Source: Salisapilia sapeloensis CBS 127946 (Eukaryota > Protista > Oomycota). Taken from it: a DNA stretch of 64,000 nt. Location of the stretch: the NCBI GenBank assembly GCA_023334545.1, contig JAADVB010000008.1, forward strand, positions 1-64,000, written 5' to 3'. Shown piece after piece: positions 1-64,000 of this stretch (positions are counted from its first letter, which is position 1; every line of letters begins with the position of its first letter). The position numbers were made by a program, and so were the translations under genes. Under the pieces are notes generated by a model, which saw only the letters and a list, made by a program, of their open reading frames with translations, was not told the DNA's origin and did no database searches.

Positions 1-303
1 TGCAATGGGTGCTACAAGTCTAGATCCTCTATAGGGATCGTCCACTGCAGTCGCACGAATAGCTTCAATGGTGGAGTGGGACAGGACGCAGCAGATGAAA
101 GGATGCGTAGGACCTGTATAAGGATTCAAGACAATGGCAAAAGCCATACACACAAAGGCTACACCAAAATAGGAAAAGACGATTGCTTTGGCGGTCATAA
201 CGAGAGAGATTATATGCACAACAATAACACAGTAAGCTTGCAAGCTGCGTCGTATTTGCCCATGAAAAGTATGTTGGTGAACTACAACCCAGTGCTTGTA
301 GCT
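1..303 (-). CDS. Possible exon of a hydrophobic membrane protein running off the window edge (or a gene relic)
   Basis: The minus-strand frame is open from an AG-like acceptor (cta at 304-306) to the window edge: SYKHWVVVHQHTFHGQIRRSLQAYCVIVVHIISLVMTAKAIVFSYFGVAFVCMAFAIVLNP... No family recognised and the upstream exon was not resolved. Confidence 0.2.
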
Positions 304-899
304 CTAGTATCAAAACGAATTGGTAAAGACGGCTGGTGATGGTACCGATGTTTACGCTTTCACATTGCATTACCGAGGTACTCAGACGACAACGACGACT
401 CGATGTGTTGTTGTCTCGCCGTTATTTCGCCTGCTCTTTATCTCATCGGGAGCAAGGACAAAAGAAGGTAGTGCATATCAAACCGGCAGTGTTTTGCAAT
501 TGATGCAGATACTGTACATACCAAAAGATACGCCAGGCCAAATGGACATTCGTATCCTTAAAGTCGACCAGATGAGTTCATACGGAAATTGAACGTCTTT
601 TGAGGATACTTTGATCACCGTTTTCTAAACACTGCATCTGTTAAGCAGGTGTAAATATCGGAGTGGAACGTGAAATAGGGTACGTGGATGGGAAGCTTAA
701 GTAAAGGCAGACGATATGTGTCAGTTCGAAAAACACCCTTTTGTTTATAAAAGTATAAAATATGCTTCGAATTTTCGCTAGTTCAATTAGCGAGATGGAC
801 ATCGTTAGATGACGTACCCTGTTTAGCGATTCGCGATATTGCTCAAGACATGCAACTCTACCATTTTAAATTTAGACCGCACGTGGATACCCCGCCAGA

Positions 900-2057
900 A
901 TGACTCTTGTCGGAAAATCGCCTAGTGGAGCCCATGATGAACTGCTCCCAATACTGCCGAATGTTATTCGAGGTCTTATTCAAAGCCCCAAGGACCTTTT
1001 CACCGTCCTTGTCGATCTGCCATGCAGTGTGTTGATCGCATTTATGAAGATACTCTTCCGCGGTTTCAAGACAAAACATCCGTCCTGGACAATTGGATTT
1101 GAGCTTTATCGTGCATTCTCTCGTCGACTAGCAGCCACGTTCGGCTATCGGATCGCTAGTCAGGGATGGTATTTCCGTGCAGGGTTTCCGTCCAGCGAGA
1201 TGAACCGCATTGTTCAGAAGAACGGCCAGTCTAGTGAAACTGTCGTAGCCAATGACTTGGAACATATCTGGATACGATCCAACACGCAGACGGATGAAAG
1301 GGTCTTGCTGCTGATGTATCATGGTGGAGGTTACTGTATCTCATGTCCAACCTTTCTGGCCCCACTCGCTTCATCTACGATAAAGCAATTGGAAAACGAA
1401 TTGGCAAAGACACTTGGGAAGACTGTAGCCGTCGATGCGTTCTTGGCAAATTATCGAAAAGCTCCGGAACACCCATTCCCAGTACCTGCGGAAGATGCAG
1501 TTGCCATCTACGACTACTTGCTAAAAACTACTTCGATCTCTCCTAAGCGGATCGTTATGTTCGGTGACAGCGCAGGCGGTGGACTCGTCATGTCTGTACT
1601 GCTAAGGCTGCGTGATCGTGGCGATAGTAACTTGCATCCTGCTGCTGCATACCTTCACTGCCCCTACGTTGACTTAAGCGAAGATGGTCAAGGAGACAAG
1701 ATCTCTCCAGACTGCATATTATCCGAAAACTTATTGTATGGTTTCTCTCGAGCGTATATGCCGACTTGGACGGATCGTACGACGTGGAAAGATGCCTCGG
1801 CGGTGCACTGCAACTTGAGCAACTTACCCCCGGCATTTGTTCAGTGTGGTGGATTAGACTTTATCCGTGCGGGTGGTATAAAGCTCGCTCAGAAAGCAAA
1901 GGAAGATGGATGTAAAGACTGGGAGCTGGAGGTAGTAGACGAGAAGACACATGATTTTGCCATCGTGGAAAATACGGACGAGCCTACGCCCCACAACGCT
2001 ACTGAAACTGCCATGCGATTTGCTGCGAAGCATCTTTCCTCTGCGATCACAAAGTAG
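900..2057 (+). CDS. Alpha/beta hydrolase, hormone-sensitive-lipase-like family (Abhydrolase_3)
   Basis: Intronless 385-aa ORF with HGGG oxyanion motif, GDSAG nucleophile elbow, NYRKAPEHPFP motif and C-terminal Asp/His candidates (DFI, HDF). Confidence 0.9.
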   Translation: MTLVGKSPSGAHDELLPILPNVIRGLIQSPKDLFTVLVDLPCSVLIAFMKILFRGFKTKHPSWTIGFELYRAFSRRLAATFGYRIASQGWYFRAGFPSSEMNRIVQKNGQSSETVVANDLEHIWIRSNTQTDERVLLLMYHGGGYCISCPTFLAPLASSTIKQLENELAKTLGKTVAVDAFLANYRKAPEHPFPVPAEDAVAIYDYLLKTTSISPKRIVMFGDSAGGGLVMSVLLRLRDRGDSNLHPAAAYLHCPYVDLSEDGQGDKISPDCILSENLLYGFSRAYMPTWTDRTTWKDASAVHCNLSNLPPAFVQCGGLDFIRAGGIKLAQKAKEDGCKDWELEVVDEKTHDFAIVENTDEPTPHNATETAMRFAAKHLSSAITK

Positions 2058-2143
2058 TTTTGAGATGAGTGATAACATGGTTGCATCAATATCATCAGCG
2101 TAAAAAAATGACGTGTGCAGTCCAAGGATCATCGTTCGTTCAT

Positions 2144-4501
2144 TTATATGCTACCCTCTCTACCTTTGCGAAAAAGAAAGTCTGCAAGATAATCCACTGG
2201 ATCCTCCGGACGCATTTTCGCCACTTCAAGAAGTCCTTCAGTGAGAGAAGTTAGAACGGAATCAGACAAGTATGCTCGTAGAGGTTTTGCTCGGCGTTCA
2301 AGTAGCTCTGCTTCTTCACGTTGCATCGCTTCCATGCGTAACTTGTCCTGTAGCTGTTTGTCCGCTAGTTCCCGTTCCTCTTTCTCCTTTTGCTCACGCT
2401 CGAGTCGTAAGGCTTCCTCTTCTTCCTTTCGCTGTTTCTCTTCTGCCTCGCGTATATTCCTTTCAATCTCTTGTGGCGTCGGATGGAAGTTGCATGGTTT
2501 ACCTCCTTGCTCCAGATAACGCTTGATAGGCTCTGTCCAAACCGAGGCACTGGCACTTACCGCATCCGACTCAGAAAGAGATAACTCTAACGTTTCAACA
2601 CCTTGGTGTGCAGTTTCCAAGTACGTTACCAATTCTTCATGGACACTTGCGTATTGTTCATATTTCGCTTCAAACTCCGCATTGACAACAGGCTCCTCTC
2701 CTTCCACAGGTTTTTGCGATGCCGGGTCCAACACAGCTTTTGGGGCGTCAAGAATAATCACTCGATTCGGTAGCTGAATTTCCCTATTCGCCTTTAGCGT
2801 CGACAAGTATGCTTTTGAGGGGTTAGATGTAAGAGTTGCATCTTCATTCTCTGGACTTCCATCAACTTCATCAACGCCTTGATCTTCACCTTGTTCATCT
2901 GGTGGTGCTTGGTCTCCTTCTGTATCTGCTTCATCGTTCGTCGGCTCAGCCTCTTCTTCCTCTTCGATAGCATAGATTTGTTCTGCCTGTGCTTTATTCA
3001 AAGGAAGGCCATCGGTAACGTAACCGTGGTTTCTACATATTGGAGAGCACATTTTCCAACGCAAAAGCTCAATGACCGTTGCTTCTTCAAGTTCTGTGCC
3101 TGCTTGCCAATTCAGAGCTTCTTCTTTCGTTTTATCCGAAACACTAAGCAAATCTTCCCCACTTGCTTCCTGCTGACGAAACTCATTCACAACGGACTCG
3201 ACGGTGATGTACGGCAAATAATACTCAGCTGAAAGCCGGTGGCTCCATGTTGTTTTACCAACCTGTGGAGGTCCCAACACTATAACTTTCAATGGGCGGA
3301 CATCAAAGAGCTTGACGAACTCCTGGACAAAAGTTCCAAGGTTTCGAAGTAAACCGCTTCCCAAGTACTGCCACTCTTCTTCGCTCACAAGCTCTTTTAA
3401 CGCTGCAGATGACATATCGAACGACAAATTGAGTTGGAGCGGTATGATTTCGTTCTTCAATAGCAAGAGCTCTTCTTCTAGTTGGGCAGCGTCTGGGTCA
3501 TTCGTGAGCTCTCGGAGCTTTCCATTTCCGAGCAAGATACTGACGCCTTCACAGACATCGCGAAGTGTGGTTGGACAGGAATCGATTGCGAGCAAGTATC
3601 TCTTTTCAAACTGCGTATCGCAAGTTGCCAGCTTAAAGATCATGAACGCTGCGTCTACGAGTCCTATCGTTGGTAAGAGATTGTTACCTCCGGATGGTAA
3701 TTCGTAGTTTGCTGGTCGCGCAGGAGTATTATTGATCCCAAGAGTTGGTATTAGCAACGGTTGATCCGGATACATCCAAGCACTTCGAAAGAGATAGTTA
3801 AATGGAGATTCACGTCCTCCGTAGAGAAGACCAGCGGCTACGACGTATGTCTCCAATACTTCCGAACGTGTCGCGCCAAGTACTTGGGTTTCGTTTTGTT
3901 TCAACTCCGCAAAACGTTTGGCAGCTTTTCGAGTTTTAAATCCTTCTTCACGATGGCCAAGTGTCGCGCCGGTCTCTGCGTCAATTCGTTTGCTCATCGG
4001 CATATTCTTGCTCCATGCAAGTACACTTGAAATGGCAATAAACTTTCGTTGCGCCGGTTCCTCTGCACTCTCTTGATTTTCCAGTACCTCTTCTTCTCCT
4101 TCCTCATCCTCTTCCGTTTTTTCTTTTGCGTCGGAGATGGTTTCCAAAGTCTGTAAGCATTGCATTGCAAATTTGTCGTCATCGAAAATAGAAGCGATAA
4201 TCACATCACTCTGTCGAAGTAGCTTTTCGACTGCTGTCTTTTCATTCTGAAGAATGATTGTGACCGTCGGAGGCATTGGTGGTGGTTCTACCGGTTCTGT
4301 CGGCTCTGGTGGCTCTGCGTTCTCTTCATTTTCTTCTTCTACTGGAGGTGGCGTCGGAACCCGAGGCTGGAGTCGCTGCTTGGCAAGTGTCCGTTGGTTT
4401 CGAGTAGCAACAGCACCTGCCACCTCGATGCCTGCTCCTTGACAGACCTTGGCGATCTCTTCGCCCAATGAAGATTGGAGGTTAGCGATGAAGATAAGCA
4501 T
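2144..4501 (-). CDS. AK7: Adenylate kinase 7-like axonemal protein with C-terminal Dpy-30 motif
   Basis: 785-aa ORF. Epimerase-like N-terminal part (ETYVVAAGLLYG), P-loop GPPQVGKTT, charged coiled coil, then Dpy-30 motif LRAYLSDSVLTSLTEGLLEVAKMRPEDPVDYLADFLF. Confidence 0.85.
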   Translation of the reverse strand: MLIFIANLQSSLGEEIAKVCQGAGIEVAGAVATRNQRTLAKQRLQPRVPTPPPVEEENEENAEPPEPTEPVEPPPMPPTVTIILQNEKTAVEKLLRQSDVIIASIFDDDKFAMQCLQTLETISDAKEKTEEDEEGEEEVLENQESAEEPAQRKFIAISSVLAWSKNMPMSKRIDAETGATLGHREEGFKTRKAAKRFAELKQNETQVLGATRSEVLETYVVAAGLLYGGRESPFNYLFRSAWMYPDQPLLIPTLGINNTPARPANYELPSGGNNLLPTIGLVDAAFMIFKLATCDTQFEKRYLLAIDSCPTTLRDVCEGVSILLGNGKLRELTNDPDAAQLEEELLLLKNEIIPLQLNLSFDMSSAALKELVSEEEWQYLGSGLLRNLGTFVQEFVKLFDVRPLKVIVLGPPQVGKTTWSHRLSAEYYLPYITVESVVNEFRQQEASGEDLLSVSDKTKEEALNWQAGTELEEATVIELLRWKMCSPICRNHGYVTDGLPLNKAQAEQIYAIEEEEEAEPTNDEADTEGDQAPPDEQGEDQGVDEVDGSPENEDATLTSNPSKAYLSTLKANREIQLPNRVIILDAPKAVLDPASQKPVEGEEPVVNAEFEAKYEQYASVHEELVTYLETAHQGVETLELSLSESDAVSASASVWTEPIKRYLEQGGKPCNFHPTPQEIERNIREAEEKQRKEEEEALRLEREQKEKEERELADKQLQDKLRMEAMQREEAELLERRAKPLRAYLSDSVLTSLTEGLLEVAKMRPEDPVDYLADFLFRKGREGSI

Positions 4502-4698
4502 CTAGGCTCGAACGTTTTCGCGGATGAAGAGGCATATACCATCAATCAGTCGTTTCAAGAATGCAGTACCACGAAATACTAATAACGGATGTATCTATTT
4601 TTGTCTACATCGTTCTTGTTCAGCGCATTGATTCAGGATGCGAAGACGAAGCGGGAGCGACGTGTAAATAGGCCGATCAACAGGTCAATTTTATCATC

Positions 4699-5761
4699 AT
4701 GGATTCCAGATCACCGAACAAGTTGTCAGCGCTTGGAGGCTCTTTAATTAAGACAAATTGCAATGGTAACTTCGATACGTGTACAATTGATGGCATGTGC
4801 TTATGTAGTAACTTGCTTATCTACTGTAGCTGGAATTCTTGAAGTCAAGATTCAGAAGCGGCTGAAAGCAGAGACGAATGCTATTCCGGTAGGTGTCTCC
4901 CATGCTGGCACTCGCCAACGTAAAGGTCACAAGAAGAAACCTCGGCGACTACCTCATCTTCCACCCGACTCGACTACAAAGTTATCTACTTCCGAGTCCA
5001 GTGAATTGCTTAACCGTCCAATGTCCTTTGCAACCGAAAGAGAGGAAGCAATGAACGCTGTTGGACTACCACTACCTGCTAGATCTGTCGTCAAAAAGCA
5101 CGTCAACAATGTGAAGATCAGTTATAGTAAAAGTGCCAAGATGCTTCCTCCCGTTTCTGGAATCTATAGCAAGAGTTCTAAGACTCTTCCCTCCACCTTT
5201 TCCAAAGCTTATAAGCGTAATGAACTGCCTGTGATGATCGAGCCAACATCAAGCGGACCGAGACTGAAATGGCTAGCAGAAATTGCCAGTCTGGAGTACG
5301 GTTTGGTGTTACCGCAGTTCCTGGATGGGATCCGAGAACGGAGTTTCCCGTACTGTTTTCTAGCGAAAGAAGGATCGATGCAATTGCTGCAGTTTGGCGC
5401 TCAACGGCCAAGTCTGCTGGCTGAATGCCTACCTCGTGTCGTATTGGCGCTGCGGGCAGCGATGGAGTCAAGACACGCAGCGTTGATGCTTGATGCAATG
5501 TATATGCTACGTCTCTTGACTGCAGCTTCTGGTATCGGTCCTCTACTCGTGCCTTACTACCGCCAGCTTTTGCCCATGATGAGTATATATAAGAACCAGC
5601 GACGAAACCTTGGCGATCAAATCGACTTTAAACAGTCCTCGAAGCGAGAGTTAGGAGATGCTGTCATGGAGACATTGGAGTTATTGGAACAGACGGGCGG
5701 GCCGGATGCATTTGTGAACATCAAGTACATGATTCCGACGTATGAAAGTCAAAAGATGTAG
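4699..5761 (+). CDS. PACRG: PACRG (ParcG) family axonemal inner-junction protein; 2 exons
   Basis: Motifs FLDGIRERSFPYCFLAKEG, LVPYYRQLLP, GDQIDFKQ and ETLELLEQTGGPDAFVNIKYMIPTYES. Exon 1 is 4699-4765 (MDSRSPNK...); the GT-AG intron 4766-4829 restores the main frame. Confidence 0.9.
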
Positions 5762-5806
5762 AAGTAAGCTTAATTCATTTTTTCGTACAAGAAAAGAAAG
5801 GATTGT

Positions 5807-6910
5807 TTACATTGGGCATACAATGATGTAGAGAAAGCCATCAGCATAACTAAAGTAGCGATAGAGATCGATAATAGACAAGTAGACTGGGACTTGGATG
5901 CCATGGACGATAACTTTGTGCTCGTTACTTGGAAAGAGGTCGGGAAGGAGATAGGTCAAAACCTCTTCCAGTAGTTGCGGTCGGTCTATGTGCATGTGAG
6001 CAGACTTCACGATGCGAGTGCGTTGTGTTCGTAGATACCATCGACAGAAGGAGCGATGGGCATTTGAATGGGTATTTCACTGGACAAATGTACGCGAATG
6101 GGGAGCGAGCGGAGGGAAGATGCATTCGTAGAAGTGAGATTAAGGTCACTTGTCGCATGACGATACGATGCATAGTCATCTGCGAATGCACAGACTAGGT
6201 ACTGAGCAAGAAGGATGATTTAGAGTCTGAATAAACGTACTGTCGGCGATGCTCGTCCAAATCCGCCGTTGTTGATCTCTCGGGAGTCCCATAATAGTTT
6301 TTGTGGAGCCTGTACGAAGATATGCAGCCTATTCGTTTGATATGATCCCACTTGAGCGAGCTACTTGCTGATAATCGCATGCACATACCTGCTTGAGGCT
6401 GTGCATGAAATGCGTTTCAACGCTTTGCTCGCTTTCACAAGGCATCAGCTGTAGGTAGTAGGATGAGTACAAGTTCATTTATGCTGGTGGATGCAGTAGC
6501 TAAGACAAACTTCATTGGACGGAGCTCCTTGGAAATGGACAGTAAGCTTCCAAGGCAGTGCCGTGTCTCGTTTCGAATAGAGATCCCATAGGAGACCGCA
6601 TGGGAGATGCCATGGTAAACGAACGTCGTCAAAGTCTAGCCATATACGAGTCTCCTGTGCTGATGTTACCGGCGGAGCCACGTCTCGAAAGTACTCAATA
6701 ACACTTCGTGTCTGAGAAACGAGGTATCCGAGTCGAGGAACTAGAGCCTAATACGATATCTTTATCATTGCCAAAGATCATTTCCATTAATATTAGAAAT
6801 GAACATACATAATACGGACGTGGTGCATGCAACGTAGTGACTTCGGAAGCATCAAGTGAGAACTGGATGGGCACTTCCCCCTTCCATAGCTCTTCCTGCA
6901 GGTCCTCCAT
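5807..6910 (-). CDS. ATG5: Autophagy protein 5; 6 exons
   Basis: The spliced product reads MEDLQEELWKGEVPIQF...LPWHLPCGLLWDL...LPWKLTVHF...FMHSLKQ-AAYLRTGSTK...SLPIRVHL...FSYADGFLYII. All five introns are GT-AG with consistent phases. Confidence 0.92.
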
Positions 6911-6973
6911 CGAGATAGCGTTGTAAACGGTACACTGGTACCTTGTACCACTGACAACCAATTCGACACTGCA

Positions 6974-7440
6974 ATGCTGGTGAATAAGCGGAAGGAAGTA
7001 CTTCGATTGTATCGAGAGATCATTCGGACGTCACGACCGTTCCAATGGGAAAATGAGAATGGAGAGAAGTGGTATGCATTGGAGAAAGGTATCGAATTGG
7101 GTCGTGTGGCTGATGTATTGTGTCGTTGGAATAGGTCCAAGGTCCTCCAACAGAGTGCTCGATCGGAGATAGAAAGCAATCGGAATGAAACTGTATGTCG
7201 TTCTCAATTGTATACTGCATAATGTATTAGAGCTGATATTTGATCGGGTTTGCAGGACTCGGAAACAATTGCAAAGCGTCTAATTCTTGGATGGGATGCT
7301 GTCAATCAAGTCCATGAGCAGGTATCCTGTTTAACTTTTACATCACAACGCACAGTAATTTCCAAATCATTCGTTCTGTCTAGATGGCTGAGAAGCAGAA
7401 ACAGTTCCAAGATCAGCAGGAACCGTCTAAAAAGAACTAA
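6974..7440 (+). CDS. LYR-motif (Complex1_LYR) small mitochondrial protein, LYRM1-like; 4 exons
   Basis: VLRLYREIIRTSRPFQW...SARSEIESNRNET-DSETIAKRLILG. Three GT-AG introns; stop TAA at 7438-7440. Confidence 0.8.
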
Positions 7441-7480
7441 CCGATCTCTTTGGTGCTAAAGGCCATTTTTTTCTTTCGTT

Positions 7481-8974
7481 TTACTTTCGATAGCTATAGT
7501 CATCCACGTATTTTGCTTCGTTTCCCGTCGTAAACGGTGGCGGTTGGCCATTGTCAACTTGACCGTCAAAGTTCATAAAGTGTTGGTTTGTCCTAAACTC
7601 AAGGAATAATGTGAACAGTACGTGCAGCGATTCGTGGACATTCTTGTAGATCGGAATGTCCAAGATGGCACAGAGAACACGTGCATACTGCTCAACCGTC
7701 AAGTCCAGATCTGCTCCAGGTAAAGGCATTTGTCCGACGAGTTCCTCCAACTGCTCTGGCCAGATTTGCATCAGGCTCTCAATATCCGGCATCGACTTGC
7801 TGTAGTGAACTTGAGGAGGAGGTTTACTTCGGTGCAAGTCCGAAATGTTCTTGATCCAACGATCAACGTCTTTTGGGTGCTTCTCGGCATTCTCAATGCT
7901 ACGAACGACTAGGTCGCCATGTTTTCGCTTGGACATGGATCGTAATTGCAAATCAAGGACAGTGGCGTCTGACTGACTGACGCTAGGCTCATCCAACATC
8001 TTTAGTCCGAGCTGGTCATGTTCCCCGTCGGGACGAGGGACCTTGAGGAACGTATCAATGTCACCCACAGCTGGAATGTACTCTGGAATAAAGCACTTAA
8101 GACGCGTTTCTAGCTCAATGTCTTGAGCTTTGAATCGACTAATGTACTGGAACAGCTCTCGAGTGTCATTCGACACCTTCAGTCCGGCATAGTCACTCTC
8201 CTTGTACCCACCTGCTTTCTCCATCATCATGGCATTGGAGGATGCAGCACCAGTTGGAGATGGCATTTCATCCTCTGGGGAAGCAGCTTGTCCGTCCTGG
8301 CTTTCGTTTCCATCCTCCCCTTCACTCTCATCACTGCCCGACTCTTCTTCAGACGAACTTTCAGAAGCATCTTCTTGAGGGAAAGACTTGGCCCCCACCT
8401 GTGGAGATTCCTTTGCTTTAGGAGATGCATGTGATGCCGGAATCGATTCTAGCGCTGGTTTTGACGCGTGATGGTTACTCTTCATGCTTTCACGATCAGG
8501 GCTAAGCTGCCCAGTTGTATCGATACTAGCTTCCGAGTCACTGATGTCAACTTGTTCATCAAAAGGCTCGTTTTTAAGCTCTCCACCTTGCGGTTCTTGA
8601 TCCACTAGTTCTTTTATTTGGGCTATCGGACTCGTGACTGCCTTGGCCGGGCTGTCCATATCTTGAACACTTCCTGATAGTTCCAATGCCTCATCGAAAG
8701 GCTGGTTTTTGATTTGCTTTTCCTGGACAGTCTTCGCTGGACTCTCTTGGATGCTATCTTCAGACTCACTCAGATCCATCGCTTCATCAAAAGGTTGGTT
8801 GACAATTTTCTTTTGACCTTTATCGTCTCCATCCTTTTTACTCTCTTCTTCTGACGCAGAAAGCTCTTCATCACTTTCAGACTCGCTGGGTGATTGACTG
8901 CGACTACCACTTTCGCTCTCACTCGACTTGCTCTCTTCATCATTATCTACTGTCTTCTCCTCTCGTTCAGACAT
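7481..8974 (-). CDS. IFT46: Intraflagellar transport protein 46
   Basis: Acidic N-terminus followed by the conserved core ELFQYISRFKAQDIELETRLKCFIPEYIPAVGDIDTFLKVPRPD...LDEPS...QSDATVLDLQLR...YSKSMPDIESLMQIWP. Confidence 0.92.
   Translation of the reverse strand: MSEREEKTVDNDEESKSSESESGSRSQSPSESESDEELSASEEESKKDGDDKGQKKIVNQPFDEAMDLSESEDSIQESPAKTVQEKQIKNQPFDEALELSGSVQDMDSPAKAVTSPIAQIKELVDQEPQGGELKNEPFDEQVDISDSEASIDTTGQLSPDRESMKSNHHASKPALESIPASHASPKAKESPQVGAKSFPQEDASESSSEEESGSDESEGEDGNESQDGQAASPEDEMPSPTGAASSNAMMMEKAGGYKESDYAGLKVSNDTRELFQYISRFKAQDIELETRLKCFIPEYIPAVGDIDTFLKVPRPDGEHDQLGLKMLDEPSVSQSDATVLDLQLRSMSKRKHGDLVVRSIENAEKHPKDVDRWIKNISDLHRSKPPPQVHYSKSMPDIESLMQIWPEQLEELVGQMPLPGADLDLTVEQYARVLCAILDIPIYKNVHESLHVLFTLFLEFRTNQHFMNFDGQVDNGQPPPFTTGNEAKYVDDYSYRK
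8540..8806 (-). repeat. Three copies of an N(Q/E)PFDEx(M/L/V)(D/E)(L/I)S peptide in the IFT46 N-terminus
   Basis: NQPFDEAMDLSES, NQPFDEALELSGS and NEPFDEQVDISDS read directly in the translation. Confidence 0.85.
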
Positions 8975-9157
8975 GGTGATCTAGGATTCCTCCACGAGAA
9001 TTATTTCCCATACAACAAAGTGACCGTTGTTTTTAAAACGTACGTCGGTTCATGCTGACGATCTCGTCTTCTCATTCGAATGGACTTTTCAACTTGAAAC
9101 GGACTGCTTCATCCCTAGCTATCTCTTTCTTTCATTTTTGCATAGACCAGTATCGCA

Positions 9158-10867
9158 ATGAACAATATTGGTAACAATTCAAATGGAGTGCTTTCGCACG
9201 ATGGTCAGCGTATTGCCGAAGGAAGTCGGGAAGTTATACAAGCATTGAAAAATCTCTACATGACCAAGATGCGTCCGCTGGAGAAAAAGTTTATGTTCGA
9301 TATCTTCCATTCTCCACTTCTCTCGGAAGCAGATTTCGATTCCAAACCTCAAGTCCTCATGATCGGACAGTACTCTGTCGGGAAGACATCTTTCATCGAG
9401 TACCTACTGGGAAGTAGCTTTCCCGGACAGCGAATTGGTCCAGAACCAACAACCGATCGTTTCGTTGCTGTCATGCACGGCAATGAAGAACGGATTATAC
9501 CTGGAAATGCGATTACCGTCACCCCAGACCTCCCATACACTGGTCTCTCCATGTTTGGCACCTCTTTCTTAAACAAGTTTGAGGCTTCTCAGATGCCCAA
9601 TGCCATTCTCGAAAACATTACAATCGTAGACACTCCCGGCATCCTATCTGGTGAAAAGCAAAGGATATCTCGAGGATACGACTTCGTCCACGTAGCTCGA
9701 TGGTTTGCAGAACGGTCCGACATGATCCTCTTGCTATTTGATGCCCACAAGCTCGATATATCCGATGAGTTTCAGCGAGTGATCGAAGTTCTTAAAGGTA
9801 TATAGTCTCTTAACCGAAGGTTGTGCTCTTTATAAACGTTTAGTAGGCCATGACGACAAGGTGCGCTGTGTCCTGAACAAGGCAGACCAGATCGACGAAC
9901 AGAAACTTATGCGAGTGTATGGATTTCGTTGTAATATATTGTACGGGATATGGCAACTCAGTCATGTATTAGGTACGGCGCTTTGATGTGGTCCATGGGT
10001 AAAGTAATGAAGACACCAGAGGTTATGCGAGTCTTTATCGGTTCGTTTTGGGATGAGCCGATGCTACACAAACAGAATGCGAGCTTGTTTGAGGCAGAAG
10101 AAAGTGATCTCATGTCCGAGTTACGTACTCTACCTCAGAACGCCGCCGTTCGAAAAATTAATGAGCTAGTGAAACGAGCTCGATTGGCCAAGGTTCATGC
10201 TCGTTTGATCGGCCATATCAAAGATAAAATGCCGACAATGATGGGGAAAGAGAAGAAACAGCGTGAGATCATCGCTGACATGGGAAGCATCTTCCGGGAA
10301 GTACAGTCTAAGTACAAACTTCCACCAGGAGATTTTCCTGACCTGGAGGAGTTTACTGCTCACTGCAAAGAGCTCAAGTTTGACAAGTTTCCAGTTCTAA
10401 AAGTCAAATATATGCAAGAGCTGGACGATATATTAAGCAAAGACATTCCTAAGATGATGGAAAGACTGCCGAAGCGAGAACGAAGCGGATCAGTCACGAG
10501 TACAGCGGACGTTTGTCTCAATCCATTCGCAGCTGAAGACGTATGGGAAGTCGCGAACAAGAAACCAGAGTATGATGCTATCTTCAAAACATTGCGGATT
10601 GACGCCACTGGAAAAGCGTCAGGTCCGGTCTGCATGGAGCCCATGAAGCACACTGGATGTCCCAAAGACCAGTTGAGAGCGATTTGGGATCTAGCAGATC
10701 TTGATAAAGACGGACATCTTGACGCAGATGAATTTGCTGTTGCCATGTACCTTTGCAACAAATCGAAAGAGGGCGAGGTGCTTCCAGCAGAGCTTCCCTC
10801 GACCATGGTGCCTCCTTCAAAAAGCAACATGCACTCTTCCAGCACGATCTCCATCACTGGAGAGTGA
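9158..10867 (+). CDS. EHD1: EH-domain-containing dynamin-like ATPase (EHD/RME-1); 3 exons
   Basis: GQYSVGKT P-loop, GPEPTTD, DTPGILSGEKQR and C-terminal EH domain (IWDLADLDKDGHLDADEFAVAMYL). Introns 9798-9846 and 9917-9972. Confidence 0.95.
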
Positions 10868-10949
10868 ATGGCAACCAGCGCCTAGTTTTTAATCAATACA
10901 TTCATCGCTTCTGTAAGATCCTGATGTCTATTTCAAATTCCAGCTCAAA

Positions 10950-12094
10950 CTATTTTCGATGACTTTGCTTTAGTTTCCGTCGAGCTTTATGGCTCATGGG
11001 TCTCCTATTCGCGTCGGCAGGACCTGTCCGGAGGTGGAGAGCATTCATACTGGAGCTTAAGGAAGACGGATCTTCTCGAGGCAATGTCGTTGCTCGAGTC
11101 TCTCGGACGTGAGAGGAGTTTTCTGTGACAGTATGACTCTTCGCTCGGTCAGTCGGCTGCTGTTCCTTCCCTTTCCAACGCTTCGCAAGGTCTTGTGGAC
11201 GTAGTCCATCAATATCGAGAGAAATCTCTTTTGGTGGACGATCAAAGGCGTCGTCACCCATGGCTCGAACACTGTCATAGTGTTCACTTCCAGTGTAGGC
11301 AACATTAATGACCTTGCGAGGAACTTTTTCGCATTCAATAACGACGTGAGAGCCTTGCTGATGCACGACCACGTACACACGGAAGTAACAAGCTGCTCCA
11401 AACAGCTCCAAGTTTCCTCCCCAAGTTCCCTGCTCCATCATGCGCTTTATATACTAAAGGAGGATGACTGTTAGAATAAGGAGGATGGAGAGGAGATGCA
11501 GTACATACATGGTCGAAATCTTCTTCATCTTCCATGAACGGTTCAAAATCAGTCCGATGGGCATTCACGTATTCGCAAATACGCTACTGCAGCAAGCATT
11601 TATGTCAGTTTATAAGTACTAGAGGTAGTTAGATGTGGAAAGCTGGATACCACCTTTCGAATGGCAAAGTGCTGTTCTTGGTCACCAAAGAGTTGGTCTC
11701 CAAGGGCTCTACAAGATGGTAGGTAAATAGATGAGATCGTTATAAACGTACACTCTAAAAGATCACTAGGCTAGGTACTGCACGGACCTGAACAAGCAAT
11801 TACCATCTGCCTCCACTTCCTACATCCAGATAGATCATTGAGTACTCGATCTACGTGCATACATACTGCATAGATATAATGCTTGTTTTACATGTAGTTG
11901 GCATCCTATAGAAGTGAGTTGCCGACGCATATTAATCACGTCTTCATCGTCCGACTCGCTGCTAGCAGATCGCCTTCGCCGATGTTTGGATTTACCAGCA
12001 GCATGCGTCTTCCCACTTGACTTTTTCAGTCTCTACACCATCCAGATACATTCAATGAGATGGAAACATCGACGAAAGCTAGCAGGCTTACCAT
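10950..12094 (-). CDS. OTU-family deubiquitinase (OTUD3-like); 6 exons, the first coding exon being only the ATG
   Basis: Spliced: M-RLKKSSGK...EVEADGNCLFR-ALGDQLFGDQ...FEPFMEDEEDFDH-YIKRMMEQGTWGGNLEL...HYDSVR. Catalytic Cys and His motifs are present. Confidence 0.85.
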
Positions 12095-12264
12095 TGTGTC
12101 TTTCTTGGACGCTAGTCGTACCTTTTTGGCCACCATCTCGAGCTATCGGACGCAACAATGTGACGACAGGGATTCCGTAGCGAATTTTGTAGATCGCCGC
12201 TAAATGCGGATGTTAATACGAGATCATTGTCCACCAACCGTAATTGCATGGAATAAGCCCATTC

Positions 12265-13233
12265 ATGGTGGCTACTCGACGTTCACGCAGACTGCAAGGG
12301 CAGGAAGAAGAAACGAAGTCTTTACCAGCAATTGCTAGCAAGAAAAGTACAAAAGCAATAACTGAGAAAATGGGCGGAAGAAATTCCAAGCCAGATATGT
12401 CAACGAAGGATGCAGCCGAAGTAGATGCTGTGTCTTCGACGTTGGAGAGTAGAAGTGACGAGAACACTTCTTCGGAAGAAGTGATTGCGTTGGATAGTTA
12501 TTTAGATGCCGAAGGTAGTAAAGAGAAGGAGGAGGATGTGCTGGTGCTCGATAGTGCGAGTGACAATGAAAGTGAAAAGGCAGTCGAGAGTGCACCGAGT
12601 GAAGAGAATATCGATGCGTACGTCGACTTTGCTACGTCCAATCTAAACTTTGATGCACCAGCGTCCACTTCCAAAGCGAAGAAGCCAACTCGCAAATTGG
12701 TACCGGACACACTTGACAGTGGAGCAGCATCGAAGACGTCGTACTTTGATTTTGAAAGTAAAAAGGATGTGGCGAATGGTACGCAACTATCGGCGTCTCA
12801 GCGTGATCAGGAAGACGATAAGAATCTAAAGGCTGAGTTGAACGTCCGAGCGCATGCAAAGGTCCAGCAAGCACAAAGCAAGTCTACAAGTGACGCTGGT
12901 CACAAATGGTTCGGCATGGCATCGCATGAACTGACGGCCGAAGCCAAGCGTGACTTTGCGCTCTTACGCATGCGAAACTACTTGGATCCGAAGAAATTTT
13001 ACAAGACTTCGGACCATGGAAAGAAGGGCATGCCGAAGCATTTCCAACAAGGTGTGGTCATCGAAGGCACGACGGAAGCCAAGAACATGAGGCTGACGAA
13101 GCGCCAGAGACAAAAGACGTTCACGGAGGAAGTGATGGCCGATGAAGGTATCCAAGGCTACACGAAGCGTGTGTTTACGCAGATCCAGAGAAGTAGAGCA
13201 GGTCGTCCTGGTAAGAAGCGAAAGACGAGATAG
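12265..13233 (+). CDS. FCF2: Fcf2/DNTTIP2-like pre-rRNA processing protein
   Basis: C-terminal Fcf2 domain KWFGM...KRDFALLRMRNYLDPKKFYK...FQQGVVIEG...RLTKRQRQKTFTEEVMAD. Start placed at MVATRRS. Confidence 0.88.
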   Translation: MVATRRSRRLQGQEEETKSLPAIASKKSTKAITEKMGGRNSKPDMSTKDAAEVDAVSSTLESRSDENTSSEEVIALDSYLDAEGSKEKEEDVLVLDSASDNESEKAVESAPSEENIDAYVDFATSNLNFDAPASTSKAKKPTRKLVPDTLDSGAASKTSYFDFESKKDVANGTQLSASQRDQEDDKNLKAELNVRAHAKVQQAQSKSTSDAGHKWFGMASHELTAEAKRDFALLRMRNYLDPKKFYKTSDHGKKGMPKHFQQGVVIEGTTEAKNMRLTKRQRQKTFTEEVMADEGIQGYTKRVFTQIQRSRAGRPGKKRKTR

Positions 13234-13266
13234 ATCTTTTTAAAGCGGAATAAATACATGGTTGTC

Positions 13267-16200
13267 TTATTCGCATTCCGACATCGATCGACGTCTCGTC
13301 ATGCTCCGAGCCTTGTCAAACTCCGCGGCATTTGCGACACTTACTGCTCGGCGAAGTCGACCTCGCTCAGCTCGCCGAGCAGCAGCATCCGATGCATCCA
13401 CTTCTCGTTTGGCCTTTTCAAACGTCTATAGCAACAGGTTAGATTCATCGGGTTGTATAAAGAGAAGGCGATGGTACCGTGCAAAAGGAAGCAAGAGTAG
13501 CAAAGAATTCTGTCGGGTCTCGCGTCGGGTCTTCGCCAAAGTAATCAAAGACACCAAACACTTCGGTTTCGGCAGACTGGATAGATGCTTCGAGGATTCG
13601 AATCTCTTTACCAATAGACTCGATCTTTGTGTTGAGTCTCGATATCGCAGCTTCTTCTCCGTCCTATTGATACAAACATGAGGTCATATCCTTTATAGAA
13701 ATAAAAGCGCGATACCTTTTGCAGGTGAGACAGCTCGTTTTGTAGCTTTTCGAATCCAGTATACAGCATCTTGATCGTGTCTTTGATATTCTTAAAGTTC
13801 TCTCGTGCTGCGAGCGGAACGCTTGGTAAGTCAAGTGCAAAGTCGAGAACGGGCGGATGGTTCTTGTGCGCTAGGCGCACAAGATAGTGCAATACAGTCG
13901 TGCGTTTATTCACAGCCTTTGTCTGACCAAGTCGGAGTAGGGAGTCGACTTTAAAACCTCGAATACTGTCCTCTTCTCCATCTCCACCTCCATTTAGTCG
14001 ATTCCCGAGTTTCAAGACCATGCTCAATAGCTTTTTCAACCGCTTGCTACTCTTAACTTGTTCACAAGCGTCGACTACATGACTTGCTGACGTTCCGATA
14101 TCGTTCTTTTGCGATGGAAAGGACAATGTGAATAGCAGACATTCCGTTCGAGATGCATATCGAGGTACTTGAGCGATTTCTACAATAAACTTTTCAGCTT
14201 CACCGAGAATCGTCACGTCGCCAGTGTACTCATTCACTTTCTTCACTTCCTCCGACGTCGGAAGGTATCCGTTGATCGCACTAATCTGCTCGAGTGTCAG
14301 TCGAGAAGCGTCAAAAGACCGGATCGAGTCTGCAATCTCATGATGGGCCATCTTGATCGTAGCGAGTGTAATCGCGAGGTTCATGGCTTTTTTCCCATCA
14401 ATCAACGTCACGCTCTTAGGTCTCGCTACTTTTTCGGAGTTCTGACGCTTGCTCGAGGAAGGTGGTTGGGCATTAGCAAAGAACAGCGATTCGAGTTCAT
14501 CGACGTCTAACTCGAACTCCGTATCGGCTTCGTTATCATCTTCCCAAATCGTCTGAGACCGGAGGTTACTCAGTCGTTCTTGAGAAATTGGTTGCCAGTG
14601 CAGTTTCTTTCGACGATTCGGCTTGACTTCGACTTTCGCCTTGACAGACGTAGCGTCAGATGCAAGTGCATCAGGACCGAGATCCAACACGCTGTCGTTC
14701 AAACCGTCCAGTGTCATCTTATGCTTCACTGCTCCTTCTGGTAGTCCCATCTTAAGCATCTTAAAGTACTTTCCAAACACCAGATCGTCTTTTAATCTCC
14801 CATTTCCGGCATCCGAAGTCGGTTTCTTTTCAGATGTGGCTTCAGCAGGCTCTTGCCTCTCCTCTATGACTTGACTTGGCGTAGAGGATCGATCACTAGT
14901 ATCTTGCTTCTTAGGGGCGACTGGCTTCGTCGCTACCTTGTTCCGTTTCGCGAGGAGCTGAGAAAGCATCGCTGATCGTGCGTCCGTCGGCTCTTCTTTC
15001 GCTCCTTCTTCCTTATTGTCGAATCTTTGTGGCTGGTCCTGACTAGATGTTGCAGTACTTTCCCCTACTGGTGGCGTCTCTGGACCAGGTGAAGGTTTTC
15101 GAGCGGCTAGTAACTGACTCAACATGCCAGCTTTCGGCTCTGCTGTTGAAGGTTCCGATTCGGGTGTATGAGCGGACACTTGATCCTCTTCATTTTTTGA
15201 AGTGTCTACTACGGGCGAGGATTTCCGTGCTGCTAGTAACTGGTTCAGCATATTTGCTCTTGCATCTGGTGCAGGAGCTTTTACTTCGACATTAGGAGTG
15301 GACGCTTGCTTCTCTTCGATGTCTGCAGTCTCTTGAACGGAAGAAGCTTCGCTTACTTGGGCATCATGTGAAGGTTCCCGAGCTGCTAGGAGCTGACTTA
15401 GCATAGCAGCTCTTGGATCTGCTACATGCACTTTGAATTTGAGACTAGAGGACACATCTTCTTGCTCACTCGATACAGCTTGCACATCTGGTGCCTCTGT
15501 ATCCGATTCGGGTATGATACTTGCGTCCTCTTGACCAACTTCGTCAGGAATTGGAGTGTCTTTGACTTGATCTTTCATCGTGTCTTCATTCCATGTATCG
15601 TCTGTATAATCCGAGCTCCTGCTGTCGTGTGAAGCCACAACAGAAGCGCTTACAGAGTCCGATGACAGTGGTGGTGGTGGAAGATTGGACATGGCAGCAA
15701 TATTAAGTAAATCATCAATAGACAAGTCACTATTTCGTAAGAAGGTTCCGAGTTCACGTAGCTTGCCAGAGTGCGTATTGGTCGGTGGTGAAAGATCCAT
15801 AGGCACATCAACGATGCCGCACATATCACATTGCCAGTTGCCAAAGTACTTTTGAATGTACGCATCGTGATTTGTCCGATCATTCATCGTCATGAATCCA
15901 AAAGGTATTTTGGGCAACCCGACACAACCGGTATGGAAGTTCTTGTGGCAATCACCTTTACATGTAATCAACTGTGAACGTGTCAAGTAGTCGTCTTCTT
16001 CACATACACTACAGATATCAATCGATGTAGGCTGTGAATGGCGCTTAGCAGACTGTAGCGCTACTACCTCTGCAGTAGTTTGCTTTGGCATTAATTCCTT
16101 TAACGGATTCGTTGTGAAGGATTTCCAGCCTCTGCCACTATCTACCTCTTCCAATGATGCCTCTGCTGGTGTTTGCTTTGGAAAACATACTTGTACGCCA

Positions 16201-17664
16201 GGAGATTCCAGTAATTCAAGAGCTGCATCAAGTCGATTGTTCGTCTTCTGTAGAGCGAATGTAACTGTACTTGGATGGTACCCCATTTTGGTAATACTGG
16301 CGTATAGCAATGGATCTGGGAGGACGGTATGGTGCTTTGCAATCTCAATGATACCTTGTCGAACGGCTGCATTACCTGTTAAATTCACTTGAACGTCGCT
16401 ATCTGCGCTGGCCTTGTCATCATTGTGTAGTACAAGGTCGACAGAGAAGGTTTCTTCGTCAAAAGCATGCTCATATTGCTTCATCATGTCTAGGTCTTTC
16501 TTTTCAAGTGTGAAGAGACCAGCACGATGGAACCAAGTCGAGTCGACGTATCGAAAGAGGACTTTAGAAGCCGTGTCAATGTCATCTGCATCTTCATATT
16601 CGTCTCCAAAGGAGCAGAGGATGGAAAACCCACCGCAGATGTGAACACCAGTTTCCCACATTATCGCCAGGAAACCTTCCTCTGTATCCCATTCAATGAC
16701 AGGTCGATGTTCTCGACTGTCATGAGTGAATGGATGGTCTTCCGAGGAAAAAATCATGCGGTGGTCATCCCACATCTGTATACACGGTTGCAATTCTACC
16801 GGTAGTCCTCTCATAATGAGAGCTTTGAACACCATCGGCTGGTCATTTCGTATTCCAGGGTTTTCGATTAAAGCATGGAAGTGATGGAGAAATCGTTGGA
16901 GCGACGGTGGGGTCTTGGAGCTCAGACCGTCGGTTGTAAGTGCATCCATCTCCCATCGCTGTCGATAGAAACTAGCGAAAGCTTGCATCGGATCATCTTC
17001 CAAGTGTATAAACAATAGGTAGCAAGCGACAAGGACTCCGCTTCGTGTCTTTCCGGTGGTACATTGGATAATGGCGACATTGTCCGGGTCAAAAGATAGC
17101 CAGGAAAAGAGAGCATAGCAGATTTGGAACATGAGTTCGAGAGGAGGTGTGTGTGACTTGATACCGTCTCGGTCCCAACTAAAATCTAAGAGCTGTTCAT
17201 GCAGTTTAGAAGCTATTTTCACAGAAGATGGTCTCGTATCAAACTTGACGGTCGTCCAGAACTGATCCATACCCTAAAGTTGATCCACAGGCAAGTTAGT
17301 ACGTGTATCGAATGGACAAGATTGATTCATTTATATGTACCTTTGGTTCATTGGTGGGCACGTTGTCATGCTCCAAATCTGCTTCAATTGCGTTTAGATT
17401 AAATAGGAGGTAATGTCCTTTGTGGTAATGCTCAAGGTACGATGCTAGGTCGTTCACATTGACTTTATTGGCTTTCTTGTCCGTCGGACCAAAGACAGAG
17501 CTGCCAACCAGGAGCAATCGATCTGCTACCTCGGTCGCTTCAATCACCGATTCCGGTGTCGAAGCGAACTTTTGAGGTAATAGATTCGTCGAACTCATTT
17601 GTAGTCCGAGATGCAGCGAGCTACTATCTAACATAGAGCTCGTAAAGCGTCGTAGTGAATCCAT
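13267..17664 (-). CDS. Multidomain formin: PTEN-like phosphatase + C2, UBA-like, PHD finger, 4 WH2-like helices, CCDC53-like motif, FH2; 4 exons
   Basis: FH2 hallmarks RKKLHWQPI, LIDGKKAMNLAITL, VLKLGNRLNGG and GFKVDSLLRLGQTK. N-terminal QCTTGKTRSG loop. The C4HC3 finger is at ~15820-16015. Exons joined by GT-AG introns near 17275-17340, 13670-13725 and 13430-13485. Confidence 0.9.
14945..15420 (-). repeat. Four spaced copies of a (D/E)xR/KxxMLxQLLA(A/K)R peptide in the formin
   Basis: DPRAAMLSQLLAAR, DARANMLNQLLAAR, EPKAGMLSQLLAAR and DARSAMLSQLLAKR. Confidence 0.9.
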
Positions 17665-17895
17665 AATGGCGTGTTCTCTCGTCGAACGTGGTCGGAATGG
17701 CTATCAAACTGCTAGTCATGCCTCTCCCGTAAAACTAAATTATTGTACATACAAAATATAAGATAAAGAAGTTTACAAAGAAGTATAAAAGGTGTGTACA
17801 TCGGATTAATCTTGAAAGGGTGGAAAGTTGGGTTGGGACTGAAATAGATGCATGAACGGCATCTTCCCAGCCAATTTGGTACAAGCAAGTGTGTC

Positions 17896-18761
17896 ATGGG
17901 TGATAACGATAGAGAGTCTGTGCACAATCAGAATGAAGAAGTATGGAAAGCGTTTGGTTCTGACACTGAGGCAGGAAGGTTGCTAAAGAAACTGTATGGC
18001 GGGTCGACGAAACCTCAGATTGCCTATCCTAGTACGTTTAGTGCCTTTCATCTTCTTGTCCATCTTGTTATACGAATGTGTGTCAATCGAGTAGAAGTTC
18101 GAACGAAAGTAAAAGCTCTAGTCAATAGCCCGTTTGTTCCTGCTGGTGGCAAGGCTGAGCTGTCATCACGGAGCAAGACTCATGCTACCAAAACGTCTGA
18201 CCGAGCGATTAACGTTCCTACCTTCCGTCCTGGATATGCCGCTACAAGTCGCTCATACGTCTCACGTGGTAGAAAGCCACTTTCTGTAATCGAAAGAGAA
18301 TGGCAAGACATGCGCATGCAGTTAGAGGCATACCGTCGCTCATGTCCGAAGACGAAACCTCCGAATCAAGATAAAGAAAAGCTGCAGCACACGTTTTCCT
18401 ATACGAATGGAAACATCTTACCTAGTGAAATGCTACCTGGAGCAGGTATATACCTCTACTAGACTGTACAAATGGGTATTCACCAATACTTGATGTAGAT
18501 CTGCTTCAGCAAGATTTATCACATGCAAACAACAAGCTGCATGGAAATCAATCAAAAGATCGATTGACGCAACTGTATGAGCTGTATGACGCTGTGATGG
18601 CAGAAATTGAAGACAGAAAGCAATATATGCAAGAGATGGTCGCTCTAGGGCAGGCACACAAGGTGCAGAATGTCGAAGAGGATATGCTACATCGAATGAC
18701 TGAAGTGCGTCAAGTGGATAAACTCATCGCAGAGGAAAAGAAGAAGCAACAGCAAGAATAG
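17896..18761 (+). CDS. UPF0193/EVG1 (C22orf23)-like protein; 3 exons
   Basis: The C-terminal LYELYDAVMAEIEDRKQYMQEMVALGQ...MTEVRQVDKLI resembles the EVG1 pattern. GT-AG introns join 17896 to stop 18759-18761. Family assignment is from memory only. Confidence 0.55.
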
Positions 18762-18838
18762 ACTAAAGCAAATGCATTCGATTGACCTCGTTTCAATTCG
18801 CCAATCGTAAAATTTGTCAAAAACATTGATTCATGAAG

Positions 18839-20443
18839 TTACAGGTCGTTCGTGTCTTGACTGACAGGTCGTTTCTTCTCCGGGTGGATGAAGACACTCC
18901 AAAAGCACTTGTCAAAGATACGTTGAGCTCCTCGAAAGTAAGGAAGCTGAAGATATAACAAGACGAGCAGTTTGATGTGGTAAAAGAACGGCAGCCAGGA
19001 AAAGCTCAGTCCGATCGATGTGTAGACGTAGTTCACAGGTACAACGACGCAGTAGTATGCAAGCCATGGCTCATACCGTCGCTTCGTGCCATTCGCCAAT
19101 GCCTCCATCAGTATGTGAGCTGGAAAACCAAAGGCGAGCAGCATGCAAGCACGAGCAGTCATAAAGCCGGGAGTACCTAAGAACAGGAGCGCAGCAAGAG
19201 CTGGTCCTTGCGCCCACGCGTCTTTGATCCAGTGAACGTGAGCTTCTGGTAGGACACCTGTAGCTACCAGGACGCGAATGATGACATTGTGCTTGCTATT
19301 GGCATCGTCCTCGTCGTCACTATCCGGTTGACTCGCCCTACGGACTCTTTCAAAAGTAGCGTTGAGCTTGTGTGCGTACGGATTGATGACCGGCGCTAGG
19401 AGAGCGTAGAGCGTGACGTCTCCACGTGTGAGCGGGGAGTGGACCCAGATGAGACCGAACGTCCGGATTTGCATCGGTAATGTCAATGCCGTGACTGCGA
19501 ATTGAGGCAAGAAAAGCGTGACGAGAGCGATGATGCAGACGGCGAGAGACCAGAGGACCCAGTACTTTAAACAAGATTCGTATGGCAGCCACTCAAAGTG
19601 TGAGCTGCGAATGGATCCGTCTGATTTGATAGCGCTCTTGTTGTTCCTGCTACGAGGTTGGCTGGACGGTTCTTGACTAAACTGCTTTTTCAGGCGTACT
19701 TCTTTCATACGACGATAGCGAATGGTGCCAATGGAACGAAGGAGTGGGTATCCAACAGCAAGGAAATTGACGACACCTTCATTTTGGCAAAAGCGTACGA
19801 AAGGTTCTGGTAGCCACTGCAAGGCAAGATATGCAAGGACTGCATAGATGATATGTGGCAATGCTAGAGCAACAATACGAGATTGTGCACTTAATGAGCC
19901 GACAAACTTCCTGTATCGCATTTGGATATTCCGACGAACAGACAGGTACTGCTGTCGAGCCTTCCTGAAGTATCCTCGACGGATTGCGATCGTCATCAAG
20001 ACAGTTGAGATGGCTAGTACAGCTTGGTAGACTGGATCTAAAGCCGCAACGTAATCTTTCCCGGCTTTAACGCCAGTGATGAAATGAGGAAGAAGCATCT
20101 CGAGGATTGTCGAAATGGCACGCACAATCGGGACTGCTAGAAGTGACAGGAACACAACCCATAGATAAACAAACTCATAGGTACCCACACACGCCTTTAA
20201 TAGTGCATCTCCAATGGCATTCCAGTCCGTCTGTCGTGCAAACTCTGGCAATCGTATCTGTTCTCGCCACTCCGTTTGGAGTGTCTCGAGCTGGAAAAAC
20301 ACAGACAGCTTCTTATCCGTCTCAATATCATAAGGTATGGCTCCGCCTATCGCAGGACTATTGTCAGATGCACAAGTGACTGTAGTAGACACCAGCAAAA
20401 GGTAGATAGCCAGGAGGAGACGCATCCGATCCTTTGCTGCCAT
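18839..20443 (-). CDS. TB2/DP1/HVA22 (REEP-like) multi-pass membrane protein with N-terminal signal/TM
   Basis: Two HVA22-like segments: CLKYWVLWSL... and EPWLAYYCVV...WLPFFYHIKLLVLLYLQLPYFRGAQRIF. Start set at MAAKDRMRLLLAIYLLL. Confidence 0.75.
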   Translation of the reverse strand: MAAKDRMRLLLAIYLLLVSTTVTCASDNSPAIGGAIPYDIETDKKLSVFFQLETLQTEWREQIRLPEFARQTDWNAIGDALLKACVGTYEFVYLWVVFLSLLAVPIVRAISTILEMLLPHFITGVKAGKDYVAALDPVYQAVLAISTVLMTIAIRRGYFRKARQQYLSVRRNIQMRYRKFVGSLSAQSRIVALALPHIIYAVLAYLALQWLPEPFVRFCQNEGVVNFLAVGYPLLRSIGTIRYRRMKEVRLKKQFSQEPSSQPRSRNNKSAIKSDGSIRSSHFEWLPYESCLKYWVLWSLAVCIIALVTLFLPQFAVTALTLPMQIRTFGLIWVHSPLTRGDVTLYALLAPVINPYAHKLNATFERVRRASQPDSDDEDDANSKHNVIIRVLVATGVLPEAHVHWIKDAWAQGPALAALLFLGTPGFMTARACMLLAFGFPAHILMEALANGTKRRYEPWLAYYCVVVPVNYVYTSIGLSFSWLPFFYHIKLLVLLYLQLPYFRGAQRIFDKCFWSVFIHPEKKRPVSQDTNDL

Positions 20444-20558
20444 GGTGATCTGGTGATTGTACCATCTGTGTTCTAAGTGAAGAGGTACGTACCACAAATG
20501 TACCTCGCGCCATTTTCCAAATCGCACACCAGAACGTTGCACTTGGTCCGGAGGAAAG

Positions 20559-23500
20559 ATGAGTCTACGCGGGATATGGGAGGAGTACCAGGCAGACGGC
20601 AACGAATATGTGATGCATTCGTCTGTCCAGAAGATGGTGGATACGCATGGTGAATCGATGGTAGCGACGGAGTTTGCACAGGCAGCAGAGTCACTCATGT
20701 CAGAAGAGGAACTGATCAAGATGCTCAGTGTCGGACCAAACGGTCAGTTTGAGACAGCGTATAGTTTTGTTGGCTTGCTTTTAAAAGAAGAGGCGTTGCA
20801 ACCTAGCGTTATCGATATGCTGCTTGAAAAGGTATGTTTATTGGTTTATGATATCGTCAAGAAGGACTTTCATGTATGTTATAATCTAGTTATCAGAGTA
20901 TTCGGCTATGATGGAGGTTGAATCGATGGAAAAAAACGTACCGAAGCTCATATTGCGAGAATTGAGATGGATGGACATTGTTGTTGAGCCTCGAAAGCTC
21001 GTTGAAAAGTTGTTGGAAGCACTCCCAGTTTTTGCACCAGCTCTGCAAAAGGAAATTATCTACATTTTACCTGAAATTGCAAGTGACGAGAGTTCGGAAT
21101 TGGTGATTGAGTCTCTATTGGAGCTTATTCGAGCTGAAGAATCTCTTGTCGTAAGCTGCATTGAAGCGCTGAGTAATTTTAACGAAGGCAATGAGCAAAC
21201 CGAGCGTGTCTTGGTATGCGTGCTTGAACGACTGGATTCATCTCCTTTAACAGACCTCCCAGCCGTTGTCAAGTATCTCGTCCAAGAGACACCGGTTGGA
21301 CATCTCGAAAACGTCGTTGATGACCTTTGTGATAAAGTCAGTAAAGCAGTTTCCTTTGGTGGGAAGGACATGGAAAATAATGCAATGAGTGAATCTACCA
21401 ACGCAAGCTCCGAGAGTGAAGAATCTCTTATTGTCGCGAGTATATCCCAAGCCTTTCGCATTCGTAGTGAATTGCTCCAGGTTTTTTTCGCACGATTAGA
21501 GGCAGAGAAGACAGTGTTAACGATACTAGACGTTTGGCTCATAGCGGCTATCCACTCCATTCCTCACTATCAGCAAAAGGTCGAGAAAATGATCAAGAAG
21601 AAGATACAGTCATCTCAGCTCACATCGACACTATTGATCGAGAGCATCGTGGCTCATGCAAGTGCCTTTGAACCGCACTTTTCATCCATGCTACGCCTTG
21701 CATCCACATTGCTGTCTACAACTTCTGGTACGAAGTCGTCCGAAATGGGAAAGCTATTATTTGAACTCTTGTTTGAGGAACTAGCCTCTCGCAGACATGA
21801 TGGCAGCAAAGTTGGGTACCATCAAGACCAAGTCGTGATGACTTTACTTGGCCATGCTTTGGCACATACCACCGCAGCCTCTGCTTCTGCGATCGACACC
21901 CTGTCTCTGCTTGTAGCAGTCGAACCGTCCTATGCATCATCCTCCCCGTTCCCACTTCCGTACAGCCAGACACCAGCTCGTCGACGATCGCGGTTGAAAC
22001 TGTTTCTACCGTCGTTGAAGCAGTTGCTAGACATCCTTGAAGTGTGTGGTCAAAAGCAAGCACGACAGATCTATGAGCTTTTATTTGCCATCGGTGGACA
22101 GGATGAAACAGAGCTATGCACATTGATGCGCAAACAGTGTTTCCATCAAGATCTCCGATATCGGTACATGGGTATTTTAGCTGCGATCGCTCGACTTGAA
22201 AGCATGCTCGTGTTCTTTCGAGAGCGTGCGAAGAACAACAGTGAGGAAGAGAGAGTCTCATTTGAAGAGCAATCTGGAAAAGCGTTTTCAAATTGTTTAA
22301 CTGAGCTTCATGAAAGCTGTTTGCAGAGTGCAGAGTGCATGCGTTTCATGCTAGATGAACTAGCGAGACTCGTGCGGTCTGTCAAGATGGATCGATTAGC
22401 ACAAATGCTCATTTATCAAGTGTTTGAACAGTACATGGAAATGCTGGAAGCTCGTTTTATGCTGGACTTTGACTTTAAAGAGAAGGAGAAGGGGAAATAC
22501 CAGAAGATGGTGCTGGATGGATCGATGAAAAGCGAACTCTGGTTTGGTCTAGATGATAAGGTATTTTTCTCTTTCGATTGTCTCTATTAAAAGTGTGCTA
22601 ACTATAGTTGATGGTAGAAATGTCCGGTGTACTTGCGGATTCTAGACCTCGTGCTATCCCCGAACGTATCTGATCAAGATTCGCTCTTGTACTTGAACTC
22701 GTTACTCTTAGCTGTCCTCACTTCTGCCCAGCGGCTGGATCAATTAAGTGAAATCGAGTGCGTACTCATTTGTCCGCTACAAATGGTCGAGTATGTCTTG
22801 TATATTATTTTGTTATTGCTTATGTACTTATCTTGTGAGTTAGACCTTCGATCTTGGATGAAGTGGGTGAGATGGAGACAGAGGTACAAGATGTCGTATG
22901 TCTTACGTTCTGGCATGCCATCCAGTGGATGCGATCAGTGCTTAACTTCTTTACACGTGATGAAACACCTTCAAGCGAGTACTACAAAAATAAGATTCCA
23001 GAGCGTCTAGAGAACCTAGTGCAGTTAGAAACAAGTATGCTGGAGAAGCTCCTGCCTCGGTGTAGTACCTTTATCCCACCGCGTATCCAAACATCTCTCC
23101 AGTCTACAACAACCACACAGTTTAGTAAAACTGCGGATGGCAAAGGAAAAGGTAAGAAGGCATTGAGTGGCTTCGAAGATCGTGTCGAGTTTGTCAGATC
23201 AAGTTTCACGCCACTACGAGTCGATGTCGTGAATATCCTGACGTATCCTCGTTTCTACGGAGCTCTAGCAGTACTTCCATCCAGCGGCATGACGTCGAGT
23301 TTACTAGATGATTTACCTTTGATCCATATACTCGTGCGTTTACTCGTGGAGTACGCTTCTGGGTGTTTAGACCGCGAGAAGAAGAAAAAGTCCATGCCAT
23401 TCTTACGCCATGCAGCTACCGATGCATTACGTGGGACTGGCGTAGAAGACATGACGACAAGAGAATTGCTTCAGAAGATGTATTCATCTCGTGTCTTATT

Positions 23501-24803
23501 AGCGACAGGAGCCTACGCTCGTCATGTCTTAGCTTTCTTTGTCCAGGCAGAAGAAGAGGAAATAGACTACAGCTTGGATCCGTGTGCTAAGCTGTTGCAA
23601 GAGTACCTCTCTCTCGTCCTGATCTTTTCCCAGACGCAAGTTCAAGACACGATGAATAGTCATAAGCCTTTAGAAAAGATCGTAAGCATCCAACAACTTC
23701 AAGTGCTCTTGCTCCCAGAGAAAGATCGACTAGAGTACGCGACACCTGACGTCGATTTATTCAAACGCATCGTCCAGCGGTGCTTCGATACTGTCTTAGG
23801 CTACAAGTGTACCGTTCGTAGTGAGTTATCCAGTGCAGCGGTGTTACTCAAGAGTCTACGCTCTCTCCTCGGACTCTTATATGGATACGATGCATCTCTC
23901 GTGCTTTCGTACTGTAAGAAGCTTCGACTGAGTGATCAAGGCGCCGCAGCACGTGTGACTGGATTCGACATGTCAAAGAATATTAGTGAACTAGCGTATT
24001 CGTATTTAGAGAAAAACTGGGCGGCAGAGCATCGTAAAAGCAGCAAGTTTTCGTATAAATCAGCTGATCTAGACCTCGTCCTGCGCTGTTATATCGAACA
24101 GTCTCCTGTGGCGTTAGATGCCGTTGAAACGCTGGCGGTGGAAGGGTTCATGGACATGATTGAACGCGGATCGGACCAATCGATAACGTTCTCGACGCTC
24201 ACGGGGAAGACGATAATCGTGTACCATCGCGTCATGCTCGATACGCTCGTCGCAGCTACAGTACGTCTAGATATGGATGCTGTAGTAGGGGAGAAAGTTG
24301 GCGTGGCACTCAACTACTTGCTCCAAGCAGCGTTGCTCTTTCAGCTCCTCGTCGCTGTAACGAAAAGCTACCAGAAACCAGCACTCTTTTCATCTGTCCT
24401 CAAGCACGGTCGTCGATTCATCGAGATGGTGTTGTCCGTCATGCCGTTCCTCGAAGATCACTTTCGAGATGAGAATGAACGTGTGATTAAAGTCATCGCG
24501 ACGGTCCAAATGGCTACTAGACGTATGCAAGTGTTATGTGCACATGGCAAGTTGGTAAAAGACAAAGCTGCATCGGCGCAAGTACCGATGGTAAAGAAGT
24601 TACTGGAAAAGTTGATTTATCGGAGTGAACAACTAGCGACGGCAAATGGTGTCTTGGATGCGTATACGATGGGTGTCTTGAAGAATCGTCGATTGGATGG
24701 CACAACGATATCGAAAGATGAGTTGGAAAAGACACAGGAGAGTGAAGAGAGTGAGAGTGAAGAGGAAGAGGATGATGGAGAATCGACTGGAGAAGAAGAG
24801 TAA
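20559..24803 (+). CDS. FANCD2: Fanconi anemia group D2 protein; 4 exons
   Basis: LILRELRWMD...LQKEIIYILPEI, LPAVVKYL, the monoubiquitination-site context LMRKQCFHQDLRYRYMGILAAI, and C-terminal VQMATRRMQVLCAHGK...VPMVKKLLEKLIYR...MGVLKNRRLDG. The three introns splice in phase. Confidence 0.9.
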
Positions 24804-24914
24804 TCGGACGTTGGAATCAGATTTATTTTTACCAGAGTACAAGTGAAACGGACCGGTCGTTATACTCCAAAAGTGTTCTTGAAAGATGACTGTTGGATAG
24901 ATGAAGCTTATCGG

Positions 24915-27900
24915 ATGGCGTCACCTACGAAGAGTAAAAAGACACACAAAACACTTCAGCAGAGAAGGTTTGTATTATAGATTAAGAGAGAGAGAGATTG
25001 GTATTGAAGATAAGTGTGGGAATAGAGTACAAAGCGAGTCGGAGGTGGTGTCATTGCCGAGTCTACCGAAGCCAAAGCATGGAGCTGAACGCACGCAGAG
25101 ACAACGACCGAACAAGTCAAAGGTATACATCTACATGCCACATGATACACATTTCGTATAGAGTGTTATATCAAGTGGATTATATACATGTAGGCGCTGC
25201 AACTTCCAGGCGTAAGGTCTTTCAAGACAAATGGGGCGGTCGACGCTAGTGGCGAGGTGCGTTGTTTCTCCTCTTTTATCTCTTAATCGATAGACATGAC
25301 TCTATGTATCCACAGGAGTTGGAAGTATTGAAGAGTATACTAGTTCGAGAAGGATACTTGGAACGCCTATCTCAGCTATGTCGTTCTCGAACGGTCACAG
25401 GCGTGTATTTAAGTGAAACCATTCATGTGCTAGACCTCGTTCGATCTTCGACAGTCGACGTTGTGGAATCTATCTGTTCTTGGCGACGAAAAGCGAAGAT
25501 GTCGGATCCATTTCCTTGGAACGGGCACAACTACTTATTAAAGATCCCTTCTGACCTAGATTTTTTAGATGAGGAAGAGCTGCTAGTCCAATGGCTTGGC
25601 TTTAGTCTTATTAGAAACCCTTTTATCCTCCCTCTACATCTCGATGCACCATCTACAGTCTCTAACATCCAAGAGCTATCGGATACGAATTATACATCTG
25701 TAGGAGGACAGAACTTTGTGCGTGTCATTGAAGAACGTGTGAAGACAGCAGAAGCTGTACGATCAGCTTCACGTGAAGCTCTTCTTCGAGCAGAACGTAG
25801 GAGACCAAAGCATGCTTATGAGACACCAGTGATAAACGACCAGGCGTGCATGACAAAGCAAAAGGAAGCATTGCTACCGGTACATCTGCAACTCTTAACG
25901 CAGAAGAGGAGACCAAATGCTCGATTTATAGCAGCTCTTGCGTCTCAGATTGGTGAAGATGATTTGAAGCGTATGGAGGGTGCCAAGCAGGTGCTATTGA
26001 AGGAAGAAGAGCAGTATGGTCGACTTACGAGGAACTTGAACGGTCGGATTGTACCAGAGGAAGAAGCAGTGAAAGAGAGAAAGATGATTGACATGTCTGG
26101 TGATGTCTATGCTGCGAAAGGATTGGAAGGTGAGAAGGCAGAGGAAGAGCGAGTGCTGGAAGGCAATGTGCATGTGCAGAAGAAGGCCAGTCTACTTGGA
26201 CCAGTGACCAAGACACGTATGTATGCTGTATGACGATATACAACATAAATGTAGATGACAAATGGACGTGGATGTTGTAGGTGTTAAACCTGTCCTTCGA
26301 TCGGTCGCAAAGCGATCGCGTGGAGCTCAGTACAAGATGGGATTAGAATGTGATCGACAGATGAATGCAGATCTTTTGCTTCGTATTAACAGACTACGAG
26401 AAGAGATTGAACGCAAGGAGATGGACATTGCAGATTTTGAAAGTGTTCCTGGTATTGAGCTCTATACGTCCGACTTCAAAACGTATGTGTCGGATGCTCG
26501 AGCACTTGTACTCCGATGTCGACGTGAATTGGAAGAAAAGATATATATTTACAATCGAAAAGAAGAGAATATCGATCGGAAGCAAGAGATTCTGTCTGCT
26601 TTCCAAGAAACTTGCAAAGAGACGATACAAGAGCAACGTAGTGCCCGTATTAATGAGTTTAGAGATAATTATACTGTAGAGAATAATAGCAAGGAAGAAT
26701 TGACGCGTTTTGCACCATCGACAGAGAAGAAGTTGGCAATAAAGCAGTTAGAAAAGGAAGCTGAAGTCGATGAACATGCGCAGTTGACGCCAGTTGTACA
26801 TCACATGTGTGCTCAGGTGATTCAGAAGATGGCGAGAGGTATGATTACACGTGCCGCCGTCTCGAAACTACGTGTAGAAGTGTTTGTTTCCAGTAAATAC
26901 ATCCAAGCAGTCGTGAGAGGCTTCCTCGTCAGGAGGAAAGTATCGAAGGCGTATGCTCAGAACAAGGCGGTGCTGATTATCCAGCGATATGCTCGAGGTA
27001 TGATTGCTCGAGTGAGCATAAAGGAACGTAGGAGACAATTTTATATCCTCCAAAGCGTCCGTACGATCCAACGGTTTGTACGAGGGAGACGTGGACGGAA
27101 GCGGATGGTAAAGGTGCGGGAATTAGTGACAGCGAAGAGGTCGTTGATGGACGTCTCGGAACGATTAGAAGTGAATAGTATTAAAGAACTAGCAGAGGCG
27201 TGTTGGCGTATGGTGCCTATACCGAGTCGACAGGTTGCAGAACATTTGAAACCGGAGAATCAAGTGCAGTTGCCACTTGTAATACTTGGTCTCGTGCGTA
27301 TCCTACGTCTTATGCTTGTAGATAGTGATGATCAAGTGGATGTGAGGATGATGAGATGGCGGGAGGCAGCTGCATTTCTTAAGTGTGCCGGTAGTGTGCG
27401 TCGGAGGATGGAAAAAGTAGCTGCGGCAACGTACAACAAGTATTTACGATCATCAGATCTGTTATCCAGTCTCGTAGCAGTCTACCAGTCGGACAATGAG
27501 TTTCATGTCGATACGTTTAGTCGATTGAAACGAGGTCATCTTGCAGCTACGAGTATCTATGACTTTATCGTAGCATATCATGTCGTCCAAGAGCTCCAGA
27601 CAGCTCTACCAGTAGATGAATTAGATGAAGATCCTGTCTTTCGCTTCGATACTAGTTTATCGAAACAAGAGAAACAAAAGGAAGAGATTGAACGACAAGA
27701 GAACGTCGTACAAGATGCATGTACGGAACGAAAGTTTGTCCCGATAGAGTTACTTAAAGCGCCGGGCTATCCATTGCATAGACGTCGACCTTTGCTCGTT
27801 GTCTTTGCTCATGATGTTCCACAAGTATCTGTAAAAGCATTGATCGAACAGTTAAATAAACATCTACCTGGTCTATTCGTTCATATCGATCGTGAAAAGA

Positions 27901-30900
27901 TGGAAGAGGAAAGTGAAGATGATTATGCCTATAAAGAGATCTCAAGTGCAGTAAGCATGGGCTATGCAGTCTTCATCGAACGTGACATTGGACTAGGAGA
28001 TGCAAACCAACGTCGATTTGTCGGTGCATTCTCGTCCTTGGCATCTGCAATTCATCCATCTCCATGCTGTATCCTCGTTCGAGGGAGTGAAATGAACACA
28101 TACGACACTACACCAGAACTTGATGTTTATAAACGCAAGGAAATGGTCGATGCAGAGCTCAAATGTACATTCGAAAGAGGTGCCAAGCATTTGGAAACGT
28201 TATCTCAGAGCCATTGCTTGGAGGAAATAAAGAGACTATCTACATTAGAAGAACCTTTTACAGAGATAGTTGTCGTCATGGAAGCTGTCATCATGCTACT
28301 TGCACCTGGCCAAACGTATGGTGGTCCGCTTCCTGCATCCAGAGGCATTAGCTGGCAACTCAGTCGACAATTGCTTCGTGACCCGGATAAGATTCTACAG
28401 CGTATAGCAAGCGTCCGTCCTCGTTCGATTACAATGGATAATCTATCAACGTTAGATCAGTACGTAAACGACAGGTATTGGCCTCGAATTGAAAACGTTC
28501 ATGGACTTGGTATCGCCGCTTGTGTCGTACTAGCTCTAGCCGGATGGGTTGGAGCGTTTATCACAGCAGCTCACTTGATGTGTGATCAAGGTGGTGTCTC
28601 TGAAGCTATTGGTCGCCATTCACCTGTCCCGCATCTCTTCAATCGTGTCGTCGAGTTCCAGAATAACTCTGTTGCGAGTCTTAAAGCAGGTGAAACGGAA
28701 GCACTCAAGTGTCTGTTAGATGCTGTCTTACTAGACGTACGTGTCTATCGAACTAGTACACTTGTACGTGGTCGAAGGTGTATTGTAAGTATCTTTCAAG
28801 AATGTCAAATGTACTTTTTCCATCTCTACGATCCGATCGGGAACAATGTGTGGTGGAAGGCAGTGCCTGAAAGCGACGTCGACCGATTGCTTAGTCCGAA
28901 CTCGTTTGAAAGAGCGGATAAAAAGAGACCACCAAAAGATCGAAAGGAGATGCTCAAGCGTCTTTGTAATTTGTGTCGCTTAGATCGACGAAGAGATAAA
29001 GTAGGTAGTGCTACAGATGTTGCTGGTAACTTCATATTTAATGTCCGACCGCACTACGTTCGTTTATATCAACGAACGATCAGTCTTGCTGGTCGAAAAG
29101 CGAGTATTACGATGGAAGAAGTATCTCGAGGTCGCATTCGTCTCGATGTGTTCATTCATAAAAGCTCACAGAGTCAACGTATTAAATGCGATGTGAATGT
29201 CGAGCGTATACTCGACCGCATGTCGTTTGAACGTGCGCAAAAGATGTTTATCGATCCTCTTCATGTTCCGCTTTTAATTCTCGATCGATTGCACTTGTAT
29301 CAAATTTATCAGACGAATGTCCGGAAGGCACAAAAGAGTGCCTTGGATGTGCATTTGCATGTCAATACACAGGAGAAGAGTAGAGGACGAGTGATGATGC
29401 GACAGGCCGTACGACATCGACAGCTTCAAGGTGTTTGGATCGGGACATTGTATCAAAACTACTTTGATCAATGTCTTACGTTGGAGCTATACTGTCAATC
29501 GACTAGCACTCAGTTGGAAACAAAGCTGAATATGAAAGATATTAAGACAAGTAGAGGCAAGATGCAAGGTAGGAAAAGAGAGATTGTAAACGAGATGGTG
29601 CGTACTTTGGTTTGCGTTCTTAATGAAGAAGGTGAAAGTGTAAAGGCATCCCATTGTAGAAGAACGCTGGCGAGGTTCCCATGCACACTTTTGTATACTT
29701 TTAATCCATATCAAGCCCTTCAAAAGCATCAAGCGCAAGGCATGTACGTTCAAGTGGAACGTCAAGATAAAAAGTATGATGGCAAACTCACGTCTCAACA
29801 ATCTTCCACATTTGTCTTCCGAATGTGGTTACCGGATACTTGTGAAGAGCACGAGTTGCTCTTGTTTAGTGAAGAAGCTACTACTGCATTAGGTTTAAGT
29901 AGCTCCAAGGTATCTGTAGAAGACGATATTACCATGTTAAAGAGACTTGTATCCATGTTCCAATGGGACCAAGATCGACGTCGAATCGTTGCTGCGCTAT
30001 CTACCGGTTACCACGAAGCGACATTAGTAAAGAAGAAGGAATCTGATATTGTAGAACCCTCTGCACCAGTGAAAGCAGTCAGTATGGAGGATTGGACGCA
30101 TAAACTCTCGTGTGTTCATCTCCTGGATACTTCGCTGGATGAAGATGAACCAGAATCGACCGGATGCTATGTATTGGGTAGGGAAGAGCCGTTGCATAGT
30201 GCTAGTTATCGTCTGCATGGTGACTTTATCGTCGTGAAAGCCACGATGCAGGCGCAAGTGCTCGAGAAGATCGTACCTTGCATACCTACGGATCGAGTGA
30301 AAGAAGTAGATACGTTCATACTGTCGATACATTACTACCATCCTGCATCCAGTTTAGCTTGTTCCACTGCGATTCAAGGTCGGATGGAACTCCGGCAAGT
30401 TGTCGGTCCAGACCAAGCACACCTCATCTCCTCTACATCCGTTCATCAGCTCATTCAGCATATCGTCACGACTAGAACAGAACTGTCGTATGATGAAGAT
30501 GGACAAGAGCTAAGTGCTACGTTCCTCAAGGATCATGTATATAGAAAGCAAAAGGCTACACCGATCACAGCCGTGTGGAGTAAGGACACGGCTATGAATG
30601 AGAATAAACTGATACGTCAACGAAAGGAACGTGGTGTAAAGGTTGCGTCGAAAGCAATGTCCATTCATCCACACGGTCGTGTCATCCTAACAGCTTACAA
30701 CTTACGCCAAGAAGATGATGAATTAGCTCATAAGATCCGGCTACGTATCGATGCGTACGTCTGTGAAACGTCCGCAAGACTTTCACTGCTTCTAGATGAA
30801 GCTGATCTGTTGCCGTTAGTAGCTGATGCTTATGATGACTTTTTAAACGTACGCTTTGATAGTGTAGAACAAGTAAATAGTCTCGTTCTACTCGTCTTTA

Positions 30901-31763
30901 GTCGGGTGAATATTGAATCTCGACAAGATGGAACGGTCGATCGTTTATTCATACAAGAAGATGTGCGCTCAAGTGAAGACAGCACGAATAGAACACAGAC
31001 GGAGTGTATTCCGCTGTTTAAATGTGTCCGACAGATTGGACATGTACCTGTTGTCGTCAAGATTTCTACGTGCAAGTCGATGGACTCACTCGAGATGGAC
31101 ATGTATGATCCTCAAACGAGTACAAGAGCCACATTGTCTATCTCTCTTACGACACTTCAATGGATACTTGGGCTATCGTCATTTACGATCGACATGCTCT
31201 CCTCTCCTCCTATCCCTCTACTAGCGATTATTAAGCATATTGGTGCATTCGTGAAGATACATCGATATAGAAGAGAGTATGATGGTGTCTGGACACTGGA
31301 AGCAGAGCTCTCCATGGATAGTGATAGTATGGTACGAAGTCAGGAAGCATTTGAAAGACATGAAGGTGTTCTGTTGAATGACATTAGGGAGGAAGCAAGT
31401 CTTTTATGTGCACCAGAGTGGATGCAAGCGAGAGAGACGATAGCATCTTGGCAAGGTATGAAGGTATCGGGAGCCAACGGGTATTGTGCTGTGCATTTGT
31501 CTCTGCAGCGTGAACAAAGTGATGGAGACGTGGAGAGACAGGTTTTATTATGCACGCTGCTATCTCCATCTACAAGTCATGTCCTCACAACAGCCTTCGT
31601 TGACCAAGAGTTTTGGTCGTACGTTGGAGATGGAGCATGGGAATCGAACGAGTCGATGCTAGAATACCTTGGCACGCGAGTATGCATATCTGTTGGACAG
31701 ACAGACGATGTAGATATCGACATGGCGAACGCTCAAGATCTGTGGCACATTACGCTTCAGTAG
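24915..31763 (+). CDS. Giant (~2,200 aa) uncharacterised protein with 4 IQ motifs, two dynein-stalk-like domains and C-terminal beta-rich repeats; 5 exons
   Basis: Start MASPTKSKK at 24915. Four GT-AG introns join it to ORFs 25262-26233 and 26262-31763. IQ motifs: IQKMARG, IQAVVRG, IQRYARG, IQRFVRG. Confidence 0.85.
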
Positions 31764-31903
31764 TAGCTCAAACGATAGGATGAGGAAGATAGGAAACGCA
31801 TTAAATGTTTATATCCACCTTTCGATTCATTTATAGATGTCGTTTCAATGCATTTCGTCTCGTATTTGATCCATCCCTTACTATTGGTACGTCCTTACAG
31901 TCT

Positions 31904-33012
31904 ATGATGGCGAGAGATAGTTCGACAGCAAGTGCGAGCAATGACAAAGAGGAGCTCAGCCTTTCGGTGTCGGATGCTGCTTCCCTTCGGACTGCAATTG
32001 AAAATGCCATGAAGCTTCGAGATACATATCAGAGGGAGAATGCGGCGTATGTGAGCACTTGCTAGCATTCAGATTTAAACGTGGTCTAATACTTGTTCCT
32101 CTTTGTAGACTGCAGCGAAGAGTGGCAGGTATATTTCAAAAGACACAAGAGACAAATCCTGCTGGTGGAAATGAACCAAGGAATAAAGCAAAGGAACAGA
32201 AGAATAATGCGAATGAAAATGAAAAGAGGTATCTCGAGTGTCTTCGAGGCATTCATGATGCAAAGAAACAAACAGCTGCAGCACGTGGCTCGTATGACAA
32301 ACTCGCTTTAGATCTGCAGGCCAGGCTCGACGAGAAAGAGGCCAAAGTGACGGAAATCCAGGACGCTTTCTTACAGTTCAAACGTGAAGTTGCGAAGAAT
32401 GCAGAGAATACACGTACTGGAAAGCCGATCCCAGCGAAAGTCGTGTTGCAGTTTGAAAATGCGGAAGTGAAGAAAGACCAAGATGTCGAACGCGTTCGAC
32501 TGAAAAACATTAATTTGCGTATGAATTTGAAGAAATTAGAGCAGTCATTAAAAGCAAAGGAGCAACTTGCGGAAGGACTTCACTTGATTGACTTTGAACA
32601 GCTAAAGATTGAAAATCAAACTTTAAATGAGAAGATTGAGGAGCGAAATGAAGAGCTACACAAGTTGAGAAAGAAGACGACGGGTACCGTGCAAGTCGTC
32701 ACTCATATCAAAGAGAAATTGCAATTCGTTCTTGCTGAAAATCAAACACTCAAGCGGGAGCTTGCAGCATTGGAAGAATCCTTAACAGGACATCGAGATC
32801 AACTTGCAAAATGCAAGAAGACACATGAATGTCAACGAAAAGCTTTGCATCGGTATCAGAACAAGGAAGGCTTGGCATCTTCTGATCGACTGATTGAAGA
32901 CTATGAAAAACGAGACGAAGAGTTGTTGGAAGTAGAACGTAGACTACTGGAGCTTAAACAGCTTCACGCCCATCTTACCAGAAGTCTTCGAAAGATTCCA
33001 ACAACATCATAA
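31904..33012 (+). CDS. CCDC96: CCDC96/CFAP184 (DUF4201) ciliary coiled-coil protein; 2 exons
   Basis: RLKNINLRMNLKKLEQSLKAKEQLAEGLHLIDFEQLKIENQTLNEKIEERNEELHKLRKK...VTHIKEKL. One phase-2 intron near 32048-32109. Confidence 0.88.
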
Positions 33013-33260
33013 TCTTATCTTACAAGTACATTAGCACATCTTCTAGGTCAATGTCATTAGAAAGAAGCGTCAGACCGCTGATTTTGGTCTACTAAGCCTA
33101 AATCCAATGCCATTTGTCCAAGTTTCCGTTGTACATTTCTACGAGCATGTTGGATCAAAACGGGAATAATGCGCTTTATTGATTAATCTTCCTCTTTGTC
33201 ATCTTTGTTCCTTAAATCGAAACAATATGAGCGTTGCAGACCGTTTCATTCATGTCACTC

Positions 33261-34088
33261 TTATAGGAAGCGAGCAACTCGACGGAGGTAGAGGTAGTAC
33301 GCACCTCCGCATAGTGCACCGCTGAGATGAGCGAAATGGCCGATGCCGTCCTGTTTGTCAGATGCCCACGCATAAGCGTCGCGACCGACGAAGAGAGTAC
33401 CGGCAACCCAGGCTGGCATCGGGACGATACCGAAAAGTAGCAACGTCGAGCGAGGGAAAAGAAGGACACTGAGTGCCGTGATGCTATTCACAGCGCCACT
33501 CGCTCCCAGGTTTAACTGCGCTCGTTGGTTGTACTTCTGTTCAGCGACAGCAGCAAAGGAAGAGAAGATACCGCTGCCAAGGTAGAGAGCTAGGAAGCGT
33601 TTGGGGCCGAGTAGAGTGCAGAGCTCCGAGCCGAAAAAGTAGAGTCCGACCATGTTGGTGAGCAAGTGACCGACATCCTTGTGGCTGAAGACGCACGTGA
33701 GCAAGGTATAGTAATGACCTCTGTCAATATGCGCAGAGGAAGTAGTGAAGAAGTTGACCATCCGATAGTATCGAGCACGAGACGATTGTGCATCCGACCA
33801 GAGCATTGTGACTCCAACGTTCGCAGTGATTAATAGGAGAACAGTGTTATGTGGACTGATCATCGGATTCGACCAACGGCGATTACGAGGTAAGACATCT
33901 CGACTAAAGTTTCGCGTTCGGATCATACTATTGTTCGTTCTGATCATTCGTGTCGCGAGTGGGCTTGACATGTAACTTTTTTGAGGTGCACGATGAAGAT
34001 GAGTTAGGACCGGTGAAGATGCGCCCATTCGTGGGGCATTTAGCATGCCCGTACCCCGCGATAAGCTCGCTCGCAAGACCGCGGCCAT
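33261..34088 (-). CDS. Rhomboid intramembrane serine protease, mitochondrial PARL/Pcp1-like
   Basis: FSHKDVGHLLTNM, catalytic GASG and HFAHLSGALCG. The Arg/Ser-rich, acid-poor N-terminus resembles a mitochondrial presequence. Confidence 0.9.
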   Translation of the reverse strand: MAAVLRASLSRGTGMLNAPRMGASSPVLTHLHRAPQKSYMSSPLATRMIRTNNSMIRTRNFSRDVLPRNRRWSNPMISPHNTVLLLITANVGVTMLWSDAQSSRARYYRMVNFFTTSSAHIDRGHYYTLLTCVFSHKDVGHLLTNMVGLYFFGSELCTLLGPKRFLALYLGSGIFSSFAAVAEQKYNQRAQLNLGASGAVNSITALSVLLFPRSTLLLFGIVPMPAWVAGTLFVGRDAYAWASDKQDGIGHFAHLSGALCGGAYYLYLRRVARFL

Positions 34089-34439
34089 GGTTCCTCACTA
34101 AAGATGTTCGATTGTTAATAACAATACGAAGTGATACAATTGAAATGAATCGTTATAAGTCGGTATCGGGCGAACTTGATGTACGCCGAGTGGATCTGTA
34201 GGAAGCTTAGTTAAGCGTGATTGCTTGACGCTACAATAAGAATCATGCTTTCGTAATGACACGCTACTTTTGACTGCATCAAGAAGGAAGTATCAGAAGA
34301 CATTGGCTAGACCGAGGGAGTACATCCAAGTGTCCAGATGTCGCTTCACATGATAACTCTTCGTGTACGTGCTTTTTATTTGCCTTGTCTGTTTGCCTCT
34401 CTCCGATTCTATCCAGCCGTCGGTAGGCTCTATTTCCTT

Positions 34440-34880
34440 TGACTACTCAGCGACCATCAGTTACGTACCTTTGAGGAGGCGTTCGATCTTCCCTATCTTT
34501 TCAACCTCGCGTCTGACAACCTTGTCGACTTTTTCACCCAAATCAAGTCAACGGATGATTGTCGGATCGAGGCTTTCAACGGAATTACCAATAGCTTCTT
34601 GGGCCTTCAAGTCGACTTAAAGTCATGGTCTGGCTTGAACAGCTTTTCATATTCATACCAAGACTTGGCATGATCGATGATGGCACATCTCAAATCAAAA
34701 GAGCTTTGATATCGTAAGCGAAGGCTAAAGTAGCATTTATTTCTTTGTTTAATTGTCTCACACACTTCTCGATGCGATAAGGATGTATGCTCGTCTTGTG
34801 AGTGTCTCTGCGTTATCTTCCTTTCGATGTTTGTTTGCTCAAATGTGCAAAGATAGCATGAGAAGAAATATAGGATGCGT
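34440..34880 (-). pseudogene. Possible disrupted coding relic
   Basis: About 90 stop-free codons without a plausible start (...CAIIDHAKSWYEYEKLFKPDHDF), followed after a frame change by protein-like text interrupted by TGA (DPTIIR*LDLGEKVDKVVRREVEKIGKIERLLK). No family recognised. Confidence 0.2.
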
Positions 34881-35583
34881 CATGGTGTCTTTCGAAGATC
34901 TAGCCGAGATGGAACGCGTGACTACATGTGAAAGACGTGAACAAGAGTTGGATATGTGTTGAACTTGAAGTCACGCTGGGCTGGGCTCCGTATTGACAGA
35001 CGTGCATGGATACTCCGTAGAACCTTGTAGGGAGTGGAAAGCGTCACATTGCATGTATGCGTTCCATTAGCGTAAGGAATTGTGAGGCAAATCTAAAAAT
35101 ATCAAGTATCATATTTATACCAATTCCTCTCCTGACAACCAGACTGAGATCCCATACCGAATACGGAGCTACTTGGAACTATTTACCAAAATCCGTTTGG
35201 TAACCTAGGATTCCACCCACTTTCAATGGTAGGAAAACGATCGCTAAAAATAGCCGTTGTCGATACAGGATGACAAATTAGCCTCTGACTCATACCTTAA
35301 AACTGCCAGGTAAGAAGGGCCTCATGTAAAGTTCAAGCTGTAGCTGATCGAGGGCTTGACGCCAAGAGCTACTCATACCCTACCGTAGTCAAAATAGAAG
35401 CTTATCATCGACAGATGCAGGCAACTCATGTGTACTTTTCCCCATCCATGACACATCTTATTCGAGCTCAATCTGTGTATGAGACGACTCGCCCATTACG
35501 TTATCGTCGAGTCGACATGCAGAAACCAGTCACTTGTAATGCTCTTGACATCTGCACGTGCCATTCTTTCATCTAGGTGAGGT

Positions 35584-35597
35584 CCACTTCCAATTTC
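35584..35597 (+). promoter_or_regulatory. Inr/FPR-like core promoter upstream of the secreted esterase
   Basis: CCACTTC-CAATTTC about 16 nt before the ATG at 35613; a near match to the oomycete YCAYTYY + MWTTTNC consensus. Confidence 0.4.
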
Positions 35598-35612
35598 GTT
35601 CTCGAGCGCAAA

Positions 35613-36929
35613 ATGCTCCGTTGGACAAGTGCATTCGCTTTCTTCGCCTTGCTGGCGCAAGGAGCTCGTGGTGATACGTGCGAAATTAAAGATGGGAACA
35701 AGTGTCCAGTGGACCAACTTCCAGCGCCTGGTGCCTATGGAAACATTGACATCTACCCGAACCAAGGAACACGTTGTGCTTTTGACAACTTTGATGAAAA
35801 GGACATCGACTACGAGACGAAGTCGACCTACAATTTCCAGCTCTTCCCGAACTCGGAGAATGACAAGTCCAAGCTCATGATCTACTTGCAAGGAGGTGGA
35901 GCATGTTTCGATGACCTCACTTGTAGCTTTAGCATGCAATGTGCTCTCGGAGACATGCGAACGTTTACGCAGAATGTCAAACCGGTGTACGGTGGGTTCC
36001 TCAACCGAACGGATGACAAGAACCTGTTCAAGGACTGGAATGTCGTCCACCTGCCGTACTGCACGGGTGATCTCCATGTTGGCGACCGTGTGTTGGAACC
36101 AATGGAGTCGGGCTTAGAAGCCTTGCTCGGACATCCGGAATGCGCTGGCCACGACATGCCGATGTACCTCAATGGCTACAATAACACGAAAACCGTTCTT
36201 GCGTGGGCTCACGAGAACTTCCCCAATCCGGATGAAATCGTGGTCTCTGGATACAGTGCCGGAGCCCTTGGCGTCCAAATCCTAAGTTCGTTCATCGCCG
36301 ACATTTGGAAGGTGGATGCCAATGACATCAAGTACAGTCTCATTATTGACAGCTATGTTGGTGTCCTTCCGGAAACCCATCCGGCCAGTGAAGTCTTGGA
36401 CTACTTTGGAGCCTGTGATCTTCCTCTTGCTCTTTCGGAAGACTTCCGGGAAGATTGCAACAGTGGGGAAGTGATGACGCAGGATTTGGTTGCACCAATG
36501 ATCCGAGAGATGCAGACACACTTGTGGCTCTTTATTACGAGCAAAGCGGACCACACGCAACGATACTTTTACCAAGCGATCAAGGATACGCTACTTGGAT
36601 ACCCGTTCACGGACCTCATCTCCGGTTCTGAGTTCTATGACGACGTCGAGGAAATCTTTGACGAGTACGATAACACTGCCAACTTTGCCGAGTTCGTGAT
36701 CGAAGGCGAACAACACGTCTTCGTGACCGACAATGACTATGTGGATTACGAGAATATTAAGGGAGAAAAGTTGGGACCATTCTTGACGAAGTGGTTGGCA
36801 TCTACGCCAAATAATGCGACGTCCGGTAGTGGCTCTGGTAGCGTTGGAAGTGGCAATGGTGCGCCATCTGACGGAACAGTTGGAGGCGATGCCGATACGC
36901 CAACGACGACGGTTCCGGCTGCATGCTAA
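35613..36929 (+). CDS. Secreted pectin acetylesterase / Notum-family esterase
   Basis: Signal peptide MLRWTSAFAFFALLAQGARG, YLQGGGAC, WNVVHLPYCTGDLHVG and nucleophile GYSAG. Gly/Ser/Thr-rich tail. Confidence 0.85.
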   Translation: MLRWTSAFAFFALLAQGARGDTCEIKDGNKCPVDQLPAPGAYGNIDIYPNQGTRCAFDNFDEKDIDYETKSTYNFQLFPNSENDKSKLMIYLQGGGACFDDLTCSFSMQCALGDMRTFTQNVKPVYGGFLNRTDDKNLFKDWNVVHLPYCTGDLHVGDRVLEPMESGLEALLGHPECAGHDMPMYLNGYNNTKTVLAWAHENFPNPDEIVVSGYSAGALGVQILSSFIADIWKVDANDIKYSLIIDSYVGVLPETHPASEVLDYFGACDLPLALSEDFREDCNSGEVMTQDLVAPMIREMQTHLWLFITSKADHTQRYFYQAIKDTLLGYPFTDLISGSEFYDDVEEIFDEYDNTANFAEFVIEGEQHVFVTDNDYVDYENIKGEKLGPFLTKWLASTPNNATSGSGSGSVGSGNGAPSDGTVGGDADTPTTTVPAAC

Positions 36930-39724
36930 GAAGCACTGTGCATCTTTCAAAGACGACAAAAAGATTTGTACTTGGTGACTTAATACAAGGAACACGTTTT
37001 GAGAATGAGTTGTCTATATTTTGTGCAGCATGTATATGGAGATGTAACTCTTGTTGGTAGCAGCTTCACGTCGACAGACTTCTACGTTGTGTGTAGTGTA
37101 CCACCCAGTAGATGTAGTAATCACGATGGCAGAAAGTTGAGTAGATGGAAACTTGAATGACTTGCTTTTTCATTCCACAAATTGCTTGTTGTTCTTGTAC
37201 ACGAAGAGTTGCATCCAAACTATATGATGAAGCTGCCGCGAGTAAAAGTCTGCTGTATTTGCAGCTTTGTCAATAGATGGGATCCTAGCAACAAAGTCTT
37301 GGGATTCACCCTGAGTGACTATCAACTACTTTAAAACAAAAGTGATATATTCCAGAAGCTGGCATCATAAAGCAGGTAAGGAGTCTCTTTAAAAATATTG
37401 GAAGCTTGTTCGCTGTTGATTCGAGTCTTATGCACAACGATGCATCACAAATTAGTCAGTATATGCTCATGTCTGCCAGGTTTGTGATCGATGTATACAA
37501 TGCATTTCCATAATGTTGACATTGTGTGATCGAATAGTAACTTCAGCTATATAACGGCCCGGTACACAGGCTTGGCTACTCTGAAGCAAACGACTTGGAT
37601 GGCTTCTACTGTAATGAATGGCGATTGCTCGTTCAATTTTATCTAAATCTAGCGTAAGAAAGTTGAGTCCAAACAAACGAAGCGGTAGTCTCTCAACGGG
37701 ATATTAGAGATAGTTAAAAGTGGCTTAAAGCACTCGGAGTATTAAGTTTTCTTCAAAAGAAGTTTATTCGTACTCGTTAGTAAAGATCGATCATATAACT
37801 TACGCGTATATATCGTATGAATAAGTATCAAAAGCGATATAGATCACTAGCCGAATCATTATTCATCGTGTATATCCAGTGATGTTATTCTGAAACTATT
37901 GCTATGAATAGTTTGTACGGCATGTTCCTGGCGTAGGCGCTACATAGGTCTGGAGTTATCCAACGTGCAAATACGTGAAGCTTGAGGACGCAACATGTAA
38001 AGTATCCTTCTAAAGCATTCATAAAGTAAAGCCCAACTATATTGCATCTTGAGCAGTAGAGGTGAAGGCGAGAACGGGTTTTGATCTGCCGCTAGTACAA
38101 TAAACTCAGAAACGGGTGACCTATCTACATTCGGATGTAAAGTACTAACGCATTCGAATTTGCTTTGTTAATCTTCCAGTACCTCATACAGAGCGCTTTT
38201 TATTCAGAATAATACATTCAGATTAGCTCTTGTACGTTAGGCACACGAATTTGCTAAGGTGGTAGATATTTTAAAGGTCTATCGAAGTATTCTCGTTGAC
38301 CAAGTTTCATGTTTGTTTCTTGGTCCAGGTTCACGATGGAGCCCAGCAAGCTTTGGGTAGAAACGATGCCGGTATCAATCCTTGCTCTTCTGTTACTTTG
38401 TGCAGCGCTTTCAGATATAGTTTGGCAGATACAACACATACTCTCTAAACTCGCTCGCAGCGTATCCATGCGGTAATTGAACATCACTCTATACCCGTCC
38501 TTGCGCGGTAATTGCTAGTAATCGAGATGCATTGCTTGTCGCCTTCAGTACTGCAATGCATTCATTTGAGCATGATGCAATGGTTCTTACATCGCCTCAT
38601 TTTAAGTGCCAAACGCGATTGATGTCTCGCGACCAGATTAGATGTCGATGGTACTAGTGAGAAAAGGAGAAGCGGCATCTTTCTCGACAATCGAGTTGTC
38701 GTTACTGAACATACAAAAATTTCTCGGCATAGACACTCGCGCAGCAAAACAAAGTGGAAAAATCGTTCTCATCATCGCATAAGACTTGAACAACTTTAGG
38801 AAAAGACATTCGCTAGATGCGGTTTCCATGAAAAGATCTTGAAGACACGAATTGTTACGATGCGAACATAGGTGCATTATGTGTGGTCTCGGTTGACTAA
38901 TTAGACTGCTTCATCTCCACACGTTATGACGCACATTGAAGATTGAACTGCAACGTCCGTTGGATAGCAGTTGGACGGAGGAGACACGATGTCCGTTCAA
39001 GTGTTAAGCCATACCGTGACGTGGGAGATACCTAAAATCGTGAAGTTTCGCTAAAAAGTTTCAGCGTCCGGCTTTCATCATTTCTAAGCCATCATGTCCA
39101 GTCATCTCGGGGTGGACATTTAGAGCATACAATCGCTTTTTGTCTTGTACTCTAGTGGAGAGGACAAGTCTACAAATCGTCTTTAGACGTGTAACGTGCC
39201 TTGATTCATTCATATACAGCACCTCGCATGGGGTAGCACCCATCAAGTCCAAAAGCAAGTCGACCGGATGTACGTACGTTTGTACACCATTTGCATGGAG
39301 GGTCCAACTTGAACTACAGCACGCGGTGTCAAAATAGATTCCGGCGCTATAGCAGGCCATACAGTGGTTTCTAGTCGTCCACCTCCCATACCTCCCTTCG
39401 GCCGATGCTACCCTATTAACTGGTGCACCAGCTCTCAAGCTGATGACGAAAGGAGTCGTACCATCGCATGGTCTCATACGCAGAGAGGTCCCATCTTCTC
39501 CTATTGGCTGAAATATCAACATTTTGCTAGATGTGATTGGCTGAAATACAGTCTGGCATAGTTTTCCTCCCTAAACAGGGAGAAATCGCATTTTTTCATT
39601 CCCTGGAGGCGAGAGAACGAAGGTGACGGAGCGTCCTTCCTCCTTCGATTGCTTGAACGTACAGACATTGTCTTTACATTCGTGGAAAAAAGTATCCGAC
39701 AGATCGTTTCGTATAGCAAGCACA

Positions 39725-41386
39725 ATGGGTGGAGAAAGTGTCCAGGTCGCCGAGCATTCGGCCAACAAACAGTTATCATCCGGCATGAACGGGCAATACA
39801 ACTACCCACTGACGTCGGCACCGCCGCAGATGATGCACGGACCGCCGCCGACGAGTGAAGTGACCTGCCTCATGTGCTGCCACGGGCAGGTCGACGTCAT
39901 GCTCGATCCGTGTCGGCATCAGTTCCACGCCATGTGCATCGAACGCCACTTTAAAGACGATAGGAGGTGCCCTGCCTGCTGGTCGGACGTACAGACGCAG
40001 CATCCAGTCATGTCTCCGTCCCAGTACAATTACGCCAGTAGTCACAGAGAGATGCCGATGGCTTCGGCCGGTCCGCCTGCTCCAGCTGCCAACATGCGTA
40101 AAGGCAAGTGGACAGCTGAAGAGAGTGCGTACTGTGACCGACTCATTGAAGAGTTTAAAAAGGGGAACTTACCTCTGGCAGAAGGCACGACGTTGCGTAC
40201 ATTTCTGTCGAAACTCTTGAATTGCGACCCGATGCGCATTTCCAAAAAGTATACTGGCGATCAGTGCATAGGTAAGATCATATTCCGCCGTCGAGAGGAT
40301 GAAATCCCTGCCGAGGAAGCGGAGCGGATTCGAAAAGAGCTGGCGGAGCTTGAGCAAACGTACTTGGAACGCGAGCGGTACAATCAACGACGACGGGAGA
40401 AACGGCTCGAGTCAGAAGTTTCTCGCGATAAGAACCGATATCAGGGCGTTCGAAGCGCAAGTGGGAAAGCACCGGCGACGTCTGCGCCGTATTCGACAGT
40501 AAAGTCGGAACCACATGCGCCGTACCAACACGCGTCTCGGTCGGACGAGTCGTCTCAGATGGACAGTTTTCCTCGCGTTTCGTCGATCGACTCGTTCTCT
40601 GTCCTCTTCCCTCGTGTCGCTTCGATTGAAAATATGTCTTCGTCTCATGTCTCGAATGAACAGAAGATGGCTGCTACCAGTGCACCGATGCCACCTCCGC
40701 AGGATCTCAATAGTTACATGGTTCGGACGCCATCATTAGACCAGTTGTCGTCATTATTACAAGAGCATGCACCTGCAAGTCCGAAAGCAAAGGAGGAGAA
40801 GAAAGAAGAGAACAGGAAGAGTGGCGTTCCAAAACCGTCGAACAAGATGCCACGCAGCTCATCGGGTATCTTCCCGCGGGTTCCGTCTATGGAGAAGATG
40901 GCGCGCGTGCCGTCGTTAGAAAAGCTACCGCGCATCCCTTCGATGGACAAGCTGGGCACATCGTCTGGACCAGATAAGATGCCACGCATTCCATCGACGG
41001 ACAAGTTGCCTCGAGTTCCTTCTCTGGACAAGTTTTCCAGAGTACCATCGTCGTCGGATATGTTTAGCTCAAAGATGCAAGGATCGGATAGTATGAGCAG
41101 CTTTCCTAGCTTCACCAACCTCTCGTCCATGTCGCACTCTGCTTCGCATGATAAGCTCAATGCTCTTGGACACAAAGCGACGTTCCCTCGGAATTCGTCC
41201 ATCGAAGACATCCTTTCGCTCGTTGCAAGCTCCGATTCTAATGGTGGCATGGCATCCAGTGGCTCACATATGCAGTTGAATGCGTTGGCGGCTGTGGCGG
41301 AGGAAAGTCATGATCGGAAGCGGAGGGTCGAAAGTGAAGAGAGTGGCGAGACGAAGAAGGCGAGGCTATCGGCAGGCGTCATGTAG
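39725..41386 (+). CDS. RING-finger + Myb-like DNA-binding-domain protein with RxxS repeat tail
   Basis: RING CLMC...PCRHQFHAMC...CPAC. Myb-like RKGKWTAEESAYCDRLIEEFKKGNLPLAEGTTLRTFLSKLLNCDPMRISKKYTG. Intronless. Confidence 0.8.
   Translation: MGGESVQVAEHSANKQLSSGMNGQYNYPLTSAPPQMMHGPPPTSEVTCLMCCHGQVDVMLDPCRHQFHAMCIERHFKDDRRCPACWSDVQTQHPVMSPSQYNYASSHREMPMASAGPPAPAANMRKGKWTAEESAYCDRLIEEFKKGNLPLAEGTTLRTFLSKLLNCDPMRISKKYTGDQCIGKIIFRRREDEIPAEEAERIRKELAELEQTYLERERYNQRRREKRLESEVSRDKNRYQGVRSASGKAPATSAPYSTVKSEPHAPYQHASRSDESSQMDSFPRVSSIDSFSVLFPRVASIENMSSSHVSNEQKMAATSAPMPPPQDLNSYMVRTPSLDQLSSLLQEHAPASPKAKEEKKEENRKSGVPKPSNKMPRSSSGIFPRVPSMEKMARVPSLEKLPRIPSMDKLGTSSGPDKMPRIPSTDKLPRVPSLDKFSRVPSSSDMFSSKMQGSDSMSSFPSFTNLSSMSHSASHDKLNALGHKATFPRNSSIEDILSLVASSDSNGGMASSGSHMQLNALAAVAEESHDRKRRVESEESGETKKARLSAGVM
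40871..41059 (+). repeat. Seven in-register 27-bp / 9-aa tandem units
   Basis: FPRVPSMEK MARVPSLEK LPRIPSMDK LGTSSGPDK MPRIPSTDK LPRVPSLDK FSRVPSSSD. Confidence 0.9.
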
Positions 41387-43269
41387 GATTTTTTCACGCT
41401 TTTCATTTTAGCTTTTGATTTTGGGATGGATGTGAGGTGCCATGAGGACAGAGGCTTCCTTCGTGTAATTTAAAGACGCTACAAACTCATGCAAGTTATA
41501 TGTCGTTCGCTCTTTTTACTTGTTCTCGGTTCGTTAATATTGGAAACAGTCATGCTCATTGTGTTGATTGAACTTTGATTGTTGCCATCTGTAGGAGCTC
41601 CTGGATGTAGAAGCCATGACTTGACTGATGCTTCAGACTTAATCTACACGACAATCTTCAATGACAGGATCCCATCTTTACATGTTTGACATAGTCATGG
41701 AGGTTGTCCACATTTATCTCAAGGTGCACCTGGTGTAACTTGACCTGCTAGAAGTTTATGTTGACGTGATGTACATCTGCTACGGGCGTGAATAATTAAA
41801 GGTATGATTTGCTAGGTAGCAGTGGTGTTTGACAGCCTAAGTGGGCGTCATGTCAACGCTCTTGGAAGCAAAATTGAGTTTTAATCAGCTATAGAAGATG
41901 TTTAATCGTCGTTCATCTTTTCAGAGTAGATTGGCTTGAAGAGCTCTCGATTACAGTTGCATTAAAATTCCGAATATCAGTACATTAGACAACAAGCATC
42001 TTGCACACGAATGATTTGGCTTTTGCAGACATGATTGGAAAGATGGCATGTTGATGGAAACCGGGAACACGGTTGGCTTCAAGGGTGTAGCAAATATGTC
42101 AGCCGAGTACACTACTTATTTACTTATTCCTTACACAGCAGCAATGACAGCACAATGAAAAGACTCCTTCAAGCCCTCTAGAGTTTCGTTCGAAGTGGAG
42201 TGCTCGTACGTAGGTGTTTCAGACGAGAATTATAGACGACAGAGCATGCGAGCCAAATTTTATCCAGTCTGTCTGCATTCTAGCAAGAGTTACTGATCTT
42301 GCATTGTCTGTTTATGGATGCAATCCTTGAAATAATCATGAAACGATAATTCTGCATCCTTTGCTACAAACATGGATCAGTCTCTGTTCTTGCTTTTTAA
42401 CTCAACTTCCACCTTGGTACGTAAAACAAAACAGTATTTTTCTGAACAATATCTAGTTTTTTGGCTGCATCGCTCACAAGACTGCTCAGCCAGTCATGTC
42501 TGATTGGAAATAGCGATGAATGGAAGTTAAGCGAGTTTGCCTGAGCGACTGTATCTGTATACGCATAGGACTTCAATAGATGTTGTTTGTCTTCTGTGCA
42601 AGATTGACATGTTGAAGACAGAGCAAATGGAAACTTGGAGATTGGTCACTAGAAATCAATGGTTTACTAGGAGCACTACATTTAGTAGACTTCAAATGAT
42701 AGTAAAGAGCGTTGCGGTTGTACACGATAGACACAGGAGGAAGGTATGCAAATTATGTTTTATCGCAGTAGAGTTTATAAAGTAGGTGCTTGTGATGTAC
42801 GGAAACGAAGTTGAGAAATACAAAGATAGTATCCGACTTGCTTATTAAATAGTAGAGTAAGTAACCTGGCAATGCGCTTTACACATCCATCGCGTATGTG
42901 CTCGTAGAAAGCAATCAAGCAAAAGAATTGAATGACCAGATTTACAACATCACGCGAGCAGTCAGTCTTCAATGAAACTTTGTTGTAGCTTAAGAATAAA
43001 CATCCCTATATATCACGAGTCTACATAGGCCATATCCACATACAGACTTCAATCCATATCACTTACAGCACCAAAGCTCCGATCGATAGCCGTGGTAGAA
43101 GCTAGAGTCGATCCAAATCCTTGCATGGAAGTATCCCTTTTAATTGGCCACTTCCTTTATTATCCACCAATAATTTCCATTTATCTATAGATCTTGGTTT
43201 CACTATGTTCCAATTTGGCGCGAGATCAAAACGCACTAAAAAGCCATTCGACCACCGCTCTTCCGAGTC

Positions 43270-44884
43270 ATGGTGGAGACGACATTAAGCAATGTGTTCT
43301 GGGGCCACAGCGCTGGTGTGCTGACCCTCTCATCGTCCGGACTTGTATGGCGAAGTCGGCAGACGGAAGCACAGAAGAAACTAGGCAAAGACGACATCAC
43401 ATCCTTCCTCTGGACGCCCATGGGTGGCCGCAAGCACCACGTCAAAGTCTACCAGAAAGGGGGCAAGTCCGTTCGGTTCACAGGTCTCGGAAAAGATGAG
43501 ATTGACCGTCTAAAAGAGCACGTGGAGACACATTTCGACCGTGAATTGGAAGAAGACAGTGTTTCATCCGTCGGTGGGAACTGGGGATCGATGCAGTTTG
43601 AAGGCAGTACCCTCAACTTTCGCGACCAAGACAAGAGCGTGCTGGAACTTGCCTTGGACTCGGTCTCGCAGTGCGCACTTCCTCAGAAGAACGAGGTACG
43701 TGCTGATTGGTTCTTTTGCTAATTTATTTCACGTCCGAAACAAATTAATTTGATTGCTTTAGGTCGAACTCCAATTCCATGAAGATGATACGGTTGCTGG
43801 AGATGAAGAGACGCTCGTAGAGATGCGGCTATACATACCTCCTGATGCCGAAGGAGATGAAGCGACGTCCAACCCGAATAGCTTCCGAGATGAAGTGTTG
43901 GAGAGAGCGAATATTCGTAGTGTCACTGGTAAGAGCATCGTGGAGCTAGATGAAAGCATGGGCACGTTCTTGACTCCTCGTGGTCGCTACGGCATCGAGC
44001 TGTACGGCTCGTTCTTGCGTATGCACGGCAAGACGTTTGATTACAAGATCATGTACTCGAACATCAATCGTTGTTTCTTATTGGAACTCCCGAACGGCTT
44101 GAACACTGCGTTTGTCATCAGTCTAGAGGAGCCGATTCGACAGGGTAAACAGGGATATCCGCATCTTGTCTTGCAACTGAGTAAAGAAGACGTCCACATT
44201 GACGTCAACTTAAATGCAGAGGAGATTAAAAAGTACAATGGGAACCTGCATGAACGCATGTCTGGTGCCTTGCCACAGATCGTCGCGACCTTGTTCAAGT
44301 TCATCGTCGGCAAGAAGGTGTATACGTCTGGTAAATTTAAGACCCACGCCGGTGATCGTGGTATCAAGTGTGCTGTGAAAGCCCAGTCCGGTGTCCTCTT
44401 CCCACTGGAAAAGAGTTTCATGTTTATCCACAAACCCACGACCTTTATCCGTTATGAAGAAGTGGACTATATCGAGTTCCAGCGGTATGCCGGTCAGTCC
44501 GGATCGTCTGCTAGTCGCAACTTTGATCTTCTCGTCAGCTGCAAGAGCGTCGGTGGCGAACCAGCTCGAGAGCACTTGTTCTCCGCGATTGACCGTCGAG
44601 AGTTCCCGGAATTAAGTCAATTCTTAACGCAGAAGAAACTCAAGGTACGCAAGGCCAAGGAGAATGTGACGGCCGGTACGAAACGTTCGAGTGAGTTGAT
44701 GGAAGAGCTTGGGCCGGAAGAAGGCGAGATTGAGGATGAAGATGAGGATTCGGACTTTGGACCGGAAGAGGAGGCGGAGGGATCGAGTGGAGACTACTCG
44801 GACGAGAGTTTGAGCGGTCAGGACTCGGAAGTGGAGGAAGAAGGCAAGGAAGAGAAGAAGAGGAAGAAGCAGAAGAAAAACTAA
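43270..44884 (+). CDS. SSRP1: FACT complex subunit SSRP1/Pob3 (no HMG box); 2 exons
   Basis: GGNWGSMQFEG, QKNE-VELQFHEDD, FLTPRGRYGIELY, PIRQGKQGYPHL and LFPLEKSFMFIHKP. Ends acidic then basic. Intron 43696-43762. Confidence 0.95.
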
Positions 44885-44898
44885 GTCTACTTTGCTTG

Positions 44899-45231
44899 TT
44901 ATCGTTTTTTAAATCCATACTTTTTGCGTTCGTAAAATAGATCGGTCTTGGAGCTGCCGAGGTTGACGATCTTGGGACATCCGTCTCGATCTTTCTCTAA
45001 CTGCGTGCATTCGCGACAGTAGTACGCGTCTGAGATGCCGGGGCCACCACAGATGACGCATCGACCTTGGTATGATCCGTAGTTGCACTCGTCGCAAATG
45101 TGCACGAGCGTGCACGGGCGGACGTACGAGTCGCAGATGACGCACTTGCCGTCGTCTTTCTCGCACAGACGGCCGATGGCGACGCCCGGTTGCTTCCGGC
45201 ACATAACGAGGTCGGGATGGTGCTTGGCCAT
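44899..45231 (-). CDS. PHF5A: PHD-finger-like SF3B splicing factor PHF5A/Rds3 (110 aa)
   Basis: Near-invariant sequence [39 protein letters not shown]...[12 protein letters not shown]. Confidence 0.97.
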
Positions 45232-45737
45232 TGTATTTTTCTTTTTCTTTGATGAGGAGACTTTAGCTAGGAATTTCCACCAATCAGATGCAAAGCAACT
45301 TGTCTTTGAAGCGGGAAAGACATACAGTCCGTCATGGATCAATGCGCTGGCGTAGAAGACTTTCACGGCAACACATATCCATAGAAAAGTAGAAGAGAAT
45401 AAAATGTATGAAAAGAAAGCGTAGAGGACGAGTACGAGTTTTCCCGCGTTTTCCAGATTTTGAAATTGCTGGATTTTTCCGCCAATCGGATTGATTTTCC
45501 ATATATTCCGCAACACTTGAACTTTGTATAGAGCTCAGTTTCGAGGTCACTCCTCCCTCTCTCTCATGGACATATCCCACTATTTTTACATCACAAGTGT
45601 CCCCTGATTTCTACGACGACAAGTAGGGGGAGAAATGTATGGTCATACTGAATCTCTCATTCTCCCTTTTCTTCCAGCCAAAGTATACTGCATAGAAAAC
45701 CCAAGCTTCCGTTGTCTCCAAGAGGTTTTGATCGAAA

Positions 45738-46523
45738 ATGGAGCCGATCGCTGCTAGCACACTAAAAGACGAAACAACGCCATGGGGCGCGGCGCCACAG
45801 GCCGCCAAGCAAGGCAAAAAGCGCAAGCGCTTGCAGAAGAAGGCACCGGGTGCTCCGAAACGTGGCAAGTCGCCCTACATTCTCTTTTCGATGGACAAAC
45901 GGGAAGAAATCAAGTCCAAGATGCCGGCGGACGCCAAAGTCACGGACATCATGCGCGCCATCGCTGACGCATGGGCGAAAATGGGGGAGGAAGACAAGCA
46001 GCCTTGGAAAATTGCAGCGGAGCAAGACAAGCAGCGGTACGAGAAGGAAATGGCGGAATACGACGGACCACTGCGGGTGCCGAACAAGCGCGCCAAGAAG
46101 CACCCGGATGCACCCAAGCGTGCGTCCTCGGCCTTCCTGTTCTACAGCCAAGTCATGCGTCCACGCATCAAGGCAGAGCACGCGGACATGAAAAACACGG
46201 AAATCTCCAAGCAGCTTGGAGAAGCATGGGCTAAAGCCACTGACGAGCAGAAGGCTCCGTTTGTCGAGAAAGAGCGAGCTGATCGTGCTCGGTACAAGCG
46301 TGAGATGGAGGCTTGGAACAATGGAGAGCCGCTGCCGCAAGCACCACCGGAGGAAGAGAAGTTGGTGCTAGAAGGCGATGCCAAGATTCATCTCGAGACA
46401 CCAAACGTCGAAGCCAAGTTCGAGGTGGACGATGGGAATGATAATGACGATCACAAGTACCCGGATAACCTTGACTTGGATACGCTCGGGTACCCGAACT
46501 CGTACTCTGTCGGCAACATTTAA
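45738..46523 (+). CDS. Dual HMG-box protein (HMGB/Nhp6-like)
   Basis: PGAPKRGKSPYILF...IADAWAKM...RYEKEM and PDAPKRASSAFLFY...KQLGEAW...RYKREM, followed by an acidic tail. Confidence 0.92.
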   Translation: MEPIAASTLKDETTPWGAAPQAAKQGKKRKRLQKKAPGAPKRGKSPYILFSMDKREEIKSKMPADAKVTDIMRAIADAWAKMGEEDKQPWKIAAEQDKQRYEKEMAEYDGPLRVPNKRAKKHPDAPKRASSAFLFYSQVMRPRIKAEHADMKNTEISKQLGEAWAKATDEQKAPFVEKERADRARYKREMEAWNNGEPLPQAPPEEEKLVLEGDAKIHLETPNVEAKFEVDDGNDNDDHKYPDNLDLDTLGYPNSYSVGNI

Positions 46524-46637
46524 AGCTTTTTCTTTCCCTTTTTTCTCATTTCTGCGTCGACAGGATTGCTTTTACCTTTTATGGAGAATAAAAAGATGAT
46601 AAAACCCATTTGATTTGTGTTTGTACCTTGTTATGTC

Positions 46638-47879
46638 TTAAGGAGGTGACAAGGCAGACACGCCAGGCAACTCCTTGCCTTCCAACAGCTCCAGACTCGC
46701 TCCACCGCCGGTCGAGACGTGACTCACCTTGTCTTCGGTCTGGAACTTGGCGCAGCAAGTGGCAGTGTCTCCTCCGCCGATGATGCTTGCAGCTCCCTTG
46801 TTCGTCGACTCCACGACGGCGTCCATGACAGACTTGGTGCCTTGCGCAAAGTTTTCGAATTCGAACACACCCATCGGTCCGTTCCAGACAATGGTCTTGG
46901 CACGAGACACAGCTTCGGTAAATTCTTCACGAGACTTGGGGCCAATGTCAAGACCCATCCATCCGTCCGGGATGCCTTCCTCCTGCGTCACCGTCTTGAC
47001 TTGCGCGTCGGAAGCAAACTTGTCACCGGCCACAAAGTCCGATGGCAAGTGCAACTTCACATTCTTCTCCTTAGCCTTATCGACGATCTGCTGGACGATC
47101 TTACTACCATCTTCGTCGAACAATGAGCCTCCGATTTCCATCTTGTCCAGCACCTTTTTGAACGTAAAGGCCATGCCGCCGCCAATAATCATTTCGTCCA
47201 CCTTGTCGAGGAGGTTCATAATCAACTGGATCTTGTCGGCAACCTTGGCACCACCCAAGATGGACAGGAACGGGTGCTCTGGTTTCTCCAACGCCTTGGC
47301 AAAGTACACAAGTTCCTTGTCGAGGAGGAACCCGGCACACTTCTCTGGCAGATCGACACCCACCATGGAGCTGTGCGCGCGGTGGGCCGTGCCGAAAGCG
47401 TCGTTCACGTAGACGTCACCGAGCTTGCTGAGGGAAGCGCGGAAGGAAGTGACGGCGTCCTTGTCCGCCTTGATCTTGTTTCCATCCTTGTCAACACCCT
47501 TGCCTTCTTCCTCAATATGGAAACGCAAGTTCTCCAACAAGATGACGCTACCTTCAGCCGGATCGGCACACTTTTGCTCGACCTCAGCACCGACGCAGTC
47601 GTTCAAGAACTCGATTTTCTTGCCAAGCTTTTTCTCAAGGCAGTCAGCAACAGGCTTCATGCTGTACTTGGGCGTAACCTGTCCGTCCGGTCGTCCCATG
47701 TGCGACATGAGCACGACGGCTTTCGCACCATGCTCCAGTGCGTATTGGATCGTCGGCAACGCGCCATCAATGCGCTGGGTATTTGTAATCTCTCCGTCTT
47801 TCAATGGGACGTTAAAGTCGACTCGCATGAGTACGCGTTTCCCGCGCACTTCGACACTCTTCAGACTCTTCTTCTCCAT
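46638..47879 (-). CDS. PGK: Phosphoglycerate kinase (no N-terminal presequence)
   Basis: [46 protein letters not shown] and [15 protein letters not shown]. Confidence 0.98.
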
Positions 47880-47907
47880 GCTTCGCTTGCGATCTCTCTC
47901 GGACGTG

Positions 47908-47923
47908 GCAAATTTGAAAATGA
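47908..47923 (-). promoter_or_regulatory. Inr + FPR core promoter of PGK
   Basis: The minus strand reads TCATTTTCAAATTTGC, matching YCAYTYY and MWTTTNC, 30-45 nt upstream of the PGK ATG. Confidence 0.6.
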
Positions 47924-48803
47924 AAGATCTTGAAGGCGACGGATCTACTCGCTTGATAGTTTATCAGGACAGCAAGAAGGTGGCGTAATATAGCGAGACG
48001 ATGGCGTTGCCGTTTCGACGAACGTTTGTCGACGGGATCTATTAGCCACACTTTATTGACAAAAAGAGGGTGTTTCAAGAAGATAACATCCAGGAAGAGG
48101 TACGAAAGGGGTTTTGGAACCAGGTTACCAGTGTTGTGCTATCTTTAGATCTGCTTTAAACGTAAGCGTTTATGTTTGTCCAGCAAACGAAGGGAATGGA
48201 GAGGTATCATAGATACTTTGGGTGATAGGAAGGTTTCAGTGGGATGAGCTTGTCGAGCATAGCGTCTCAAGTGACGATGAGACCAACGTGTATCAATTTA
48301 CACTGCGTGGATACAACAAGAGAAATTGTGTAGTGATTATGCTAAAGTGTACGACATTCAGACGCAACCAAGCCGCTAAATCGCATGCAATACTAGCTTG
48401 AGTCAAACAGCACGGTACAATCTATCAAGATAGCCACCAGTACGTCGAACTATTCCGAATCCAGCCTTGCACATACCACCTAGCAATCTTGTCGTACCAA
48501 TATGTACTTGATACCCACTCTCCATCCAAGACCACTACGTCATTCCCATAAAAAACGCATGTACATCCATCCATCTCCTCGTTTGTCCATTACTCTCCAC
48601 TACCCTCCTCCTTTGTCAAATCCGGATTAGCTTGCTTGTCGTATAGAGCATCGTCTCCTTGCAAAAGAAAAAGTATTTGTAAAAAATTGAATAAAAACAT
48701 TCAGACTGGATATAAAAAAACATATACAAAAGGGCGATCTGGAGAAGGCGAAGGACGCCATTACTCAATCCGCCAAGTCGAGGACACGTCGGACCTGGTA
48801 AAG

Positions 48804-51800
48804 ATGTCCAAGCCTCGAGTCGGACTTAAAAGTACGAGTGAACTGCCGGCGTATGACCGTTTCCAGCCGCACGCGTCATCCAATGTCGATCCGTCCAAGC
48901 TAAGCGTCGCGCAGCGACTTGTCCTGGAGAATCGACAACGTGCGGCCGAGCGCAGTCGACGACGCAATACGAAGCAAGTGATTGAATCCCTGAATGCCAG
49001 TCCGGTGGAAGTCGGGGCGCAGATATGGGTGCCGGATGAGGAACAAGTGTGGAGGGCCGTGGAAATCGTATCCTACGGACAGGACCAGGAAAAGGGCATG
49101 GTGCTTGTCGTACGTGGCGCCAAGGGGGAAGAAGAGGTCGACATGCGGGACCTCGGAGACTTGTACCGAGTCAACCCCCGCGTCGTCGATGACATGACGT
49201 CGCTCTACTACATCCATGAAGCCGGTATCTTGGCGAATCTAGAAGCGAGGTCCAAGCCTGGACAATTGCGACCGTATACACTCATGGCGAACGTCTTGAT
49301 TGCCGTGAATCCGTTGGTCAAGACGGTGGAACCCAAGGTGGAGGATTATATTCAGACGCAGATGGGGGACCGACCGCCGCATCCGTACGCGATCGCTGAA
49401 GTTGCGTTCCAGCAAATGGCTTTACGTACGCCTGCAACGTGTCAGAGTATCGTGATTTCAGGAGAATCTGGTGCAGGCAAGACGGAAACGAGTAAGATCG
49501 TCTTGCGCTACTTGACGTCTCGAGAGTACTTGACGACGCCCAAGGAGCCCAAGATCGAGAGCAAGCACGTTGCGACGGAACTAGACCAGCGTCTATGGGA
49601 CACGAATCCGATTCTGGAAGCCTTTGGTAACGCCAAGACCTTGCGCAACCACAACAGTAGTCGATTCGGTAAGTTCATGAAGCTGCAATTCCGTCCAGAA
49701 GACAATGCACTATGTGGTGCGTTCGTCGAAACGTATTTGCTGGAAAAGTTCCGTGTCGTGGCGCAGATTCCGGGCGAACGTAACTTCCACGTCTTCTACT
49801 TCCTCCTGTCTGGTGCTCAGCACAGTATGAAGCAGCAGTTGGGGCTCTCGAAAGCACAGGACTATGCTTACTTGAACCAAAGTGGCATGTACACGGATAA
49901 AAATGTGGACGATGAGCTCTTGTTTGATGAACTCGTGAGTGCACTCAAGACGGTCGGAATTGACCATGAGCTGCAGCAGAGCGTCTTCTCCGTCCTCGCG
50001 ATGTTGCTTCACCTTGGTAACATCCGTCTCGATAATAAGGAGACGGCGGAAGGTGATGCAGGAGAAGTCACGAGCGACGGACAGAAGGCATTGGTTCAAT
50101 GCGCTAAGCTCTTGGGTGTGGAAGACAACGAGTTGCAGCGTGTCATTACCGTTCGTGAGATCACGACGAGAGGAGAGACGTTTACCATTCGTCGTAGTGG
50201 CAAAGAAGGCTCATACGTGCGTGACGCGATTGCCAAGGCCGTGTACGACCAGCTCTTCAAGTGGATCTTGTACCGCATTAACATGAGCTTGGGCCATGGC
50301 GACAACTCGCTTCCGTTCATCGGTGTCTTAGATATCTTTGGCTTTGAAAGCTTTGAAGAGAACGACTTTGAGCAGCTTTTGATCAACTATGCGAATGAAG
50401 CCCTGCAAGCAACGTTCAACCAGCAAGTGTTCATCGCAGAGCAAGAGCTGTTTGAGCAGGAAGGCATTGAAGTCGGTGAGATTGCTTGGCCAGATAATCG
50501 CGAGTGCATCAACTTGATTTCGAATAAACCTAACGGTATCCTTCCGTTGTTGGATCAAGAAGCCAAGACGCCTCAACCAAGTGACGAGAAGTGGAATGCG
50601 ACGTTGCATAAGACCCATGCTGGTCACCCGCACTTTTTACCGCCGCACGAGAAAGATAAAAAGTATGAGTTCATCATTAAGCACTTTGCGACGCGTGTGC
50701 CGTACCAAGTGGGTAACTTTATCGACAAGAATAACGATACGATCCCGAAGGACTTGCAGGACTTTGTCATGTCGAGCAAAGCGGACTTGATTAAGGAACT
50801 CTTTTCGAGTAAAGTTGAAGTCGAGATGCTCCATGGAGGTGTCTCGGCTGCACCCACTTCGAATGTGAATAAGAAGAAGCAGACGGTAGGTGCCAAGTTC
50901 TGTGATCAGATGCAAGATCTTGTGGATACATTGAACGCGACGCGTTGTAACTTTATTCGGTGCATTAAGCCGAATCCGACGATGACAGCAGGTGAGTTCG
51001 ATCGAGGGTACGTTGTCGATCAATTGCGATCCACAGGTATGCTAGCAACGTGTGAGCTCCTCAAGGTCGGTCTCCCGACACGTGTGTCGTACGAAGAGAT
51101 TTGTCGGATTTACAAACCTGCGCTACCTCCGTCCGTGACACCCATGTTCGAGCCTTACAACAATCGAACGTTCACGGAAGCTGTCTTGTGGTCGTTCCGA
51201 GTCGACCCAGACGCGTATCGTCTCGGACGAACGAAAGTGTTCTTTAAAACAGGCAAGATTGCTCTCCTCGATGCTCTCTTGAAGGTCGATATGGAGAAGA
51301 TGGGACCGTGGATTGTCTCTCGACTGCGCAAGTGGCTTGCACGTCGTCGATGGAGATATGCGACGGCCAAGGTGTTGGCGCAGAAAGCGTTTTTGTGGCT
51401 CTTGGAACGTAGCCGACAGCGAAAGCGAGCGATCCTCAAGATGCAAGCTGCGGTCCGCATGTTCCGTGCGAAGAAACAGTTCCTCAAGTATCGAAGTGCG
51501 CACCGTAATCGTATGCGACGTCGCGCAGCGATCAAGAAGAAGATGAAGGGCGCTGTACGTGCTATCCAGGCTGCGAGATGGTTCAACGACGTCCTATCGA
51601 AGATTCGTGTCGAGAAACAGCAGCAGCATGAAGCTGCGAGGAAGATGCAGGCGGTGGTGCGTGGTAAATTCGGTCGGAAGACTGCCGCGAGGAAGAGGCA
51701 GGCGATGCAGGAAGCAGAGCTTCGCAAGCGTCTGGAGCAAGAGGAGCATGAGCGTAAGCAGAGCGCACAGCGTCGATGGAAGGCGTTGTACGCGACTGTC

Positions 51801-53171
51801 AAAGCGCAGAAACACTTTGTCACTCTCTTGCACACGGTCCGGAAGCGTCGCGAGGCGGTGGAAGAAGCGCGACGTGTAGCGGATGAACAGGAGCGTCAGC
51901 GTCTGCAGCAAGAGGAAGAGGCTCGTAAGCGTCGTGAGCAGGAGGAAGAGGAACGTCAGAGGCAGTTGGCTCTGAAGAAGAACGAGGCAGCGCGTAAGAT
52001 TCAGCGCGCTTTCCGTGCGAAACTCGCCAAGGAAGATGCCAAGCGAGAGATTGCTCGTTTAGCGGCGTTGCAGACAAATGAAGAGGCTCAGCGAGCGTTG
52101 GAAGAGGCGGAGAGAGCGGCGCAAGAGGCCGAGATGGCGAAGCAGATGGAGAGCGATGCGTGGAACCAGTACAATTCGTGGGAAGAAGCGCATAAGCAGG
52201 TGGAGCCAGAGCTTCCGGAGAAAACGGAGGAGGATGCGAAGCGGGAGGAAGAGCTGGATCAGGCTGGCAAGGATATCTTTGGCGAAGAGGATGAAGGCCA
52301 TGGTCCGATGATGTCTGCTGAAGATGAGAACCAGATTAACCCAGTGAACCGCAGTCAGGAGTTCCCGACTGGTCCGCCGATTCCGTACAAGGGAGGTATC
52401 TTGACGTGCACGATGCTCGGTCATCGGAAGCAGCAGGATGAGAACTGGGGAGATGAGTACACGGAGTACGTCCTCCGTTTGACGTGGAGTCGAGACATCT
52501 TGGAGCAGAGTCAGACGGCGTGGCTAGTCGGTGGTCGATACAATGACTTTAACGCGTTGCATCAAGAGCTGAAGGCTGCTGCGAGTGGCGTGCGAGGGAA
52601 GAGAGCGCCGTGGTTCCCTCGATTCCCGAAGCGTCATCCGTTCTCGAGCATGTTGGGCAAGAACCAGGAAGAAAAGTTCATTATCAAGCGCGAAAAGGAG
52701 CTGAATCGATACATGACGCAGGTGTTGACGCAGATGCCGGATGCACTCCAGAACATCCATATGGACCGCTTTTTGAATTTGACGTGGCGGACGCAAGATA
52801 TCTCGGAGAGAGAGGCGTACGCTGAAGCGAGGCGTCGGTGGGAAGAGGAGGAGCAGCAGGCGATGGCGAATGCGGCGGAAGCAGAGCCGTTGTCGGAGGA
52901 AGAGCTGCAGGAGGTCGAGACGTTGGTGTCGCAGCTGACGCAAAAGGTGATCTATGCAGCGGGAGACGTGCGTCAGGACACGGAGCTGCAGGAGATGATT
53001 CACGCAGTCAAGGTGCTGCAGCCGAGGGTGAAGAAGACGGCGGATATCGGCGGACATGCGAATGTGGAGCTGATTCCGTTGGCGATGCAGCTGCAGGATG
53101 ACATTTCGGAGGCGTTTAGTCAGTACAATGATACGTTGCTGGCGCTACGTCTCGGACAGGACTTAAGCTGA
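48804..53171 (+). CDS. Myosin (myosin-VI-related) with IQ/SAH lever, PX domain and C-terminal GAT-like helical bundle
   Basis: Motor motifs GESGAGKT, NSSRFGK, DIFGFE and FIRCIKPN. IQ motifs and an E/R/K-rich helix follow. PX signature RYNDFNALHQELK...FPRFPK...REKELNRYMTQVL. Intronless; start placed at MSKPRVG. Confidence 0.95.
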   Translation: MSKPRVGLKSTSELPAYDRFQPHASSNVDPSKLSVAQRLVLENRQRAAERSRRRNTKQVIESLNASPVEVGAQIWVPDEEQVWRAVEIVSYGQDQEKGMVLVVRGAKGEEEVDMRDLGDLYRVNPRVVDDMTSLYYIHEAGILANLEARSKPGQLRPYTLMANVLIAVNPLVKTVEPKVEDYIQTQMGDRPPHPYAIAEVAFQQMALRTPATCQSIVISGESGAGKTETSKIVLRYLTSREYLTTPKEPKIESKHVATELDQRLWDTNPILEAFGNAKTLRNHNSSRFGKFMKLQFRPEDNALCGAFVETYLLEKFRVVAQIPGERNFHVFYFLLSGAQHSMKQQLGLSKAQDYAYLNQSGMYTDKNVDDELLFDELVSALKTVGIDHELQQSVFSVLAMLLHLGNIRLDNKETAEGDAGEVTSDGQKALVQCAKLLGVEDNELQRVITVREITTRGETFTIRRSGKEGSYVRDAIAKAVYDQLFKWILYRINMSLGHGDNSLPFIGVLDIFGFESFEENDFEQLLINYANEALQATFNQQVFIAEQELFEQEGIEVGEIAWPDNRECINLISNKPNGILPLLDQEAKTPQPSDEKWNATLHKTHAGHPHFLPPHEKDKKYEFIIKHFATRVPYQVGNFIDKNNDTIPKDLQDFVMSSKADLIKELFSSKVEVEMLHGGVSAAPTSNVNKKKQTVGAKFCDQMQDLVDTLNATRCNFIRCIKPNPTMTAGEFDRGYVVDQLRSTGMLATCELLKVGLPTRVSYEEICRIYKPALPPSVTPMFEPYNNRTFTEAVLWSFRVDPDAYRLGRTKVFFKTGKIALLDALLKVDMEKMGPWIVSRLRKWLARRRWRYATAKVLAQKAFLWLLERSRQRKRAILKMQAAVRMFRAKKQFLKYRSAHRNRMRRRAAIKKKMKGAVRAIQAARWFNDVLSKIRVEKQQQHEAARKMQAVVRGKFGRKTAARKRQAMQEAELRKRLEQEEHERKQSAQRRWKALYATVKAQKHFVTLLHTVRKRREAVEEARRVADEQERQRLQQEEEARKRREQEEEERQRQLALKKNEAARKIQRAFRAKLAKEDAKREIARLAALQTNEEAQRALEEAERAAQEAEMAKQMESDAWNQYNSWEEAHKQVEPELPEKTEEDAKREEELDQAGKDIFGEEDEGHGPMMSAEDENQINPVNRSQEFPTGPPIPYKGGILTCTMLGHRKQQDENWGDEYTEYVLRLTWSRDILEQSQTAWLVGGRYNDFNALHQELKAAASGVRGKRAPWFPRFPKRHPFSSMLGKNQEEKFIIKREKELNRYMTQVLTQMPDALQNIHMDRFLNLTWRTQDISEREAYAEARRRWEEEEQQAMANAAEAEPLSEEELQEVETLVSQLTQKVIYAAGDVRQDTELQEMIHAVKVLQPRVKKTADIGGHANVELIPLAMQLQDDISEAFSQYNDTLLALRLGQDLS

Positions 53172-53215
53172 TTTGTTTTCAATGGAAGGAACATGAATAA
53201 ATTTTCTTTTTCTCG

Positions 53216-53920
53216 TTACGGTTTAAAGTGTTTTGCGACGAGGAAGAGCTCGGAGGATTCCGGACGTGATGATGAAGGCTTGATACCTTTGACGCTTTCG
53301 AAGTGTTCCTTGAGATGAGATCGGAACGACTCGGAGTCTTCGCCTTTGAGGATCTTGGTGGCAAAGTGTCCGCCTGGAGCTAGGAAGAGGTGAGCCATCT
53401 GAAGCGCGTTGTGGCATAGTCGGAGCTGAGCTTGACTGTCTCGGAAAGTATTGCCGGAAAAGGATGGAGCCATGTCGCTTAAGAGGACATTTACCTTCCG
53501 GTGACCTAGTAGTCTATCGATCTCGTCGCGGATGGCGCGCTGACGGAAGTCTCCTACGACGACGCCAGCTCCTTCGATGCTTTCCATGTGGAGTAAGTCG
53601 ACGGCGACGACTTTGACGCCGTCTTTGGTGTCGTTATACTTTTTGCCTGTCGAACTCTCGACTGCTATCTGTGTCCAGCCGCCAGGAGCAGCACCTAGAT
53701 CGAGTACAAGGTCATTCTTCTTGATGATCTGATGCTTTTGGTTCAGTTCTCGCAGCTTGAGCGCCGCACGAGACCGTAGACCTTCGCGTTTGGCCTGTTT
53801 GACAGCCGGATCACGCCATTGACGACGTACCCATCGAGCACTGTTGCTCGACTTGCCTTTGAGACTCCGCTTTTCGCGTAGAATTCCAGTGGTTTGGATC
53901 ACGCACTGCCGAAATGACAT
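53216..53920 (-). CDS. MRM2: FtsJ/RrmJ rRNA 2'-O-methyltransferase, mitochondrial MRM2-like
   Basis: RSRAALKLREL, VLDLGAAPGGWTQ, LSDMAP, TKILKG and SRPESSELFL. Start placed at MSFRQC. Confidence 0.88.
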   Translation of the reverse strand: MSFRQCVIQTTGILREKRSLKGKSSNSARWVRRQWRDPAVKQAKREGLRSRAALKLRELNQKHQIIKKNDLVLDLGAAPGGWTQIAVESSTGKKYNDTKDGVKVVAVDLLHMESIEGAGVVVGDFRQRAIRDEIDRLLGHRKVNVLLSDMAPSFSGNTFRDSQAQLRLCHNALQMAHLFLAPGGHFATKILKGEDSESFRSHLKEHFESVKGIKPSSSRPESSELFLVAKHFKP

Positions 53921-54017
53921 GATGTTTCGTTGTATCGTTTGGTGTCCAATTGATCTCGTAGAGTTTTGCCCCGATAGCAGATGGAAATTCGTATCGACGC
54001 ACAAGATAGAAGACGGT

Positions 54018-55091
54018 ATGCAGCTCTCACCGTATCTGAAGATGGCATTTATGCTTGGTGTGGGATTACTGGTGTGTCCTAGCAACTTGCTTATTGCTGC
54101 ATCGAAAGAAAATAGGAAGTCTGTGCCGTACTCGAGCGCAACGGTAATCTTGCTCACGGAGGTGACCAAGCTGACGATAGCATTGGGTTGCGTCATCGCC
54201 ACAGCGACGTCCATACCTACGAAGATTGCATTTAAAGACCTCGTTGCATTTGCATTGCCTGCGTCTCTTTATGCGGTGGATAACAATCTTACGTTCACGG
54301 TGCTCCGGTATCTCGATCCGGCTAGTGTTGCTGTGCTGTGGAATCTTCGCATCGTCGCCACCGCAATTCTCTTTCGTCTCGTTTTCCATGCGCAGCCTTC
54401 CTCGATACAGAACGCAGCTATACTGTTACTAGTCCTCGGGGCTTTTATCACACAATCGGATCATGCGACTCAAAAGGATGATGCGTCCGAGGCAGTAGAA
54501 GGTGAATGGACGACGGGTATCCTACTCTTATTGACTGGTATCATGGTGTCGTCCTTCGCGAGCGTATATGCGGAATGGACATTGAAAACGCGCACGGAAA
54601 TACCGTTCGTGTGGCAAAACGTTATACTCTACACCTTCGGCGTACTGTTTAACAGTGTTGGTGTCTTTACCAACTACCAAGATGTAGCAGAAGACGGCTT
54701 CTTCCATGACTACAACTATTATGCGATAGCAATTATTCTAGTAGACAGTCTTGTTGGGATCGCCATGGCCGCGTTGCTCAAGTACATGGACAACATTGCA
54801 TGTATCTACTCTCACGCTCTCGCCATGATCTTCACAGCCCTCTTCTCCATCGTATTTTTCTCCTTTTCGCTATCACTCGACTTTGTCTGTGGTCTCGGCG
54901 TCATCCTCACGTCTCTCTATCTGTACCATGCAGAAGGTTTTTCAGATGAGAACAGCACCTCGAGTTCTTCAAAGACGACAGAGACGGAGAATGAATTGGA
55001 CGTCGAGGTACAGGAGAAAGGCGAGAGAAACAAGTATTTGCAAGTAGCGGATCAAACACCAGAAGTCAAGCAAGTGGTAGTGGACGAATAG
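54018..55091 (+). CDS. Nucleotide-sugar transporter, SLC35A family
   Basis: VILLTEVTKL, FALPASLYAVDNNL, LWNLRIVATAILF, FASVYAEWTLK and LLKYMDNI; about 10 hydrophobic segments. Confidence 0.9.
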   Translation: MQLSPYLKMAFMLGVGLLVCPSNLLIAASKENRKSVPYSSATVILLTEVTKLTIALGCVIATATSIPTKIAFKDLVAFALPASLYAVDNNLTFTVLRYLDPASVAVLWNLRIVATAILFRLVFHAQPSSIQNAAILLLVLGAFITQSDHATQKDDASEAVEGEWTTGILLLLTGIMVSSFASVYAEWTLKTRTEIPFVWQNVILYTFGVLFNSVGVFTNYQDVAEDGFFHDYNYYAIAIILVDSLVGIAMAALLKYMDNIACIYSHALAMIFTALFSIVFFSFSLSLDFVCGLGVILTSLYLYHAEGFSDENSTSSSSKTTETENELDVEVQEKGERNKYLQVADQTPEVKQVVVDE

Positions 55092-55115
55092 AGCATGAAA
55101 AAATAAAGATTCACA

Positions 55116-56183
55116 TTACGAGGTGTTACGTGCGTGCGTCCAGTGTATGAGTTTAAGCATGTTTACAGGACATGCTCGCGTGGACTCAAGTATTCCCTGT
55201 CGCAAGTCATAAGACATGTCCATCTGTGTATTGTGCATTTTCACGAAAAGAAATCGACGGAGTACAATAGCTTCTCGTCCGTCCGGAAGGGTATGTTTGC
55301 TAACCAAGCTCGCTGCAGAAATGTCTCGACGGATATAGTGGGACGGATAGTACGGATACAGCTCGTCTTCGTTGACAAAGTCCGTGCAGATCAATGCATA
55401 GTCCTGCTTTTCGTTCACTTCAGCACACATAACCGTGGATGTTTCCTGTTGGATGCCACCGTCCTGCAAATGGATGAGTCGAGAGTTGTAGTACTGTTCA
55501 TGGACACTTTCGTACTGCTCTCGAATCCCTTCTTGCAATACCTTTTGGCGCTTCCTATCGTTCGTCGTAAAGAACGAGAGGATCGTTTGGAAGACAGAGT
55601 ATACTGTAAATTGGTGCTTGTCATCACGGATAAATTGGACGAGATCGCTATAATGGTAAGCGATTTTGCCATCGGCATTGGTAAACTCTTGCTCCGTCTT
55701 GTACGGTTTCGTCAAGTCGTGTACGGCAGTCTTGGAGAGAATATAGTCGTAGGCACGTCGTAGCTGCCTGCTTCGAAGAGCTGTGAGAGTTTCAATACGA
55801 TCGGCATGGTCTGTCGAGAGGTAGATGTACGACTCGAGTGGATTTACGGGATACGATGTCTGTTATCAGGAATGTTAAGTTGGTCGAGAACAAGTGGAAA
55901 TTGGATTGGACCATGGCATCGGAGAGTAAGGAGCGACCGGCGTGTAGTGTGGTGTTGATTTCCCGCGTGATGTTTCGCAAGATGTCGTTGTAGATCTTCA
56001 ATTCACTTGGGTTGGAAGTATGGATGTTGTATTTCGTCGCGACAGACTGGAGATGATGGAGCTCTTTCTCTAGCTCCTCTTTCTCCCGCTACATACGACA
56101 AGAATGATAAGATTAAGGATTGCAAGGAAGATGAAGATGCGTACACGTCGTCGGTCATACGTTCGCACTCGAGAAGACGTCAT
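55116..56183 (-). CDS. Oomycete M96-mating-specific-like protein with bZIP-like N-terminus; 3 exons
   Basis: Spliced: MTSSRVRTYDRRR-REKEELEKELHHLQ...NDILRNIT...LLSDAM-TSYPVNPLESYIYLSTDHADRIETLTALRSRQLRRAYDYI... This joins the listed ORF 55116-55715. The second intron has a weak GTCCAA donor. Confidence 0.6.
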
Positions 56184-57029
56184 TTCGACTTTATTCTCAG
56201 TCGCGTAAAGCAGAATAATGTCCAGTGAGTGTGGCTACATGAATTAACATTTGATATATTTTCGATATATTCACTTGTGGTCGAAGTACGCTACACCAAT
56301 ACTGAGGTCACATTGGTTTAAATGTAGCTTTAAGCAACGTGATTAGCGGTCGAATTAACTGACTTCGCACGTTCCTTGCATAGTTCGTGTCGTATGAAGC
56401 AACTTCAACATGAATGCTTAGGAAATTGGCATGGTATATGCAAATCACAACTGTTGTTGTCTCTTCAAGTCCCGATCCTTTGGTTCGCTTGCTCATGCTT
56501 GAAGACACCCATGTAGAACTTTGGTGTAAACGACAGTGTCCGCCCATTCCTCGGCATACTTCCGTTCATGCGGTACATGCTCGGCACCACATATGGAAGT
56601 GTCTTTTGGTATGATTGATCTTCCCACCTAGCCGACTATATGTCCAGCTTCTTCATGACCGTTAAATTCCTGGTGCGCGATGCAAAGTTAAAGATAGCGG
56701 TGCTGAAAAGCTTATAATCAACTTTCGACCGACCAAAATCCCATAGCTGTAGTACTTTGACCTGTCGTTTCAAACAAATACAGCGAGACTCGTCCATCCT
56801 ACTTCTTCATCCCATCAATCAATACGTAGGACACACACCGCCATCTCAACACGTACCACAACTACCAAATATAGGTCCTTATCTAAATCCTTGTCGAAGT
56901 ATCCAATTTTCCGCCCAGATCCTATAAAGCAAAAGTCTCGCACTCGAGTCCGTTGGGTGGCATTTTATGTTAACAAGACTCACGTGTCGGACGTACTACA
57001 AAGCACATACACTATCGTTATTAACGAGT

Positions 57030-58132
57030 ATGCTTCTTCCGCGCTCTCAGGAAGAGGCGATGCTGGCCGATAGTAGCTCTCCATCGTCCAATGCTAGCAC
57101 ACCATCTAGCTCTCGCTCGTCCCTGCCGTCTTCGCGCCGATCCTACGACAACAATGGCAAATACCGACGCAGCTCCATCGTCTTCCGATCCTGCTCTGCT
57201 GTGCCCGAGTACCTCGCGCGTGTGATTGACTATCGGCAAATGGACTTGGAAGCCACCTTCTACCAAATGGTTGCACTCTTGACTTCTCCATCCAAGGTCT
57301 ATAAGAGTGCGTACTATCGGAAGCAGACGAAGAACCGATGGGCTCGAGATGATCCTGCTTTTAGTGTCATCCAAGTCGTGTTCCTATTGATGGCCACTGT
57401 GTCCTGGGCTGTCACCTTCAAAGTGAACTCGTTCGTGACTTATACGTCGCTCTTATTCCATGCCATTGTAGTTGAGTGGCTTGGAGCTGGGTTGCTCATT
57501 TCGACCTTTTGCTGGTACATTTCCATTTATTGGTCCTATAGACTACTCGTACTTATCATTTGCTCAGGTGGTTTGCAAACACGCATCTGAGGAAGCGAGC
57601 GAGGTAAGCTAGCATTAGTAGTTTGCATATTTCAATCGAAGTAATCACATCAGTAGTCAAGAGCGAGGCGACACATTCTTCGTAGAGCAACGCGTGGAGT
57701 GGCAGTTTGCATTCGATATCCATTGCAACGCATTCTTTGTCCTATTCCTCATCCTCTACGTACTCCAGGTACACCTTGTACCCATTATATTCCTAGGTTA
57801 CTATTGACATGCGATAATAGTTTCTACTGGCTCCAGTGGCGTCCAATAGCTCTTTCCTGTCTCTAGTCCTGTCCAATTTACTCTATTCCTTCGCATGGGG
57901 TATCTACACGTACATCACGTTCCTCGGCTACGTTGGTACGCGCTGATACTCCTATACTTTTGATATACGCTAATGACACGTGGTAGCATTACCTTTTCTA
58001 CAAAAGGCGGAACGGTTTTTACTACCCATGATGGCGATTGCAATATTCTTCGTGTCTACATTGCTTGTACATGCCGTCTCCAGTTGGGATGCCAACCTCA
58101 GTCGAATGTCCATTCGATACTACTACCCATAG
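57030..58132 (+). CDS. UNC50: UNC-50/Gmh1 Golgi membrane protein; 5 exons
   Basis: QMDLEATFYQM...YRKQTKNRWARDDPAF, VEWQFAFDIHCNAF, YITFLGY-ALPFL. Stop at 58130-58132. Confidence 0.92.
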
Positions 58133-58505
58133 TCCGACCAAGTCTTTTTCAGTCACCTCACGTTCTATCAAAGAATAAAAGACACACTTTACTGAATGAA
58201 CAAGAGCGTTTGTCTATTTAAAGTGGGATGTTATCATGTCATAATGCAGCGTTGTGGTGATGGTAAAGTAGTATGACTGTCTGTTGCTATCTTCGGATGT
58301 TTTTATTCTTACAAATTACCTCGCAATCTTTACAGTATAATATTCATCTCCACATCTACTTGGAATACTCGAGATGATTAGGATAGTACAGCTACATCCG
58401 AATCATCGTACTCGATGGAGCTTTAATGAAAAATACTGCTTTTATTAATTATTACTACTTCATGGAATTATTACCACTTCATATGACAAAACAGAGACAC
58501 ACAAG

Positions 58506-59465
58506 ATGAGCGCCAATGGCGGCAGTGAAGAGGAAGCGCTTTTGATCCGAATTGATGCATTCCGTGACAAAGAGACATACATGTCTATTCTAAAATCATG
58601 GTTGCAGAAGACTGGCATTTCAAAAGGTCGACTGGTATCTATGGGTGACCTCCATTTGCTCTTTATCCTTGGGTCTCCAGCGCAAAACGATCAATTGCTC
58701 CAGCTTTATCGCTCAGAGCCCATTGACACAAATCGCAATAAAGAGGTGGGTATTTTGTGTTGGCACTTATTGTCTGGGGCTTATATGAACTCACGTTTTT
58801 GCTGCAATAGCTTTCGACAGATAAATTTATCGATGTTCTTGGCAGGAAATCAGTTTCTGGTGTAGATGTCAAAGGTTTTTTGGAAATGACGATCCTTGTA
58901 TGTACCTCTAGCCTACATTAATTACATGAACATGCGAATCAATGACTAATACTCCTTTCGCAATGTACAGAACGCGTCTTTACTAGACAGACTTCTTGTC
59001 GGCGAATGGAAATTAGACGCTGCTTGGCTAAAGCAAGCTCAGGAAACATCTCGGACAAAGGCTTTTTTAAAGTACAGAGAAGAGATGAAAGCGAAACGAA
59101 AGGAACAACGTCAGAAAGCAGCGCAAGAGCGCGATCGGAAGAAGAAAGAGGCTCGGGAACAGAAAGAAGCGTCGGAACAAAAAGAAGCTTTAGAAGAGCA
59201 AGATGCTACAGGTCAGACTGAAGAAGATGAGAAACCCACCACGAAGTCAGAAGCTGAAGTAGCTGCAGAGTCAGATGTGCCGTTGCAATCGACGCAAGCA
59301 GCCGTTTCGGACCAGAAAGCAGTACAAGTGGATAAATCCACACCGGCAGATATAGAAAAGAAGAGAAAGCCGAATAGTCAAGTTCCAAGTAATAGTGGGA
59401 ACTCTGGAAAGCAGAAGAAGAGGCGTCGGAAGCAACGAAAGCCGCAGTCCTCGAGCAAAACATGA
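58506..59465 (+). CDS. Protein resembling the RWDD3/RWDD2 C-terminal domain without an RWD domain, with a charged tail; 3 exons
   Basis: LLIRIDAFRDKETYMSILKSW...GRLVSMG...LFILG...IDTNRNKE-LSTDKFIDVL parallels the RWDD3 C-terminal pattern. Two phase-0 introns. Confidence 0.55.
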
Positions 59466-59685
59466 TAATTTCTATAGACCGAGCAGCGATTGGATAGCAT
59501 ACAGAAAGGTTTCAATTCATACTCAATAGACGCTCGATCTAGATTTGTATCATATATGCACCAGTCAAAGCTCTCTAATAATTGATACTTTGGATACAAA
59601 TTAGCAACTTATTCAACATCCAATTGTGATTTTCTACTTCTGAGCTAGTGACACGCTACACATACCTTTTACCTTGTCATCTAGC

Positions 59686-61157
59686 ATGAATCGAGGATAC
59701 AATGTCACCGGAAGTGGCCGCCGAAAGGTTGGTTTGCAACCAGGCTTTAGTCAAATGGTAAAAATAGCTTTTCATCCTTCAAATTGGTATTTCAATGCGT
59801 TCTGACAATGGGCGCTGTCGTCTCTCAGCACTGGATGCGGCTATCGCAGTCTGGAAAGGATTTGTCTGGACTCCGAGGAAAGCCGCCTCGACGGGATATT
59901 ACGATGGATGAAGTGAGACAGCACAACTCGGAAGAAGACTGCTGGAGTGTCTTTGAGGGAAAAGTAATGATTACTTGACTCCGTCCCATTCTCATCTAAC
60001 GATTTTGGTAGGTGTACAACATCACACCATACTTGCATTTCCATCCCGGTGGTGCCTCTGAGCTCATGCGAGGTGCTGGTGGAGACATGACAAACCTCTT
60101 TAATGAGAAGCATCCGTGGGTGAATGGTCACAGCATGCTTGAGGTACATTTATCCAACTCGTAAGAATGCATCACGTCGTACTGAATCATTATAGAAATG
60201 CTATATTGGAAAACTGGATCCTACTTCATTGGAAACGATCGAAGCTTCCGGCAAGGCTCGAGAAGGTCCTACAGTCGCCCTTGATAAGTCGGAATGGCGG
60301 CCGTTCAAACTCACCTCAAAGGAGAACATTACACCTTCCACCATCAAGTTCACTTTTGAGCTACCAAAGTCATGCACACTTGTATGCACAGCCTTTACAA
60401 TTAAGACATTCGTATACTTATATTCGATGTAGGGACTGGAAATGGCTGGCCAACACCTAGACATTCGAGCCAATATGGACGGCGCAATCATCGAACGTCC
60501 TTATACTCCTACCTCGAAACTTAATCAGGTATATGCTATCTATATATGTATCGTTATGACGACTAACCTTGTGGATAGCTCAACTTCTTTACGTTGCTGG
60601 TTAAAGTCTACCCCGATGGCAAACTCACGCCATATCTGGCTTCTCTTGAACCAGGGGCCATGGTCGAAATGCGAGGTCCGAAAGGGTCGCTCGGCTACCC
60701 CTCTACTGGCATTTTGTCTTCCAAACCAAGCGCCAAAACCACAGTGCAAGACCCAGTGAAGCACTTGGTCATGATCGCAGCTGGCTCTGGCATCACCCCG
60801 ATGCTGCAGCTCATTCGACACATTTGTGAAAATCATCCGAAAGACCCAACGAAGATCACGTTGCTCGATTGCAACCATGACGAGTCGGAAGTCATGGCAA
60901 AAGATATGCTCGAGCCTCTTCCAAACTTTTATCCGAACCAAGTCCAAGTCCACCACATCTTGTCCGATTGTCCAGAAAGTACAGACTTGTCATCTGTCCA
61001 CCAAGGACGTTTAAGTGCATCTATCCTACAAGAGCTCCTACCGAAAGAAACTCGAGGTGTCGGCGTTCTCTACTGTGGTCCGGAGGATTTTGAACTTTTT
61101 GTCCGAGAAGCTTTGCTTTCGCTGGACTACAAATCCAAGCAACTTTACCATTTCTAA
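59686..61157 (+). CDS. Cytochrome b5 + NADH-cytochrome b5 reductase fusion (CYB5R4-like, no CS linker); multi-exon
   Basis: KVGLQPGFSQM-HWMRL, HNSEEDCW, FHPGG and HPWVN in the b5 part. RPYTP, GPKG, IAAGSGITPMLQ and YCGP in the reductase part. Confidence 0.9.
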
Positions 61158-61199
61158 TTAGAAATACAACGAGATAGAAAGTATGCAATTGTTTTTTAT

Positions 61200-62980
61200 T
61201 CACAACTCTTTCGCCAATTTATCTCGAAAGTGACGAAAGTGTGCTAATTCATTTGTCAAGTCATCCACGCGTCCACTTGATCGACTGTCCACATGAACTT
61301 GATGCAGTGTCTGTAAGAAGCTGCCGACGGACACAGTTTCCCACTCCTGCTTGCTCTCAGTGAGAGCAAATGGCAGCTCTTCTGCGTCCTCCGCATGAAC
61401 GTCGAATTGGTCGGAACTGTCTGGTGAGGACCCGACGCCCCACATCATCTTGTCGTCTTCTCTGGGGACGATCTGTCGATTCACCAGCTTTTCATGATGC
61501 ACATTCGTCGTCGCAAACGTTGGTGTGCGACGGATGGGCAACTGCTTGCTAAAGTTGTATCCAGGCGACGTCGACAAGAGTTCACACGGGTGGGGCTTGA
61601 ACGGTGGAGACGCTTCCAACGTCGGTGATCCACTCGTCTTTTCACGTTGCACTGGATTACTCATGCTAAAAGGAGGTGGCGTACCAAAGGAAGTTTCTAA
61701 CGTCGATGGTGCTGTCGATGGCGGATCATCTAATGAAAAGTTCTCCAAAGAAGCTTGGCTCGGCTGGTCTCGACTCTTCATCGTCTGTGGATGTCTGGGA
61801 GGAGTAGTCAACTTCTTCTCATTATTTAACGATGTGGAAAAGAGTTCTCGTTTACTCGTATGACTGTCTTTCGAGAAGCCGTAGGGAGCCATGATCGGAC
61901 TACTCGACTCGACATTATCTTCCAATGTCTTGCGATTGTTGAACGAATGCGCATGTGGATTTAAATCGTCCATGGCCATCTTTGGGCTGTGTAGCATCAA
62001 CCCTTCCTCCGGTCGGACAAACGACGTCAAGGGCTTTTTCGAGGGAATGTTCATCGGTTTCGAGACGGTGTATGGTTCCGGTGAGCCTTCTGTCATGGTC
62101 GGAGTTGACTGTCGTCGCACTGGACCTTCCGAGTGCTCTTCAGTCGTAGGTTCGAGCGGAGGAGAGGGAGGAATATAGTCCTGAATGATCTGATTCGCTG
62201 CCAAGACACCTTGAGATTGTTCAAAGAAAGCTTTTTGGCAGTTTTCCCTGTATAAAGCTGTGACGGTGAGGTATCCAAAGGGTGTGGCGATGGGTAGTAG
62301 CCTGTATTTGTTGATCTGAGCCTCCTGGTCGAAGCTTGAGTCGTCTGAGATCGAGTAAGCGAGTGTGTAGTTTTCTTTGTAAAGATGGTGAGCAGGCATT
62401 TGACGAAGGAAAGAATGAACGACTCGTAAGAGGACGCCGATACGTTTGCACACATCTTTTAGTTGAGAAATCACGTCTGTGGATGAATGAGTTGTCGGTG
62501 CGTCGGACGTGTAGTGCACTTGCCATTGTTCCAGCAGCATTGGTGGACTCGCCGTTGTTGAAATGGATACTGTCAGTGGCCGATGGACGTCATCTCGATA
62601 CGAAGATAGAATGTCTCGGACAGAAGTCAGCTCTTCAATGTCCAGACTGAACTATTTTCATACATCAGAACGTCAGTGGGATGCTAGTGACTATATATGT
62701 AAAGGAAGAGGTACCCTTGCTCGTCGATGGGACTTGCGTTGATTCTGATCGACAGAGGAAGGAACTCTGGATTGGACAATCAGCTCTGCTATTTTGTAGA
62801 GGAATTCAAGTACGACCTGCTCCGTCTTGACTCGACCGGCTACATGCAAGCAGCAGCAAAGACAAAGTCAGTAACAACGTGATGGGCACAGTGGATACAC
62901 TGGAGGTTATAGATACATTCATACTACATACCTGCAGAAGAAGTGGATCGAGGGACTCGTCGTGGCGTAGTGGATTCCAT
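61200..62980 (-). CDS. ATG13: Autophagy protein 13 (N-terminal HORMA domain + disordered Ser/Pro-rich tail); 3 exons
   Basis: KTEQVVLEFLYKIAELIVQSR...FSLDIEE...LLEQW...KRIGVLLRVVHSFLRQMPAHHL...TPFGYLTVTALYR. Confidence 0.85.
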
Positions 62981-63172
62981 CGATCTCGTACTCGTCTTCT
63001 TTCTGCTCTTTTTCCGCTTCGCATGCAAATCGGTGTCTTTACCATTCTCCGGCAGGATTGCACAAACAGCACATATTTAGACGGTATGTGACTAGAGGTA
63101 CCGAAGAATAAGATCTGAATGTATTTGATTGGATGAAATGAACACGAGCACGATAAACACAAAACGAGCAAA

Positions 63173-64000
63173 ATGGAGGATCAGGAGACACCAGCGTCGT
63201 CTTCCGGTCTACCAGAATCACGACAACGGTCTGGTCTTTCATCTATACTCTCAGATGCTCCCGATGTTGATATGAGAGGTTCTAGCCCGAGAAGAAAGAG
63301 TCGAACGGGTATCTCAGGCATTATGAATTCCCCTACGGCAGACGATGATGTCGATTCGGATAGTAAAATGGATACTATACCTGATGAACGCATGGTGTAT
63401 GAGGAAATGAAAGAGGATGATGATGAAGAAGGAGAAGTGAATGATCTTCGACGAGACTTACTTGCTTCGATCCAAGCGTACGCCAAGGCAGATAATAAAC
63501 CACCGTCGAAACGCCAGAAGAAGGGAAAGCAAAAACCAAAAGCAAAAGCTCAGCTCTCAGGTATACCTAATGGTAGTGCTAAATCATAATGAGGCTGACA
63601 AGTATAATAGGAGAAGCTGCTTTGGAAGAGATACAAACAAAGTTTCGTCGTCTGCAGAAGCTGATCGAGGCATCCGCTGCATCTCCACCTACCATCCAGG
63701 AGCTTATCGCTTGTTGTCTTCGACTGTACGAGCAGATTCAAAAGAATCAAGCACTTCCGTCAGCCGTCCAGTCACATTCGACGATGGCGACTACCAACCA
63801 TGCAAGTGTGAACATTTCTGCCACTGCAGATTATATCTCTACGCACCCCATTTACTCTCTCCTATTCTCCTGCCTCCATTCCTGCTTTGCAAGTTCCTAT
63901 CACGACCAGATACAATTACAGTACGTCCGCCAAATTATCGATTGGTGCTTCACCTCTCGATCGTCGTCTCGATCACTGTGGCCGTTGACAGTGCTTGCCA
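63173..64000 (+). CDS. 5' part of an unidentified gene (acidic/basic N-terminus, then helical region), truncated by the window end
   Basis: Exon 1 is MEDQETP...KAQLS. After a GT-AG intron (~63560-63610) a frame stays open to the end: GEAALEEIQTKFRRLQKLIE...LWPLTVLA. Confidence 0.6.

What the first reader, a model, noticed from the sequence alone, without database searches (positions are those of the whole stretch)
14580..15420. Formin without an FH1 tract but with four WH2-like helices: a Spire-plus-formin design in one chain?
No polyproline FH1 precedes the FH2 domain; the only candidate is LPPPP far upstream. Instead there are four DARSAMLSQLLAKR-type repeats resembling the amphipathic helix of WH2 actin-binding motifs but lacking the LKKV tail, followed by a KYFKMLKMGLP...KM motif like the WASH subunit CCDC53. 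Animal Spire uses four WH2 motifs together with a separate formin. This protein may feed G-actin to FH2 without profilin.
Basis: partly seen in the sequence, partly recalled or inferred. Interest (0 to 1): 0.7.

Follow-up and report, generated by a model that had tools for sequence, protein, structure and literature searches.

The report
Formin with helix repeats replacing FH1
A transcribed oomycete-type formin has, where other formins carry a proline-rich FH1 arm, four short helix motifs and one small folded module; this layout is shared by diatom and oomycete formins and its function is untested.

Summary
The minus-strand gene 13267-17664 has 4 exons and encodes 1408 aa. Transcript contigs confirm the splicing. 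It is a PTEN-PHD-FH2 formin.

Between the PHD finger and FH2 lie:
- four copies of a D-[AP]-R-x-x-M-L-x-Q-L-L-A-x-R motif ("S", window 14919-15428);
- one 45-aa CCDC53-C-terminal-type module ("M", 14634-14804; Pfam E=3e-11).

The only proline run is one PPPP, about 350 aa upstream of FH2.

This is not a one-off design. All 77 stramenopile homologs found (oomycetes, diatoms, a pelagophyte) carry 1-8 M modules directly before FH2. None has a proline run longer than 3. The S motif recurs in 28 of the 80 proteins, always in the order S array, M array, FH2. A diatom formin has 16 copies.

S matches only the helix half of WH2:
- profile comparison aligns it in register, empirical p about 0.01;
- an LKKV tail is absent in 69/69 copies;
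- there is no Pfam WH2 hit.

Context supports an actin link. M sits next to canonical WH2 motifs in giant-virus proteins, and next to half-WH2 arrays in a non-formin protein.

Actin binding by S or M remains inferred, not shown. First-reader notes from this scan describe similar FH1-less formins elsewhere in this genome. No paper describing this layout was found.

The parts
13267..17664 (-). Whole formin gene: 4 exons, CDS 4227 nt, 1408 aa. Exons are 17341-17664, 13716-17273, 13478-13663 and 13267-13425 (stop TAA). Introns are 17274-17340 (67 nt), 13664-13715 (52 nt) and 13426-13477 (52 nt), all GT..AG.
   Evidence: Ortholog tblastn, sequence reading, translation check. Transcript contigs skip exactly these three introns.
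15354..15428 (-). S motif copy 1 (ADPRAAMLSQLLAAREPS), ORF aa 615-639
15201..15275 (-). S motif copy 2 (PDARANMLNQLLAARKSS), ORF aa 666-690
15075..15149 (-). S motif copy 3 (AEPKAGMLSQLLAARKPS), ORF aa 708-732
14919..14993 (-). S motif copy 4 (TDARSAMLSQLLAKRNKV), ORF aa 760-784
14634..14804 (-). Single CCDC53-C-terminal-type module (M), ORF aa 823-879. It is a small folded bundle of 3-4 short helices.
   Evidence: Pfam PF10152 E=3e-11, profile 110-147/147. AF2 pLDDT 83.7 alone and above 90 in context.
13719..14624 (-). FH2 domain, the part in exon 2 (ORF aa 883-1184). It continues in exons 3 and 4 (13478-13663, 13267-13425).
   Evidence: Pfam PF02181 E=1.6e-71; ortholog alignment across the introns
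15669..15680 (-). The only proline run (PPPP, ORF aa 531-534). It lies about 350 aa upstream of FH2 and is not conserved in orthologs.
15819..16016 (-). PHD-type zinc finger (ORF aa 419-484), weak Pfam matches
   Evidence: PHD-1st_NSD E=1e-5, PHD E=1.7e-3
17043..17063 (-). CX5R loop (CTTGKTR) of the PTEN-like phosphatase domain
   Evidence: the ortholog alignment covers this region

Best explanation
Shown. The locus is the pre-FH2 arm of an expressed, spliced 1408-aa stramenopile PTEN-type formin. A polyproline FH1 is missing here and in the whole family. In its place is a roughly 290-aa stretch that AlphaFold models with low confidence, suggesting disorder. It carries four copies of a 14-residue helix-type motif (S; family consensus D-P-R-A-A-L-L-x-x-L-x-x-R-K). 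One folded CCDC53-C-terminal-type module (M) follows and ends about 10 residues before the FH2 lasso. The order S array, M array, FH2 is conserved from diatoms to oomycetes with variable copy numbers. This protein sits at the S-rich, M-poor end of that range (4 S, 1 M).

Inferred. S is the helix half of a WH2-type actin-binding motif. S and M act as docking sites on a flexible arm. They raise the local concentration of actin monomers, or of an actin-loaded partner, at the barbed end held by FH2. Functionally this would substitute for FH1, possibly without profilin.
For: Gene and expression.

No FH1: the longest proline run in the 400 aa before FH2 is 3 or less in 70 of 71 family members. The 71st is this protein, with 4. 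A metazoan control formin has a run of 11.

M arrays before FH2 occur in every stramenopile homolog.

S is conserved:
- one copy across Phytophthora;
- 3-5 copies in Pythium;
- 4 copies here;
- 7 and 18 copies in two ochrophyte-type formins;
- always upstream of M.

The S copies here differ at synonymous sites.

The S region has low AF2 confidence (pLDDT 29-50), while M and FH2 score about 90. This fits short motifs that fold on binding.

S aligns in register with WH2 helices. Against viral WH2, P=0.0086 and 2/200 shuffles reach the score. Against the P0073/P0076 repeats, which hit Pfam WH2 positions 1-14 of 28 at E=1.2e-3, P=0.0096 and 0/200 shuffles reach it.

M occurs with WH2 in independent proteins. 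A giant-virus ORF on L005 has M plus a Pfam WH2 at E=7e-6, above the cut-off. L003 has M plus polyproline plus two LKKV motifs. An Atlas cluster combines CCDC53 and WH2.

A diatom homolog also has two S copies after FH2, the place where animal formins carry WH2-like/DAD tail motifs (the comparison is from my own knowledge).
Against: - No S copy hits Pfam WH2.
- No LKKV-type tail in 69/69 copies.
- An S profile retrieves no WH2 or actin-complex chain from the PDB.
- The profile similarities are short (10-13 columns) and only nominally significant.
- The hydrophobic moment is modest.
- S is undetectable in Saprolegniales and Albugo homologs, so it is dispensable for the family.
- Spacings of 42-52 aa are longer than I recall for tandem-WH2 nucleators.
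- Nothing here tests binding to actin or profilin.
Confidence: 0.42

Rival explanations
1. The S helices are ligands of the CCDC53-type modules, in cis or between molecules. The S and M arrays would then form an autoinhibitory or multivalent clustering system rather than recruiting actin.
For: S-type arrays and M arrays co-occur in formins and in the unrelated P0073/P0076 proteins. M is a small helical bundle, a common receptor type for amphipathic helices. Copy numbers of both vary together as arrays.
Against: AF2 of aa 600-1184 leaves all four S motifs at pLDDT 29-50 while M is above 90, so no docking is predicted. Many family members have M arrays and no detectable S. In giant-virus proteins M sits beside canonical WH2 motifs, whose known partner is actin.
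Confidence: 0.2
2. The S helices dock a non-actin partner, such as a regulator, a membrane surface or the formin's own N-terminal PTEN/C2/PHD part (DAD-like autoinhibition). They would be unrelated to monomer delivery.
For: A helix followed by a basic end is also the pattern of DAD, LD and similar motifs (own knowledge). WH2 membership tests fail. Similarity to the VASP F-actin-binding motif is not significant: 3.4 bits, with 167/5000 shuffles as good (motif from PMC10340426).
Against: No DID/armadillo domain is present. The motif is conserved in formins with different N-termini and in a 759-aa fragment-like homolog. The contextual link of M to WH2 and actin machinery favours actin.
Confidence: 0.22
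3. One reading: the four S helices line up four actin monomers into a nucleus, as Spire does, and hand it to FH2.
For: There are four tandem helix motifs upstream of FH2, and they show weak in-register similarity to WH2 helices.
Against: The copy number is not fixed at four; it ranges from 0 to 18 across the family. The LKKV tail is absent. Spacers are 42-52 aa here, 21-33 aa elsewhere, and unconserved. There is no KIND, Spir-box or FYVE domain.
Confidence: 0.1
4. The repeats are chance or low-complexity filler with no function.
For: They lie in a region of low AF2 confidence whose spacers are not conserved.
Against: The motif is conserved from diatoms to oomycetes at a fixed position relative to M and FH2. 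The copies here have diverged at synonymous sites while keeping the peptide.
Confidence: 0.03

Closest known systems
Heterokont (stramenopile) PTEN-formins, described as PTP-C2-FH1-FH2 (Grunt et al. 2008, PMC2386819; Pruyne 2017, PMC5628938)
   Same: An N-terminal PTEN-like phosphatase with a CX5R loop and a C-terminal FH2. The closest homologs are Phytophthora, Aphanomyces, Saprolegnia, Pythium and Albugo formins, at 46-57% identity over FH2.
   Different: The published label includes an FH1. No polyproline tract exists here or in 70 of 71 relatives. Its place is taken by S motifs and CCDC53-type modules, which those papers do not mention.
WH2 motif (Pfam PF02205), as in WASP/WAVE, Spire, Cobl and VopL
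   Same: An arginine followed by an L-L-x-x-[LI] helix. S aligns in register with Pfam-validated WH2 helices. It occurs as tandem arrays in disordered regions of actin-assembly proteins.
   Different: No LKKV tail in 69/69 copies. No Pfam hit. No PDB WH2 is retrieved. Spacers are longer. Actin binding is untested.
C-terminal region of WASH-complex subunit CCDC53/WASHC3 (Pfam PF10152)
   Same: The M module matches profile positions 110-147 of 147 at E=3e-11. The AF2 fold matches CCDC53 clusters in the ESM Atlas at TM 0.80.
   Different: Only the last 40 or so residues are shared. The CCDC53 N-terminal part is absent, so this is not a WASH subunit. Homologs carry the module in arrays of up to 8. 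I found no described function for the module.
WH2-like/DAD tail motifs of animal formins (mDia1, INF2, FMNL3) and the GAB/FAB motifs of Ena/VASP
   Same: A short amphipathic helix followed by basic residues, inside an actin-elongation machine. A diatom homolog has two S copies after FH2, where these tails sit. Motif sequences for VASP come from PMC10340426; the rest is my own knowledge.
   Different: Here the helices lie before FH2. No DID partner domain is present. Similarity to VASP FAB is not significant.
Formins reported to lack FH1 (Dictyostelium ForC, some apicomplexan formins; own knowledge, not checked here)
   Same: An FH2 without a polyproline arm.
   Different: As far as I know, those are not described as having conserved replacement modules. 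Here two conserved elements occupy the FH1 position.

Membership tests
Formin (FH2 protein) | FH2 domain | tested here: met
   Pfam PF02181 E=1.6e-71. It continues across two confirmed introns.
Formin (FH2 protein) | Polyproline FH1 directly N-terminal of FH2 | tested here: not met
   The only proline run is PPPP, about 350 aa upstream. The family-wide maximum run is 3 or less in 70/71 members; the control formin has 11.
PTEN-type formin | N-terminal PTEN-like phosphatase/C2 region | tested here: inconclusive
   A CX5R loop is present. Pfam gives only a weak PTP-SAK hit at E=0.006. The region aligns with orthologs; among the homologs, P0024 is named tensin phosphatase by its source and P0059 carries PTEN_C2. 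The C2 part of this protein was not separately tested.
WH2 motif | N-terminal amphipathic helix with L-L-x-x-[IL] | tested here: met
   M/L-L-x-x-L in all four copies. In-register hhalign to viral WH2 and half-WH2 repeats, better than column shuffles.
WH2 motif | LKKV-type motif a few residues after the helix | tested here: not met
   0 of 69 S copies in the family have L-[KRH]-[KRH]-[VTAS] downstream.
WH2 motif | Match to the Pfam WH2 profile | tested here: not met
   No hit up to the listing limit of E=10 for the four copies or for 27 family copies, although HMMER's filters drop most matches above E about 0.1. An S profile finds no WH2 chain in the PDB.
WH2 motif | Binds the barbed-face cleft of G-actin | not testable with these tools
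CCDC53/WASHC3 (WASH complex subunit) | Conserved C-terminal module | tested here: met
   PF10152 positions 110-147/147, E=3e-11; Atlas fold match TM 0.80.
CCDC53/WASHC3 (WASH complex subunit) | N-terminal part of the family profile (the coiled coil that joins WASH and FAM21, from my own knowledge) | tested here: not met
   The isolated 57-aa module matches only profile positions 110-147. The whole-ORF hit begins at position 62 and runs through low-complexity linker.
Spire-type tandem-WH2 nucleator | KIND domain, four canonical WH2 motifs, Spir-box/FYVE | tested here: not met
   None is found by Pfam. The helices lack LKKV.

The most novel reading that the evidence does not exclude
The S helices and the CCDC53-type modules together form a monomer-delivery arm that does not use polyproline and may not need profilin. 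This arm replaced FH1 in the stramenopile formins sampled here. The same module would be a general, so far uncharacterised part of actin-assembly machines, found in the WASH complex, giant-virus WH2 proteins and foraminiferan formins.
Probability: 0.25. Interest if true: 0.85.

Novelty: new variant of a known kind. Interest (0 to 1): 0.62.

Why it matters
Formin elongation is normally explained by FH1 polyproline tracts that capture profilin-actin. Here a large, old formin family has no such tract. It spans major crop pathogens (Phytophthora, downy mildews), fish and animal pathogens (Saprolegnia, Aphanomyces, Pythium insidiosum) and diatoms. It keeps two other conserved elements in the FH1 position.

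If those elements recruit actin, three things follow:
- It would be a second solution to monomer delivery by formins.
- It would give the orphan C-terminal module of the WASH subunit CCDC53 a function.
- It would correct the published 'PTP-C2-FH1-FH2' label for heterokont formins.

If they do not, these formins are natural FH1-less controls for formin mechanism. Both outcomes are directly testable with standard actin assays.

Tried and rejected
1. S as a worn-down first helix of the M module (both can start with D-P-R): hhalign found nothing (3 columns, P=0.11).
2. S as a relative of the VASP F-actin-binding motif (sequence from PMC10340426): 3.4 bits, and 167/5000 shuffles score as well.
3. 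Sequence search of the PDB with M, with the S region and with the S profile: chance hits only.
4. Fold of M against the PDB: Foldseek E above 3 and VIA-align Z of 3.6 or less, showing only generic three-helix arrangements. My UBA-like guess got no support.
5. Word search of 5.8 billion proteins with the S region alone (aa 610-790): no hit at E up to 10. The spacers are therefore unique and only the short motif is shared.
6. ESM Atlas feature searches: the S region gave no usable hit; the M module, with FH2 families excluded, returned only CCDC53-type clusters.
7. Literature searches for CCDC53 with formin, and for DUF2360/PF10152: nothing relevant.
8. The large all-against-all protein search was not run. 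The operators flagged it as costly, and no claim here rests on an absence of relatives.

Full report
**1. The gene**

The finding lies in a minus-strand ORF, 13608-17270 (1220 aa). Alignment of oomycete orthologs to the window and reading of the junctions give a four-exon gene:
- exon 1: 17341-17664;
- intron: 17274-17340 (67 nt, with a TACTAAC box);
- exon 2: 13716-17273;
- intron: 13664-15 (52 nt);
- exon 3: 13478-13663;
- intron: 13426-13477 (52 nt);
- exon 4: 13267-13425.

The second intron spans 13664-13715. The CDS is 4227 nt, encodes 1408 aa, has no internal stop, and all introns are GT..AG. Contigs of four public runs from one study lie on 13200-17700 with no differences. They skip exactly these three introns. 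The gene is therefore transcribed and spliced as modelled, and the repeat region is part of the mature message.

Pfam finds FH2 (E=1.6e-71), a CCDC53 match (E=5e-9), weak PHD-type fingers and a weak phosphatase match. The CX5R loop CTTGKTR is at 17043-17063.

**2. The observation**

Four copies of a short motif sit at ORF aa 617-636, 668-687, 710-729 and 762-781, which is window 14919-15428. The KYFKMLKMGLP element is at 14634-14804. The only proline run is PPPP at aa 531, window 15669-15680. The 57-aa element alone matches Pfam CCDC53 at E=3e-11, over profile positions 110-147 of 147 only.

The four copies are not a recent DNA duplication. Tandem Repeats Finder sees nothing there. Over the 15 core codons of the 6 copy pairs there are 32 synonymous differences, 28 identical codons and 30 non-synonymous differences.

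**3. The layout is family-wide**

A word search with aa 560-1184 returned 79 proteins. Of these, 77 are stramenopile proteins that carry PF10152. Of those 77, 75 also carry PF02181; the other two, P0073 and P0076, have no FH2. They include Phytophthora, Peronospora, Plasmopara, Bremia, Pythium, Globisporangium, Lagenidium, Albugo, Aphanomyces, Saprolegnia, the diatom Thalassiosira exigua and the pelagophyte Chrysophaeum. The best identities are only 46-57%, over the module plus FH2. The window's organism is therefore not close to any named genome in that collection.

In the 400 aa before FH2, the longest proline run is 3 or less in 70 of 71 members. The single run of 4 is this protein's own. 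A metazoan control formin from the same hit list has a run of 11. Published surveys label heterokont PTEN-formins 'PTEN-FH1-FH2' or 'PTP-C2-FH1-FH2' (PMC2386819; PMC5628938). That label does not fit these sequences.

**4. What replaces FH1**

Every stramenopile homolog has 1-8 copies of the CCDC53-type module (M) directly upstream of FH2. They usually form a head-to-tail array with a period of 55-60 aa.

An HMM built from the four short repeats and iterated on the homologs recovers the same motif (S) widely:
- one copy in most Phytophthora species (D-x-K-S-A-L-L-S-E-L-K-T-A-R-K);
- 3-5 copies in three Pythium proteins;
- four copies in an unnamed homolog;
- seven in another unnamed homolog;
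- sixteen, at a 32-33 aa period, in the Thalassiosira formin.

The family consensus is D-P-R-A-A-L-L-x-x-L-x-x-R-K, often followed by P or S. S is detected in 28 of 80 proteins and in two or more copies in 9. It always lies N-terminal of the M array, which always precedes FH2. The diatom protein has two extra S copies after FH2. The window's protein is the only formin in the set with a single M, and it has four S.

**5. Structure**

With an alignment of 74 module instances, AlphaFold2 folds M confidently (pLDDT 83.7) into 3-4 short helices. No solved structure resembles it beyond generic helical arrangements: Foldseek E above 3, VIA-align Z of 3.6 or less.

The ESM Atlas returns three kinds of cluster:
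- CCDC53 clusters (TM 0.80);
- a foraminiferan FH2+CCDC53 cluster;
- a giant-virus cluster in which 12% of members also carry WH2.

In a model of aa 600-1184 the S region has pLDDT 29-50, and only copy 1 is drawn as a helix. M scores above 90 and FH2 about 90. So S lies in a stretch modelled as disordered, as expected for short motifs that fold on binding. No docking of S onto M or FH2 is predicted.

**6. Is S a WH2?**

Against:
- No Pfam WH2 hit for the four copies or for 27 family copies, listing hits up to E=10.
- The S profile retrieves no WH2 chain from the PDB.
- None of 69 S copies has an LKKV-type tail.
- Similarity to the VASP F-actin-binding motif is not significant.

For:
- Two metagenomic non-formin proteins, P0073 and P0076 (about 2000 aa), have 6-7 M modules. 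They end in 5-6 repeats of G-R-G-G-L-L-D-A-I-A-G-A-R-G. These repeats hit Pfam WH2 positions 1-14 of 28, below threshold at E=1.2e-3.
- hhalign puts S in register with these repeats over 13 columns (P=0.0096). None of 200 column shuffles reaches that score.
- A scan of viral contigs with the M profile found nine giant-virus loci. Their ORFs join M to canonical WH2 motifs. L005 has Pfam WH2 at E=7e-6, above the cut-off. L006 and L009 are sub-threshold. L003 has M, two polyproline tracts and two LKKV motifs.
- S aligns in register with the helix of these viral WH2 motifs (P=0.0086), and 2 of 200 shuffles are as good.

So S corresponds to the helix half of a WH2-type motif, with a short basic end instead of LKKV. 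In three independent protein families, M keeps company with WH2-type motifs.

**7. Mechanism**

Shown: the architecture, its conservation, its expression and the absence of FH1.

Inferred, at about 0.4: S and M are docking sites on a flexible arm. They bring actin monomers, or an actin-loaded partner, to the FH2-bound barbed end and so do the job of FH1.

Rivals:
- S binds M, giving autoinhibition or multivalent clustering (0.2).
- S binds a non-actin partner (0.22).
- The strict Spire-like nucleus-building reading (0.1). It is weakened by the variable copy number (0-18), the long unconserved spacers and the missing LKKV.
- Filler (0.03).

None of these can be settled without binding data or multichain prediction.

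**8. Novelty**

The Pfam pair PF10152+PF02181 is visible in precomputed annotations. I found no paper that discusses it or the S motif. First-reader notes of this scan report other formins in the same genome with CCDC53-like or other helical repeats in place of FH1 and several tandem WH2-like arrays. Those loci were not examined here.

I rate this a new variant of a known kind. It is of real interest to formin and WASH researchers, but its central functional claim is untested.

Noticed in passing
P0073 (2023 aa) and P0076 (1914 aa), metagenomic proteins: Non-formin proteins with 6-7 CCDC53-type modules, a conserved central region of about 600 aa with no Pfam match, and 5-6 C-terminal G-R-G-G-L-L-D-A-I-A-G-A-R-G repeats embedded in Gly/Arg-rich sequence. 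The repeats match only the helix half of Pfam WH2.
   Followed up: partly
L003:2230-3474, L006:2185-3453, L007:2152-3072, L009:2152-3453 (giant-virus contigs): Giant-virus ORFs share an N-terminal domain of about 250 aa, followed by one CCDC53-type module and two WH2-type motifs. L003 also has two polyproline tracts. The layout resembles a viral WASP-like actin regulator. L001 and L004 match most of the CCDC53 profile (positions 43-147 and 15-146).
   Followed up: partly
P0065 (Thalassiosira exigua formin), aa 1-520 and 1460-1530: Sixteen S motifs at a strict 32-33 aa period, each followed by an A-P-P-T-P-like stretch, plus two more S copies C-terminal of FH2.
   Followed up: partly
window 13233-13269: The formin's stop codon (13267-13269) lies only about 33 nt from the end of the convergent plus-strand ORF 12244-13233. 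The transcript contigs run on for about 935 nt beyond position 13200, across that neighbour, so the 3' ends of the two genes probably overlap.
   Followed up: no
window 17274-17340, 13664-13715, 13426-13477: The introns are very short (67, 52 and 52 nt). The first holds a yeast-like TACTAAC box.
   Followed up: partly
Oomycete orthologs, e.g. P0009 aa 730-830 and P0001 aa 669-760: Orthologs carry two divergent upstream module variants (K-Y-x-L-M-L-K-x-G-V-P and Y-F-R-M-L-R-M-G-C-P types) between the S motif and the canonical M array. The window's protein lacks both. Relative to Phytophthora it has gained S copies and lost M copies.
   Followed up: partly

What the first reader, a model, noticed from the sequence alone, without database searches (positions are those of the whole stretch)
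26800..28580. Non-motor giant protein with four IQ motifs and two dynein-stalk-like microtubule-binding domains
Segment ~28180-28580 (LEEIKRLSTLEEPFTEIVVVMEAVIMLL...SWQLSRQLLRDPDKILQRI...ITMDNLSTLDQYVND...LALAGWVGAF) follows the dynein heavy-chain stalk-head pattern (ELKS..PP..V..VMEAV..LL...W...K.LL.D..FL..L...I......L..Y...P.F......AA..L..WV.A). Segment ~27150-27600 (SIKEL...W.EAAAFL...VYQSDNEFHVDTFSRLKRGHLAATSIYDFIVAY) is a more diverged copy. There are no AAA P-loops anywhere in the protein. Two MT-binding heads right after a calmodulin-binding IQ array suggest a Ca2+-regulated microtubule cross-linker or tether. It lies next to CCDC96 on the same strand.
Basis: partly seen in the sequence, partly recalled or inferred. 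Interest (0 to 1): 0.8.

Follow-up and report, generated by a model that had tools for sequence, protein, structure and literature searches.

The report
Motor-less protein with two dynein microtubule-binding heads
A 2198-residue protein, found so far only in stramenopiles, has four calmodulin-type IQ motifs and two copies of the microtubule-binding head otherwise known from dynein motors, but no motor, so it may be an undescribed calcium-sensitive microtubule tether.

Summary

- **Gene model.** The ORF is the last exon of a five-exon, expressed gene: ATG at 24915, stop at 31763, 2198 aa. RNA contigs show four GT..AG introns.
- **Second head (nt 28152-28586).** The family profile hits 46 distinct dynein heavy-chain sequences in the PDB, at their MTBD in every alignment printed (best E 1.4e-10). 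The AlphaFold2 model (pLDDT 92.7) superposes on dynein MTBDs at Z 12-15 and rmsd 2.0-2.9 Å.
- **First head (nt 27171-27611).** It is a diverged duplicate: profile-profile probability 96.9% against the second head, and E 3e-5 against dynein.
- **IQ motifs (26820-27098).** Four motifs are conserved family-wide. They lie on one predicted 123-residue helix that continues as coiled-coil strand CC1 of the first head.
- **No motor.** There is no Walker A motif, AAA ring or dynein linker. The second head is inserted in a P-loop-kinase-like fold that lacks a P-loop.
- **Family.** 168 relatives were found. Every named one is a stramenopile. Among downy mildews, only the zoospore-forming Plasmopara appeared.

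Microtubule binding, calmodulin control and flagellar location are inferred, not shown. I found no paper describing such proteins. Other first-stage notes claim further motor-less MTBD modules elsewhere in this genome; I did not check them.

The parts
24915..31763 (+). Whole gene. Exons: 24915-24967, 25026-25122, 25194-25256, 25316-26216, 26281-31763 (stop included). Product: 2198 aa.
   Evidence: RNA-run contigs skip 24968-25025, 25123-25193, 25257-25315 and 26217-26280, all GT..AG. The spliced translation is open from the ATG at 24915. Homolog P0001 is colinear across the exon 4/5 junction.
25316..26140 (+). Conserved N-terminal domain of unknown fold (about residues 66-340).
   Evidence: Found in more than 50 family members by jackhmmer. 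The profile of alignment A6 has no PDB match at E<=1. No Pfam match.
26796..27164 (+). One continuous predicted helix of 123 residues. It carries four IQ motifs (26820-26852, 26901-26933, 26979-27011, 27066-27098) and runs on as CC1 of the first MTBD.
   Evidence: AlphaFold2 model helix H10-132. IQ motifs by regex. IQ residues conserved in 75-90% of 47 sequences, and IQ4-to-head spacing is 39 or 41 residues in 44 of 44. Myosin-V IQ hits at E 6.5e-14.
27171..27611 (+). MTBD1: diverged dynein-type microtubule-binding head (residues about 669-815).
   Evidence: A4 profile against the PDB: top hits are dynein MTBDs, best E 3.1e-5. hhalign A4 vs A3: probability 96.9%, E 1.8e-10. HMM cross-hits. The helix order in the model matches that of MTBD2.
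27792..28085 (+). Alpha/beta domain with a P-loop-kinase-like fold but no P-loop. By the alignment ranges, the helix at 28680-28739 closes the fold, so MTBD2 is an insertion in it.
   Evidence: VIA-align Z 8-9.2 to APS kinase, GMP kinase, PSTK and thymidylate kinase over model 338-657. Foldseek probability 0.95-0.96 to guanylate kinase and PNKP. No Walker A. No sequence match in the PDB.
28152..28586 (+). MTBD2: dynein-type microtubule-binding head on a short antiparallel stalk stub (residues about 996-1140).
   Evidence: A3 profile against the PDB: 46 distinct dynein sequences, at their MTBD in the printed alignments, best E 1.4e-10. AlphaFold2 pLDDT 92.7, pTM 0.86. Foldseek top 27 hits are all dynein chains, probability 0.95-1.00. 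VIA Z 12-15.2, rmsd 2.0-2.9 Å over 125-132 residues. PF12777 matches 17 of 68 members.
28680..31211 (+). Repeated four-strand-plus-helix beta modules. Significant copies at 28680-28952, 29058-29240 and 31014-31211, with weaker ones between.
   Evidence: jackhmmer seeded with the first module finds the others at E 5e-4 and 1.6e-8. The model shows beta-beta-beta-beta-alpha units. Foldseek probability 0.95 to PUR-alpha repeats, but at low TM-score.
32059..33012 (+). Neighbouring gene for a CCDC96/CCDC113-type ciliary coiled-coil protein (context only).
   Evidence: Pfam PF13870, E 4.9e-39.

Best explanation
The gene encodes a 2198-residue non-motor protein of a family whose named members are all stramenopiles.

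Shown here:
- Two domains are homologous to, and fold like, the microtubule-binding domain (MTBD) at the tip of the dynein stalk.
- The two copies arose by internal duplication.
- The best PDB matches are single-headed inner-arm axonemal dyneins. The loop where those dyneins carry their 'flap' has a similar, length-constrained size here.
- Four conserved IQ motifs lie on one long predicted helix that continues, at fixed length, as coiled-coil strand CC1 of the first MTBD.
- The second MTBD sits on a short stalk stub inserted in a P-loop-kinase-like domain that has lost its P-loop.
- There is no AAA ring, linker or tail.

Inferred:
- Both heads bind microtubules, so one chain can bridge two tubulin sites, or tether something to a microtubule.
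- Calmodulin-like light chains on the IQ helix stiffen it. Because dynein heads change affinity when CC1 slides against CC2, these light chains could set the affinity of the first head in response to Ca2+.
- The C-terminal beta modules and the N-terminal domain probably dock the protein to a partner structure.
- The site of action is probably the zoospore or flagellar microtubule apparatus.
For: Domain identity:
- Profile hits to dynein MTBDs: MTBD2 best E 1.4e-10; MTBD1 best E 3.1e-5.
- The two heads match each other at hhalign probability 96.9%.
- AlphaFold2 models: pLDDT 92.7 and 85.4 with pTM 0.77.
- Superposition on dynein MTBDs: Z 12-15.2, rmsd 2.0-2.9 Å. Foldseek: top 27 hits all dynein.
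- PF12777 matches 17 of 68 members.

Selection on the fold:
- The E-to-W and W-to-W spacings in MTBD2 are constant in 50 and 54 of 68 sequences.
- The basic pair after the conserved Trp aligns with 'kk' in DHC2.

IQ coupling:
- One helix, H10-132.
- Spacing of 39 or 41 residues in 44 of 44 sequences, while loops inside the head vary from 9 to 42 residues.
- Myosin-V lever-arm hits at E 6.5e-14.

No motor:
- No Walker A and no dynein Pfam domains.
- The alpha/beta domain matches kinases, not AAA+.

Real, expressed gene: spliced contigs in three RNA runs.

Flagellar link (weak):
- Named members are zoosporic oomycetes, pelagophytes, Chrysoparadoxa, a MAST and Cantina.
- Among Peronosporales, many Phytophthora species and the zoosporic Plasmopara halstedii appear, but no Hyaloperonospora, Peronospora or Bremia protein of 385-4212 aa.
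- IQ and dynein domains are known to be depleted in non-flagellate downy mildews (PMC6264045).
- A CCDC96/113-type gene lies next door.
Against: - No experiment or co-complex model shows tubulin or calmodulin binding.
- The window's own MTBD2 has net charge -2 and carries R-Q where the family consensus has R-R.
- The window's own copies do not reach Pfam MT even at E<=10.
- The P. infestans ortholog PITG_09411 is not in the 257-gene oomycete flagellar list. That list was built from proteins known in other lineages, so a stramenopile-only gene would not be in it.
- Aureoumbra, which has the gene, is to my knowledge a non-motile coccoid alga.
- I could not inspect model coordinates, so the relative orientation of the two heads is unknown.
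Confidence: 0.6

Rival explanations
1. The two heads are true descendants of the dynein MTBD but no longer bind microtubules. They serve as helical protein-protein modules in a calmodulin-binding scaffold that has other partners.
For: - The window's MTBD2 is slightly acidic (net -2), and one of the two conserved basic positions is Gln.
- MTBD1 is much diverged, with large variable insertions.
- A published precedent exists for a dynein MTBD that probably lost binding through insertions: DNAHX (PMC11785096).
Against: - The MTBD2 core lengths, including the flap-equivalent loop, are tightly conserved across 68 sequences.
- The basic pair is kept in 43-48 of 68 sequences.
- The fold superposes at about 2 Å on microtubule-bound MTBD structures.
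Confidence: 0.25
2. It binds microtubules but acts on cytoplasmic, cortical or spindle microtubules rather than on the flagellar apparatus.
For: - The gene is present in Aureoumbra, which to my knowledge is non-motile.
- The ortholog is absent from the curated oomycete flagellar gene list.
- Transcripts are present in the RNA runs found, whose life stage is unknown.
Against: - In Peronosporales the gene was found in zoospore-forming genera only.
- The closest dynein matches are axonemal inner-arm heavy chains, not cytoplasmic dynein.
- The neighbouring gene is ciliary (weak evidence).
Confidence: 0.3
3. The locus is a decayed, fragmented or misassembled dynein heavy-chain gene.
For: It contains dynein-type MTBDs. 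AlphaFold DB holds many short entries that look like dynein gene-model fragments with the same fold.
Against: - Spliced transcript contigs cover 24700-29000, from the 5' exons through both heads, and the last exon is one uninterrupted reading frame to the stop at 31763.
- The gene is flanked by FancD2 and CCDC96/113 genes.
- The same N-domain / IQ / MTBD1 / kinase-like / MTBD2 / beta-module order is kept in dozens of species.
- There is no AAA, linker or DHC_N Pfam match and no Walker A.
- The alpha/beta domain matches kinases, not AAA+.
Confidence: 0.02
4. The resemblance to the dynein MTBD is a chance match of helical, low-complexity sequence.
For: The single-sequence match is weak (E 0.97), and Pfam MT misses the window's own copy.
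Against: - The family profile reaches E 1.4e-10 with bias 0.0, and the printed alignments fall on the MTBD. The next non-dynein hits are designed helical proteins at E>0.3.
- An independent fold comparison gives Z 15.2.
- PF12777 is the only Pfam family matched by more than one member.
Confidence: 0.01

Closest known systems
Microtubule-binding domain of axonemal inner-arm dynein heavy chains (Chlamydomonas DHC2 8glv_Lc, human DNAH1 8i3j, DNAH7 6rza; Pfam PF12777 MT)
   Same: - The same six-helix head between two antiparallel coiled-coil strands.
- Shared conserved elements: the Pro before H1, the V..(M)EAV..LL helix, the Trp plus basic pair, and W-V in the last helix.
- A loop of flap-like length between the first helices.
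- Profile E 1.4e-10; Z up to 15.2.
   Different: - No motor is attached.
- The stalk is a stub of roughly 20-30 residues per strand in the model, against about 100 in dynein (my knowledge).
- There are two heads per chain.
- One stalk strand is extended by an IQ helix; the other head is inserted in a kinase-like domain rather than in AAA4.
Non-motile dynein heavy chains DNAHX and DNHD1 (PMC11785096)
   Same: Dynein-derived proteins that are thought not to move along microtubules.
   Different: They are the converse case. They keep the AAA ring and tail, and their stalk-MTBD is thought to be disabled by insertions. This family keeps only the MTBD and has no ring.
Myosin-V type IQ lever arm
   Same: Tandem complete IQ motifs on a single long helix. 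The profile hits the myosin Va IQ region at E 6.5e-14.
   Different: - Four motifs spaced 26-29 residues apart.
- The helix leads into a dynein-type head rather than out of a myosin motor.
- The light chains are unknown.
Auto-annotated 'Dynein heavy chain coiled coil stalk domain-containing proteins' of 700-1250 aa in AlphaFold DB (D0NYY5, A0A2P4YTS0, K0SMJ1, A0A5A8D7I2, A0EEA3)
   Same: Predicted models share the MTBD. For D0NYY5, A0A2P4YTS0 and K0SMJ1 they also share the following beta modules, again without a motor.
   Different: - They are shorter, with a single head and other partner domains (for example WW).
- They are not the same orthologous group.
- They are known only from automatic annotation; I found no paper on them.
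- Their organisms are my reading of the accession prefixes.
Nucleoside-monophosphate / APS kinase fold (P-loop kinases)
   Same: The alpha/beta core between the two heads superposes at Z 8-9.2.
   Different: - The Walker A loop is replaced by A-[RH]-D-V-P-x-x-[AS]-K.
- There is no sequence similarity.
- The MTBD2 is inserted into the fold.

Membership tests
Dynein heavy chain (motor) | Ring of six AAA+ modules with Walker A/B motifs | tested here: not met
   No [GA]xxxxGK[ST] anywhere in 2198 aa. No AAA or dynein Pfam hit. The only alpha/beta domain modelled (residues 535-1400) matches P-loop kinases, not AAA+.
Dynein heavy chain (motor) | Linker and tail (DHC_N1/DHC_N2) | tested here: not met
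   Pfam finds only IQ on the long exon and nothing on exon 4. The N-terminal domain profile has no PDB match.
Dynein heavy chain (motor) | Long antiparallel coiled-coil stalk | tested here: not met
   In the AlphaFold2 models the helices flanking MTBD2 are 29 and 33 residues long, head helix H6 included.
Dynein MTBD domain (PF12777 / stalk-head fold) | Sequence-profile similarity to dynein MTBDs | tested here: met
   - MTBD2 family profile E 1.4e-10; MTBD1 profile E 3.1e-5.
- PF12777 matches 17 of 68 members, best E 2.1e-6.
- The window's own copies alone do not reach Pfam.
Dynein MTBD domain (PF12777 / stalk-head fold) | Six-helix head flanked by antiparallel CC1/CC2 | tested here: met
   - MTBD2: Z 12-15.2, rmsd 2.0-2.9 Å to 6l4p, 8i3j, 5ayh, 3err and 6rza.
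- MTBD1: supported only by helix order in the model and by profile homology.
Dynein MTBD domain (PF12777 / stalk-head fold) | Binds the tubulin dimer, with affinity set by coiled-coil registry | not testable with these tools
   Needs co-sedimentation, or a complex model with tubulin.
IQ calmodulin-binding motif | [ILV]QxxxRGxxx[RK] consensus, in tandem on a helix | tested here: met
   - Four motifs, conserved in the family.
- Pfam IQ gives 19.2 bits against a cut-off of 20.3 on this protein, but above cut-off on relatives.
- Myosin-V hits at E 6.5e-14.
IQ calmodulin-binding motif | Binds calmodulin or a related light chain | not testable with these tools
   Needs a pull-down or overlay with and without Ca2+.
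P-loop nucleotide kinase | Kinase-type alpha/beta fold | tested here: inconclusive
   Z 8-9.2 over 130-170 residues. The tool's own note says Z around 8 is near background for large models.
P-loop nucleotide kinase | Walker A GxxxxGK[ST] | tested here: not met
   The loop after the first strand reads AHDVPQVSVK in the window and ARDVPxxAK in the family consensus.
PUR repeat | Beta-beta-beta-beta-alpha repeat pairing into a PUR domain | tested here: inconclusive
   Foldseek probability 0.95 but TM by target only 0.24-0.27. No sequence match.

The most novel reading that the evidence does not exclude
This family would be the first natural case in which a dynein microtubule-binding head is controlled not by an AAA+ ring but by Ca2+/calmodulin. 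The calmodulin would sit on an IQ helix that is physically the same helix as stalk strand CC1, making a Ca2+-switchable microtubule clamp. The family would also be the best-conserved member of a wider, undescribed class of motor-less MTBD proteins in stramenopiles and alveolates that build or regulate flagellar or rootlet microtubule arrays.
Probability: 0.25. Interest if true: 0.85.

Novelty: new variant of a known kind. Interest (0 to 1): 0.66.

Why it matters
The dynein MTBD is generally treated as a part found only in dynein heavy chains. Its microtubule affinity is set from a distance by the AAA ring, through sliding of the two stalk strands.

This conserved family keeps the head, twice, and has discarded the motor. 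That has three consequences.

- It shows the head can be reused as a stand-alone microtubule-binding module.
- It offers a natural system for asking how head affinity is set without a ring. The IQ helix fused to CC1 gives a concrete, testable candidate: control by calmodulin.
- It gives oomycete biology a candidate Ca2+-responsive component of the zoospore microtubule apparatus. Zoospore swimming and encystment are known to be Ca2+-controlled.

The family also shows that Pfam-level annotation misses these heads. The window's copies score nothing in Pfam MT, and database names for the family are 'hypothetical', 'Calmodulin' or 'IQ motif'.

Tried and rejected
- Pfam on the whole ORF and on each head alone gave no MT hit even at E<=10.
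- ESM Atlas feature search with the second head gave only unrelated clusters scoring 0.72 or less.
- The word-indexed homolog search with the window protein found a single relative. The exhaustive HMMER search was needed to find the family.
- Literature searches for non-dynein MTBD-like domains, PF12777 and 'stalk domain-containing protein' found nothing relevant. The exceptions were a downy-mildew domain-loss table and the DNAHX preprint.
- PITG_09411 is not named in any searchable paper. It is not in the supplements of the oomycete flagellar-proteome paper. It is not in the stored part of the P. infestans life-stage RNA-seq tables, which were cut when stored.
- The N-terminal domain profile has no PDB relative.
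- I looked for a third MTBD in relatives with a 400-520-residue spacer between the heads and found none.
- The idea that the alpha/beta domain is a decayed dynein AAA module is rejected, because its structural neighbours are kinases.
I could not inspect model coordinates, so I have no inter-head geometry or surface charge.

Full report
**Gene model.**
The finding lies in a 1833-codon ORF at 26262-31763 on the + strand. That ORF is not the whole gene. Contigs from three RNA runs laid on 24700-29000 skip four GT..AG introns: 24968-25025, 25123-25193, 25257-25315 and 26217-26280. The spliced message is open from an ATG at 24915 to the stop at 31763, which gives 2198 aa. The first homolog found, P0001 (2453 aa), is colinear across the exon 4/5 junction. 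FancD2 lies upstream, ending at 24803, and matches PF14631 at E 9e-49. A CCDC113/CCDC96 coiled-coil gene lies downstream on the same strand (E 4.9e-39). The locus is therefore an ordinary, expressed protein-coding gene, not an assembly artefact.

**The observation.**
- Four IQ motifs of the complete form IQxxxRGxxxR sit at residues 552-562, 579-589, 605-615 and 634-644, which is nt 26820-27098.
- On this protein alone Pfam IQ is just under threshold (19.2 vs 20.3 bits).
- In a 47-sequence family alignment each key IQ position is kept in about 75-90% of sequences.
- The family profile hits myosin-Va lever arms at E 6.5e-14.
- No Walker A motif occurs anywhere in the protein.

**Second head (nt about 28152-28586).**
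- The single sequence gives exactly one PDB hit at E<=10. It falls on residues 2805-2911 of Chlamydomonas DHC2, which is that dynein's MTBD, but E is only 0.97. Pfam MT finds nothing.
- The exhaustive HMMER search of 1.84 billion representatives found 168 relatives at E<=1e-3 and 52 at E<=1e-30.
- A 68-sequence alignment of this segment (A3), used as a profile against the PDB, hits 46 distinct dynein heavy-chain sequences. The hit coordinates are consistent with the MTBD, and the three alignments printed show it. The best are DHC2 (1.4e-10) and DNAH1 (1.8e-9).
- The next non-dynein hits are designed helical proteins at E>0.3.
- PF12777 is the only Pfam family matched by more than one member: 17 of 68, best E 2.1e-6.
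- AlphaFold2 on A3 gives pLDDT 92.7 and pTM 0.86. The top 27 Foldseek PDB matches are all dynein chains, with probability 0.95-1.00 and TM by target 0.60-0.72 for the isolated-MTBD entries.
- In the larger model, VIA-align superposes 125-132 residues of dynein MTBDs (6l4p, 8i3j, 5ayh, 3err, 6rza) on model 461-610 at Z 12-15.2 and rmsd 2.0-2.9 Å.
- The core is under length constraint. The Glu-to-Trp span, which contains the loop where inner-arm dyneins carry the 'flap', is 24 residues in 50 of 68 sequences. The Trp-to-Trp span is 42 residues in 54 of 68.
- A basic pair after the Trp aligns with 'kk' of DHC2.

**First head (nt about 27171-27611).**
- A 61-sequence alignment (A4) hits dynein MTBDs as its top PDB matches (best E 3.1e-5).
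- It matches the second-head profile with hhalign probability 96.9%, E 1.8e-10.
- The two HMMs cross-hit each other's segments in several relatives, down to about E 1e-7.
I could not fold it alone. In the 866-residue model its helices follow the same order as in the second head.

**Architecture.**
AlphaFold2 on residues 535-1400 with 46 relatives gives pLDDT 85.4 and pTM 0.77.
- Model residues 10-132 form a single helix. It carries all four IQ motifs and then becomes strand CC1 of the first head.
- The number of residues from IQ4 to the head is 39 or 41 in all 44 sequences measured, whereas loops inside that head vary from 9 to 42 residues.
- After the first head comes an alpha/beta domain (model 338-445). 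By the alignment ranges, a helix at 638-657 belongs to the same domain.
- Its structural neighbours are P-loop kinases (APS kinase, GMP kinase, PSTK, thymidylate kinase) at Z 8-9.2 and Foldseek probability 0.95-0.96. They are not AAA+ proteins.
- The P-loop position reads AHDVPQVSVK. The second head, on a short stalk stub, is thus an insertion in a kinase-like domain without a P-loop.
- Downstream are repeated four-strand-plus-helix modules. At least three copies are significant by jackhmmer. They have a loose Foldseek resemblance to PUR repeats. This agrees with another first-stage note on the same protein.
- The N-terminal domain (about residues 66-340) is conserved family-wide but has no PDB or Pfam relative.
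- Relatives fall into two classes by the spacer between the heads: about 135-260 residues or about 390-520 residues.

**Distribution.**
- Every family member that carries an organism name is a stramenopile: Phytophthora (many species, including PITG_09411), Nothophytophthora, Plasmopara halstedii, Pythium, Lagenidium, Aphanomyces, Aureoumbra, Chrysophaeum, Chrysoparadoxa, a MAST and Cantina.
- Database names for these proteins are 'hypothetical', 'Calmodulin' or 'IQ motif, EF-hand binding'.
- Two word-indexed searches with the P. cactorum ortholog, together covering lengths 385-4212 aa, returned no protein from Hyaloperonospora, Peronospora or Bremia. They did return the zoospore-forming downy mildew Plasmopara.
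- This fits the published depletion of IQ and dynein domains in non-flagellate downy mildews (PMC6264045).
- PITG_09411 is not in the 257-gene oomycete flagellar list. That list was derived from proteins known in other lineages.

**Wider class.**
AlphaFold DB clusters contain other motor-less proteins with the same head. Some also share the following beta modules. Examples are D0NYY5 and A0A2P4YTS0 (named 'Dynein heavy chain coiled coil stalk domain-containing protein'), K0SMJ1 (WW domain), A0A5A8D7I2 and A0EEA3. First-stage notes report three further motor-less MTBD candidates elsewhere in this genome. I did not verify those. I found no paper describing any of these proteins.

**Mechanism.**
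- Shown here: two dynein-derived heads, an IQ helix continuous with CC1 of the first head, no motor, and expression.
- Established knowledge: dynein heads bind the tubulin dimer, with affinity set by the CC1/CC2 registry, and complete IQ motifs bind calmodulin-family light chains.
- Inferred: the protein most likely binds microtubules at two sites, and the affinity of the first head is coupled to light-chain or Ca2+ occupancy of the IQ helix.
- Against this: the window's MTBD2 is slightly acidic and has Gln at one of the two basic positions. A non-binding relic is therefore a real alternative. DNAHX is a precedent for a disabled MTBD.
- The flagellar location is inferred only from taxonomic distribution and from the axonemal-type best matches.

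**Verdict.**
This is a new, conserved non-motor use of a known domain: a new variant of a known kind, and of clear interest to dynein and flagellar biologists.

Noticed in passing
window 20908-24803 (+): The upstream gene is FancD2 (PF14631), read in two ORFs: 20908-22590 (E 1.1e-35) and 22854-24803 (E 9e-49). They are presumably joined by an intron. Its stop is only 112 nt before the ATG of the gene studied, and single RNA contigs run across both genes.
   Followed up: partly
window 28680-31211 (+): The C-terminal half holds repeated beta-beta-beta-beta-alpha modules. jackhmmer copies lie at residues 1172-1262, 1298-1358 and 1950-2015, with weaker ones between. Foldseek resembles them to PUR-alpha repeats and, more weakly, to XRCC4/CCDC61 heads.
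   Followed up: partly
same genome, other pieces (notes s1-308082, s1-303212, s1-280852): First-stage readers flagged three more motor-less dynein-MTBD-like modules in other architectures: WW-WW-IQ, an ankyrin/TRAF-zinc-finger giant, and a stalk plus MTBD alone. AlphaFold DB hits (D0NYY5, K0SMJ1 with a WW domain) make such paralogs plausible.
   Followed up: no
PDB 9ya2 chain L: A 162-residue protein of the Toxoplasma intraconoidal microtubule is the only non-dynein microtubule-bound chain among the Foldseek matches to the MTBD2 model (probability 0.77, TM about 0.5). It could be another non-dynein use of this fold.
   Followed up: no
relatives P0025, P0029, P0036, P0044 and others: Several relatives, including the pelagophyte members, have a 390-520-residue spacer between the two heads, against 135-260 in the other class, which includes the oomycetes. 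No third MTBD was detected there, and the extra region was not characterised.
   Followed up: partly
window 28005-28040 region, residues about 940-950: In the kinase-like domain a D-x-G motif after the third strand has an invariant Gly and a nearly invariant (>=90%) Asp across 47 sequences, and a later Gly and Asn are also nearly invariant (D406, G408, G439, N443 of alignment A5). This is stronger conservation than expected for a mere scaffold.
   Followed up: no

Follow-up and report, generated by a model that had tools for sequence, protein, structure and literature searches.

An intronless gene in the window analysed here (64,000 nucleotides of Salisapilia sapeloensis CBS 127946, contig JAADVB010000008.1) encodes a class XXX myosin with a PX tail, in which residues 827-874 are probably a true homologue of insert-2, the 'reverse gear' of myosin VI, for which the reverse-gear mechanism is proposed. 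The presence of a myosin-VI-type insert-2 and the absence of insert-1 emerge alike from all the computational tests made: profile searches, profile-profile comparison, a tree of motor domains alone, and two AF2 models set against PDB and AFDB structures. The preliminary description had read the segment in this way and had predicted from it a minus-end-directed motor; overall that interpretation is partly supported, and movement toward actin minus ends would follow by analogy with published myosin VI work.

Insert-2, of about 50 residues, follows the last converter helix and precedes the first IQ motif; it turns the lever back along the converter, through about 120 degrees. Its distal part binds a structural Ca2+-calmodulin, which also contacts the converter. 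A second insertion of class VI, insert-1, lies close to switch I (residues 278-303) and tunes the gating of nucleotide in myosin VI. Both inserts are defined here according to PMC2635068 and PMC5762158.

The gene and its class

The peptide to which the preliminary description drew attention (KVFFKTGKIALLDALLKVDMEKMGPWIVSRLRKWLARRRWRY...RAILKMQAAVRM) is encoded at 51234-51482. Its start had been given as 51235, one base after the true start (the K of KVFF), so that literal translation falls in the wrong frame and meets a stop. The peptide lies within a 1511-codon ORF (48636..53171, + strand), the first ATG of which is at 48804 according to the ORF list and translation (Table 1). A contig from an RNA-labelled run covers 48718-53176 of the myosin gene with 0 differences and no joints; its ends agree with the gene boundaries and it is transcript-like. 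The gene is transcribed.

Table 1. Features of the myosin gene, with positions in the window
Feature	Position	Strand	Protein residues	Basis
Myosin coding sequence, intronless	48804..53171	+	1455 aa + stop	ORF list, translation
N-terminal SH3-like beta barrel	49020..49142	+	73-113	Four beta strands, AF2 model m71cf42f571d3
Myosin motor domain	49185..51248	+	128-815	Pfam Myosin_head, E 3.3e-205
Insert-1 site of myosin VI, empty here, YLNQSGMYTDKNVDD	49869..49913	+		Anchor spacing, delta-insert-1 matches
Last converter helix, IALLDALL	51258..51281	+	819-826	Helix in both AF2 models
Proximal insert-2-like part, KVDMEKMGPWIVSRLRK	51282..51332	+	827-843	KVD helix break and redirected helix start; DSSP of AF2 models, alignment
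Distal insert-2-like part, WLARRRWRYATAKVLAQKAFLWLLERSRQRK, predicted calmodulin/light-chain site	51333..51425	+	844-874	Alignment, core HMM
First canonical IQ motif, RAILKMQAAVRMFRAKKQF	51426..51482	+	875-893	Best Pfam IQ stretch
Further IQ motif, KMQAVVRGKFGRK	51633..51689	+	944-962	Sequence reading, kept in orthologues
Internal repeat of distal insert-2-like helix, RKQSAQRRWKALYATVKAQKHFVTLLHTVRKRREAV	51753..51863	+	984-1020	Local alignment
IQ motif in Glu/Arg/Lys-rich helical region	51987..52043	+	1062-1080	Sequence, orthologue alignment
PX domain	52506..52778	+	1235-1325	Pfam PX, E 2.6e-10, 41.1 bits (cut-off 21.6 bits)
GAT-like C-terminal helices, sub-threshold	52965..53138	+	1388-1445	Pfam GAT, E 6.6e-5, 23.5 bits (cut-off 31 bits)

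Pfam searches of the whole protein returned only Myosin_head, IQ (three stretches in the neck), PX and the sub-threshold GAT; PF21521 and PF16521 were not found. The SH3-like N-terminus, motor, IQ motifs, helical region and PX domain, together with orthology to Phytophthora class XXX, identify the gene as a class XXX (class-30) myosin, and the protein is 60-70% identical to PX-myosin orthologues of Phytophthora, Pythium, Lagenidium, Saprolegnia and Albugo. It is thus a member of the stramenopile class recognized by Odronitz & Kollmar (2007, PMC2375034) and Sebe-Pedros (2014, PMC3942036), which the former described as having an N-terminal SH3-like domain and 'two IQ motifs'. The portions of these two papers available on class XXX mention no insert-2-like segment, reversed directionality or link to class VI, and literature searching found no paper linking Phytophthora or other oomycete myosins with myosin VI or a reverse gear, and nothing relevant on 'VI-like' myosins in stramenopiles.

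The segment after the converter aligns with insert-2

The near absence of gaps claimed for the alignment to myosin VI was borne out: HMMER aligned the neck to residues 763-832 of 2bki/8w41 with gaps of 1 and 3 positions. Counting from the residue after G817 to the IQ motif at 875 there are 57 residues, which HMMER paired with myosin VI 762-814 (1 + 3 gap positions). Within this stretch, the proximal part (827-843) aligns to 16 residues of myosin VI and the distal part (844-874) pairs with WLICSRWKKVQW..SLSVIKLKNKIKYR, while the first canonical IQ motif (875-893) pairs with ACIKMQKTIRMWLCKRR and is spaced as the single IQ is in myosin VI. The distal part carries the pattern WLxxxRW(K/R)...L, hydrophobic and basic, as does the calmodulin-binding part of myosin VI. 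In addition, K at G+1, a hydrophobic residue at G+9 and D at G+12 are common to the query and class VI, where conventional myosins have Q, R and a residue other than D. The least myosin-VI-like part is the proximal, redirecting one (KVDMEKMGPW versus KSDPDHLAE), which has a Gly-Pro within a predicted helix.

Smith-Waterman alignment to a vertebrate-type myosin VI neck scored 81, compared with 29.3 ± 5.5 for shuffled sequences (0/1000 reached 81). A single-sequence search of the PDB with the neck alone gave myosin VI as its top three matches, at marginal E-values (0.3-0.8). As this search is not significant on its own, a profile was needed. Profile A1 was built from the post-converter neck of 32 stramenopile myosins (83 positions, without the converter) and searched against 177,635 PDB sequences. 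The only in-register matches were myosin VI chains with insert-2 and IQ, positions 1-78 of the profile being aligned to 761-834; three PDB sequences have both elements, and their E-values were 2.3e-4 to 9e-4. The next match, to myosin-Ic, covered the IQ alone (E 0.013). Comparison of A1 with a profile of animal myosin VI necks by hhalign gave Prob 96.9 and E 2e-10 over 76 columns. At the level of these profiles the post-converter segment is homologous to insert-2, more than generic IQ or basic-helix similarity would give.

Predicted path of the lever

AF2 models were made of the myosin alone, without calmodulin. In both, the helix breaks at K827-V828-D829 (DSSP, model residues 132-134 and 768-770), and the lever takes the path seen in myosin VI and not that of a conventional straight lever. 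For the converter-neck model (pLDDT 84), PDB ranks 1-20 by VIA were all myosin VI (Z 7.8-11.4), with alignments extending to model residues 150-192, and the top 24 Foldseek matches were likewise all myosin VI. The best low-rmsd case was 6bnw, with 92 residues at 2.7 Å covering 62..161, whereas low-rmsd alignments to other myosins ended at model residues 135-141. A comparison with AFDB Swiss-Prot served as a control across myosin classes: the top six matches were the six reviewed MYO6 entries, aligned through residue 832 (TM 0.51-0.56), and all other myosin classes had TM ≤ 0.36 and rmsd of 13-24 Å.

The full motor and neck model (pLDDT 86.4) gave the same picture. Its top four matches were myosin VI MD-insert2-CaM structures, aligned to model residues 792-813 (chain residues 794-815), and every non-VI alignment stopped at 766-780. 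The superposition reached chain residue 815 in 2vas and 2x51, and residue 794 in 4pjj (3.2 Å rmsd). Past the converter the predicted lever follows the myosin VI path in these models, in which pLDDT at the kink is only 72-85; the training of AF2 included myosin VI structures, and the models may reproduce myosin VI geometry from sequence similarity.

Insert-1 is absent

The preliminary description was also right that there is no insert-1. From ERNxHxFY to LHLGN there are 69 residues, which equals the median of conventional myosins, while true class VI has 92-96. The best PDB sequence matches were insert-1-deleted myosin VI constructs, to which the protein aligned as one unbroken stretch. Judging from published work on myosin VI, nucleotide gating may accordingly differ from that of class VI.

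Motor phylogeny

A tree was inferred from 79 motor domains with the neck excluded (LG+C20+F+G4). In this set, which leaves aside class I, many protist classes and any apicomplexan sequence identified by name, one branch (UFBoot 100/SH-aLRT 99) brings the entire stramenopile group together with class VI and the 'VI-like' protist myosins, apart from V/XI-like, VII-like and class II myosins (96 in a quick tree). The phylogenetic link between some oomycete myosins and class VI, mentioned in the preliminary description as already suggested, is recovered here independently of the neck. Class VI proteins form their own clade (100/100), in which the query is not nested; it falls in a separate stramenopile clade (100/100) that includes the oomycete PX-myosins, and class VI and VI-like myosins join one level up (100/99). 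Lacking insert-1 and the class VI tail families as well, the query is outside class VI proper.

Similarity of the motor was tried as a further link. The best PDB sequence match of the motor is myosin VI (505 bits, compared with 455 bits for myosin Va). From the myosin VI side, however, oomycete class XXX motors (460-479 bits) do not rank above class XI/V motors (about 490-530 bits). Seen from that side, motor similarity alone does not favour class XXX; the link to class VI rests on the tree and the neck.

Distribution of the segment and its repetition along the lever

The segment is not a peculiarity of one myosin, as might have been supposed from the single sequence. Both oomycete PX-myosin paralogues (A and B) keep it almost without change, and a looser form of the motif is found in many other stramenopile myosins. 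The motif is also present in VI-like myosins of Diphylleia and Rigifila (CRuMs), Cyanophora (a glaucophyte) and Salpingoeca (a choanoflagellate). Brown-algal relatives keep only 'GPWIFxRL', the distal part and IQ being replaced by an Ala/Glu-rich helix, which indicates that the insert-2 module can be remodelled.

Local alignment of residues 984-1020 with 841-877 of the same protein scored 76 (shuffles 34 ± 5, 0/500 reached 76). This repeat is kept in orthologues, which have a third copy between the two. The recurrence along the lever of the half that resembles a calmodulin site suggests that it is a predicted light-chain-binding module rather than a unique part of the gear.

These observations bear on whether a true insert-2 homologue need make a reversed transporter. 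The proximal part, the light chains or the long repeated lever could alter the lever angle, and the protein would then be a plus-end motor, or chiefly an anchor or tether on PX-bound membranes. That the proximal part diverges most from myosin VI, that insert-1, the tuner of myosin VI nucleotide gating, is missing and that the module has been remodelled in brown algae would all fit this, but we consider it unlikely because the modelled lever can be superposed on that of myosin VI across the entire insert (2vas, 2x51 and 4pjj). Myosin VI from which insert-1 has been deleted is also still minus-end-directed. Furthermore, a review (PMC2635068) reports that insert-2 by itself determines the reversed direction of myosin VI.

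Distinction from conventional necks

Residues I837-V838 lie 20-21 residues past the G of FFxxG, where the first IQ of myosin V sits, and on reading the sequence IVSRLRKWLAR fits IQxxxRGxxxR at I1, R6 and R11. IVSRLRKWLARRRW might therefore be a degenerate first IQ, as far from the converter as is usual, with more degenerate IQ-like sites after it, in a plus-end motor with a conventional straight lever; the likeness to myosin VI would then be that of generic basic amphipathic calmodulin-binding helices. The repetition of the distal motif, as of light-chain sites, and the published account of class XXX (two IQ motifs and no insert; PMC2375034) agree with this. Such a lever is nonetheless improbable given the break at KVD in both AF2 models and the failure of conventional levers in the PDB and AFDB to superpose past the converter. 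Moreover, the best Pfam IQ stretch is 875-893 and not 837-850, the myosin VI profile match stays in register across all 76-78 columns, beyond the IQ, and the motor-only tree places the query in the clade containing class VI.

Profile scores were also compared between necks. An HMM of the full class VI neck was rejected as a discriminator: it gave class V necks up to 28.7 bits and class XXX 25-41 bits, a result that is compatible with a straight lever and arises because the converter helix and IQ dominate the score. A core-only HMM was used instead. With the insert-2 core of animal myosin VI, class XXX scored 4.9-16.6 bits and all 37 conventional necks ≤ 4.4 bits, which are modest margins. The reciprocal oomycete core HMM separated the groups weakly, with overlap between animal class VI (median 5.2, minimum -3.2) and conventional necks (median -0.7, up to 4.0).

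A chance or compositional match, with neither common ancestry nor common structure, could be suspected from the E-values of 0.3-0.8 in the single-sequence search and from a segment rich in R, K, W and L, but is very unlikely in view of the composition-keeping shuffles (0/1000), the E-values of the profile (2e-4) and hhalign (2e-10) comparisons, the retention of the motif across distant lineages and the concurrence of the independent motor-domain tree.

Comparison with known myosins

In class VI (MYO6, Drosophila 95F, C. elegans SPE-15 and HUM-8) the reverse gear occupies 761-814 and is followed by a single IQ. The post-converter segment of the query is placed identically and differs in length by no more than 4 residues; the helix break at K-x-D (here in AF2 models), the next IQ at the same spacing, the motif (L/I)VxxxxKWLxxxRW(K/R), the predicted lever path, the motor clade and the best PDB sequence match are further likenesses. 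Unlike class VI, the query is without insert-1, has Gly-Pro in the proximal insert where myosin VI has an Asp-Pro-Asp turn, and has a far longer lever with repeated RW-helix + IQ modules. Its tail is PX with a GAT-like end, whereas PF21521 and/or PF16521 occur in all the full-length class VI matches listed, and its motor is only about 40% identical to that of myosin VI.

The VI-like myosins of Diphylleia, Rigifila, Cyanophora and Salpingoeca urceolata (cluster representatives P0257-P0280) have necks that read GKLAFLEEL...(I/V)VxKV(R/K)KWLARKR(F/W)(R/K)xAIW. Like the query they lack insert-1 and belong to the same clade, and their motors are nearer to class VI (44-48% identity, 500-670 bits) than are class XXX motors (about 40%, 460-479 bits). 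They differ from it in having other tails and, in most, no clear IQ after the insert. The apicomplexan 'class VI-like' PfMyoJ and PfMyoK (class XXIII), whose levers AlphaFold-3 groups with those of minus-end motors (PMC13448217), are placed by the same style of argument but are of another lineage and class, with other tails.

Proposed mechanism and wider meaning

According to the insert-2 reading that we regard as probable, the last converter helix would stop at K827-V828-D829 and a new helix from M830 would run back along the converter, redirecting the lever as in myosin VI. The distal amphipathic part (W844-L867) would bind a calmodulin-type light chain, the canonical IQ at 875-893 would come next at the myosin VI spacing, and more RW-helix + IQ modules and the E/R/K-rich helix would extend the lever. 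The PX domain, possibly with the GAT-like end, may tether the motor to phosphoinositide-marked membranes, and the role may be endosomal. On the same reading the reverse-gear segment is shared by other genes and marks a clade in which class XXX and related stramenopile myosins stand with class VI and its VI-like protist counterparts.

Myosin VI is called the only minus-end-directed myosin, and insert-2 is said to be absent from all other classes (PMC2635068, PMC10853514). A broader reading, possible rather than probable, is that the reverse gear is older than holozoan class VI. It might be the ancestral mark of a large, ancient clade in which class XXX and several further stramenopile classes stand beside class VI and the VI-like myosins found in CRuMs, glaucophytes and choanoflagellates. 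A considerable fraction of oomycete and other protist myosins could then be minus-end-directed. Duplication of the calmodulin-binding half would have given the long class XXX lever, and by virtue of its PX/GAT-like tail the protein would be the endosomal equivalent of myosin VI.

The class XXX myosins and their relatives offer natural variants for dissecting gear, gating and lever length, being without insert-1, with a repeated gear-distal module or, in brown algae, without the distal half. If a reverse gear works in them, retrograde transport on actin would be widespread in protists, including the oomycetes, major pathogens of plants and animals, and the reversal of direction would have a far earlier origin in the evolution of eukaryotes.

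The myosin gene and its transcript

The + strand reading frame that holds the myosin sequence encodes a 1455-aa protein from the ATG nearest its start (see table). Contigs from two runs, whose RNA label is a guess, match the window exactly, without differences or joints, so the gene is intronless; it is very probably transcribed. A contig from a single run extends from 86 nt 5' of the ATG to 5 nt beyond the stop, which implies a very short 3' end for the assembled transcript. The next contig downstream begins at 53226.

The nearest database proteins (60-70% identity) are PX-domain myosins of the oomycetes Phytophthora, Lagenidium, Pythium, Saprolegnia, Aphanomyces and Albugo. The predicted domain layout is that of class XXX, described by Odronitz & Kollmar as an SH3-like N-terminus, IQ motifs, coiled coil and PX domain (PMC2375034); Sebe-Pedros et al. 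(PMC3942036) is also consistent with this assignment. The public names of the orthologues P0007, P0036 and P0048 ('Vacuolar protein sorting-associated protein 16' and 'Calmodulin') are misleading. Models named 'Calmodulin' also have SAP-type domains and may be gene fusions. Oomycete PX myosins form two paralogous groups, A and B; the group B protein of Phytophthora ramorum has the database name 'Myosin-6'.

Features of the class XXX myosin gene and its product
Feature	Window position	Protein residues	Strand	Evidence
Open reading frame	48636..53171		+	
Myosin gene	48804-53171	1455 aa	+	
Single-run contig	48718-53176			exact match
Myosin motor		128-815	+	Pfam, E 3.3e-205
Repeated lever units	51333-51863			
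PX domain		1235-1325	+	Pfam, E 2.6e-10
GAT-like C-terminal end	52965-53138	1388-1445		Pfam, E 6.6e-5, 23.5 bits, sub-threshold (cut-off 31)

An insert-2-like segment follows the converter

The segment that follows the converter is very likely a true homologue of insert-2, the 'reverse gear' of myosin VI. The preliminary description had quoted a peptide there as aligning almost without gaps to myosin VI. The peptide is present, from KVFFKTG (nt 51234, residue 811) to RAILKMQAAVRM (residues 875-886), but its start had been placed at 51235, one base off, where a literal translation is out of frame. The alignment was borne out by HMMER, in which converter and neck match 2bki and 8w41 to residue 832 with 1+3 gap positions.

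Aligned locally with a myosin VI neck of vertebrate type, the neck scored 81, compared with a mean of 29.3 +/- 5.5 in 1000 composition-preserving shuffles, none of which reached 81. As a single sequence, the 83 post-converter residues gave marginal matches among 177,635 PDB sequences (E 0.3-0.8), the best three being myosin VI. Combining 32 stramenopile myosins into a profile of this segment (A1) gave matches to 2bki, 3gn4 and 8w41, the three structures with insert-2 plus IQ, at E 2.3e-4 to 9e-4 and in register (profile positions 1-78 to myosin VI residues 761-834); the following match, to myosin Ic, covered the IQ alone (E 0.013). Aligned by hhalign to a neck profile of 38 animal myosin VI sequences (A3), A1 gave a probability of 96.9% (E 2e-10, 76 columns).

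An HMM of the full class VI neck discriminates poorly, some class V necks reaching 28.7 bits compared with 25-41 for class XXX, since most of the score comes from the common converter helix and IQ. With an HMM restricted to the animal insert-2 core (A3 columns 11-56) the groups split cleanly, by a modest margin: class XXX paralogue A scores 7.1-11.9 bits, paralogue B 4.9-16.6 and 'VI-like' protist myosins about 5-37, with conventional necks (V/XI, VII-like, II) at 4.4 or less and mostly negative. The test in the other direction, with an oomycete core HMM scored on animal myosin VI, gave a weaker separation (median 5.2 versus -0.7, overlapping). Where the converter helix ends, class VI and the stramenopile group agree at three positions at which conventional myosins differ: G+1 is Lys rather than Gln, G+9 is hydrophobic rather than Arg (21 of 26 conventional sequences), and G+12 is Asp, which conventional myosins never have.

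A family-wide and probably ancient feature

Oomycete paralogue A shows almost no variation in the motif GKIALLDALLKVDMKKMGPWIVARLRKWLARRRWRYAxAK. In paralogue B it takes the form ..KINWAVDGPxIVxRMKLWLARRRWRV.., and a looser form occurs in many further stramenopile myosins without PX. In class XXX relatives with PH-domain tails from brown algae and other ochrophytes (P0059-P0088), GPWIFxRL is kept after the converter and the WLxRRRW helix and IQ are replaced by an Ala/Glu-rich helix, so that light-chain binding at the gear may be lost. Oomycete myosins of ~1300 aa without PX (P0092-P0120) lie inside the same stramenopile clade with a much more divergent neck (..LLTP....L..ML.YLRKKRWI.VATK..; < 4 bits on the core HMM).

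When 1.84 billion cluster representatives were searched with the Aplysia myosin VI motor without its neck, about 40 'VI-like' proteins appeared below true class VI (500-670 bits, 44-48% motor identity). Named sources include the CRuMs Diphylleia rotans and Rigifila ramosa, Cyanophora paradoxa (glaucophyte), Salpingoeca urceolata and MMETSP protists. Their necks (P0253-P0301) are insert-2-like, GKLAFLEEL..(I/V)VxKV(R/K)KWLARKR(F/W)(R/K)xAIW, and in most of them no canonical IQ follows the insert. The majority of these proteins align as two segments separated at the insert-1 site and therefore appear to have no insert-1. Conventional V/XI-type motors start from about 530 bits and oomycete class XXX representatives score 460-479, so a motor search starting from myosin VI does not, by raw similarity, set class XXX apart.

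The phylogenetic check proposed in the preliminary description placed class VI and class XXX in one clade. In a maximum-likelihood tree of 79 motor domains, neck excluded (676 columns, LG+C20+F+G4), a single branch (ultrafast bootstrap 100, SH-aLRT 99) unites class VI, the VI-like group and the whole stramenopile group, apart from V/XI-like, VII-like and class II motors; the motors sampled were drawn from two similarity searches, without class I or many of the protist classes, and the tree is without an established root. The stramenopile group, into which both class XXX paralogues and the brown-algal forms fall, has its own support of 100/100. A quick tree of 111 rows supported the same split at 96. 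With few exceptions, neck type follows the same grouping.

The predicted lever takes the path of myosin VI

Two template-free AlphaFold2 models of the myosin chain alone were built from alignments of stramenopile homologues with no class VI sequences; AlphaFold2 training included myosin VI, and pLDDT near the kink is 72-85. Rather than continuing straight, both calmodulin-free models break the helix at K827-V828-D829. In the converter-neck model (residues 696-906, pLDDT 84) the last converter helix spans 819-826 and one long helix runs from M830. By VIA, ranks 1-20 in the PDB are all myosin VI (Z 7.8-11.4), with the aligned range entering the insert helix: 6bnw aligns to model 62..161 (92 residues, 2.7 A rmsd) and 8w41 to 1..192. 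Other myosins follow from rank 21, their low-rmsd alignments ending at model residues 135-141, the converter end. The best 24 Foldseek matches are all myosin VI. AFDB Swiss-Prot serves as a cross-class control, since it contains full-length predictions for all reviewed myosin classes; its best six matches are the six reviewed MYO6 entries (TM 0.51-0.56, aligned through residues 826-832), and classes I, II, III, V and IX and Arabidopsis myosins reach TM 0.36 or less (rmsd 13-24 A).

For the motor+neck model (residues 60-907, pLDDT 86.4, pTM 0.80) the four best PDB matches are myosin VI MD-insert2-CaM structures. Model 12..813 matches chain 4..815 of 2vas (Z 46.2), and 4pjj aligns over 708 residues at 3.2 A rmsd, up to model 792 and chain 794. 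Alignments of all non-VI myosins end at 766-780, including the lever-containing 1w7j, 8of8, 1sr6 and 5i0i. These superpositions predict a lever path like that of myosin VI, whether judged against the converter or against the whole motor.

Part of the insert is a repeated lever module

Residues 841-877 align to 984-1020, RKQSAQRRWKALYATVKAQKHFVTLLHTVRKRREAV, with a score of 76 (34 +/- 5 in shuffles, 0 of 500 reaching 76). Orthologues P0002-P0023 have three copies of K(R/K)RW(K/R)xA...AQ..F..L, with an IQ after each of the first two. The lever consists of repeated 'helix + IQ' units, the middle copy being degenerate in the Salisapilia protein. Given these copies, the half of the insert that resembles a calmodulin site serves class XXX as a general module for building the lever; the gear-specific remainder is the proximal turn and its position against the converter.

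Insert-1 is absent

Insert-1, the myosin VI insert near switch I, is missing, as had been proposed: ERNxHxFY and LHLGN are 69 residues apart, the conventional median, compared with 92-96 in true class VI. Residues 1-949 (motor and neck) find insert-1-deleted myosin VI constructs as their best PDB match, in one stretch at 505 bits (myosin Va, 455). Without insert-1, the motor would be expected to exchange nucleotide faster than myosin VI and to show weaker head gating.

Direction of movement

In myosin VI, insert-2 binds a structural calmodulin, turns the lever through about 120 degrees and alone determines the reversal (PMC2635068, PMC5762158). The class XXX segment may be a homologous insert that does not reverse direction. 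Homology, predicted geometry and clade membership make a minus-end-directed motor the most likely reading. A conventional lever with a degenerate IQ1 could explain why IVSRLRKWLAR occupies the usual IQ1 place and agrees with IQxxxRGxxxR at three positions, but the AlphaFold2 models, Pfam IQ placement, in-register profile match to myosin VI and core HMM all argue against it. A chance compositional match is excluded by the shuffles, profiles, conservation and motor tree.

Implications for class XXX myosins

In the literature covered by an incomplete search, descriptions of class XXX mention neither an insert nor a link to class VI, and Kollmar & Muhlhausen confine class 6 to Holozoa. The idea of a non-animal insert-2 has precedent, since insert-2-like segments were proposed, with an AlphaFold lever test, for apicomplexan PfMyoJ/K (PMC13448217). 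Three points appear to be new, on computational grounds: the occurrence of insert-2-like segments in class XXX and in many stramenopile myosins, the clade that unites stramenopile myosins and class VI, and the duplication of the distal module; given the literature coverage, an earlier statement elsewhere, for example in CyMoBase or Foth 2006, may exist.

GAT domains are found in TOM1 and GGA proteins. The sub-threshold GAT match in the C-terminal 60 residues, after PX, hints at ubiquitin or adaptor binding and is only a lead. TOM1 is a myosin VI partner (PMC6673701), and the GAT-like end recalls this partnership.

We lean modestly towards a class XXX motor that would be minus-end directed; several light chains would sit on its lever, and its PX domain would target it to phosphoinositide membranes.

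What the first reader, a model, noticed from the sequence alone, without database searches (positions are those of the whole stretch)
52390..53168. PX + GAT-like tail: a myosin-VI/TOM1 Rosetta-stone fusion
The tail has a PX domain (phosphoinositide binding) followed by a three-helix segment ending ...ELIPLAMQLQDDISEAFSQYND, which resembles the GAT domains of TOM1/GGA (ubiquitin binding). In animals myosin VI binds the VHS-GAT adaptor TOM1 for endosome and autophagosome traffic. Here motor, lipid sensor and putative ubiquitin reader appear in one polypeptide: a self-contained motor for ubiquitinated endosomal cargo. The GAT call is by-eye inference.
Basis: partly seen in the sequence, partly recalled or inferred. 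Interest (0 to 1): 0.75.

Follow-up and report, generated by a model that had tools for sequence, protein, structure and literature searches.

The report
Oomycete myosin with PX–GAT-like tail
A water-mould motor protein ends in a lipid-binding PX domain followed by a small three-helix bundle that looks like the GAT domain of the endosomal sorting adaptors TOM1 and GGA, but whether that bundle reads ubiquitin is unproven and its best-known ubiquitin contacts are not kept.

Summary
Bases 52392-53168 encode the last 259 residues of one intronless myosin gene (ATG 48804, stop 53171, 1455 aa). It has the published class-XXX myosin layout, and 24 oomycete orthologues were found.

- **PX domain:** it passes Pfam's threshold and keeps the PI3P-binding side chains. 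It is the most conserved part of the protein.
- **GAT-like bundle:** the last ~90 residues fold confidently as a three-helix bundle.
  - Pfam GAT is the top hit but below threshold (24.3 vs 31 bits, E 3.6e-5). Members only ~30% identical hit it in the same register.
  - TOM1/GGA GAT domains lead the Foldseek, VIA-align and ESM Atlas shape and feature searches.
  - An exhaustive profile search found only PX-linked relatives, with and without a motor, and no VHS-GAT protein.
- **Homology estimate:** I put true GAT homology at about 0.8.
- **Ubiquitin binding:** not shown. Mapped onto GGA3, the site-1 hydrophobic contacts are Gln, Lys and Glu or a gap. The site-2 Leu276 position stays hydrophobic.
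- **Motor:** most similar to myosin VI among solved myosins, including the insert-2 region.
- **"Rosetta stone" reading:** only an analogy. There is no VHS domain, and animal myosin VI binds a different part of TOM1.
the scan had already noted a second GAT-like-tailed myosin elsewhere in this genome (s1-289022).

The parts
48804..53171 (+). Complete intronless coding sequence of the myosin (1455 aa from the ATG, stop at 53169-53171).
   Evidence: ORF. The ATG at ORF codon 57 matches the starts of the orthologues. A gap-free contig of a related organism covers 48724-53177.
49185..51248 (+). Myosin motor domain.
   Evidence: Pfam Myosin_head, E 3.7e-205, full length 1-679/679. The best solved relatives are myosin VI at 506 bits, against 455 bits for myosin Va.
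51258..51479 (+). Post-converter segment that aligns with the myosin VI insert-2 and first IQ region.
   Evidence: phmmer of window:51033-51515 against PDB: best hits are myosin VI chains 8w41_A and 2bki_A, residues 692-832, E 3e-15 to 8e-15. This is the subject of another scan note, s1-288934.
51441..52295 (+). Neck and charged helical region. IQ-like motifs lie at ORF codons 936, 1004 and 1122. Glu/Arg/Lys-rich stretches carry few hydrophobic residues, which is more like a single alpha-helix than a coiled coil.
   Evidence: Composition and motif script. A weak Pfam IQ hit. This is the least conserved part of the protein, 22-48%.
52398..52778 (+). PX domain. The Pfam match is 52506-52778, and the predicted strands begin at 52398.
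   Evidence: Pfam PX above its cut-off. The nearest solved relatives are the Nischarin, SGK3 and SNX PX domains. Invariant in 24 orthologues are R49 and Y50, the loop FPRFPKR with K80 and R81, and R100. These correspond to the four PtdIns3P side chains defined in PMC6449406.
52755..52868 (+). Long linker helix between PX and the bundle.
   Evidence: AlphaFold2 model of the whole tail, helix at tail residues 122-159. It is 70-81% conserved.
52896..53165 (+). GAT-like three-helix bundle. The Pfam GAT match is 52965-53138.
   Evidence: AF2 pLDDT 84. Pfam GAT E 3.6e-5. Foldseek, VIA-align and ESM Atlas top hits are TOM1/GGA GAT domains. The alignment to GGA1 and GGA3 GAT is collinear.

Best explanation
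This is an oomycete class-XXX-type unconventional myosin. [quoted passage not shown]

Proposed mechanism, with what is shown and what is inferred:
- PX domain docks the tail on PI3P-rich endosomal or vacuolar membranes. Inferred from the conserved binding residues, about 0.75.
- The GAT-like bundle binds a protein ligand on the same membrane, so the motor is recruited by coincidence of a lipid and a protein. Inferred.
- Fold and domain order are shown. GAT homology is probable, about 0.8.
- The ligand is open. Ubiquitin is possible, about 0.3. If so, binding is more likely through the helix 2/3 face (the GGA3 Leu276 position is Ile or Val here) than through the classical helix 1/2 site, which is polar here.
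- A helical peptide partner, or pairing with another GAT-like bundle, is at least as likely. TOM1-Tollip, GGA-Rabaptin5 and the ESCRT-0 core are precedents.
- The lever is followed by ER/K-rich helix rather than a strong coiled coil. The motor resembles myosin VI, so cargo-induced pairing of motors is plausible. Direction of movement was not tested.
For: - Architecture: motor, IQ motifs and PX by Pfam. It matches the published class-XXX description of SH3-like N-terminus, IQ motifs, coiled coil and PX in Phytophthora and Hyaloperonospora (PMC2375034; PMC3942036).
- PX: above threshold, and the lipid-binding residues are invariant in 24 orthologues. It is the most conserved region, 84-94%.
- Bundle fold: confident AF2 model.
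- Bundle, sequence evidence: Pfam GAT is the top hit in 19 of 20 orthologues. It is the top or only hit, in the same register, for members about 30% identical: P0027 E 8.8e-4, P0026 2.8e-3, P0032 3.3e-3.
- Bundle, structure evidence: 9 of the top 12 Foldseek PDB hits are GGA1, GGA3 or Tom1 GAT, at TM 0.5-0.75 and rmsd 2.4-3 over about 83 columns for the Tom1/GGA3 chains, rmsd near 8 for three GGA1 chains. VIA-align rank 1 of 48,161 chains is Tom1 GAT 2n9d, Z 11.2, rmsd 2.5, 89 of 95 residues. The top ESM Atlas shape hit is plant VHS-GAT proteins, TM 0.75, followed by GGA3 and GGA2.
- Bundle, language-model evidence: the three nearest named ESM feature clusters all carry PF03127, both for this protein and for the paralogue P0035.
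- Bundle, alignment: hhalign gives a collinear alignment over all three helices, with identities at V30, L33, E52, P62, A68, Q84, D87 and Y96.
- Cassette: all 20 relatives whose whole sequence was scanned with Pfam either carry a PX domain in front of the bundle (15 of them) or are fragments of 135-222 aa with no Pfam hit (5). The PX-carrying ones include three myosins and motor-less oomycete proteins.
Against: - The GAT score is 6.7 bits below Pfam's gathering cut-off.
- The exhaustive HMMER profile search found no VHS-GAT protein among its 29 hits.
- PDB profile searches did not hit GGA or Tom1.
- hhalign against single GGA sequences gives only E 0.06-0.07.
- Designed and spectrin-type three-helix bundles reach Z 9-10.8, close to Tom1's 11.2, so structure alone does not discriminate.
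- GGA3 site-1 ubiquitin contacts are not conserved.
- The strict Lys of the PX PxxPxK loop is Arg, with a Lys next to it.
- The PX part of the whole-tail model has low confidence, pLDDT 41-69.
- There are no experimental data for this protein or any orthologue in the papers searched.
Confidence: 0.6

Rival explanations
1. The bundle is a functional ubiquitin-binding GAT domain, so the protein is a self-contained motor for ubiquitinated endosomal cargo that reads PI3P and ubiquitin in one chain. It would be a fused equivalent of the animal myosin VI-TOM1 pair.
For: The GAT-like fold and probable homology. GAT domains of GGA and TOM1 bind ubiquitin (PMC7721868; PMC6673701). The position of GGA3 Leu276, whose mutation abolishes ubiquitin binding (PMC2064599), is Ile or Val here, and Leu280 maps to an invariant Met. 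Even the sequence-unrelated syntaxin Habc bundle binds ubiquitin (PMC7721868). The motor is the closest solved relative of myosin VI.
Against: The site-1 hydrophobic contacts L227, M231 and L247 of GGA3 map to Gln32, Lys36 and Glu49 or a gap. Only Glu250 is matched, by Glu52. There is no VHS domain and no other ubiquitin-binding motif by Pfam. Residues 79 and 83 could simply be core residues, because exposure could not be computed. No binding data exist.
Confidence: 0.3
2. The bundle is GAT-like but works as a protein-protein or pairing module rather than a ubiquitin reader. It would bind a helical peptide of an endosomal adaptor, or pair with the bundle of another copy or of the motor-less PX-GAT-like paralogues, and so recruit or dimerise the motor.
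For: The polar site 1. The highest structural scores are to the Tom1 GAT domain, including its Tollip complex 9kzn (Foldseek TM 0.62, rmsd 2.4; VIA Z 10.3) and the GGA1-Rabaptin5 complex 1x79. The same organisms encode motor-less proteins with the same cassette. The neck lacks a strong coiled coil, so pairing would have to come from the tail. From my own knowledge, the ESCRT-0 core is built from two intertwined GAT domains.
Against: No partner is identified. No multimer model could be run. It does not exclude ubiquitin binding as well.
Confidence: 0.4
3. The bundle is a generic three-helix bundle that is not homologous to GAT. It would be a lineage-specific helical extension that packs on or regulates the PX domain, and the GAT resemblance would be convergent.
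For: The Pfam score is sub-threshold. No link to VHS-GAT proteins came from HMMER or PDB profile searches. hhalign E 0.06-0.12. Many unrelated bundles reach Z 9-10.8. The domain is always tied to a PX domain.
Against: Four different methods put GAT first. Pfam GAT recurs as the top or only hit, in the same register, in members about 30% identical. Identities fall on positions that GGA1, GGA3 and this family all share in the alignments: the Pro after helix 2, the Ala of the loop, Gln and Asp of helix 3, and the final Tyr. Sequence identity to GAT chains is 14-19%, against mostly 4-13% (a few up to 15%) for the other bundles.
Confidence: 0.2

Closest known systems
Class-XXX myosins of Phytophthora and Hyaloperonospora (Odronitz & Kollmar 2007, PMC2375034; Sebe-Pedros et al. 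2014, PMC3942036)
   Same: Oomycete host, an N-terminal SH3-like region, IQ motifs, a helical or coiled region, and a C-terminal PX domain. The orthologues found are annotated oomycete myosins.
   Different: The published descriptions stop at the PX domain. The conserved ~90-residue GAT-like bundle behind it is not mentioned in the papers I could search. Class membership rests on architecture here, because no tree was built.
GAT domains of TOM1 and GGA1-3 (Pfam PF03127; PDB 2n9d, 1wrd, 9kzn, 1naf, 1x79, 1yd8, 1wr6)
   Same: A three-helix bundle of the same size and topology, best structural match rmsd 2.3-2.7 over 81-89 residues. The sequence alignment is collinear with shared Pro, Ala, Gln, Asp and Tyr positions. 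Pfam GAT is the top hit.
   Different: The score is below the Pfam cut-off. There is no VHS domain in front and no GGA N-GAT Arf hook detected. It follows a PX domain instead. Site-1 ubiquitin contacts are replaced by polar residues. It is not retrieved reciprocally by profile searches.
Animal myosin VI with its adaptor TOM1 (PMC6673701)
   Same: An endosome-directed motor coupled to a GAT domain. The motor here is most similar to myosin VI among solved myosins, and its post-converter segment aligns with insert 2.
   Different: [quoted passage not shown] This protein has no myosin VI cargo-binding domain by Pfam, and its GAT-like domain is covalently attached behind a PX domain. Minus-end movement is untested.
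PX proteins with a helical C-terminal module, such as sorting nexins like SNX15 (PX plus the three-helix MIT domain); named from my own knowledge
   Same: A PX domain followed by a small helical bundle that adds a protein-binding function to lipid binding.
   Different: MIT, PXC and PXB families did not appear among the Pfam or top fold hits, while GAT did. No sorting nexin carries a motor.

Membership tests
PX domain (PF00787) | Match to the family profile above the curated cut-off | tested here: met
   44 bits against 21.6 for the tail, 41 bits for the whole protein, profile positions 4-82 of 84.
PX domain (PF00787), PtdIns3P-binding subgroup | Four key side chains: Arg and Tyr/Phe at the strand 3 / helix 1 junction, Lys of the PsiPxxPxK loop, and Arg in helix 2 (PMC6449406) | tested here: inconclusive
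   R49, Y50 and R100 (tail numbering) are present and invariant. The loop reads FPRFPKR, so the strict Lys position is Arg81 with Lys80 next to it, and both are invariant. Lipid binding itself is not testable here.
GAT domain (PF03127) | Match to the family profile above the curated cut-off (31 bits) | tested here: not met
   The best score is 24.3 bits, E 3.6e-5. GAT is still the top-ranked family in 19 of 20 orthologues and in several distant members.
GAT domain (PF03127) | Up-down-up three-helix bundle superposable on solved GAT domains | tested here: met
   Tom1 2n9d Z 11.2, rmsd 2.5, 89 residues. GGA1 1naf Z 9.9, rmsd 2.3. Foldseek and ESM Atlas top hits are GAT domains. This is not discriminating on its own, since other bundles reach Z 9-10.8.
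GAT domain (PF03127) | Reciprocal sequence link to bona fide VHS-GAT or GGA proteins | tested here: not met
   An exhaustive HMMER search with profile A2 gave 29 hits; none of the 20 scanned with Pfam is a VHS-GAT protein. PDB profile searches gave no GGA or Tom1 chain. hhalign against single GGA1 and GGA3 sequences gave E 0.06-0.07.
GAT domain (PF03127) | Ubiquitin site 1 (GGA3 L227, M231, L247, E246, E250) | tested here: not met
   These map to Q32, K36, a gap or E49, E49 or T48, and E52. The GGA3 numbering was validated against the residue list in PMC7721868.
GAT domain (PF03127) | Ubiquitin site 2 (GGA3 L276; its L276A mutant does not bind ubiquitin) | tested here: inconclusive
   L276 maps to I79 (Ile or Val in the family) and L280 maps to M83. 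Whether these are exposed or in the core could not be computed.
TOM1 / GGA adaptor families | N-terminal VHS domain before the GAT domain, plus a myosin VI-binding motif (TOM1) or an appendage domain (GGA) | tested here: not met
   No VHS, GGA_N-GAT or adaptin-ear match in the whole protein at E up to 1.
Myosin class XXX | Domain order of SH3-like N-terminus, motor, IQ motifs, coiled or helical region, PX; oomycete distribution | tested here: met
   The SH3-like region is only a weak Pfam match, E 0.77. Phylogenetic placement was not tested.
Myosin class VI | Insert 2 (reverse gear) after the converter | tested here: inconclusive
   The post-converter segment aligns best to myosin VI residues 692-832 including insert 2, E 8e-15, with the W-L-x3-R-W motif shared. 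Function and calmodulin binding are untested.
Myosin class VI | Myosin VI cargo-binding domain in the tail | tested here: not met
   No such Pfam match. The tail is PX plus a GAT-like bundle.

The most novel reading that the evidence does not exclude
Oomycetes carry a myosin-VI-like, possibly minus-end-directed motor that reads both PI3P (through PX) and ubiquitin (through a VHS-less GAT domain) in one chain. A portable PX-GAT cassette would also exist without a motor in the same cells. That would be an ESCRT-0/TOM1-like ubiquitin-sorting function wired directly to actin transport, arising independently of, or before, the animal myosin VI-TOM1 partnership.
Probability: 0.2. Interest if true: 0.75.

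Novelty: new variant of a known kind. Interest (0 to 1): 0.5.

Why it matters
PX-tailed oomycete myosins have been catalogued since 2007, but nothing is known about what they carry. A conserved GAT-like bundle behind the PX domain gives a concrete, testable cargo-recognition model of PI3P plus a protein ligand. The organisms include major plant pathogens in which PI3P biology is prominent.

It also extends the GAT fold to a new context: no VHS domain, paired with PX, attached to a motor or free-standing. Together with the myosin-VI-like motor features, it raises the question of whether coupling a myosin-VI-type motor to GAT-based endosomal sorting is ancient or convergent.

If the bundle does not bind ubiquitin, the finding is simply a previously unannotated domain in a known myosin class.

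Tried and rejected
- **Sequence searches against solved structures.** Single-sequence and profile searches of the bundle gave no GAT hit. The best hits were designed helical proteins and a dehydrogenase, which I take as spurious.
- **hhalign of family alignment A3 against single GGA sequences.** The alignment is collinear but the E-values are weak, 0.063 and 0.074. The tool showed them 100% identical to chains 1x79_A and 1yd8_G.
- **Building a proper GAT profile.** A word search with the GGA1 bait returned mostly exon fragments with intron read-through that lack helix 3. The trimmed profile was too shallow, and hhalign gave E 0.12. The profile-profile test therefore remains undone.
- **Whole-tail AlphaFold2 model.** The bundle is confident, but the PX part (pLDDT 41-69) and the domain packing (pTM 0.49) are not usable.
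- **Zinc finger of the motor-less paralogues.** I suspected a ubiquitin-binding NZF/RanBP2 finger. Pfam gives only generic zinc-ribbon hits, so I rejected that idea.
- **Sequencing runs.** All holders are contigs whose RNA status is a guess. They show a gap-free, transcript-sized contig but cannot prove expression.
Full report
**What is at the coordinates**

The finding covers the last 259 codons of one open reading frame, 48636..53171 on the + strand. Aligning the N-terminus with orthologues puts the real start at the ATG of ORF codon 57, nt 48804. That gives an intronless protein of 1455 residues.

A word search with the tail found 24 full-length oomycete myosins whose tails are 71-87% identical. 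They come from Phytophthora, Pythium, Lagenidium, Saprolegnia, Achlya, Aphanomyces and Albugo. The window is therefore from an oomycete, and none of the hits is the window's own protein.

In sequencing-run contigs, one gap-free 4,493-nt contig covers 48724-53177. It comes from a related organism (181 substitutions) and carries a sequencing adapter just past the stop. That fits a single unspliced message, although the run's RNA status is only a guess.

The neighbours are ordinary housekeeping genes: an HMG-box protein, phosphoglycerate kinase, an FtsJ methyltransferase and a nucleotide-sugar transporter.

**Domain anatomy**

| Part | Location | Evidence |
|---|---|---|
| Motor | ORF residues 184-871 | Pfam Myosin_head, E 3.7e-205 |
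| Neck | ORF codons 936, 1004, 1122 | IQ-like motifs; a weak Pfam IQ hit at 931-949 |
| Charged helical region | about ORF 1011-1220 | Glu/Arg/Lys-rich helix with only 10-17% hydrophobic residues in most 30-residue windows, more like a single alpha-helix than a coiled coil |
| PX domain | ORF residues 1291-1381 | Pfam PX, 41-44 bits against a cut-off of 21.6 |

This is the layout published for class-XXX myosins of Phytophthora and Hyaloperonospora: an SH3-like N-terminus, IQ motifs, a coiled coil and a PX domain (PMC2375034). PX tails in P. infestans myosins are also noted in PMC3942036.

**The PX domain**

In the 24-sequence tail alignment these residues are invariant:
- R49 and Y50, in the motif GGRYNDF
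- K80 and R81, in the loop FPRFPKR
- R100, in IKREKELNRY

They correspond to the four side chains that Chandra et al. found strictly required for PtdIns3P binding (PMC6449406). One caveat applies: the strict Lys position of PsiPxxPxK is Arg81, with Lys80 beside it.

The PX region is the most conserved part of the whole protein, at 84-94% identity to six orthologues against 67-79% for the motor. PI3P binding is therefore a strong inference, but it is not shown.

**The C-terminal bundle: evidence that it is GAT-like**

AlphaFold2 on 20 orthologues folds the last 110 residues with mean pLDDT 84. It gives a short N-terminal helix and three long helices at residues 20-38, 48-69 and 78-109. Five kinds of evidence point to GAT:

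1. **Pfam.** GAT (PF03127) is the top hit for the isolated domain: E 3.6e-5, 24.3 bits, profile positions 19-75 of 77.
   - It matches 19 of 20 orthologues.
   - Among relatives only about 30% identical it is again the top or only hit, ending in the same register: P0027 E 8.8e-4, P0026 2.8e-3, P0032 3.3e-3.
2. **Foldseek against the PDB.** Nine of the top twelve hits are GGA1, GGA3 or Tom1 GAT domains, at TM 0.5-0.75; the Tom1 and GGA3 chains superpose at rmsd 2.4-3 over about 83 columns, three GGA1 chains only at rmsd near 8. The E-values are weak, 0.1-0.6.
3. **VIA-align.** This is independent of Foldseek. It ranks Tom1 GAT (2n9d) first of 48,161 chains, with Z 11.2, rmsd 2.5 and 89 of 95 residues aligned. 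Tom1-Tollip and two GGA1 entries are also in the top nine.
4. **ESM Atlas shape search.** Plant VHS-GAT proteins come first (TM 0.75, 102 residues aligned), then GGA3 and GGA2.
5. **Language-model feature search.** The three nearest named clusters all carry PF03127. This holds for the window's domain (0.88, 0.86, 0.85) and for the paralogous myosin P0035 (0.79-0.77).

**The C-terminal bundle: evidence against a firm GAT call**

- The Pfam score is 6.7 bits under the gathering cut-off.
- An exhaustive HMMER search of 1.84 billion representatives with the orthologue profile gave 29 hits and no VHS-GAT protein.
- Profile searches of PDB sequences never hit GGA or Tom1.
- hhalign of the broader family alignment (A3, 29 sequences down to 26% identity) against single GGA1 or GGA3 GAT sequences gave only E 0.063 and 0.074.
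- My attempt to build a real GAT profile failed because the word search returned exon fragments.
- Designed, spectrin-type and syntaxin Habc bundles reach Z 9-10.8, so the fold alone does not discriminate.

Weighing the concordance of independent methods, and the recurrence of the same Pfam family in the same register across divergent members, I put true GAT homology at about 0.8. A GAT-type fold is at about 0.9.

**Ubiquitin-binding residues**

In the GGA3 chain, L227, M231, E246, L247, E250 and L276 all fall on the right letters with a single offset. That validates the numbering against PMC7721868 and PMC2064599.

Both hhalign alignments are collinear over the three helices. Identities fall at V30, L33, E52, P62, A68, Q84, D87 and Y96. 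On the GGA3 alignment:

| GGA3 residue | Site | Residue here |
|---|---|---|
| L227 | 1 | Gln32 |
| M231 | 1 | Lys36 (invariant in orthologues) |
| L247 | 1 | a gap next to Leu50 (Glu49 in the GGA1-anchored register) |
| E250 | 1 | Glu52 |
| L276 | 2 | Ile79 (Ile or Val in the family) |
| L280 | 2 | Met83 |

The classical helix 1/2 hydrophobic pocket for ubiquitin Ile44 is thus not preserved. L276, whose alanine mutant no longer binds ubiquitin, sits at a position that stays hydrophobic. Residues 79 and 83 may simply be core residues, and I could not compute exposure. Ubiquitin binding is therefore possible, at about 0.3, but not supported by residue conservation.

**The cassette**

I scanned the whole sequences of 20 of the 29 relatives found by the exhaustive search with Pfam. 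Fifteen carry a PX domain in front of the bundle and the other five are fragments of 135-222 aa with no Pfam hit. The PX-carrying relatives fall into two groups:
- three myosins: P0027, P0035 and P0041
- motor-less proteins of 460-510 residues from Phytophthora capsici, P. citrophthora, Peronospora belbahrii and Bremia lactucae, plus a 320-residue protein from Peronosclerospora sorghi

The P. capsici protein and the tail of myosin P0035 share 40% identity over a CxxC...CxxC zinc ribbon, the PX domain and the bundle. By Pfam the zinc ribbon is generic, not an NZF finger.

PX plus the GAT-like bundle is thus a conserved unit that occurs with and without a motor.

**The myosin VI comparison**

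Among solved myosins the motor is most similar to myosin VI, at 506 bits against 455 for myosin Va. The segment after the converter aligns best to myosin VI residues 692-832, which include insert 2 (E 8e-15). This agrees with scan note s1-288934.

The analogy is therefore better founded than I expected, but it remains an analogy:
- The tail has no myosin VI cargo-binding domain and no VHS domain.
- Animal myosin VI binds TOM1 residues 437-463, and TOM1 215-392, which holds the GAT domain, does not bind it (PMC6673701).
- Direction of movement is untested.

**Novelty**

The papers I could search on myosin classification describe the PX tail but not a GAT-like domain. Those surveys used Pfam's gathering threshold, which this domain does not reach. 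I rate it a new variant of a known kind: a known myosin class with a previously unannotated, VHS-less GAT-like domain that forms a PX-GAT cassette.

**Mechanism I commit to**

The PX domain docks the tail on PI3P membranes. The bundle adds a protein contact, which may be ubiquitin through the helix 2/3 face or a helical partner or pairing interaction. The motor is then recruited, and perhaps paired, by coincidence of lipid and protein. Overall confidence is 0.6. The fold, the domain order and the conservation are shown. All binding activities are inferred.

Noticed in passing
window 51258-51479: The segment after the converter aligns best with the myosin VI insert-2 and first IQ region (2bki_A residues 692-832, E 8e-15). 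The whole motor scores highest against myosin VI among solved myosins. This is the subject of scan note s1-288934.
   Followed up: partly
P0032, P0037, P0040, P0044, P0048, P0053 (oomycete proteins, not in the window): Motor-less proteins of about 320-510 residues from Phytophthora, Peronospora, Bremia and Peronosclerospora carry the same PX plus GAT-like cassette. In several (P0032, P0037, P0048) it is preceded by a CxxC...CxxC zinc ribbon and a short N-terminal L-x-x-G-x-L-T-x-x-E-Y-D-E-L motif. P0032 is 40% identical to the tail of myosin P0035.
   Followed up: partly
window 51666-52295: The region called 'coiled coil' in the literature is Glu/Arg/Lys-rich with only 10-17% hydrophobic residues in most 30-residue windows, and it is the least conserved part (22-48%). 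It looks more like a single alpha-helix spacer than a dimerising coiled coil.
   Followed up: partly
window 53171-53216: The stop codon of the myosin and the stop codon of the convergent FtsJ-like methyltransferase ORF are only 44 nt apart, so the 3' ends of the two genes must nearly touch or overlap. Contigs from runs X1 and X2 run across both genes.
   Followed up: no
window 53844-54214: The long ORFs of the FtsJ methyltransferase (- strand, Pfam domain only in residues 147-330) and of the nucleotide-sugar transporter (+ strand) overlap by about 370 nt. The true FtsJ start is probably an internal Met.
   Followed up: no
window 48724-53177 (run X6): A related organism ('organism B', about 96% identical, substitutions mostly transitions, no indels) has a transcript-sized contig that matches the gene from 80 nt before the ATG to 6 nt after the stop.
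   Followed up: partly
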